Part shown: in pieces, positions 1 through 32,191 of the stretch
Layout: each line of letters begins with the position of its first letter
Numbering within the stretch: the stretch's first letter is position 1
DNA from: a virus
Taxonomy: Duplodnaviria > Caudoviricetes
DNA: 32,191 bases
Reading direction: 5' to 3' (one strand)
IMG/VR virus record: IMGVR_UViG_3300002182_000372
Coordinates: 1 to 32,191 of that record
The notes under the pieces: model-generated
What the model was told of the DNA's origin: nothing
The model's database searches: none
Seen by the model: only the letters and a program-made list of their open reading frames with translations
Translations under genes and position numbers: made by a program

Positions 1-2
1 AG

Positions 3-218
3 AAAAGATTGGCCAAATGCGCTGGTTGTCCGGTGTTTTATGCGCCGCTGCGTAGCTGCGGCTCGCCTTTGGTTCAGGGCAAATACACCGGCTGTTATTG
101 TCACATGCCCACAAAAGCGCGTTATGAGTGTGATTGCTGGGCATACGAATCCAATGCCTGGATAAATTTGGTTCCCAATTGCTGGCCGCCCAGCTACAAT
201 TCATTTTATGGCAAATGA
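3..218 (+). CDS. 5'-truncated Cys-rich small phage protein, probable metal-binding
   Basis: Frame is open from the window edge: KRLAKCAGCP...SCG...GCYCHMPTKA...CDCW. This resembles the RLxxCxxCP...GCxMxxK...C..W pattern of small phage Cys-rich proteins. The stop overlaps the next start. Confidence 0.6.
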   Translation, partial: KRLAKCAGCPVFYAPLRSCGSPLVQGKYTGCYCHMPTKARYECDCWAYESNAWINLVPNCWPPSYNSFYGK

Positions 219-690
219 GAATCAGTTAATCAAACCCGAATCATTGGCTGCGCTTACAACCGAGCCGCCGGATGTAAGCGAAAGGAAAGCTCTGGCAGCA
301 GCCAAGGCCATTGGCCTGCCTGAGAATGCAATTGCAAAAATACAGAACAAGGAAACCTTTGCTGAATGGGTCTCATCAAAAGCGGTTGGCGTGATGCAGG
401 CTCATGCGATTGGCAACATCGAAAGGGCTGAAAAACTGGCTCAGAAAATCAGCGAGATGATTGAGAGAACGGATAGTGTCCCTGAGCTTGCTGAATTGAC
501 GGCCAGCCTTGAGGCTGTCTCACGCATTCAACTTTCCTGGGCGCGCGAGGCGGTTAAGGGGGCCGAAGTACGTGGGAGTGCCAAGAGACAAACCAAACAG
601 AAAAGCATTGCTCCACAACTATTTGCTGACAAGATGCAGGTTGTCATATCGCCAAGTACAGAATCAGGCTCTGGAAAAGATGCAAGTTGA
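208..690 (+). CDS. Hypothetical alpha-helical protein, possible terminase small subunit
   Basis: 160 aa with a helical core and a short C-terminal beta-like MQVVIS segment, close to terL. The TerS assignment is positional inference only. Confidence 0.45.
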   Translation: MANENQLIKPESLAALTTEPPDVSERKALAAAKAIGLPENAIAKIQNKETFAEWVSSKAVGVMQAHAIGNIERAEKLAQKISEMIERTDSVPELAELTASLEAVSRIQLSWAREAVKGAEVRGSAKRQTKQKSIAPQLFADKMQVVISPSTESGSGKDAS

Positions 691-713
691 TAGATAAGGG
701 GTAAATTTGAATC

Positions 714-1019
714 ATGAGCGAGACAACAAATAGTAACGGCAACGGAAATGGAAAGTTCCTAGTTAAAATAAACTGGGGCCGATTGGGCACGATTATTTCC
801 GTGATAACGCCGATTGCTTTTGTCATTTATTTCTTTGTACTGTTTCCATATCGCTTGGCCGCTCTGGAAAGCCAAGTAAAAGAACAGCAGCAGATTATTG
901 ATAACATCAGGGTATCAATGGCCAAGCTTGAATTGAGCCTGGCCAAAATTGAAGCGAATACAGTGGCCATCAAAGAATCACTTGAAAGACATGAGCGATT
1001 GTTGTATCCTTTGAAATGA
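714..1019 (+). CDS. Single-TM coiled-coil membrane protein, holin/antiholin-like
   Basis: TM segment LGTIISVITPIAFVIYFFVLF followed by a heptad coiled coil; ATGA-coupled to the next gene; first gene of the lysis-like cluster. Confidence 0.55.
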   Translation: MSETTNSNGNGNGKFLVKINWGRLGTIISVITPIAFVIYFFVLFPYRLAALESQVKEQQQIIDNIRVSMAKLELSLAKIEANTVAIKESLERHERLLYPLK

Positions 1020-1342
1020 TGAAAGTGAAACTGATAATTCTGTTGGCTGTTGCGGCCACATTCAGTGGTTTCGCACAGGAAACTGGGACATCAACTGACG
1101 CTCAGGCTCCATCTTGGGTTTATGATTTGGTGGTCAAATATCCGGTTGTTGCCACAATTTTGATTGCAATTGGGGCATTGCGCCTGGCCTTGAAGCCGGT
1201 CTTCACCATTTGGCATCAGGTTGTCGAAAGCACACCGGACACCAAAGATGATGAATTTTTGGCGAAAGTCGAAAATTCAAAAATTCTAAAAGCAATTGTT
1301 TATGTGCTTGATTGGCTTGCCAGCGTCAAATTAGTTAAATGA
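1016..1342 (+). CDS. Holin-like membrane protein with an N-terminal signal-peptide-like segment
   Basis: MMKVKLIILLAVAATFSGFAQ, then TM VVATILIAIGALRLAL, then a TPDTKDDEFLAKV motif resembling the TPxxxDD motif of small phage holin-like proteins. Confidence 0.55.
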   Translation: MMKVKLIILLAVAATFSGFAQETGTSTDAQAPSWVYDLVVKYPVVATILIAIGALRLALKPVFTIWHQVVESTPDTKDDEFLAKVENSKILKAIVYVLDWLASVKLVK

Positions 1343-1650
1343 GCTGGTTGACAATCATCGGCAACTTGCTGCGTGCAGTTGCGGCGTATTTGGAATTGCG
1401 ACTGGTCAGTGCGCGATGGCGATTGGCGAAAGAGATTGCGGAATACTATGATAACCAACAGGATGAAATTGATAAGCTGCGCCGTTCTACTGATGACATT
1501 GACCATATTCGGGCCGACAGGCTGCGCCAGCGGATTATTCGGCTCGAAGCCATCGCCACCGTACAACATTTATCAACCCAGGGTACTGGTGCTGAAAGCG
1601 GGGACGAAAGTGGAAACGGTGGCGGGAACGTACGTGGCCCAGAAAAATGA
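1339..1650 (+). CDS. Putative inner-membrane spanin (Rz-like)
   Basis: Hydrophobic N-terminus, charged helical region, and an overlapping lipoprotein ORF in the +1 frame, as in Rz/Rz1 pairs. Confidence 0.6.
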   Translation: MSWLTIIGNLLRAVAAYLELRLVSARWRLAKEIAEYYDNQQDEIDKLRRSTDDIDHIRADRLRQRIIRLEAIATVQHLSTQGTGAESGDESGNGGGNVRGPEK

Positions 1651-1741
1651 AATCTGGCACAGCGCAACAGCTTACTCTGAGTTGGAGGCTCAGGTAATCA
1701 ATCTTGCCGCCGCACTGGCCGAATGCCAGGCACGCAAGTGA
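1463..1741 (+). CDS. Putative outer-membrane spanin lipoprotein (Rz1-like)
   Basis: Start revised from 1373 to ATG 1463. MKLISCAVLLMTLTIFGPTGC is a signal peptide with a lipobox-like Cys, followed by a Pro-rich segment; overlaps 1339..1650 in another frame. Confidence 0.65.
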   Translation: MKLISCAVLLMTLTIFGPTGCASGLFGSKPSPPYNIYQPRVLVLKAGTKVETVAGTYVAQKNEIWHSATAYSELEAQVINLAAALAECQARK

Positions 1742-1745
1742 TTCG

Positions 1746-1820
1746 GGCAACGCGCCGTTTTCCTGAATGTTGCCAGTGCGTTCAGGGGTGTTTCCGGCGC
1801 GTTGCCTATTTCTTTTTCTT
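1746..1820 (+). terminator. Long hairpin between convergent genes, probable (bidirectional) terminator
   Basis: Perfect 12-bp arms GGCAACGCGCCG (1746-1757) and CGGCGCGTTGCC (1795-1806), inner stem CCTGAATG/CGTTCAGG, then a T-rich tract at 1807-1820. Confidence 0.6.
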
Positions 1821-1982
1821 GCGTAACTTGCTCAAAATGAGCGCAAGTCGCGCCCGCCGTCCTGTTACTCCAGAATCGTGCTGGTGCGCCTGTGCAAAAG
1901 CCATTGTGCTCATGCCGGCACGTTGAGCGGCCTGTTTCAGCGCGCCCTTCCTCTTGATTGCATTTTGAATCCAATTTGCCAT
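1806..1982 (-). CDS. Small basic phage protein, 58 aa (absent from the ORF track)
   Basis: Manual translation: MANWIQNAIKRKGALKQAAQRAGMSTMAFAQAHQHDSGVTGRRARLALILSKLRKKKK. Fits the WIxxAIKxxGAL...GxRARLAxxL pattern I recognise from small phage proteins near head genes. Starts 3 nt after the terL stop. Confidence 0.75.
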   Translation of the reverse strand: MANWIQNAIKRKGALKQAAQRAGMSTMAFAQAHQHDSGVTGRRARLALILSKLRKKKK

Positions 1983-1985
1983 ATA

Positions 1986-3629
1986 TCATCCCATATTTGT
2001 TACTATTATACTACCACTCGCAGGGTTTTTGCCAACTCGAATTTGCCTTACTGAAGTCATCATCTCGTTCCAGGCTTCCATGCAAATGGCGTAGGACAAG
2101 GCGTCGAATGAATGTTTGAGAGGAGATGCCTTGTCAATTTTGCCGGCCCTGGTTCGTCGAAAGCTTTCAAACATTTCGATTAGATGCTGGCAACGCGGGC
2201 CGGAAATAAAAAGCCTGTCCTGATGCAACAGCCGCGTGATGAAATCAACACGGGATTCAATATCGCCCTTCTGGCATTTTTGAAGAACAATGCGGCCATT
2301 TGAAAACCGGTAAATCTCCTTGGACTCATACGAATCGGCAATGTTTTTGTAATCGAATGCCGATGTATCAGACCAATGACGCCACAAAGCTTTCCGGCCC
2401 AACTGTTGCTCCCAGAAATCCATGATTTCCATGATTTCCTCGGTTATTTCCTTCAGGGACAATTCCTGATTGATGGAAACGAATTCATCCAAAACCTTGA
2501 ACGCCACCTCAATCCGGGGCTTGCCATTCTCAATTTGGTCAGGGTATTCAATCTGGATTTTCTCAATCGGCCCGATAACAGCGTGGTTGCGCACGCTGCC
2601 AATATCCCAGCCCATGATGAAAGTTGTGGTGTTTTCTTCCGGCAACATGATTGTATCTTCCAACTCTCTATCAGGCTTGGCGAAATCAACTGATTTGCCG
2701 CCGATAATATGGACGGTTGGTTTCCAGACTTTGGCAAAGATGGCTTCTGAAGTGGCGCGCACCCATTGGCCCAAGTAGAAACGACGGTACAAATCGGGAT
2801 TATGCGCGTACTTGGCCTGTTGCGCGGCTTTCTGTTCATCCGAGATAAATGCATTATCGCCGACATGAATTTCGTGTACGGACAATTCTTTCTGGAGATT
2901 CCGAAGGTTCGCCAGCATTTTAGTCCGCGCAACTCCCTGAATATCTTTCAGGTTCAAATACTCCTCATCCTCAGGCTCAAGGTGGTCAAGGTTAAGTTTC
3001 CTGAAATAATACCACAACTTGTAAATCCACGAATCTTCGCCTTCATCGGCGGGATTGGTGTCAGAAATGAATTTGTGTTGTTCAGGAGTCAAATGCATAC
3101 AACGCAGGCATTCCTGAAGAACGTCGAATGTATGCCGGCGTTTGAAGTTTGAAAGCTCGGTCATCCAGATGAGTGAAAAACGGCGGTTACGGTAACGTTC
3201 GACTTCTGATTCATCTTTAAGCGAATCCAGATACATGCGCGAAATACCGCCTTGCTCGCCGAGTTCGGGAAAGTATTGGTTTGTTACCTCGAAATAATAC
3301 CTGTGACTTACAGGCTCCATTTTAACTGGCCCGCGCCTCACGTCCTTGTAATAAAATTCCATGCCGAAATCGGCTTCAAACCACTGGGGTAAAATGGTGT
3401 TAATCAAATCCGACCATGCGCCTTCATTGAGGTTGTCGCCGATTGACCGGCCAATCATGACACCGCGTGCTCCCGGCGTCTTCCAAAGATGCCAGGCAAC
3501 GGCGTGCAAACACGCAACAGTTTTGCCGGAATACCGTGGCCCGCTGACAAGGACGTAACGTTTTGGGTCAGTGATAACGGCCATCTGTTTTGGAAATACA
3601 TTTGGCACCCATGCTTTTTTCTCTTCCAT
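1986..3629 (-). CDS. terL: Terminase large subunit
   Basis: Q-motif PKQ, Walker A SGPRYSGKT, Walker B-like LIWMTE, coupling motif SDTNP, RRFYLGQW, and RNase H-like nuclease motifs GWDIG, WSDTS and HSFDALSY. Confidence 0.93.
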   Translation of the reverse strand: MEEKKAWVPNVFPKQMAVITDPKRYVLVSGPRYSGKTVACLHAVAWHLWKTPGARGVMIGRSIGDNLNEGAWSDLINTILPQWFEADFGMEFYYKDVRRGPVKMEPVSHRYYFEVTNQYFPELGEQGGISRMYLDSLKDESEVERYRNRRFSLIWMTELSNFKRRHTFDVLQECLRCMHLTPEQHKFISDTNPADEGEDSWIYKLWYYFRKLNLDHLEPEDEEYLNLKDIQGVARTKMLANLRNLQKELSVHEIHVGDNAFISDEQKAAQQAKYAHNPDLYRRFYLGQWVRATSEAIFAKVWKPTVHIIGGKSVDFAKPDRELEDTIMLPEENTTTFIMGWDIGSVRNHAVIGPIEKIQIEYPDQIENGKPRIEVAFKVLDEFVSINQELSLKEITEEIMEIMDFWEQQLGRKALWRHWSDTSAFDYKNIADSYESKEIYRFSNGRIVLQKCQKGDIESRVDFITRLLHQDRLFISGPRCQHLIEMFESFRRTRAGKIDKASPLKHSFDALSYAICMEAWNEMMTSVRQIRVGKNPASGSIIVTNMG

Positions 3630-3634
3630 AACCG

Positions 3635-3663
3635 TTGACTACCAATTGACATTATGGTAGCTT
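3635..3663 (+). promoter_or_regulatory. Sigma70-like promoter for the head operon
   Basis: TTGACT (3635-3640), 17-bp spacer, TAGCTT (3658-3663) preceded by an extended TGn. Confidence 0.55.
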
Positions 3664-3677
3664 CATTCAAAAGTCAA
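3649..3677 (-). promoter_or_regulatory. Sigma70-like promoter for terL, overlapping the plus-strand promoter
   Basis: Minus-strand TTGACT (3677-3672), 17-bp spacer, TAATGT (3654-3649); terL ATG at 3629. Confidence 0.5.
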
Positions 3678-3691
3678 TGATTGAGGTGTAT

Positions 3692-4072
3692 ATGAAAGAA
3701 ACGAATGACGAATTGGATTTGAGTTACACACCGCCCAGCGGCCTTGTTTTTAATGAGGAAATGGAGCCAAGGAAAAAGAAAAAATCAGAGCCATATTACC
3801 CGCGTTTGGATTTGCATTTCGATGCAGCCGACAATTTCGTGAAGAAATTTGGCGAACCCAAGTTGGGTGAAGTGATTGAAATGACAATCAAGGCAAGGTG
3901 CACGGAAGTCAGCAGGCGCAAATTAAGAGGCCAATCCAATACCGATAGCCAAATCTGTTTTGATGTTCTTTCAATAGTCGGTGATAGTGTCGAAGAGGCA
4001 TCGGAAGAGACCGAAACAAAGGAAGAAGAGGAAGAGGCAAAGGAAAAGGAATCCAATGGCGAAAAATACTAG
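3692..4072 (+). CDS. Capsid staple/cement-like protein with acidic tail
   Basis: YYPRLDLHFD...PKLGEVIEMTIKARCTEVS...ICFDVLSI resembles from memory the YP.L.L...PKVG..M.I.A.A.V..S pattern of the Ralstonia phage GP4 gp10-like family. GAGG lies upstream of ATG 3692 (alternative start 3677). Confidence 0.5.
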   Translation: MKETNDELDLSYTPPSGLVFNEEMEPRKKKKSEPYYPRLDLHFDAADNFVKKFGEPKLGEVIEMTIKARCTEVSRRKLRGQSNTDSQICFDVLSIVGDSVEEASEETETKEEEEEAKEKESNGEKY

Positions 4073-6494
4073 TTCAAAAGAGATAGGCGCAAGTTTCGTT
4101 CAAGCCATTGGTGATGCGCTTGGTATCACCAGAAAGGAGCCTACTGGCGGCAAGCGCGCCTACAAATCAATCACCAGCGATAAGCTGAAGCAAATCTTCA
4201 CCAAGGACAGGGAGCAACTTGAAGGCAAGCAAAAGGAGTTTTACGACCTCATTGTTGACCGGATTGCCCAGGCGCGAATGGATAGCCTGAAGGATTGGCG
4301 GGTTTACGGAGCCATAGATGAAGCATGGAATGTTCCATTCAGCCAAATCACGCCAACTATAATCCGCAAAATCATATCGTCAGCCAAAAATCCTGAGGAC
4401 GTCCGGCAGCAATTGAAAATATGGGGATTATCAGAAGAAACTCTCTTCACCATCACCGTGAATGATAAAAAAGAAAAGGAATACATCCTGAACACGGACA
4501 CTTTTTTCAGGGTTTTCGTTCCGATTGTAAAGGCGTATGTCACGGCGCGTGCAGGCAAGATTTTCAATGATTTGGATAATGACCCGTTCTTTGTTTACCA
4601 ACCCGTTCACACAACTGAAGCATTTGAATTGATTGGCGAGATTCTGACCAACTTGATTGGCCGCCAGATGGTTGAAAATTGCGGCCTCAAGGCGGTTGTT
4701 AAATCGGCTATTCTGCACGCCATCAAATACGGGTGGTGCATCACGTTCCCCGCTGAAGCATGGTATTACGAGGAAGATTTTGATGACGAAGGCAAAACCT
4801 ACACCAAGAAAGAAGGATTACGCTACAACATCCCGCACCCAACAAGATGTGCTTTCGACAAAACCTATCGTCCGGCAACAATCAATTCTGATACAGGCTG
4901 TGAGTGGGCTTGTTATTGGGACATCATGAAGTATGGCAGCATTACAAGGGAGCCATACTACAACACTGACAAGGTAACGTACGGGAAAAACTGGTTCGAC
5001 CCGCAGATAAGTCACGGGTATTTTCAGGAGATGTATCCCTGCGTGATTTCGCCACCCGATTTTGTCGGCGGCTGGACTAACAATCGGCAAATTGAATCTC
5101 AGCGATACACGACAAACGAAAAGGACAAGGCGGTTTTCGTGAGCAATTTGTTCATGAAAGTTATCCCCAAGGATTGGGGGCTTGCTGATGTTTCAACACC
5201 CGTTTGGATTAGGTTTGTTGTTGCCAATGACGACACAGTAATTTGGGCTGAACCATTACCGTATTGCCCGTTGGTCTATTGGAGTGGCGATTCTGATGAT
5301 GGCCTTTCGTTGAACCCGTCCTTTGCGCTTGAATGTTTGCCCTGGCAGGATTTGGTGGGGAACATTCTGATGCAGCACATAATCACCATTCGGCAAAACC
5401 TGATGAAGGTAATCCGGTACGATGTCCGGCAGGTTTCAGAATCACAAATCCGCGAAATAGAAGCCAAACACAAGGATGCAACAGCCTGCATTTGGTTTCC
5501 GTATGATTCGATGCGCCAGCAGGCGGAGGGGCTTAATCCGGCGGAGATGTTCCAGCCAATCAATTTTCAATACCAAGACACCACCCAATTGATTTCAATT
5601 CTCAACACCGTTTTCAACATCATGGAGCGCGCCCTGAACATGAGCGCCCAGGAACTGGGAACAACTGCGGGGCATATTCAAACGGCGGAGGAGGTTCGGA
5701 TTATCAACCAAAACACAAGCGGGCGCGTTCAGTACATCGAAACTTTCATTTACGACGCCATAGCGGCCATGAAACGGCAGCTTTATGAGGCATCCCTTGA
5801 ATTCATGGACGAAGAATTCGCCGCGGAAGTGAATGCCGTCCCGTTGCCCAAGCTCGATATGTTGAGGGAAGCGTTGGGTTTCAAATTCACATGGCCTCCC
5901 TACAGGGGGAAGATTGTGGTTAGCGGCGATAAACGGAAATTGTCTGTTGGCGGTTTCCTGTCGTCCCGCGAAGGCAATACGCGGCTGGCCAGTCCGCAAA
6001 CTGCGCAGGTTATGCTTCAAACTATTCAAGCGGTTGTTGGCCAGCCTGAGCTTGCTCAGAAGATTGGCGTTGAATGGTTTGTTGCTATGTTCAATCGCAT
6101 AGCCCGCATGATGGGGGCGCCTGACGATTTTGAGATTAAAATTTCGCCTGAAGCCGGCACGTTGGCGCAAATGCAGATGTTGGCGGGGCAACTCCAGCAG
6201 ATGTCCCAGCAAATTGCCCAGGGCGCCGCGCAAATGGCGGCGCAACAAACTGCCCCCGCCATTCAACAGCAATCAGCCGCCATTAGCCAGATAGCCGCCA
6301 AGGTTGGTGAAATAGAAAAGGCGCTGGGTGCTTTGGCCCAACAGAACAATCAGATTGACCAAGCGCAAGCCGAGCAAATCAATCAAATTGCGCAGGCGGT
6401 CAAAAACCTTGGCACCATAATCACCGCGGCATCCAATGCCCCGGCCAGTCCGCCTGAGGCGCCCATGGTTCAAATGCCGATGCCGCCTCAATGA
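4056..6494 (+). CDS. Portal protein with Gln-rich C-terminal helical extension
   Basis: About 812 aa, upstream of scaffold and capsid. Contains HAIKYGWC and GTTAGHIQTAEEVRII (TAxE motif of podoviral portals) and a Q/A-rich coiled-coil tail like the P22 barrel. Start revised to ATG 4056. Confidence 0.8.
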   Translation: MAKNTSSKEIGASFVQAIGDALGITRKEPTGGKRAYKSITSDKLKQIFTKDREQLEGKQKEFYDLIVDRIAQARMDSLKDWRVYGAIDEAWNVPFSQITPTIIRKIISSAKNPEDVRQQLKIWGLSEETLFTITVNDKKEKEYILNTDTFFRVFVPIVKAYVTARAGKIFNDLDNDPFFVYQPVHTTEAFELIGEILTNLIGRQMVENCGLKAVVKSAILHAIKYGWCITFPAEAWYYEEDFDDEGKTYTKKEGLRYNIPHPTRCAFDKTYRPATINSDTGCEWACYWDIMKYGSITREPYYNTDKVTYGKNWFDPQISHGYFQEMYPCVISPPDFVGGWTNNRQIESQRYTTNEKDKAVFVSNLFMKVIPKDWGLADVSTPVWIRFVVANDDTVIWAEPLPYCPLVYWSGDSDDGLSLNPSFALECLPWQDLVGNILMQHIITIRQNLMKVIRYDVRQVSESQIREIEAKHKDATACIWFPYDSMRQQAEGLNPAEMFQPINFQYQDTTQLISILNTVFNIMERALNMSAQELGTTAGHIQTAEEVRIINQNTSGRVQYIETFIYDAIAAMKRQLYEASLEFMDEEFAAEVNAVPLPKLDMLREALGFKFTWPPYRGKIVVSGDKRKLSVGGFLSSREGNTRLASPQTAQVMLQTIQAVVGQPELAQKIGVEWFVAMFNRIARMMGAPDDFEIKISPEAGTLAQMQMLAGQLQQMSQQIAQGAAQMAAQQTAPAIQQQSAAISQIAAKVGEIEKALGALAQQNNQIDQAQAEQINQIAQAVKNLGTIITAASNAPASPPEAPMVQMPMPPQ

Positions 6495-6503
6495 AAAAAA
6501 GAT

Positions 6504-6532
6504 TTGAACTCAAGTGATGGATAATGTAGATT
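6504..6532 (+). promoter_or_regulatory. Sigma70-like promoter, possibly leaderless
   Basis: TTGAAC (6504-6509), 17-bp spacer, TAGATT (6527-6532); ATG at 6540 follows after 7 nt. Confidence 0.4.
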
Positions 6533-6539
6533 GAACTAT

Positions 6540-6833
6540 ATGGTAATTGAAAAAACACCACTAACTGAGGTGGAAATTCAAAACTTACTGGCGCTTTTCC
6601 AGCACCCAGGAATGGAAATCCTACGCCGCGTGATTGAAAATCGCGCTGATTACCACAAAATTCTCGCTGGCTGTGATTTGGCGGATGCTCTCCTTGCGTA
6701 TCCGAAAATAATGGATGCCGCCAATTCCAATGCACGCGCTGCCCTTGAATGGAAGACGTGTCAGGAGAGATTGGACATGATTTGGTCTGAGCTGGACAAG
6801 AAAACCGTAACCTTGAACAAAGTGCAAATCTAA
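6540..6833 (+). CDS. Small helical protein after the portal, Bbp19-like
   Basis: LLALFQHPGMEILRRVIE resembles the LFxxPxGxxVL pattern of post-portal proteins, and the position between portal and scaffold fits. Confidence 0.5.
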   Translation: MVIEKTPLTEVEIQNLLALFQHPGMEILRRVIENRADYHKILAGCDLADALLAYPKIMDAANSNARAALEWKTCQERLDMIWSELDKKTVTLNKVQI

Positions 6834-6836
6834 CCT

Positions 6837-8291
6837 ATGGAAAACGACAAAGACACAATCCAAAATCAAACTGTCGAACAAGACACCGACAACCAACAAG
6901 TTGTCAAGCAACAGAATCAATCGGCAGAAAAACCGGAGACTGTACCGCCTGAGGTAGCCGGCAAGGTGCTTTCCACTTTGCTTGGCCAACCGGCGGAACC
7001 GTCCCAGGCGGATGACAAACCAAAAGAACCAACGCCGCCCCCGGCACCTGCCAAGCGCATTAAAAAGGCAAAGGATTATCCGGAGATTGACCCGGAGAAA
7101 ATTGCTGAGGCGGCGGCGCGGGGGGTTGCCAAGGCGCTGAAAGATAAAGATGAAAAAACGAAAACACCGCCCCCAGCGCAGCCGGCTGAAGAAGAGATTA
7201 TTCCGCCGGATAAACTGCCTGAGGAAGACCGGCAGGCTTATGAGGTCATTGTTGAAATGGCCAACTTGTACCCAGACAAGTACAAGGATTACCCGCAAAA
7301 GGCGCTGAAATTCAAGGCTACCCTTGAAAAAGATGCGGATACATTCCGCGACAAGTGGGAAAAGGCGAACCCGCCCGAAAATTTTGCCAGCGATGAGGAA
7401 CGCAACGCGGCAATGGCAGAGGCATGGAATGAACACGCCGCGAATCTGCGTCAGAAAATCGGCTTCAACTATTCGCAAGCTGATTTCGAAAAGGCACAGG
7501 AACAGTTGAAATTGAAGCCAATAGCTTCAAAAGTTCAGGAGCTTGAGCAAACAGTTAAGCAAGCCAAGCTCAAAGAAGTGCAGCCGAAGATAATGCAAAC
7601 CGCCTTAAGCGCCGCGGCTGATGTTGTGAATGAAATGGTCGGCAAAGATGCCTTTGATGAAGTGTTCAAGGACGGGAAATTCTCAAGGGATAAACTGACC
7701 GAACTTGCGCCTGAATCAGCCGAGATAATTGAATCCGCGGCTCAGGCAGCGGCTGTGTTTGCGGCGACAGTTGAATCGTTCATCAACGGGCTGGCTGATG
7801 AACGGCAAACTGATGCCGTTGTATCGGCGGTTGCCAACATCGAAAAATACATTACCAGCCTGCCTGAAGAAGAGCAAAAAGATGGCCAAGGCCGGCAATT
7901 TATTTCTGTTACCCAGTATAACAAGTTGTCTGATGCGGAAAAAGCAAAGCGATGGACACTTGACCCGCAAACGCTTATTGCAATCAACAATCACCTCATT
8001 CTCGAAGAAGCGAAAGAAAAAGCCCAACAAGAACAGGAGCGCATCCAAAAAATTGTCGAGCGCAAATACGGCCTGCAAAAGCCCGGCAAGGCCGATAAAG
8101 CGGCGGAAATCGCGCTGAATAGCCCGCCGCCAATGCCGCCGCCGGCGGCTAGCAAGCCGCTTTCACCATCAACCGCCGCCGCGCCAGTAGCCACAAAAAC
8201 AACCACTCAATCAGGCGGGTTAAAGGGGCCTGGGAGCAAGCTTTTGAATGCTCTTTTGAACGGATTACCGCCATCAGGCGCCATCACATAA
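6837..8291 (+). CDS. Capsid scaffolding protein
   Basis: 484 aa, rich in E/K/Q/A/P, helical with disordered ends, no Cys, directly upstream of the major capsid gene. Confidence 0.7.
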   Translation: MENDKDTIQNQTVEQDTDNQQVVKQQNQSAEKPETVPPEVAGKVLSTLLGQPAEPSQADDKPKEPTPPPAPAKRIKKAKDYPEIDPEKIAEAAARGVAKALKDKDEKTKTPPPAQPAEEEIIPPDKLPEEDRQAYEVIVEMANLYPDKYKDYPQKALKFKATLEKDADTFRDKWEKANPPENFASDEERNAAMAEAWNEHAANLRQKIGFNYSQADFEKAQEQLKLKPIASKVQELEQTVKQAKLKEVQPKIMQTALSAAADVVNEMVGKDAFDEVFKDGKFSRDKLTELAPESAEIIESAAQAAAVFAATVESFINGLADERQTDAVVSAVANIEKYITSLPEEEQKDGQGRQFISVTQYNKLSDAEKAKRWTLDPQTLIAINNHLILEEAKEKAQQEQERIQKIVERKYGLQKPGKADKAAEIALNSPPPMPPPAASKPLSPSTAAAPVATKTTTQSGGLKGPGSKLLNALLNGLPPSGAIT

Positions 8292-8301
8292 AATAAGAAA
8301 C

Positions 8302-8409
8302 CCATTATCTTATAATGGATTACAGCTCAATTACATAATATTCATTAGATGCCGATTTAACTAGCTGGCATTATTAAGTTGCGGTGTTAAATTGGTTGTA
8401 GAAAGGATT
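8302..8409 (+). promoter_or_regulatory. AT-rich control region of the capsid gene: palindrome, promoter and RBS
   Basis: CCATTAT-ctt-ATAATGG palindrome (8302-8318); CTGGCA (8365-8370), 17 bp, extended TGt-TAAATT (8388-8393); AAAGGA before ATG 8415. Confidence 0.45.
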
Positions 8410-8414
8410 GAGCT

Positions 8415-10124
8415 ATGCCAGCACAAAGCGATATAACAAATATTTTTCAGGCGTGCATACCAGCACTGACGACCGACATTGCCCGCGCAAGCAGTGTAAC
8501 AACGTGCAATGCAATTGTACCTTCGCCCACCGATTTGGACGATATGTTCCTGAGTTCGGATGGGAAATATCGCATCATGGGCGCGTTGTTCATGCATCAA
8601 CTTGAATTGAACGCCTGCCAGGCGCAGCAAACCCCGTTGACCAAGTTTCTTTTGGCCAACAAAGTGGACTTGTCGAAACGGATAAGCACCGAAATCATGA
8701 GCAACGGGCTTATTCGCATTCGCCCATACATTTTGGGCCGGCGCAAAGGCCCCATCAACAACAATTACTGGGAGGGGGCAGGTGGGCATGGTGTGCAGGT
8801 TAGCGGCGCCGATTACTGGGACATAAACGTTTCCAGCCGCACAGGCATACCGGTGGACACCCGCTGGTTCAATGTTGGCGAGCGTGTCTGGACTGAGTCT
8901 GTCGGCGACGATGGCAGTTCACTTGTGCGGGCGGCGTGGACAGTTGTTGATTCAACTGTGAATTCCGGCACTCAAACCATCCGGTTGGCTTTGACTGCCG
9001 GGCCTTCCAATTTGCCGGCTTCACGCAAGGTTTCAGTATCGAGTCATACATGGACAAATGGGCCGGTGAACGCCATTGTCTATCGTGGTACAGCCAACGT
9101 ATCCGATTTTGAGAGCTGGTGTGCTCAGCCGCCTGGCTTGATTAGCCACAGCGAGCAACCGTTCTGGGTTGAAACTGTTCGTGATGCTCTGGCGATTGAC
9201 GAGCAATACGAGGAATGGTTGGGGTTGGTTCTGGCCAATAACCCGCTGTATGCGAATTACTTCCATCTGCCTGTAGTCGAGTATAACCGGCAGGCTGGTG
9301 AAGATTTCTACAGGCGGTTTGTCAATACCATGTTCTTCAACCAGCCGTTGCCGAATCAGGACATCAACACCGTCAGCAGCCTGCAGCAAATCACCACTGC
9401 GGCAATTGACGGCAGCCGTTGCGTTGGTTACAAGGCCAACTCAATCGGTTGGTATGAGCAATGGTTGCAATGCAAGCGTGTGCGTGATTTCCAAGGGCAA
9501 CGGCTCAGCATACCGAGCTTCCAGAAGATGCTCTATCGGTTGCTGCGTATCCGCAACGATACCGGCAACAAGAGCAACGAGGTTGACGTGTTCATGCCGT
9601 CGAACTATGCGCTCCTGTTCCAGCAGGCCCTCATCAATTACTATGAGGCCAAGAGCAAGAGCCTGCTGCGGATGAACATTGACCTGAGCAGTGGGGAGCA
9701 GAAATCGCCGTTTGGCTTCACGTTCAAACGGTTCTATCTGGATTACCCGAACTGTTACCTCAACATCATCACCGACAGGTTCTTTGACGATTATCGGGAT
9801 GAATGCGAGGCCCGCGCCGCGGCGACCGGCAACGCGGCTTGGAAAAACTTCGGCAACAGGATTTGGATTATTGACTGGAGCAAGAATTACACCGGCATTC
9901 TGGGCAGCAACAGAGTTGTCCACAAGACCGGTGATTTGCAAACGCTTGCTGCGGTTGATAATTCATATCGCTGCGTGATGCGTGTCCCGACCAAGACAAC
10001 GACTTTGATGTCCACAACGCACACGCAAATAGCCGAGTGCCCGGCTGGCGATTGGATTGGCGAGAATATTGCCGACGAAGTACCTGACCACACTCAGGAA
10101 GCCGGCGATTACGACGACAACTAA
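8415..10124 (+). CDS. Major capsid protein, large, with probable beta-rich insertion domain
   Basis: 569 aa after the scaffold with its own RBS. QTPLTKFL segment, a beta-rich insert at about aa 115-225, and late motifs VDVFMP, FGFTFKRF, LNIITDRFFD and IWIIDW consistent with an HK97-type fold. Mainly positional. Confidence 0.75.
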   Translation: MPAQSDITNIFQACIPALTTDIARASSVTTCNAIVPSPTDLDDMFLSSDGKYRIMGALFMHQLELNACQAQQTPLTKFLLANKVDLSKRISTEIMSNGLIRIRPYILGRRKGPINNNYWEGAGGHGVQVSGADYWDINVSSRTGIPVDTRWFNVGERVWTESVGDDGSSLVRAAWTVVDSTVNSGTQTIRLALTAGPSNLPASRKVSVSSHTWTNGPVNAIVYRGTANVSDFESWCAQPPGLISHSEQPFWVETVRDALAIDEQYEEWLGLVLANNPLYANYFHLPVVEYNRQAGEDFYRRFVNTMFFNQPLPNQDINTVSSLQQITTAAIDGSRCVGYKANSIGWYEQWLQCKRVRDFQGQRLSIPSFQKMLYRLLRIRNDTGNKSNEVDVFMPSNYALLFQQALINYYEAKSKSLLRMNIDLSSGEQKSPFGFTFKRFYLDYPNCYLNIITDRFFDDYRDECEARAAATGNAAWKNFGNRIWIIDWSKNYTGILGSNRVVHKTGDLQTLAAVDNSYRCVMRVPTKTTTLMSTTHTQIAECPAGDWIGENIADEVPDHTQEAGDYDDN

Positions 10125-10144
10125 TCAATTTAACGGAGGATGAA

Positions 10145-10627
10145 ATGAAGAAAATCGCAATTGCAATTGGATTGGCTGCCAGCGTACTGATTTTGTGCGC
10201 TGCTACTTGGACGGGGCCTAGTATTTCTGTACCTGGCCCCGACAACTATGGTTACAAGAACTTTGGCAGCGCCTATCTGCCAAGCTCAGTTGGGGCGAGC
10301 CAGCAATCAAATGTTGTTGGTGCTGCATTTGCGGCGCCACGAAGCAGCCCGCTGGGGGTGGTGTGCCGGTTGAAGATGGCCGCAGCGACCAATGTAAGCT
10401 TGACGCTCAAGTTTGATGTGTCAGCAGACAATGTTTACTGGACGTCGAACCAGCCAATCAGCCTAGCGGTTTCTACAAGCGACAAGACAACCAATGTCCA
10501 GAACCTTTTCGCCACGCTGCCATTTACTAATTTCGGTGGGGCCAAGTATTTGGCTTTGACCGCCATTTCAAACGCGAGCGGGGCGACAGTCTATCCGTCC
10601 AATGTTTGCGTTGGCTACTGGCCTTAA
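10145..10627 (+). CDS. Capsid decoration-like beta protein with signal-peptide-like N-terminus
   Basis: Strong GGAGG RBS, directly after the capsid gene. MKKIAIAIGLAASVLILCAA then a beta-sandwich-like body (LTLKFDVSADNVYW, AKYLALTAISN). Confidence 0.55.
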   Translation: MKKIAIAIGLAASVLILCAATWTGPSISVPGPDNYGYKNFGSAYLPSSVGASQQSNVVGAAFAAPRSSPLGVVCRLKMAAATNVSLTLKFDVSADNVYWTSNQPISLAVSTSDKTTNVQNLFATLPFTNFGGAKYLALTAISNASGATVYPSNVCVGYWP

Positions 10628-10656
10628 GAGCTAAACCTGAAACACAAAGGTTTGAT

Positions 10657-11130
10657 ATGCGATACTTTAAAAAATCGAATATCAAAACAACCATATTTCA
10701 TGAAGGCAATCAAATTGTCTTTACCCCAATACCTGATGAATACGGGATACTCGAACTGGCCGATGACGCGCCTGAACTGAAAACGATTGAGATTTGCTTG
10801 AAACGTCATATTGGCGGCGTTGTCGAGATTTCAAAAGAAATCTACGATGAATTGAAAAAAAAACAACTGACAAGCCCGCCCAGCCAATCAATCCCGCAAT
10901 TGCGAATAGTGGATTTAAGTCCGCATTGGGGGCCACCGCCAAAACCGCAACCGCCGCAACAACAAGTGATGTTATCCCCTGCCCAGCCTGCGGTGGCACA
11001 GGCAAGTGCAGAAGCGGCTGTGGTAAAGGCCGCCCCTGCAACCTCTGCGGGGGTACTGGCTGGCGAAGGCGGTGAGCCAATCAGCCGCGGCGTAAAAGTC
11101 AAAGTTGGCCGGCCTAAAAAGGCCACATAA
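10657..11130 (+). CDS. Hypothetical protein, frame-0 product with P/Q/A-rich tail ending GRPKK
   Basis: Start revised to ATG 10657. About 69-aa globular part, A9 run at 10855-10863, low-complexity tail, AT-hook-like KVGRPKK end. Confidence 0.65.
   Translation: MRYFKKSNIKTTIFHEGNQIVFTPIPDEYGILELADDAPELKTIEICLKRHIGGVVEISKEIYDELKKKQLTSPPSQSIPQLRIVDLSPHWGPPPKPQPPQQQVMLSPAQPAVAQASAEAAVVKAAPATSAGVLAGEGGEPISRGVKVKVGRPKKAT
10863..11075 (+). CDS. -1 frame extension of the 10657 gene with a DnaJ-type CxxCxGxG zinc finger (putative frameshift product, about 139 aa in total)
   Basis: The -1 frame reads TTDKPAQPINPAIANSGFKSALGATAKTATAATTSDVIPCPACGGTGKCRSGCGKGRPCNLCGGTGWRRR-stop. It opens after TGA 10848-10850 and contains no ATG. 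Confidence 0.6.
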   Translation, partial: TTDKPAQPINPAIANSGFKSALGATAKTATAATTSDVIPCPACGGTGKCRSGCGKGRPCNLCGGTGWRRR

Positions 11131-11137
11131 TAAAATG

Positions 11138-11182
11138 TTGACGTGGCTTGCCGCCTGAGTAAAGTTAGGCAAGGCAGTTTTT
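11138..11182 (+). promoter_or_regulatory. Promoter-like element overlapping a terminator-like hairpin
   Basis: TTGACG (11138-11143), 16 bp, TAAAGT (11160-11165). Imperfect hairpin TGCC-GCCTGA...TTAGGC-AA-GGCA followed by a T5 run. Confidence 0.35.
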
Positions 11183-11192
11183 GGAGATAGCC

Positions 11193-13115
11193 ATGTCAAC
11201 AATATTTGCTGATTTAAGGAAGGCAGTAATTGCCAAGGCCTTCCCCGACGGGGAAGCGGAAAACCTCACCAAACAGCACCGCGACGATTTGGTTGCCGGC
11301 TTGATTGATATTCAACAATTCGATTCCTTTTATCAGCAGCGGCATATTGATGTTTTCCCATTCTGTTCAACCTTGTTTTATTGCGGGGCCACTGTTCTGG
11401 AAAAGCCGCGCGGCAAGGTGATTCGCATTTATACTCTGCCAGAAGAAACGGATTGTTGCCCCGTGGTTTATGAATGGGAAGATAATTCGCATATATTTTG
11501 GGACTGGCTTGATGCCAGCCGGCCATTGTGGAAAAAGATTGTTCAGCCGGGTGCCCCCCCATTGCCGATGGGATTTCATCATGCCGACCCAATAACTGAC
11601 AAAGGCTGCCGGTATAATTGGGGCCGGTACTGCCTTGATTCAGATTACATTTTCATCGGGCATAGAATTGAATCAACCGAGCGCGTTGTAATTGAGTGGT
11701 CAGGGATTAAGCGGCGGTTTGCAGACAACGACATCATCAAACTTTCATCCATCCACGATGAACAAAACGATAAAGATGAAGGCGTTGAATTGGTTGATGT
11801 GTTGGCTGTTTATGTAAAAGCGCAGCATTTGATGCTTTATGAGGACGACATGCAGGCCGGCGCGGCGATGATGCAGCTTTATACCAAGAAACGGGCGGAT
11901 TTGATTTATCGCCATAAGATGGAGATGCGGCCTGAGGCGCGGCCTGTTTATGTAAATTTCAAGCCGCGGCCAAATGTTTTCGGCATATTCCCGCCAGGCT
12001 CAGACTACGAAGTTTGCAGAACTGCGCCGCAGGTGAAGACTGATGCAACGTGGACGTATGCCTTTGTGGCCGACATAGATGGCGAAAAGGAAGAGGCAGC
12101 AAGTGTGGCTAACCTGATTGCGGGCTGGGGGCCGGCCTTTGTGATTGGTGGCGGTGATATTTGGAATAACAAGGGCGACAGCACAAAAACGCAATTGGAT
12201 ATAACCTTTGGCCGGCTTTACCGGATGTTTCTTTATCCCTACCGCGGTTCCGCCGGCCCGCAGGTTGCCCAATACCAACGGTTTTATTCTGCAATCGGCA
12301 ATCATGACCGTGACCCGGCTGTTCGTTTTGATTTGGTGCGCGAATTTCTCAACATGCCGCCATCTACAATCGGCGGTATAAGCCAGCCCAACAAGGGGTA
12401 CTACGATATTTTGCTTGGCAATGTGCATTGGTTTTTCATTGATTCAGGTTTCATGAATGATGGTAGTACGATTGCCCAGGAGGATGGGATTACAGAGACA
12501 AGCCCCCAGGGTAGGTACATGCTGGATTTGATACGCAAGAGCAATGCTCCTTGGAAAATTGTCGTGCTACATCATCCGCCATACGCAAGCATCGGCGACG
12601 GGCATAATGACGATTACGCGGCGTTGCGTTGGGATTTCAAGGGGGCTGGCGTCAATCTGGTTCTGAGCGGGCACAAACATTGGTACGAACGCTGTGTTAT
12701 AGATGGATTGCCTTATTTGGTTTGTGGGTTGGGGGGTGCCCCCATACTTTCACCAAGCGAATCAGAACTCGCTACAGGCAGCCAGGTACGCTACAACGCA
12801 AAACATGGGGCCCTTTTGATTGCCGCCACGGCCACACAACTTCGTGTTTTCTTTCTGAACATAGATTCAGAACTGATTGACGGCATACAATTTGACAAGG
12901 AAGCCTGCACTTGGTCTTCTGGCGTGGCGCCTGTTACAGTGAGCCAGGGCGGTTCATTTACGCCACCGGCGCCCAATGCACAGGGGCAAATTTGGATTGG
13001 GACAAATACGTATTTCGACAGTGCTGGGAACTTGTGGATTAAGACACCGGCTGGGTTCAAGAAATTCACCGGAATATCAGTTGACGGCGTAATCGCCCCA
13101 ACATTGACGGATTGA
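11193..13115 (+). CDS. Probable head-tail adaptor-like N-terminal region fused to a calcineurin-like metallophosphoesterase
   Basis: GGAG RBS before ATG 11193. Full metallophosphoesterase motif set: FVADID, GGGDIW, AIGNHD, VVLHHPPY, LSGHKHWYER. The adaptor call for the N-terminal ~270 aa rests on position and a helix-beta-helix layout. Confidence 0.75.
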   Translation: MSTIFADLRKAVIAKAFPDGEAENLTKQHRDDLVAGLIDIQQFDSFYQQRHIDVFPFCSTLFYCGATVLEKPRGKVIRIYTLPEETDCCPVVYEWEDNSHIFWDWLDASRPLWKKIVQPGAPPLPMGFHHADPITDKGCRYNWGRYCLDSDYIFIGHRIESTERVVIEWSGIKRRFADNDIIKLSSIHDEQNDKDEGVELVDVLAVYVKAQHLMLYEDDMQAGAAMMQLYTKKRADLIYRHKMEMRPEARPVYVNFKPRPNVFGIFPPGSDYEVCRTAPQVKTDATWTYAFVADIDGEKEEAASVANLIAGWGPAFVIGGGDIWNNKGDSTKTQLDITFGRLYRMFLYPYRGSAGPQVAQYQRFYSAIGNHDRDPAVRFDLVREFLNMPPSTIGGISQPNKGYYDILLGNVHWFFIDSGFMNDGSTIAQEDGITETSPQGRYMLDLIRKSNAPWKIVVLHHPPYASIGDGHNDDYAALRWDFKGAGVNLVLSGHKHWYERCVIDGLPYLVCGLGGAPILSPSESELATGSQVRYNAKHGALLIAATATQLRVFFLNIDSELIDGIQFDKEACTWSSGVAPVTVSQGGSFTPPAPNAQGQIWIGTNTYFDSAGNLWIKTPAGFKKFTGISVDGVIAPTLTD

Positions 13116-13116
13116 T

Positions 13117-14478
13117 ATGAAAAAACAAATCATCATACTATTGACAATGGGATTGGCTGGTTGCATGGCGTCGGAAACGCTTGTGCCAGTTATGGTAACA
13201 ACCAATGGCGAATTGCGCGCGCCAACCAATTTTTTCAATGCGAATAGCAATCAAATCGCCGCTGCCGCAACAAATTCAACATGGCAATCAATTACAAATT
13301 ACGTGGCCGCCGCGACAAATGGCCTTGCGTCAACCAATTATGTTTCGGACTCAACCAACGCGGTCTGGCAATCTGCAACAAATTACGTGGCCGCCGCGAC
13401 GAATGGCCTTGCAAGTACCAACTACGTTGCGAGCGCAACAAACGCGCTGGCCGGCACATTGACATGGGGCTGGACTTATCACCAGCCGAGAATTTATGAT
13501 ACAGAAATCCTAACGAATTGGTGGATGCGATTAGACGGGGTGGATAATTTGCAGGTTGCATGGACGAATTGGGGGACAGTAAACGGCATGGCCCAAGTCG
13601 GGTTTTTAATTCATGATGATTACGATAGAGTATCACCAATACTCTTGAGATATTTATATGGCGGTCATCCAGAATTGGTTTTTTCAGGTTATGCAGGCCA
13701 GCCCTTGCCAATTAAAATTTCCGATTTTGGTGAAAGCTGGCTTGGGACTGATGCAAATGGCTGGCTGATAAATCGAGGGTGGCCAACAAATATGCCAGCA
13801 GGCCAGCAAATCACAGATTTGCAACTTCAAGGAAACTTCACTTGGGACGGGCAAACGTATTGGGACAAAACTTCAAGTCGCACAAATCTATCATTGTACA
13901 ATTGGGTTTCATTGAGGCCGACGAGTGCTTCAGACTTCTATTATTATATCACGAATGCGGGTGACGCCTTGATTTTGCGGGGCTACGATTCGTTGTTCGA
14001 TGAAACAACCACCTATTTGCAAATTGATTATTCCGGTGGGGACATGTGGTTGCGCGGTTATCCGCACAGCAACGTGCTGGGGAGCGCAGCTTACACCGCC
14101 GCGAATGTGATGACGAATGGGCAACTCTACTCCTCTGTGCGCTATCAACTCACGCAACACAATCCCGACAGCAACGGGACAAATTACATTCTCGATTTTA
14201 ACGGGCCAAGCTCGCGTTCCATTGTTTGCGCGGACAACGTGAATTTTTCGAGCGCGACAAACTTGACAACTGGTTTTGAAATCAGCGTCACTTACACAAT
14301 TTACCCGAATGGGGCAAATCGAACGATTAGCTGGCCAACAAACTGGCAAACGCTTTCGAGCAACACTTTCAATTCGCCGGTCACGCTCACCAACGGACGC
14401 ATTGCGCGGATTGCATTTTCGTTCATCGGCATCAGCAGCAGCGAGACAAACATTTTGGTTGGTGGAGTACAGCAATGA
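13117..14478 (+). CDS. Fibre-like protein with lipoprotein-type signal peptide and TN-rich repeats
   Basis: MKKQIIILLTMGLAGC lipobox; 28-aa tandem repeat; C-terminal domain (YILDFN...NVNFS...NGANRTISWP) resembling a common phage fibre C-terminal beta domain. Confidence 0.6.
   Translation: MKKQIIILLTMGLAGCMASETLVPVMVTTNGELRAPTNFFNANSNQIAAAATNSTWQSITNYVAAATNGLASTNYVSDSTNAVWQSATNYVAAATNGLASTNYVASATNALAGTLTWGWTYHQPRIYDTEILTNWWMRLDGVDNLQVAWTNWGTVNGMAQVGFLIHDDYDRVSPILLRYLYGGHPELVFSGYAGQPLPIKISDFGESWLGTDANGWLINRGWPTNMPAGQQITDLQLQGNFTWDGQTYWDKTSSRTNLSLYNWVSLRPTSASDFYYYITNAGDALILRGYDSLFDETTTYLQIDYSGGDMWLRGYPHSNVLGSAAYTAANVMTNGQLYSSVRYQLTQHNPDSNGTNYILDFNGPSSRSIVCADNVNFSSATNLTTGFEISVTYTIYPNGANRTISWPTNWQTLSSNTFNSPVTLTNGRIARIAFSFIGISSSETNILVGGVQQ
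13282..13449 (+). repeat. Two tandem 84-bp (28-aa) coding repeats
   Basis: WQSITNYVAAATNGLASTNYVSDSTNAV and WQSATNYVAAATNGLASTNYVASATNAL; shared DNA core ACAAATTACGTGGCCGCCGCGAC. Confidence 0.9.
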
Positions 14479-15422
14479 GAACACTGATTTTTCTGGCATT
14501 TTTTGCGTTTTGCATTTGCGCCGGTGCGCAGCCCAACAGCCTGCGCGACCCGGGGTTTCTCTCGCTCATCGGGCGACAGCCGGCGGGCGGTGGAGGCGGC
14601 GGTGGCTGGACAACGAATGCATGGGTGACAAACTGGCTTGCGCGGATTGACGCGACAGCAGGCTCGACGAATAGGCCGAGTAGTAACACCACTTGGGCGG
14701 TGAGCCAATTCTGCGATGAGCTAAGCACGCAGGGGCTGCTTGGCAAAATGCATGTTGTCGCGGTGTTCACTGACAACCTGGCTTGCTCGACAAATCCGGT
14801 AATCACGAATGGATTGGGCGGCCCCTACGGTGCGTTCACGAATGTTGGATTTGTTGCGAGCGATTTAACTGCCAACGGGCTTGTTGGCAACGGCACAAGC
14901 AAGCATTTGCGCACGGGACAAATTCCGTCCCAGTTGTATTCGAGCAGCACAAACGCGGGCGTCACCATTTATGTGTATGATGGCAATGACGGTTCCACGG
15001 AAGATGCCGGTGTTGTTGCGAGCGCATCATCTGTTATGAGCTGCTATGTGTCCTATTCTGGAACCACCTATTGGGACACGTGGAACCAAACAGCAGGGCA
15101 AGGCCGCATCAGCGCGGCCAATAGTGCGTGGGCCGGTTACATTTCGTTCGTTCGGTATTACGGTGGCAGCGCAGTTTATCGCGCAAACTCTGCGACCAAT
15201 CACCAAACGCTTGTGAGCGGCACGGGCAGCGGCGGCACGGTACCAAGCACAATGCCGTTGCCGATTTATTGTGAGAATCATTACTCGCTGGGCCATCGCA
15301 TGTTCACCACGCGGCGCTACTCATTTGTCGCGTTTCATGACAGCCTGAATGCGACTGAAAGCAGCGCTTTTTACAACGCAATCCAAACATTGCGTCAACG
15401 ATTGGGGGGAGGATACCGATGA
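14475..15422 (+). CDS. Lectin-like (ConA/LamG-type) receptor-binding protein with signal peptide
   Basis: MRTLIFLAFFAFCICAGAQ, G7 linker, helical N-domain (AVSQFCDELSTQGL), LVGNGTSKHLRTG, and closing LNATESSAFYNAIQTL helix typical of LamG-like domains. ATGA-coupled to the previous gene. Confidence 0.6.
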   Translation: MRTLIFLAFFAFCICAGAQPNSLRDPGFLSLIGRQPAGGGGGGGWTTNAWVTNWLARIDATAGSTNRPSSNTTWAVSQFCDELSTQGLLGKMHVVAVFTDNLACSTNPVITNGLGGPYGAFTNVGFVASDLTANGLVGNGTSKHLRTGQIPSQLYSSSTNAGVTIYVYDGNDGSTEDAGVVASASSVMSCYVSYSGTTYWDTWNQTAGQGRISAANSAWAGYISFVRYYGGSAVYRANSATNHQTLVSGTGSGGTVPSTMPLPIYCENHYSLGHRMFTTRRYSFVAFHDSLNATESSAFYNAIQTLRQRLGGGYR

Positions 15423-15619
15423 ATGGAGAATGTACATTCGTTTCTTCAAGGCAAGTTCAAGAGCACGTGCGAAGCTTGAACGCAGTGAATTTTAAATTTC
15501 TCATCGCCAAATCCAGGTGCGAGATACCAATTAAATGGTGCACAGGCAACGAAGCTGAATGTAAATTGCCGATTATCAAAATATTGAGCCATGAAACTAA
15601 TTCAACCAGATATACATGA
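15419..15619 (+). CDS. Small Cys-containing hypothetical protein
   Basis: ATGA-coupled to the upstream gene, fills the gap to the next gene, 4 Cys in 66 aa. Confidence 0.5.
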   Translation: MNGECTFVSSRQVQEHVRSLNAVNFKFLIAKSRCEIPIKWCTGNEAECKLPIIKILSHETNSTRYT

Positions 15620-18188
15620 ATGCGAGGTGAAGCCGGCGTGCAATCCAACGGTTCAAAAGCTGCCGGCGCGCTTAATCATCAAGCCTGAAGTTGCCGTTGT
15701 CGCGCGCAACAAATCAATTACTTTCGCCGCATTTCTGTTGGATAACGGCATCGAAATACCATTGGAAACTGGCGTTCAATTCTTTTCTGCAACGCCGAAC
15801 ATTGCTGTAATCGGAGTTAATTCAGGTGTGGCCACCGGGGTTGCGCAAGGCATTGCGACAATAACAGCGCGTTACGGGCAATTAACGGCTGCGGCGCGGC
15901 TTGAGGTGCGCCAGAATTGCGTGGTGCCCAATCATTATGCGCTTATTATTGATGATTCAATTTCGATGGGGGCAAGCTTCAGCAACACTTTTCCGACCAA
16001 AATCCAATATGCGAGGGCTGCTGCGCAGGCGTTTTTGAATTGCCTTTCCAGCCAGGAACAAGTGGCCATATTCTCCGGGTTGGATGAGTCAATCGGGTTC
16101 ACGACAAATTCAAACAATCTTTCAGCCTTTGTTAAATCCATTGTTTGCACGGCAACAAAAACAAATCTGGCCGCCATGCTGGGCAAGGCGCGGGATGCGT
16201 TCGCGGCTGCCAATATCGCGGCATCTGGGCGCGTTTACATTCTGATAACTGACGGGTTCAATAATTTCGGCGATGATTTGGCCAGTTATGCCGCTTCAAT
16301 TAAAGACGAAGGTTCGATTATCATGGTGTTGGGCTTGCGCAACTTTGGCGATAATTATGATTTGATGACGAGGGTGGCCAGTGGCGGGTTTTACCTCAAC
16401 GCAATTCCAAATAATGAAGTTGAAGCCATGCAATGGCTGAATGGTTTGAAGGCATCCTTGTGCGGGGGCAATTGCTATTCTGTAGCGGGCAAAGGTACTA
16501 TGCTGGCCGGCCAGCCGCAGTTGAATTATACGGGCTTCAAAAATTGGGATGTTATTTCGGGCCTTGTTGATTTAATCGGGAACGGAACAAACCAGTTTTA
16601 TGATTTTTTGCCCGGCAACGGTCTTTATGTTGACCTATGTGGCACCCCGCCAACATGGTCAGACCCAAGCGGGTGGGGCACTTTGAAAACCAAAGAATCG
16701 TTGATGGGTTGGTTGGGCGAGAATTACACCCTCACCGTCCGGCTGGCAGGCAACCAGCGGCAACCGCGCACTGATACTGTAACAATTCGGGTTTTGGAAG
16801 AAAACGGGCAGGAAGTCGCCGCGAAAACTGTTTTGTTGGATTGGCTTGATGATTTCGCTGAATTCGAGCTTACATTTACCGGAGCAAGCCATCTTTTCAA
16901 AATTGAGATATCCGCAATGCCAATGTTAGGGGGGATAACTGTCTTCGGGCCTTTGTTGGATTCTGTGAAGCTTGTTGATAGCAATGGGCAAGTGATTTTC
17001 TTTGACGACTTCGATTCAGAAAACCTTCATTTTATTCCGCCACAATGCGGTGATTCAATTGTTTTTGACCTGAACTACGGTTATGTGCCGCCTGCCGATA
17101 ATATATCTGGTATCTATCGGCTTACATACGACAATTACATGGTGGTGCGCAATTATGATTGTGGTTCTGGTTGCGGGTGCTTGGATTATTGGCCGCCGCA
17201 AAATGCCGACCCGAACCCAACCACGTTGATTGATTTTGAAACATCGCCGCCAGAACCGGTCACCTACTCATCTACGCGCACCTACACGGCTTTATGCCCA
17301 GAATCCCCTGACCAATCCGTGACTGCCAGCGCGACAGCTACTTCATTGGTAAGCCAGGAAGATGCTGATTCAAAGGCGTTGGCCCTTGCCCGCCAGAAGG
17401 CTGAGGCTGCGTTATTAGGATTTTGCGTGCCTTCAATATCCAAGTTTTCTGGTTTACTGAACTTCGCCCTTGCCGGCGGCTATTCGCAGAATGACAGAAT
17501 CATTCATTACCAAGGGTACAATGGCAAAGTCGGCCCGATAACAACGCCTGACCCGAACCAAAAAGATATGGGGGATTGGGGCTATCAATATGGCCCGCTT
17601 GTAGTTGGTGATTATGGCGATTATTGGAATCCAGGTTTGCCGCCGCCGTGTCCGCCTGCGTATGCCGGCTTGCCAGATGGATATGGGAGCGGCTTTACAA
17701 GCCTGCGCGATTCAAAATTCAACTTTCTGCCGGGCGTTTATTTGATAATGCCAAGCGCGGCAGATTTCCTACTCAAGGCGACACTGTACGCAAATTACCC
17801 AAACATCTTCCTGAATACACTCAAAATATATGCGCCCAATGGCTGTCTCAGTTTGGCGCCCAATAATTATCCATTCATGATTTATGGCCTACCGGCGGGG
17901 ATTTATGATGTGTATGTTTTTGGCAGGTTGATTGAGCCGGGCTTTGACCTCGGCGGCAAATATTCTTGGCAAGTCATTGATTCTGATGACAGTGTCGTTG
18001 CTTCTGGCGAGGCGATTGAATTGAACACGCCCCTGATACCTTACGGGCCATACCTCCAGGAAAACCATCATTACGCCAAATTTTCAGGCATTGTGATTCA
18101 AGCCGGTTACGCGCTCAAAATCATTAGCATGGCTATTAACGACTCGCTTAACTTCATAAACGGCATTCAAATCAAGAAACGCATTTAA
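15591..18188 (+). CDS. Multidomain adhesin-like virion protein: Ig-like (Big_2), VWA, carbohydrate-binding-like and DUF5977-like domains
   Basis: Big_2 pattern FFSATPNIAVI...GVATGVAQGIATITARY; VWA MIDAS DDSISM and LITDG; NWDVISGLVDLIG...GLYVDL resembles DUF642/galactose-binding-like domains; SLVSQEDADSKA resembles DUF5977. Confidence 0.75.
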   Translation: MKLIQPDIHECEVKPACNPTVQKLPARLIIKPEVAVVARNKSITFAAFLLDNGIEIPLETGVQFFSATPNIAVIGVNSGVATGVAQGIATITARYGQLTAAARLEVRQNCVVPNHYALIIDDSISMGASFSNTFPTKIQYARAAAQAFLNCLSSQEQVAIFSGLDESIGFTTNSNNLSAFVKSIVCTATKTNLAAMLGKARDAFAAANIAASGRVYILITDGFNNFGDDLASYAASIKDEGSIIMVLGLRNFGDNYDLMTRVASGGFYLNAIPNNEVEAMQWLNGLKASLCGGNCYSVAGKGTMLAGQPQLNYTGFKNWDVISGLVDLIGNGTNQFYDFLPGNGLYVDLCGTPPTWSDPSGWGTLKTKESLMGWLGENYTLTVRLAGNQRQPRTDTVTIRVLEENGQEVAAKTVLLDWLDDFAEFELTFTGASHLFKIEISAMPMLGGITVFGPLLDSVKLVDSNGQVIFFDDFDSENLHFIPPQCGDSIVFDLNYGYVPPADNISGIYRLTYDNYMVVRNYDCGSGCGCLDYWPPQNADPNPTTLIDFETSPPEPVTYSSTRTYTALCPESPDQSVTASATATSLVSQEDADSKALALARQKAEAALLGFCVPSISKFSGLLNFALAGGYSQNDRIIHYQGYNGKVGPITTPDPNQKDMGDWGYQYGPLVVGDYGDYWNPGLPPPCPPAYAGLPDGYGSGFTSLRDSKFNFLPGVYLIMPSAADFLLKATLYANYPNIFLNTLKIYAPNGCLSLAPNNYPFMIYGLPAGIYDVYVFGRLIEPGFDLGGKYSWQVIDSDDSVVASGEAIELNTPLIPYGPYLQENHHYAKFSGIVIQAGYALKIISMAINDSLNFINGIQIKKRI

Positions 18189-18191
18189 AAG

Positions 18192-20750
18192 ATGAAATCA
18201 ATATCCGTTGTTTGCGAGCCTTACAAGCACACTGGCTGGGGCAGGATTGGTGTTTGGTGCGTTGAACATCTCATTAAGAATGGCTGGCAAGTTTTCATCA
18301 AACCAACCAAGCCTGTTGTTGAAGATTGGCTGCCGGAATTGTTCAAGGGATTGATTGCTGACCCGCCTGCGGATGCAAGATGGGAACTCATAATCGGCCC
18401 GTTGAGCGTTCCGCCCGATAATCGAAAGCGAACGATTTACTACACCTGCTACGAGGCAACACGACTGCCGCCGTTGGCTGTTAAATTTCTCAATGATTGC
18501 GACGCTGTTTTGACAACAAGCAATTGGAACGCAACATGCTTCAGCGCGGCTGGTGTTGAAAAGCCGATTTACGTGGTGCCCCCCAAGATAAATCCGATTT
18601 TCAAACCGGCAGCTCCCGATAATGGGGGGCGTTATATTTTTGGTTGTGCCGCCAATCTTACCCACGGGGCACAACGCAAGGGTATTGAGCAAATTATCAA
18701 GGCTTTCCAATTCGCTTTCCCATTGAAAATCTATTCGCCTGACCTACGGGGTAGCCCTCAATTGCAGGTTAAAATCTGGCCATCTGGTGTCTTAAACAAG
18801 AAGGCTTTCGATGATAAAAGGATTGTATTCATTGAGGAAATGCTCACAGACGAGCAATTGCGCAATTGGTATTGGGGGTTGGACGCATTTATCAGCGTTG
18901 CCACAGGCGGCTACGAAATGATGGCGGCTGAGGCACTGGCATGTGGGCGCCCTGTTATCGGCATTTTCTATGGGGGCCAAGCCGATTATCTTTGCGAATT
19001 CAACGCAATCTCAATACCGTATGAACTTGAACCGGCTGGTGAAATCTGGGCCGGGAACGGTTTATGGGCGAAGGCGAAAACCAAGGATATAGCATCCGCC
19101 ATCCGCCAATACATGGTTGTACAACCCATGTTTGCCGGCTTGCGCCAAAATGATTCGGATAAAAGGCTGGCTGAAGCATTGGAGAAAATCTTCGGATATC
19201 AAAACCACAAATATGCCATTCAAGTGGCCAGGTGGCAGGCACGCCAGTTTTACCTTGGCGAATTGCGCAAATATGCTCCCAACGGTCTCAATGACATCAC
19301 AGTTGTGATTACAACGTGCCGCAGGCCGGATAAATTGACTGCGGCCTTTAATTCATGCCGGGCTGCTGGCGTTCGGAACCTTGTGGTGACGGCCAGCGCT
19401 GTGGATGCACAAACTCAGGCGGTTTTGGATTGGATAAAACGCGAAATGCCGGCGGCCATCATTACAGCAATATCTGATGACAAGGGGAATAATGAAGCAT
19501 GGCTGCGTGGCGTTGAGGCCGCGCAGACGAAGTGGGTCATGCTGTTGCATGATGATGATTGCCTTTTACCAGCGTGGCGTTCTTTGGATTTTCATTTAGA
19601 CGACAAGGCCGGCTTTTATCTTTGGGGATTTACCAAGCACGGGCTTGTTAACGATAAAACATCGGCGGCAATTCTCAATTCGCGCCCCGGCTTTTATCAT
19701 TCGGATTGTCTTTGGCCATTTTTACTTACGCCTGGCAACCTTACTCTTTCTCCTGGGCTGGGCTTGTTCCGGCGCGATTTTCTCATAGAAACCCTGAAGG
19801 AAGCGGCAGAAAACCTGAACAAACCACAATTCATGAGCAGACCAACCATGATGGTTGGGAACGACTTGCTTATCTGGCTGCGGGCGGCTGAAAGGTACCG
19901 GCAATTTTACTACATCAACGATGCCCTTGTTTCTTTTGGCGATTGGGCAGGCTCAGAAACAGCCAGCCACGAGTATTCAGGCCAATTGGACAGGCTGATT
20001 GAATTCTACAAGCATACCAGAGATTATTATTTGAAGGCCGAGGGGGCAGAGTTGCTGAATGATTGCGTCATTGTCTTGCCGGCGCATATTGATGAAACCA
20101 ACGAAAGGCGGGTTAAATTCGCGCTGGCTGAGTGGGGGAAAGTATCGAAATTGACTGGTTGGCCAATTCAATATGTTGAGGATAGACAATTCGAGCGCGT
20201 TTTTGAGACGCCAAATAGCAGGGTTTTGTTTTATCTCAAGGATGTATTTGACTGGTTTTTCGAGGCTACCAAGCACCAAAAGACGCTTATTTTTGGGAAT
20301 AACGATAATGCCCCGGTATTGAGCATCGGCAATCATATCAGCATGTATTTGCCGAAGCACGGCGCCTTGTATTTCTGGAAACGGGATTATCCCATGCCCT
20401 TCGATGAGTTGGATGAGAGGCTGGTCAGGACATCAACGAGAGTTTCAGCGGGTGTTGATTTAGTTGCCATTACACCGGCCTGGTGGGCTGCCAATAGAGA
20501 CAGGTACCCTGATATGCTGTATGGCACTGAATGTTGGGATTACATCATCCGTCTTTTGATTGATGAAACAGGCGGGAAAGGCTTGCAATGGCTGATTTAC
20601 CATGAAGCCCATCAGATGGAGGTCAGTTTGCCTGAAACAAAACCCCATCGGGAACATAACAGGGCCTTGGCAAAGAAATTTTTGTTGGAACGCGGCATAA
20701 ACCCGTATTGGGAAGATAAAAGCATGGCTGAAAAGCTGGCCCCCAGATAA
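18192..20750 (+). CDS. Three-domain glycosyltransferase: GT-B (GT4-like), GT-A (GT2-like) and a third GT-A-like domain
   Basis: GT4-like RKGIEQIIKAF and EALACGRPVI; GT2-like ITVVITTCRR and WVMLLHDDD; third domain IFGNNDN, GVDLVAIT, YGTECWDY, IYHEAH. Confidence 0.85.
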   Translation: MKSISVVCEPYKHTGWGRIGVWCVEHLIKNGWQVFIKPTKPVVEDWLPELFKGLIADPPADARWELIIGPLSVPPDNRKRTIYYTCYEATRLPPLAVKFLNDCDAVLTTSNWNATCFSAAGVEKPIYVVPPKINPIFKPAAPDNGGRYIFGCAANLTHGAQRKGIEQIIKAFQFAFPLKIYSPDLRGSPQLQVKIWPSGVLNKKAFDDKRIVFIEEMLTDEQLRNWYWGLDAFISVATGGYEMMAAEALACGRPVIGIFYGGQADYLCEFNAISIPYELEPAGEIWAGNGLWAKAKTKDIASAIRQYMVVQPMFAGLRQNDSDKRLAEALEKIFGYQNHKYAIQVARWQARQFYLGELRKYAPNGLNDITVVITTCRRPDKLTAAFNSCRAAGVRNLVVTASAVDAQTQAVLDWIKREMPAAIITAISDDKGNNEAWLRGVEAAQTKWVMLLHDDDCLLPAWRSLDFHLDDKAGFYLWGFTKHGLVNDKTSAAILNSRPGFYHSDCLWPFLLTPGNLTLSPGLGLFRRDFLIETLKEAAENLNKPQFMSRPTMMVGNDLLIWLRAAERYRQFYYINDALVSFGDWAGSETASHEYSGQLDRLIEFYKHTRDYYLKAEGAELLNDCVIVLPAHIDETNERRVKFALAEWGKVSKLTGWPIQYVEDRQFERVFETPNSRVLFYLKDVFDWFFEATKHQKTLIFGNNDNAPVLSIGNHISMYLPKHGALYFWKRDYPMPFDELDERLVRTSTRVSAGVDLVAITPAWWAANRDRYPDMLYGTECWDYIIRLLIDETGGKGLQWLIYHEAHQMEVSLPETKPHREHNRALAKKFLLERGINPYWEDKSMAEKLAPR

Positions 20751-20752
20751 TC

Positions 20753-20781
20753 TTGACTGGCTTGGGAGCTGGCAGTATGTT
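20753..20781 (+). promoter_or_regulatory. Sigma70-like promoter, probably leaderless
   Basis: TTGACT (20753-20758), 17 bp, TATGTT (20776-20781); ATG 20788 sits at the expected +1. Confidence 0.6.
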
Positions 20782-20787
20782 CTGGTT

Positions 20788-21009
20788 ATGAGTCCGGTTA
20801 AACCAAAGGAACTCAGGCAATTAGTACCGGAAAGCGACGCCAGTTTGTGCGCCGTGCTTGTTGCTTTTCTGAAGTGGATGCTGTTGGTTACCCGTTGGTT
20901 TAATTATGCATTCGATTCCAATGGGGCGTTTACTACTCAATTCAGGAATGACCTTTGCGCCGATTTGATGGCCGGCGGGGGGTGCCATTCAAATAACAAC
21001 GCGGATTGA
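20788..21009 (+). CDS. Stand-alone copy of the N-terminal module shared with the next two genes
   Basis: PxxPxxLxxLxP.....LC...NGxF...F...LC pattern shared with the 21011 and 22447 N-termini. Confidence 0.7.
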   Translation: MSPVKPKELRQLVPESDASLCAVLVAFLKWMLLVTRWFNYAFDSNGAFTTQFRNDLCADLMAGGGCHSNNNAD

Positions 21010-21010
21010 T

Positions 21011-22444
21011 ATGCCAACGCCAATTTTACCAAAGATACTGTCAGATTTGAGGCCGCAAATGAAGTGGCGATTGTGCGACCAATTCAAGGGCGGGCTTATT
21101 AACCTGATGGACAAGTACACACGGTTTTTTGAATGGATGTACAAGCAGGATGGGCATTTCTCAGATTCATTCCTATTTGATGTTTGCCAGCTTTCCTGTG
21201 CTCAAACAACTACGGGCGGCGATGATGGCACCCTAGCTCCCCCGCCTAATTTCAATGTAACCCCGACAAATGACGGCATTGATGTGGACATTAACGTGCC
21301 AGATGCGCAGCCGGGTGATACTTACGATATTTACCAAAGCACAGACCCCAATAATTTCCCTGACACGCCCGTTGACAGCGGGAACATACCGCCGGACGGC
21401 AACGTTCATTACAACGACCCCAATCCAGCAGAAGGCCCCAACTATTATCGGTTTGTCAGACATCGCCCAGGGTACCCCGACCAGATTCTCGATATGCCAG
21501 GCGTTGAAACCCAGCCCTGCCTCCCAGCGCAATTAACTGTCTCGGCGACCGAGCGCGATAGGCATACAATTCTCAGAGTGTCGCCGGGCGCAAATGCTGC
21601 CTTTTATGAGGGGCGCGTGGCCAGTGTTTACAACTACAATGATTCTGGCGATGAAAATTCAACATCCGCCTTGATAACATCACATTTAATAACAGCGACA
21701 GATGCCAGCAATGGATATTTTGAAGTTGATTTGACTGATGCATGGGGAAGGAATGCCGGCAATATCGTCCAGAGGATTTTGGTTAATCATTATCATGGTT
21801 TCCGTGTTGAAGTCCCGATGTCAGCCGAATGCCCGCCGGCTATTGGCAGAACCGTGACTGATGTTTTGCCGCCGCAAACGCAAGGATGCAGGCCAAGTAT
21901 TATCGGTTTCTTTAATTCAACTTTTCGAGCTACCTTGCGGCTTACTGGCGCCCAAGATATATCGGATATATCTCAATGGCCTAATTACACCGATATTGAT
22001 TACAGCCCAGGTAATGCGGTTCAAATTAAAATTGTTTTGTGCCCGGATACGCTTTTGGAAATGAAAGTTGGTTTTTGGATTTTGAATGATGGAGTTATTG
22101 GAATGGGTTGCATGAGTAGTAATGAGATTTTAATTTCTTATCAGAACTTTATTGATAAACAGGATAATAACGGCAGCGGCGATATTTTCATTTGTGATGG
22201 TCTCACTTTGCTTTCTTTTGAATCACAAAATGGCAAGATTGAAAGCGGCAAAGCTGCCAATTTAACCTTAACACTCAGAGAACCTTCTAATAAACCATCA
22301 GGCCTGCTTGATTATGCCTTTATGCAACAGTATGGCTCTATAACCATTTCAATAAAGAAATTAACAGAAGACCATTCTAATTGGCAAATAATAGATGAAA
22401 AGGTTAAGTATGTTATTGAATGGAGTTATGAGAGAGGCAATTAG
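21011..22444 (+). CDS. Tail appendage/adhesin paralogue A (shared N-module plus FN3/Ig-like domains)
   Basis: FN3-like PPNFNVTP...YDIYQS...YND...YYRF; ITATDASNGY; LCPDT; AT-rich 3' end. Confidence 0.65.
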   Translation: MPTPILPKILSDLRPQMKWRLCDQFKGGLINLMDKYTRFFEWMYKQDGHFSDSFLFDVCQLSCAQTTTGGDDGTLAPPPNFNVTPTNDGIDVDINVPDAQPGDTYDIYQSTDPNNFPDTPVDSGNIPPDGNVHYNDPNPAEGPNYYRFVRHRPGYPDQILDMPGVETQPCLPAQLTVSATERDRHTILRVSPGANAAFYEGRVASVYNYNDSGDENSTSALITSHLITATDASNGYFEVDLTDAWGRNAGNIVQRILVNHYHGFRVEVPMSAECPPAIGRTVTDVLPPQTQGCRPSIIGFFNSTFRATLRLTGAQDISDISQWPNYTDIDYSPGNAVQIKIVLCPDTLLEMKVGFWILNDGVIGMGCMSSNEILISYQNFIDKQDNNGSGDIFICDGLTLLSFESQNGKIESGKAANLTLTLREPSNKPSGLLDYAFMQQYGSITISIKKLTEDHSNWQIIDEKVKYVIEWSYERGN

Positions 22445-22446
22445 TT

Positions 22447-23745
22447 ATGGCTTTACCAAAGACACCAAATGATTTGCGCGACCTGATTCCGAAATGGGGC
22501 TGGTCGTTATGCGAAAAGTTCATGGGAATTTTCCGATGGATAGAAGCTCTTTTGACAAATTACCGCTGGATGTTCACCGATAACGGCATGATTGCCGGCG
22601 GGTTCTCATCGCTGCTTTGCCAGTTGCCCTGCCTTAATTATACGCCTGAAGATTGTCCTGAAGTTGTTTTCCAAAATGAAATCGTGCCCGCCAACCAAAA
22701 GGTTTATCTTAAAATCACGGGGATGAATGTCGGTTCAGGGTGGACGTACAAATTGTACCGTTCTCAAACACGGGGGCAATTCAATGAGACCGATATTATT
22801 TCCACAGGCACAACGGGCGGGCCGGTTTTCAATTACACGGATACCGGCCTTACAAATGGCCAGACCTATTTTTACAAGTTCACTGTTCAAAAGGAAAGTT
22901 GCAACGAATACTCAACCGAAATAAATGATGTAACCCCGACCCCATGTTTGCCGTCTAATGCTACTTTGGTTGTCGCTGTTCTGGCAACGGGGCCTTTCAC
23001 CATTTTCAAATTCAATCCGCCGGCGAACATGCCGCTTGTTGAAGGCGCATCTTACACCCTCTATTTGATAACCAATTCAGGGGAATTACTGATTAAGAGC
23101 GACGTTGTCAATGCAACTGATGTGCAGAATGGCTATGTGCTAATTAACGCAACCGAAATAGCCCAGAACCCGCCAGCGGGGGTGCTCGGCAGTTATTTCG
23201 ACGCTTATTTCGCGTGGCGCATCAAGTATGTCTATGATGCAACCTGCGCGCCGTTGGTTGGCAATTTCCAGGCTGATGTAAGGGCAACAGGCGGCGGACA
23301 ACCGTGCCAAGGCTCGATTATTCTGGATGTTAGGCCGGCTACATCAACCATTTACGCGAAATCAACCTATGATTGCCCCCAATACAAGAATGAGATTCAA
23401 ACAATCGTCAGTCAGGGGACGGTTGATGTTTATGTTGAACTTTGCCCTGATACCGTTGCGGTTGTAAGAGCCGGATGGGGCTTGAACACAATAATCCGCT
23501 ACGATGCGCCAATCGGCCCGATAAGCGGCGGGCAATTGATTGATGCCGGCAGCGTACCAGATTCGCAAATGCGCAAGCTTGTCTTTCGCATAAACAAGAC
23601 CACAACCGAAGTAACGAGGTTTGAGAATCTAGCCAATTTGGGTTTTGTTGAGGCGAAAGTGTTTTACCAGAATTTCCAAATCCGTTCCGACAGGGATTAT
23701 GTTTTTGTGCAACAAGTGGAATATCAAAGCATGAATTGCAGTTGA
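22447..23745 (+). CDS. Tail appendage/adhesin paralogue B (shared N-module plus FN3/Ig-like domains)
   Basis: FN3 signature YKLYRS...YTDTGLTNGQTYFYKF; VNATDVQNGY; LCPDT; collinear with paralogue A. Confidence 0.7.
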   Translation: MALPKTPNDLRDLIPKWGWSLCEKFMGIFRWIEALLTNYRWMFTDNGMIAGGFSSLLCQLPCLNYTPEDCPEVVFQNEIVPANQKVYLKITGMNVGSGWTYKLYRSQTRGQFNETDIISTGTTGGPVFNYTDTGLTNGQTYFYKFTVQKESCNEYSTEINDVTPTPCLPSNATLVVAVLATGPFTIFKFNPPANMPLVEGASYTLYLITNSGELLIKSDVVNATDVQNGYVLINATEIAQNPPAGVLGSYFDAYFAWRIKYVYDATCAPLVGNFQADVRATGGGQPCQGSIILDVRPATSTIYAKSTYDCPQYKNEIQTIVSQGTVDVYVELCPDTVAVVRAGWGLNTIIRYDAPIGPISGGQLIDAGSVPDSQMRKLVFRINKTTTEVTRFENLANLGFVEAKVFYQNFQIRSDRDYVFVQQVEYQSMNCS

Positions 23746-23749
23746 GTTT

Positions 23750-25834
23750 ATGCGCAGATTTGTATCAATTGATTCGCTCGCCGGCCAGTTGGACATGGCA
23801 TCGGCGCCCGGCCTCGCATATCAGAATACAGTCCGATACCGCCTCAATTTCACCCTTGATAATTACGGGAATCTCATGAGGATGCCCGGCTGGAAAAGGT
23901 TGCTGCGCGATTCCGGCCATTTCAAAAACCAAGATTTGCATGACCAAATGCTGGATTTGATGGTGCACTATGAGGGCACCCCCTCAAAGCCAGAGGATGT
24001 TTTGACATGGCCCAATGCGGCCTGCGGCAGCGAATTGAAGCAGCGTAGAGCTGAGAAACAATTCATCACTGCTTTACACAGCGCCACGGATTTAAGCGGG
24101 GGCAGGCACTTGTTCGCGGCGACACAACAGGCCATCTACGAGTTAAACGAATACGCAGGCGAGTGGCGCATTTTGGGCGATGGCTTCGGCCCCAGTGGGG
24201 CGGACATGCAAACCCGCTTCGAGATTCGCAATATTGGTGATTGCGTGGTTTTCACAAACAACTTCGACAAAGTACTGAGCTACAAAATTGGCAAGCCACA
24301 TTATGGCTGTCAGATAACTGCCTTGGAGGAAATTGAGGATTTGTGGAAGATTTTGAAAGTTGAACGTGTTGCTGTTCTGGCCGCTTACAAGGGGTTGATG
24401 TTTTACATGAACGTTCACATGGACGGGCGCCGGTTTGCAAACCGCATTATTTGGTCAGACTACAACGTACCAATTTCAGTTGACCCGGCCAAACAAGACA
24501 GCATTGCCGGTTACATTGACTTGCCGGCGGGCGAAGACATTTACAGCGCAGTTGAAATGGCTGGGGGGCTGTTTGTGATTACAAACAGGGGGATTTATTC
24601 TCTCGGTCTTACCGGCCAATCCGAAAATCCGGTTGGAGTTGATAGCGTTTACTTGCACGCAAATGGCCACAAATGCCCCGCATACAAATACTTAATCGCA
24701 TCAACCGGCGAGCAAATCTATTACTTGGGGCGCGATGGCGTTTATGAGTATGCGCCGTGGTACAGGGAGCCGCAACTTGTCAAATGGCTGACTGTCGCCG
24801 CGAAAAAGATGGTTGAAGAAATGCAGCATAATTCATGCGCCATGCATACTGCCGGATTCAATGCCAATACCGGCGAGGTCTTTTTCAGTTACATCAAAAG
24901 CTACCGGACATATCCAACATGGTGCTTTGTATTCAAGCCGGCGCAAAGTTACGCCTATTACTGCGATTATGGTTTCACGGCATTCTGTAATCATTTGCCC
25001 GACCGCCGCATAACCGTGCAGGATTTTCTTTTGAGCAGAGCTATTTGTGACCCGGCCAATTTCAATTTCGTCAAGGAAGGCATCCCGACTTACCAAAGAA
25101 CAGCATCAACATCGCCGGCTTACATCATCAATAATGAAAAGATTGTTTTCGACGGGATGGAAATTGAGAATTACTTTTCGGCCAATGAAGCCTACCAGGA
25201 TTCATTGTGCGCATCATTCGGTGACGCAGATTTTGAAAGTCAATTTTGCGCCGATTGCAATACGGGGGCAATATTCATCGGCGCATCTGCGTATGATAAA
25301 ACCCTGAAGGAATTTGACCCCAAAATGCGCCGCGAATATCTGCTGGCTGAGAACGCGACACCACCCAGTACCAATGGCTTGGCCAGAGAAACAACGCAAG
25401 GCATTTATGAAAAAGGCGGATATAAATCAATTGTTACCATCGGGCCGATTGATTTTGGAGCGCCGATTGAAGACAAGTTGCTGACGGCTTATAGGCTGAA
25501 GGGGTGCCCCATACCAGACACTTATCCGCCGGTTGACGCGGCTTTGCGGATTGGCACTTCGCATGTTGCCCTTGACCCGAATCAGGAAAACTGCGGTGTA
25601 ACATGGCGGAACTGGATATTTGCGCCATTCCAATGCCCGCAGACGAGGACGGGCCAACAATATCAACAAGCGGGATTGGCTCCAGGTTACGACATCAGCC
25701 GAGGCCAATTGAACATCAAAGGGCAATTCATCTACATCCAATTAGCTTTGGGCGGCAAAAATAATGGCGAATACACCTATGCCTATGGCGGAAGCGGTTT
25801 TTTGACAGCCATCAACCTTGAGATTAAAGTATAA
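23750..25834 (+). CDS. Tail nozzle / DNA-stabilisation protein (P22 gp10 or T7 gp12-like, beta-propeller)
   Basis: 694 aa beta-rich; LMRMPGW near the N-terminus, NRIIWSD, IYYLGRDGVYEY; located just before the ejection-type genes. Confidence 0.7.
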   Translation: MRRFVSIDSLAGQLDMASAPGLAYQNTVRYRLNFTLDNYGNLMRMPGWKRLLRDSGHFKNQDLHDQMLDLMVHYEGTPSKPEDVLTWPNAACGSELKQRRAEKQFITALHSATDLSGGRHLFAATQQAIYELNEYAGEWRILGDGFGPSGADMQTRFEIRNIGDCVVFTNNFDKVLSYKIGKPHYGCQITALEEIEDLWKILKVERVAVLAAYKGLMFYMNVHMDGRRFANRIIWSDYNVPISVDPAKQDSIAGYIDLPAGEDIYSAVEMAGGLFVITNRGIYSLGLTGQSENPVGVDSVYLHANGHKCPAYKYLIASTGEQIYYLGRDGVYEYAPWYREPQLVKWLTVAAKKMVEEMQHNSCAMHTAGFNANTGEVFFSYIKSYRTYPTWCFVFKPAQSYAYYCDYGFTAFCNHLPDRRITVQDFLLSRAICDPANFNFVKEGIPTYQRTASTSPAYIINNEKIVFDGMEIENYFSANEAYQDSLCASFGDADFESQFCADCNTGAIFIGASAYDKTLKEFDPKMRREYLLAENATPPSTNGLARETTQGIYEKGGYKSIVTIGPIDFGAPIEDKLLTAYRLKGCPIPDTYPPVDAALRIGTSHVALDPNQENCGVTWRNWIFAPFQCPQTRTGQQYQQAGLAPGYDISRGQLNIKGQFIYIQLALGGKNNGEYTYAYGGSGFLTAINLEIKV

Positions 25835-25835
25835 T

Positions 25836-26036
25836 ATGGCTGACAAAACCATCATAGGCCCCCTGCGGCCAATTGAAGCAATAGGGCGCGGACGAGAATG
25901 GAAAGAAGACGAAATACCAGCGCCGCCTGAATTACCGGATGATGTGCTCAAACGCTTCCCAAGCTTGACAAAATGGCAGGAAGATTTCAAGAATTATATG
26001 AAGAGAACGTTAAGCCAAATCACTGGCGGGAGATAA
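25836..26036 (+). CDS. Small hypothetical protein
   Basis: ATG 25836 is 1 nt after the nozzle stop; 66 aa; tightly packed with its neighbours. Confidence 0.6.
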   Translation: MADKTIIGPLRPIEAIGRGREWKEDEIPAPPELPDDVLKRFPSLTKWQEDFKNYMKRTLSQITGGR

Positions 26037-26039
26037 TTT

Positions 26040-27548
26040 ATGCCTAACTCATGGAATACATCTGAGTACGATTTCTGGCAATGGTTGGGAAGAGCCAACC
26101 CATACAAGAATCCAGCCACCAAATTATTTGATGAATGGGGTGACTTAGGGCGCGGTGTCAATTGGGCGAATGAACAAATCGCACGCCGCAATAACCCGTT
26201 CAACTTCAATTTCCTTACTGGCCAGCCAAATCAGCCATCTGGCAATGCAGGCGGCGGTGCCGGTGGCGGTTTTGGGGAATGGGGTGCCCCCGGCATCACA
26301 ACCATTCGGCGCACCAAAAACCCGGCCATTGACGCCGCGTTGGCAGGCGGACTGCGTTCCTTGAATCAAATCCGCGCTGGAGACGAAGGCGCCATTTCGC
26401 GGTACTTGAAGGCTTTGGGATTGGGGCAGGGCGACAAGGATACTGCACAAGAAACAGACTGGATGGGCAGGGTTTACTCCGGCCAGTTAGCCAATGAATT
26501 GGCGGCACCGTTGAACGCTTATCAGGGGCAAATGGAAGGTTTGATAAGCGGGCTGAGCGGCAACCTAGCCGGCCTCCGCAACCAGTATGGCCAGACAATG
26601 AATCAAAACCTTGCCAATTTGACCCAGCAACTTGCTGATAGCCGTGAACGATACGGCAGTGAAATGCGCGGGTTGATTGGCAAAGAATCATCAGGTTTGG
26701 CGGATTTGCTCAAGGAATATGGTCAATCCGCCCGTGCTGCCACTGATTTGGCTGAGGCGAAAGCAATGGCTGGCCTAAAGGCGATGGCCGCAAGTCAGGG
26801 CATGGGGGGCGGTTCATTGACGGATAGGTTGGCCTTGAAAGCCCAACAGGAAGCCGAAACTGCGCTTGCAAAAGAATTGGCCGGCAAAAAGGAAGCCAAT
26901 TTCTTGCGCACAGCAGATTTGACAAAGGCCTTGACCGATAAACTTTTTGGGGTTGAAAGAGAAGATATTGGTTCGCTGGCAAATAAACGCTTTGGTATTG
27001 ATGAGGCTCTGGCCAACCTCACTCGCGGCGATGTTATGAGTGAGTTTGGGCAACGAGCGGGCCTGGCCAGCCAACTGATGGGGGCGCGGCGTGGGGATAT
27101 AGCGAGTATTCAGGAAATGGGCAACCAACTGGCAGGCCGCCGGCAGGCATTGAGAACTGGGCAAGCAGCCAATTACTTGCTTGAACCGCAAATGCGCAGG
27201 ATGCTCTTGGGCGATTACCTGAGCAAGTTGGGCGGCATATCAAATATTGACCTCGCCAATGCGTTCTACGGTGTAACAGACAACGGCCCCAATTACCCGA
27301 CGCCGCGTCAGTCTAATCCATTCGCATTTCTGGGGGCATTACCGCCGTCGCCGATTTATAATTATCAACCCATCAATTATCCTGATTTGACCGATTACCT
27401 GACAGCCACCAATCCGGGAGTCAAGACGGCGAAAAAGAAGGGGAACATTGATTTCGCAAGGTTATACAATGCATACGCTGGCGCCATGAATCCGATTCTG
27501 GGCGCGTTATTCGGCTTATCACCAACAAATGAAGAAGAGGAGTATTAA
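26040..27548 (+). CDS. Internal virion / DNA ejection protein with 22-aa helical repeats
   Basis: G/A/Q/L-rich, no Cys, two blocks of 22-aa repeats, positioned after the nozzle. Confidence 0.65.
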   Translation: MPNSWNTSEYDFWQWLGRANPYKNPATKLFDEWGDLGRGVNWANEQIARRNNPFNFNFLTGQPNQPSGNAGGGAGGGFGEWGAPGITTIRRTKNPAIDAALAGGLRSLNQIRAGDEGAISRYLKALGLGQGDKDTAQETDWMGRVYSGQLANELAAPLNAYQGQMEGLISGLSGNLAGLRNQYGQTMNQNLANLTQQLADSRERYGSEMRGLIGKESSGLADLLKEYGQSARAATDLAEAKAMAGLKAMAASQGMGGGSLTDRLALKAQQEAETALAKELAGKKEANFLRTADLTKALTDKLFGVEREDIGSLANKRFGIDEALANLTRGDVMSEFGQRAGLASQLMGARRGDIASIQEMGNQLAGRRQALRTGQAANYLLEPQMRRMLLGDYLSKLGGISNIDLANAFYGVTDNGPNYPTPRQSNPFAFLGALPPSPIYNYQPINYPDLTDYLTATNPGVKTAKKKGNIDFARLYNAYAGAMNPILGALFGLSPTNEEEEY

Positions 27549-27554
27549 CGGGTT

Positions 27555-28961
27555 ATGGCATTTGGTTCATCATTAGATTCGCTGCAGGCTTCAATCCTGA
27601 ACATTGCGCGAGCGCAGCAAGAGCAGGAAGCGCAGGATTATTACCGCGCTCTTAGCGCCGCTATGCAGCTTCGCCAAATACCAGCGGCTGAATCGCTTCA
27701 GGCAGCGCAATTGGCGCGGCAACAGGATTGGGACGCCATTCAGGCCCAGGAACGGGCGGCGCAATTGGCTGAAGTGAAACGACGCAATGACATCGCGGCG
27801 CAACAGGCGGCAGCGGCTGCTCAATATCGGGATGAATACCTGAAGATGCTGCAAAACAAACAAGAAAACCAGCCAATCCCATTGGCCGAAATAAACAAGG
27901 CCGATACTTTGGCATCTACGGGCGAATATACATTGGAACAATTGTTAAGCATGTTCCCGTGGGCTACTGAAGCGCATAAATCTCGCTGGAATGAGCTTAT
28001 CAACACAGCCAGAAAAAAGAAGGCTCAAGAATATCAAAATGCAGCTTCTGCTGCCGAGGTGCTCAATGCCTTCAATGAATTGGGCAATCTGAAGAATACA
28101 ATTGAGAAAGCCGCGGTTGAAAAAGACAAATTTGCCCTTGACCCCAATGCTTGGAAAAACTTGGAAAAGAGCCTATTGCAGCACAAACTTATCAGTGGGC
28201 CGGCTTATAATGTGAAGTACAGTGACAGTGGATTTTCATTCGACCATTCAACACCAAGGTATGAGCCGGCATTTGACCCCGCGCAGTTGCTTGACAAAAT
28301 CAACCAAGAACTGGCCAAGCTTCAGCCGATGGTTGATACTCTCAAGAAATCCCCCAAGATACCAATTATACCAACTCCCCAAGGATATATGCCCGCCATT
28401 CCCAATCCATTGGCGGCAGCTTTTGAAAAACAGCCAGCGCCAAAGCAGGCGTCGGCACCACGGCAGATAACATTGCCTCAACCGATTGCCGACCTTCCAC
28501 TTAAATACCGGCAGGCACTATTAGCGACCGCCAAAACCAATGCGCTTGAGGCATTGATGCAACCAGAGCTGGCTGACCCGATTTCAAAGCTCCCACTTGA
28601 ATATCAAAAGGCGCTATTGGCGCCTGTTCTGACCAATGCGCCGGCGGCTTTACCGCCAGGGAACTTTATACTAGCCGAGTACCAGCAAGCATTGCTGGAT
28701 GCTGCCAAGACCAATGCACTTGCGGCACTAGCCGTAAAACAATTGGAAGCCCAACAGGTTTCACAACAGCCTAGAAAACCGCAGCAATTCATAAGGGACA
28801 CAACCGAACCGACTCCAGCCCAGCAGGCTGTCGTGCCGCCGATGCGTCTTAGTGGCGAAATTTATACTGGCAATTTGGTAGATGGCAAAAACTACAACAT
28901 TGCAGGTATCATTTATCAGTGGGATGCGAAGACGCACAAATTCCGCAAAGTAAAACCTTAA
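27555..28961 (+). CDS. Internal virion / DNA ejection protein
   Basis: Q/A-rich coiled-coil N-terminus, no Cys, three internal repeats, short terminal beta domain. Confidence 0.6.
   Translation: MAFGSSLDSLQASILNIARAQQEQEAQDYYRALSAAMQLRQIPAAESLQAAQLARQQDWDAIQAQERAAQLAEVKRRNDIAAQQAAAAAQYRDEYLKMLQNKQENQPIPLAEINKADTLASTGEYTLEQLLSMFPWATEAHKSRWNELINTARKKKAQEYQNAASAAEVLNAFNELGNLKNTIEKAAVEKDKFALDPNAWKNLEKSLLQHKLISGPAYNVKYSDSGFSFDHSTPRYEPAFDPAQLLDKINQELAKLQPMVDTLKKSPKIPIIPTPQGYMPAIPNPLAAAFEKQPAPKQASAPRQITLPQPIADLPLKYRQALLATAKTNALEALMQPELADPISKLPLEYQKALLAPVLTNAPAALPPGNFILAEYQQALLDAAKTNALAALAVKQLEAQQVSQQPRKPQQFIRDTTEPTPAQQAVVPPMRLSGEIYTGNLVDGKNYNIAGIIYQWDAKTHKFRKVKP
28482..28735 (+). repeat. Three degenerate coding repeats (YxxALL...TNA..AL)
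   Basis: PIADLPLKYRQALLATAKTNALEAL / PISKLPLEYQKALLAPVLTNAPAAL / FILAEYQQALLDAAKTNALAAL. Confidence 0.8.
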
Positions 28962-28976
28962 TTGAAATCAGGGCGT

Positions 28977-31900
28977 ATGGCAGACTTCTACATTTCTGAT
29001 GATGAAGACCAGCAAGGTGTGCAGCAAGATGTAACGCCTCAGGCTGAACCCAAGACTGATTTGGACAACCTGTACAAGCAGATTATTCAAAAAGATGAAA
29101 TCAGCCCTGAGGAAGCCGCGTTCATTGAGGCGAAAAAGTTCCCTGATGGCAGGCCTAGGGAGGCTATTCTGACTGCCGCGCCGGAGAAGCCGTTGTATAA
29201 AAAAATCCTTGAATTTCCGCAAAGAGTCGCGCCGGGACTTTTCGGCAGACCGGAAGGAGAATGGATAGGGGACCCCGATGATGAGGAAAACTACCGGAAA
29301 TTGAATGAGGGAGCGATAGCCGCATTATCTCATGGGCTTATTAACAGGCTTGTTCCAGATGTAAAAGCAGAGCAGGTTCAGAAATTTGCTGATAGATTGG
29401 CAAATGCGGTGCAAGGTAAATTTGGGGAGCCGCAACCACGCAAGAAACCAAGTGATGCGGCAGGCTATACGGCTGGTGCAATCAATCTTATCAAAAATCT
29501 GCTCGATATTTTTACAAGCCCAGCGGGTTTTGTTGGTGGTTTGGGCGGTATTACGCGGCAGGCGCCAAGAGTAATCGCTGGGTTATTTGCGCATTCACTT
29601 TTGAAAGACCTACCAGAATCCGCCCAAGCGGCTGGTTACGCATCAGTTTCTGGAACGCCACAAGAGAAAGTGGAACGGCTGGGCGGATTGGCGGCTAACT
29701 TGCTTTTTGCGGGGACGTCTGCTTTTCATACTGCTGCCCCTAAAAAACCGGGGCAGGCTGGAGGGGCAAAGTCGTGGATGGAGCAGATATTGCCGGGGAT
29801 GACGGATGAAGAATTTAAAGCTTATGATGTAATGCGTGACCGAGCAAGAGAATATGCGCTTGCTAAATGGCGGCTTGAGAATGGCAAAGCAGAACCCGGT
29901 GATTTCGGAATCGTTTCTGATTTTGAGAATGCTGCCGAATTTAAAGATTTTGAAAAACCGCTCAATAAGGCATTTTTTACATTTTCAAACTTGCCGCCCA
30001 AAGTTGTTGGGGCAATGCCACCAGAAATGTTTCGTTTGTGGCGTTGGGTAACTTATAAAGCTTTTTCCAATGCAGGAAGTCCAGGATTCAAAAAAATATA
30101 TGCATCTCGCCTTCATGCAGGTTTGCTTGAGCAAGGCGACACCAAAACCGCTGGATTGCTTGAAAATGAACTTCGACAAAGTGAATCCCCGGAATTGAGG
30201 GAGCACGCAAAACAGTTAACGAAGGCGAGATATGATTATTATGAAAAACAAAAACAGGCGCGTCAGGATATAGAGGCTAGCCTCAGGGAGAGAGGCGTAA
30301 CTTCTCCAGGAATGCCTCAGCCAGAACGGCCACGAATTAGAATTGTGGCTGAAGGAGCCGGCGAACCTAAAACTGAGCCATCCCAAGGGCCAATTGATAC
30401 TTCGTTGAAAGCTGGGGAACAAAAGCCCACCGAGCCTGCTCAAAAGCCTGCCATCCCGCCTGAAGAACAACCGCCGCCACCGCCAGCTCAAACAGTTTTT
30501 GGGAAGATGGGGGCGTTAGAATTATTTGATGAGTACAAGAAGGTGCTCAGTCAAAACGATTTCGCATTGGCGGAAGAGGCTGAAGCCCGAATGAGAGAAA
30601 TAGCGGAGCAAAGCCCAGACGCAGAGGAGCGCCAGCTTGCCCAGAAAATGTTGGAACCAATGAGGCAAATGCGCGAGGCGCAGGAAACGCTTTACCGGGT
30701 TCAAAAACAACAAGCCGCCACAAGGCCGGCGCAGGAGAATAGGCCTGCTGAACAGGCACAACCCGTTGAACAGGCGCCCGCTGTTGAACAAAGACCGCAA
30801 GCGCCGCCGCCGCCCGATTATAACAACATGGGCGTTCTGGAATTATTCGATGAACACAGAAAAGCTACAAATGCGGGGAATTTCCAATTAGCAAATGAAC
30901 TTGAAGAGCGGATGAGGAGAAGGGTAGAAGAAGCTCCAGACGAAACGGCCCGCGAAAATGCCCAAAGGCTATTGAATCACATGATACAATTGCGTCAGGG
31001 GCATGAAGAGCTGGCGAAATTAAAAGGAAATCTCGCTCAACAAAGACAGCCAGCGACTGAGGCGCAGAAGCCAGCACCTGAAGCGCAGCCGGCAGGACAA
31101 CAACAGCAAGAACAACGGCCATCCCATGACTTATGGAGTTTCCTGCCTGAAGAACCAGAAATTGTTGATGCTGCTTATGTGGCTTCTTTGGAATATCTCT
31201 ATGATAGAGCCATCGAACAAGGCGACCATTTACTCGCCGATGAGATTGAACGGCGCCTCGATGATTCATTGATTAGAATTCGTGATAAAGAGGTCATGGG
31301 GGTTGCCGTTGACCAGTTGAGAAGAATGCGAAAGGCGCGTGCGGCAAGGCAGCAAGAAGCTGAAAAAGGGCTGCAAGAAAAGCAGCAAGAAGCCGAAAAA
31401 AACAAAAAGCGTGAGACATTAAGAAACCTTTTGAATAACGAAACAAAGGTAGATGAGTCTTTTATTCTAACTCTCTCTATCCTTCATGATGAGGCGCTTA
31501 AAGACGGCCTTTTCGATGTTGCCAAGGAAATTGAGGAGCGGATGGCACAGGCGCGTGGGCAAGTTGAAGGCAACGATAACCTGCAATCGCTGATAGATGC
31601 ACACTTACAGGAGCTAATAAAAAAGCGTGAAAGTAAACAAAATCAGGCGCAACAGCCATTAACAACGAATATACAAACTGGCGCTGAACCGGCAGCGAAT
31701 GCCCCAGCCACTCCCGAAAAACCGTTGCCGACAAATTTGGCCACGGGTGCCAAGCCAGAAGAGCAGAAAAGCCCACCGGCATCGGTTATGGCACCTGAAA
31801 CGCCAGCAACCAAACCGCCCGAACAAACCGCCGCGCCAAAAGCTGGGCCGCCGAAACCGCCGGAACCGTTGGCGCCAGCAGCAGAAAAACCAGTCAAACC

Positions 31901-32191
31901 GCGTCCCCCGGCCCCGACTACTGGCGTGACGCCATTGCCAACACCAATAACAACCAGCGAACAAAAAAAGGAAAAGCCGGAGAGCGAGAAACCCGCACCA
32001 GTTTTGCCAACAAACTTGGGAGCGGGCCAAAAATCTGAAGAGAAAAAAGTTGCCCCTGAAAAACAAGCGCCGACGGCAGTTTCGGCACCAAAGCCGGTCA
32101 AGATAAGAGCCACGCTTTGGGCTGACGGCTCAGTCGAGACACAAGATGAAGAGGTCACGGGCTTTAAATTTGCAAGAGATGAAAACAATAG
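28977..32191 (+). CDS. Large internal virion / ejection or polyvalent-type protein, 3'-truncated (over 1070 aa; absent from the ORF track)
   Basis: Manual reading from ATG 28977 (MADFYISDDEDQQG...) found no stop up to the window end (...GFKFARDENN). Contains Gly/Ala-rich hydrophobic helices, helical repeats and P/E/K-rich linkers. Confidence 0.8.
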   Translation, partial: MADFYISDDEDQQGVQQDVTPQAEPKTDLDNLYKQIIQKDEISPEEAAFIEAKKFPDGRPREAILTAAPEKPLYKKILEFPQRVAPGLFGRPEGEWIGDPDDEENYRKLNEGAIAALSHGLINRLVPDVKAEQVQKFADRLANAVQGKFGEPQPRKKPSDAAGYTAGAINLIKNLLDIFTSPAGFVGGLGGITRQAPRVIAGLFAHSLLKDLPESAQAAGYASVSGTPQEKVERLGGLAANLLFAGTSAFHTAAPKKPGQAGGAKSWMEQILPGMTDEEFKAYDVMRDRAREYALAKWRLENGKAEPGDFGIVSDFENAAEFKDFEKPLNKAFFTFSNLPPKVVGAMPPEMFRLWRWVTYKAFSNAGSPGFKKIYASRLHAGLLEQGDTKTAGLLENELRQSESPELREHAKQLTKARYDYYEKQKQARQDIEASLRERGVTSPGMPQPERPRIRIVAEGAGEPKTEPSQGPIDTSLKAGEQKPTEPAQKPAIPPEEQPPPPPAQTVFGKMGALELFDEYKKVLSQNDFALAEEAEARMREIAEQSPDAEERQLAQKMLEPMRQMREAQETLYRVQKQQAATRPAQENRPAEQAQPVEQAPAVEQRPQAPPPPDYNNMGVLELFDEHRKATNAGNFQLANELEERMRRRVEEAPDETARENAQRLLNHMIQLRQGHEELAKLKGNLAQQRQPATEAQKPAPEAQPAGQQQQEQRPSHDLWSFLPEEPEIVDAAYVASLEYLYDRAIEQGDHLLADEIERRLDDSLIRIRDKEVMGVAVDQLRRMRKARAARQQEAEKGLQEKQQEAEKNKKRETLRNLLNNETKVDESFILTLSILHDEALKDGLFDVAKEIEERMAQARGQVEGNDNLQSLIDAHLQELIKKRESKQNQAQQPLTTNIQTGAEPAANAPATPEKPLPTNLATGAKPEEQKSPPASVMAPETPATKPPEQTAAPKAGPPKPPEPLAPAAEKPVKPRPPAPTTGVTPLPTPITTSEQKKEKPESEKPAPVLPTNLGAGQKSEEKKVAPEKQAPTAVSAPKPVKIRATLWADGSVETQDEEVTGFKFARDENN

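Follow-up and report, generated by a model that had tools for sequence, protein, structure and literature searches.

The stretch of DNA analyzed here (the window; 32,191 nucleotides) is a 45%-complete virus record whose matching sequencing runs are hot-spring metagenomes. It encodes a major capsid protein of the HK97-type fold (569 amino acids [aa]; positions 8415 to 10124, plus strand), assigned from Foldseek matches and conserved cysteine columns, together with a terminase, a weak portal match, and a probable scaffold gene. The terminase large subunit (positions 1986 to 3629) is on the minus strand, opposite to the remaining structural genes, as it also is in G001 and G004. Downstream of the capsid gene, a plus-strand gene begins with an ATG at position 10657, encodes 157 aa, and ends with a stop codon at positions 11128 to 11130. 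Its first 69 codons (positions 10657 to 10863) specify a small alpha/beta domain (the N-domain), delimited by profile matches and an AF2 model. Codons 66 to 70 read TTG AAA AAA AAA CAA, and the nine A's (A9; positions 10855 to 10863) are a candidate slip site, as judged from run-length counts over related loci. The run is the only homopolymer of at least eight bases in the window.

Two tails follow the run. In frame 0, positions 10864 to 11130 encode a Pro/Ala-rich, basic tail that finishes the 157-aa product. The −1 frame is closed by a TGA at positions 10848 to 10850 and then lies open from position 10851 to position 11075 (74 aa), without any ATG. Its translation, which would be reached with one extra A, contains six tail cysteines, arranged as two CxxCGGTG motifs flanking a central CxxxC. 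By translation, an mRNA with one additional A would give a product of 139 aa, and one lacking an A or carrying two more would give a product of 70 or 71 aa. The first-pass annotation of this DNA had pointed out the run and the hidden, ATG-less frame ending in a CxxCGGTG pair, and the sequence bears out both. It had also named a homopolymer assembly error and an accidental origin of the motifs as ways in which the observation could fail. The A9 in the window is not an assembly error: contigs from all three sequencing runs contain the stretch whole, with identical letters, zero gaps, and a depth of about 20 (these contigs are possibly the source of the window DNA, and rare variants drop out of contigs). 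When the frame-0 tail was recoded synonymously, two CxxCxGxG motifs within an open −1 frame arose in a fraction of only 5 × 10−6 (codon resampling) or 7 × 10−5 (codon permutation) of trials, with 200,000 trials run for each.

Direct searches with the window's gene returned no homologue besides the gene itself. We gathered 160 loci by means of the capsid protein and capsid-gene neighborhoods and kept 95 after dropping duplicates and loci with fewer than 500 bases downstream. Of these 95 loci, 94, among them that of the window, matched the N-domain profile in a gene downstream of the capsid gene. Where the ~69-aa domain ends, the run was A9 in 89 loci, A10 in 4, and A7 in 1, so that at least nine A's are conserved in 93/94 loci. 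The −1 tail was basic and tipped with a Cys pair in 93 of the 94, the sole miss being a contig that ends 8 bases past the run. The proposal that one N-terminal domain is made with two alternative tails is thus supported across the family. Among seven loci in bacterial genome records, five had the domain; in each of them, the run was A9 or A10 and the tail was tipped with cysteines, and one further locus had the same arrangement.

For statistics, we used 58 representatives with less than 70% identity to one another in the N-domain; their identity to the window is 18 to 39%. Loci were left out if they had no domain match (L121, L168, and L170) or if the contig stops before the run (L158 and L045), as were the second N-domain copies of L095 and L153 and a second partial copy in L113; L122, whose contig stops 8 bases after the run, was left out of the 58 representatives. 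Long repeat proteins (P0018, P0019, and P0029) were set aside as spurious, two of them after inspection. Among the representatives, 55 had A9, 2 had A10, 1 had A7, and none had A6 or A8. At least nine A's therefore occurred in 57 of the 58, where amino acids and local codon usage predict 2.0. The rest of these loci (537 kb) contained 170, 47, 5, and 1 A/T runs of 6, 7, 8, and 9, respectively, and a single one of the 53 runs of at least 7 reached 9. Two relatives with complete genomes (76.6 and 80.5 kb) have no A9 besides this site. The AT-rich relative G002 has several A9 or A10 runs, and a second A9 is listed for G005 (L175:1501).

To characterize the tails, we compared both frames over the representatives. 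The −1 tail is 31 to 75 aa long and net basic, and it ends in CC (n = 32), CxxC (n = 17), CxC (n = 6), or two or more CxxCxGxG motifs (n = 3). The frame-0 tail is open for 56 to 127 aa in 58/58 representatives and contains one Cys among 4,924 residues in total; the transframe product is the shorter of the two in all 58. The point at which the −1 frame becomes open lies a median of 10 codons upstream of the run end, and the frame contains an ATG in 9 representatives. All 128 Cys codons counted overlie frame-0 Ala (98) or Val (30) codons, as the code forces them to. Since a −1 frame Cys must overlie an Ala or Val codon, we asked how often the −1 tail would appear as a mere shadow of frame 0; a frame that is open and ends in a Cys pair was expected in 2.8 to 4.6 representatives and observed in 58.

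Synonymous divergence was measured at four-fold sites in 28 disjoint close pairs. Differences were found at 258/663 sites in the N-domain (0.39), 89/526 sites in the overlap (0.17), and 222/516 sites in the part of the tail that is read in frame 0 only (0.43), which is the reduction in synonymous variation that the first-pass annotation had proposed to test for. Across the overlap, members of close pairs share 74% of their amino acids when it is read in the −1 frame and 76% when it is read in frame 0. As four-fold-site divergence drops in the overlap relative to both sides, the comparison indicates that both overlapping frames are under selection. After loss of one A, the +1 frame closes a median of 13 codons past the run (background, 25 codons), and it closes within 15 codons in 62% of the representatives (background, 35%); selection for a short third product could explain this early closure, as could base composition.

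N-domains also occur away from the capsid gene. Two full-length paralogous copies have neither the run nor a Cys tail. Second copies without an A-run lie a few kilobases downstream in three loci (L095:11191 onward, L153:4527 onward, and L113:9596 onward) and are fused to other sequence; the partner in L095 appears by eye to be glycosyltransferase-like. These fused, run-less copies suggest that the N-domain is a reusable targeting module.

The conserved layout very probably reflects programmed recoding of some kind. The first-pass annotation had left the mechanism open between ribosomal frameshifting and polymerase slippage; the conserved run length now points to the polymerase. Our reading of the comparative data is that the host RNA polymerase probably slips on the nine-A run and so gives rise to a second, Cys-tipped form of the protein. 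Translation of unslipped mRNA would yield the 157-aa form, whose tail is basic and rich in Pro and Ala, the part of the mRNAs that gained one A would yield the 139-aa Cys-tipped form, and mRNAs with one A fewer or two more would yield a bare 70- to 71-aa domain. We infer that the slip takes place during transcription and sets a fixed ratio of the forms. Runs of nine A's or T's cause efficient slippage of bacterial RNA polymerase, whose hybrid measures 9 to 10 bp (PMC5009743). The two complete relatives have integrases, and a scan of their 114 open reading frames (ORFs) of at least 130 aa found no member of an RNA polymerase family. PF00940 had no match in any of four genomes, a search in which the controls likewise gave no match.

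The main support for slippage of the polymerase is that run length, and not codon phase, is conserved, with one A7 exception. The first A of the run occupies codon position 1 in 11 representatives, position 2 in 11, and position 3 in 36, and on a capsid tree of 56 leaves, the phase of the run changes at least 16 times, with the length returning to nine. The residues encoded across the run (KKK, xKKN, xKKK, EKKT, or QKKI) vary just as nine A's impose. The argument relies on the amino acids of the run following from its nucleotides, which this phase-linked variation suggests and does not prove. Conservation of the run and the fused-frame layout over nonidentical homologues is also the pattern by which slippage is recognized in PMC1088944. 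The family thus presents a clean comparative signature of polymerase slippage, with length nine kept through many phase changes in about 100 loci.

The strongest alternative is that ribosomes carry out the shift. On a uniform mRNA, Lys-tRNAs would slip back by one base and pair anew on A_AAA_AAA(A), a step that GAGG-rich sequence upstream might assist, and the same two products would result; we consider this less likely than slippage of the polymerase. Every A9 includes an in-frame A_AAA_AAA heptamer, so that all 58 representatives have one, and the A7 of L031, where the Cys tail is kept, is the minimal ribosomal heptamer. The direction of the shift is the same across all loci, as −1 shifting predicts. 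E. coli ribosomes are described as sliding on iterated AAA codons (PMC4363877), and A_AAA_AAA is named among ribosomal sites, with ribosomal and polymerase slippage sometimes interchangeable (PMC3711429); accordingly, both mechanisms may operate here. Shine-Dalgarno-like (anti-SD-pairing) sequence lies just upstream in 31/58 representatives compared with 7 and 10 in control windows, but the amino acids of a Glu-rich helix would by themselves give a similar number (26.7). A6 (A_AAA_AAG) and A8, which are good ribosomal sites, were found in 0/94 loci. When simulations were conditioned on the amino acids and an in-frame A_AAA_AAN, runs of at least nine were expected in 11.2 of 58 representatives and observed in 57, and runs of at least ten were expected in 9.2 and observed in 2. 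Conditioning on A_AAA_AAA gives an expectation of 55.3/58 at nine, so this version of the test is nondiscriminating.

Tandem-slippage −1 frameshift sites of the E. coli dnaX, IS3, and lambda G/GT type combine an in-frame X_XXY_YYZ heptamer with a 3′ stem-loop stimulator. No conserved 3′ stem-loop was found in the 58 representatives by a test that covers structures other than pseudoknots: the family mean z score was −0.16, three to four of the 58 fell below −2, and the window itself scored −0.4 and +0.4. Upstream, the window has a predicted hairpin (positions 10822 to 10848, plus strand) that ends 6 nucleotides before the A-run (z = −3.6; none of 200 shuffles folded equally well). Such 5′ hairpins have been reported as stimulators of polymerase slippage (PMC5009743), and this one may act so locally. 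It is the strongest among the 58 representatives, whose mean z score is −0.2, and we rejected it as a conserved feature because it is strong in the window only. Taken together, the length of nine held through at least 16 phase changes and the lack of conserved 3′ structure lead us to favor RNA polymerase slippage over the ribosome. Rfam had no match within the window. A second hairpin followed by five T's (positions 11146 to 11180; z = −2.7) lies directly after the gene and does not satisfy the terminator rule.

Phase variation at the DNA level, in which replication slippage would flip genomes between A9 and A10 so that each phage makes one form, is very unlikely. DNA polymerase slips on poly(A) runs too (PMC3711429), and four loci do have A10, but the on-state was never seen: the N-domain and the Cys tail share a frame in 0/94 loci, the A10 loci included, a terminal Cys pair is missing from all 33 database homologues, and the run is free of indels in all three assemblies of the window's phage. 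Still less credible, and already largely refuted, is the absence of any recoding, with the A-run as the end of a Lys-rich helix and the −1 cysteines as a shadow of Ala/Val codons or as a separately initiated small gene; the exclusive placement of the Cys codons over Ala and Val and the ATG in 9/58 frames agree with it, and the excess of long runs, the excess of open Cys-paired frames, the more than twofold slower synonymous change in the overlap, the opening of the −1 frame ahead of the run end, and the run-less, Cys-less paralogues speak against it.

With RNA polymerase slippage as the preferred mechanism, the closest known counterpart is dnaX of Thermus thermophilus (tau/gamma), which likewise uses an A9 within coding sequence, has a common N terminus for its products, and needs no downstream stimulator (PMC1088944 and PMC5009743). 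Slipped dnaX mRNAs, however, meet nearby stops, so that their product is truncated, whereas the −1 frame of the phage gene encodes a conserved 31- to 75-aa tail that wholly overlaps a second conserved tail, in a virion gene cluster. In Citrobacter tssM1, Yersinia tssM3, and Shigella mxiE and spa13, slippage on poly(A) or poly(T) also sets the ratio of two forms (PMC4256274 and PMC5009743), and the phage-tail-like machine that tssM1 serves requires the two forms in their proper ratio (PMC4256274). These are, in contrast, bacterial secretion genes, and slippage in them leads to truncation or extension and not to two overlapping selected tails.

Among phages, lambda G/GT, the T7/T3 capsid proteins 10A/10B, and the cases in A2 and PSA resemble the present gene in that one morphogenesis gene has two alternative C termini (PMC5009743). 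They differ in being ribosomal, in lying near the 3′ end, and in extending the protein (by an Ig-like or T domain), whereas here the site is at codons 67 to 69 of 157, the shifted product is shorter, and the gene is a small one that follows the capsid gene. The first-pass annotation was accordingly right that this is not a G/GT context. The phage frameshifts described in passages of the same review take place on the ribosome, and most affect genes for tail chaperones, capsids, or tails. Poly(A) slippage has been suggested for a Campylobacter phage methyltransferase (PMC2853527), one phage precedent. We found no description of an A9 dual-tail family in the literature searched; the viral slippage cases tabulated in PMC5009743 may include phages. 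The earlier suggestion of an undescribed recoding system thus gives way to an apparently undescribed family that uses a known kind of recoding. Its two overlapping tails are both selected, and gene callers missed the Cys-form protein in every genome of the clade. As the site consists of nine bases with no obvious stimulator, it is directly testable with E. coli reporters and in vitro.

The tail identities proposed from the window alone did not extend to the family. The DnaJ central cysteine-rich domain consists of four CxxCxGxG repeats. The window tail has two canonical repeats and one CxxxC, six cysteines and not eight, and it lies under the Pfam cutoffs for DnaJ (PF00684) and Anti-TRAP (PF15777); these are nevertheless its nearest Pfam and Atlas neighbors. 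PF15777 scored 12.9 bits against a cutoff of 32, and PF00684 scored 13.9 and 11.4 against a cutoff of 32.7 for two relatives, with the window not listed. CxxCxGxG occurs in 3/58 representatives, which form one clade on the capsid tree, and the remaining 55 have one Cys pair only, so the DnaJ-type zinc finger was rejected as a family feature and the conserved core is one Cys pair. In the finger clade, Gly and basic residues follow the middle Cys motif, which by eye looks like the terminal motif of the family; from this resemblance, the CxxCxGxG motifs on either side of it would have been added later as a scaffold, and in the window clade the two motifs around the Cys pair would form a zinc-held hairpin. 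An AT-hook has RGRP as its core. The AT-hook-like reading of the frame-0 tail was likewise dropped: the window has VGRP, RGRP occurs in 3/58 representatives, and GRP occurs in 7/58.

The N-domain was modeled by AF2 with a pLDDT of 91.7. It had no Pfam match, a single stray PHROG match in 1 of the 58 members, and nothing significant in a PDB sequence search, and Foldseek found no match to the model at an E value of ≤0.001 in PDB or BFVD. The best VIA-align Z score was 4.7, to RRM/ferredoxin-like domains, and Atlas matches reached 0.77. As modeled, the N-domain appears to belong to no named family and has no clear fold match.

The capsid protein offers a possible context for the Cys-tipped form. 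Its Foldseek model matches the capsids of phage VP1 and crAss001 (E values, 3 × 10−10 to 2 × 10−8), and no related capsid gene was found among 50,697 GenBank phage records. Ten Cys columns are conserved at 79 to 100% in the capsid family, and losses occur mostly in pairs (31/336, 25/260, and 68/542). Cys 31 and 336 were lost jointly in 9/56 sequences from two clades and never singly among ungapped rows; the window's capsid lacks Cys 25 and 260. Single losses were seen for Cys 14 (two sequences) and Cys 542 (one sequence). The conserved columns with their mostly paired losses suggest a disulfide-bonded capsid protein, and these paired cysteines in turn suggest a role for the Cys tail in cross-linking.

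We tentatively propose, from these sequence patterns, that the N-domain brings the protein to the head, either onto it or into it, and that the Cys pair on the flexible arm of the minority form bonds another chain, by a disulfide or a shared zinc site. A head location is indicated by the position after the capsid gene, which is kept even where other genes insert between the two. Two cysteines on a flexible basic arm are not enough to complete a zinc site unaided, and the lone pair of the minority form would have to find its partner on another chain, in a virion whose capsid is seemingly disulfide bonded. The interchange of CC, CxC, and CxxC favors a disulfide or shared-metal role over a fixed fold. 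Phage particles stabilized by disulfides have been described (PMC13576161). Counting against the role are the lack of a fold match for the N-domain, the single loss of some capsid cysteines, and the lack of a thiol oxidoreductase among the 114 ORFs scanned in the two complete relatives. A fuller and rather doubtful version is that, in a family of ~75- to 80-kb temperate podo-like phages, polymerase slippage on A9 acts as a stoichiometry dial and the Cys-armed form clasps or relays the disulfides that lock the capsid. If true, this would be conserved transcriptional slippage in tailed-phage morphogenesis tied to a dedicated thiol arm.

The gene that follows (positions 11193 to 13115, plus strand) is conserved. 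The N-terminal ~270 aa of its product have no assigned family, and the protein had no PHROGs or PDB sequence match; from position alone, our guess is a head-tail adaptor. By domain match, this part is fused to a metallophosphoesterase (calcineurin-like) in the window and in L005, and elsewhere it ends or has other C-terminal regions.

A clue to the host came from L164 (G006:C1, about 9.887 Mb), where an A9 and a CC-tipped tail lie inside a 10.5-Mb Limisphaerales chromosome. This chromosome is the best host clue. The N-domain was found in 1/401 genomes of the class searched, and the remaining matches in metagenome-assembled genomes are short contigs that are unreliable for host assignment.

The interval between the capsid gene and the A9 gene varies in content. 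In the window, positions 10145 to 10627 encode a 160-aa protein with a signal-peptide-like N terminus; a similar insert is present in L005 and absent from the other loci among those listed. Inserted ORFs of 180 to 370 aa lie in the same interval in L013, L019, L027, L032, L036, L121, L122, L146, and L153. They appear endonuclease-like by eye, and several overlap, in another frame, a short basic ORF that starts with MRKNPHAVALG.
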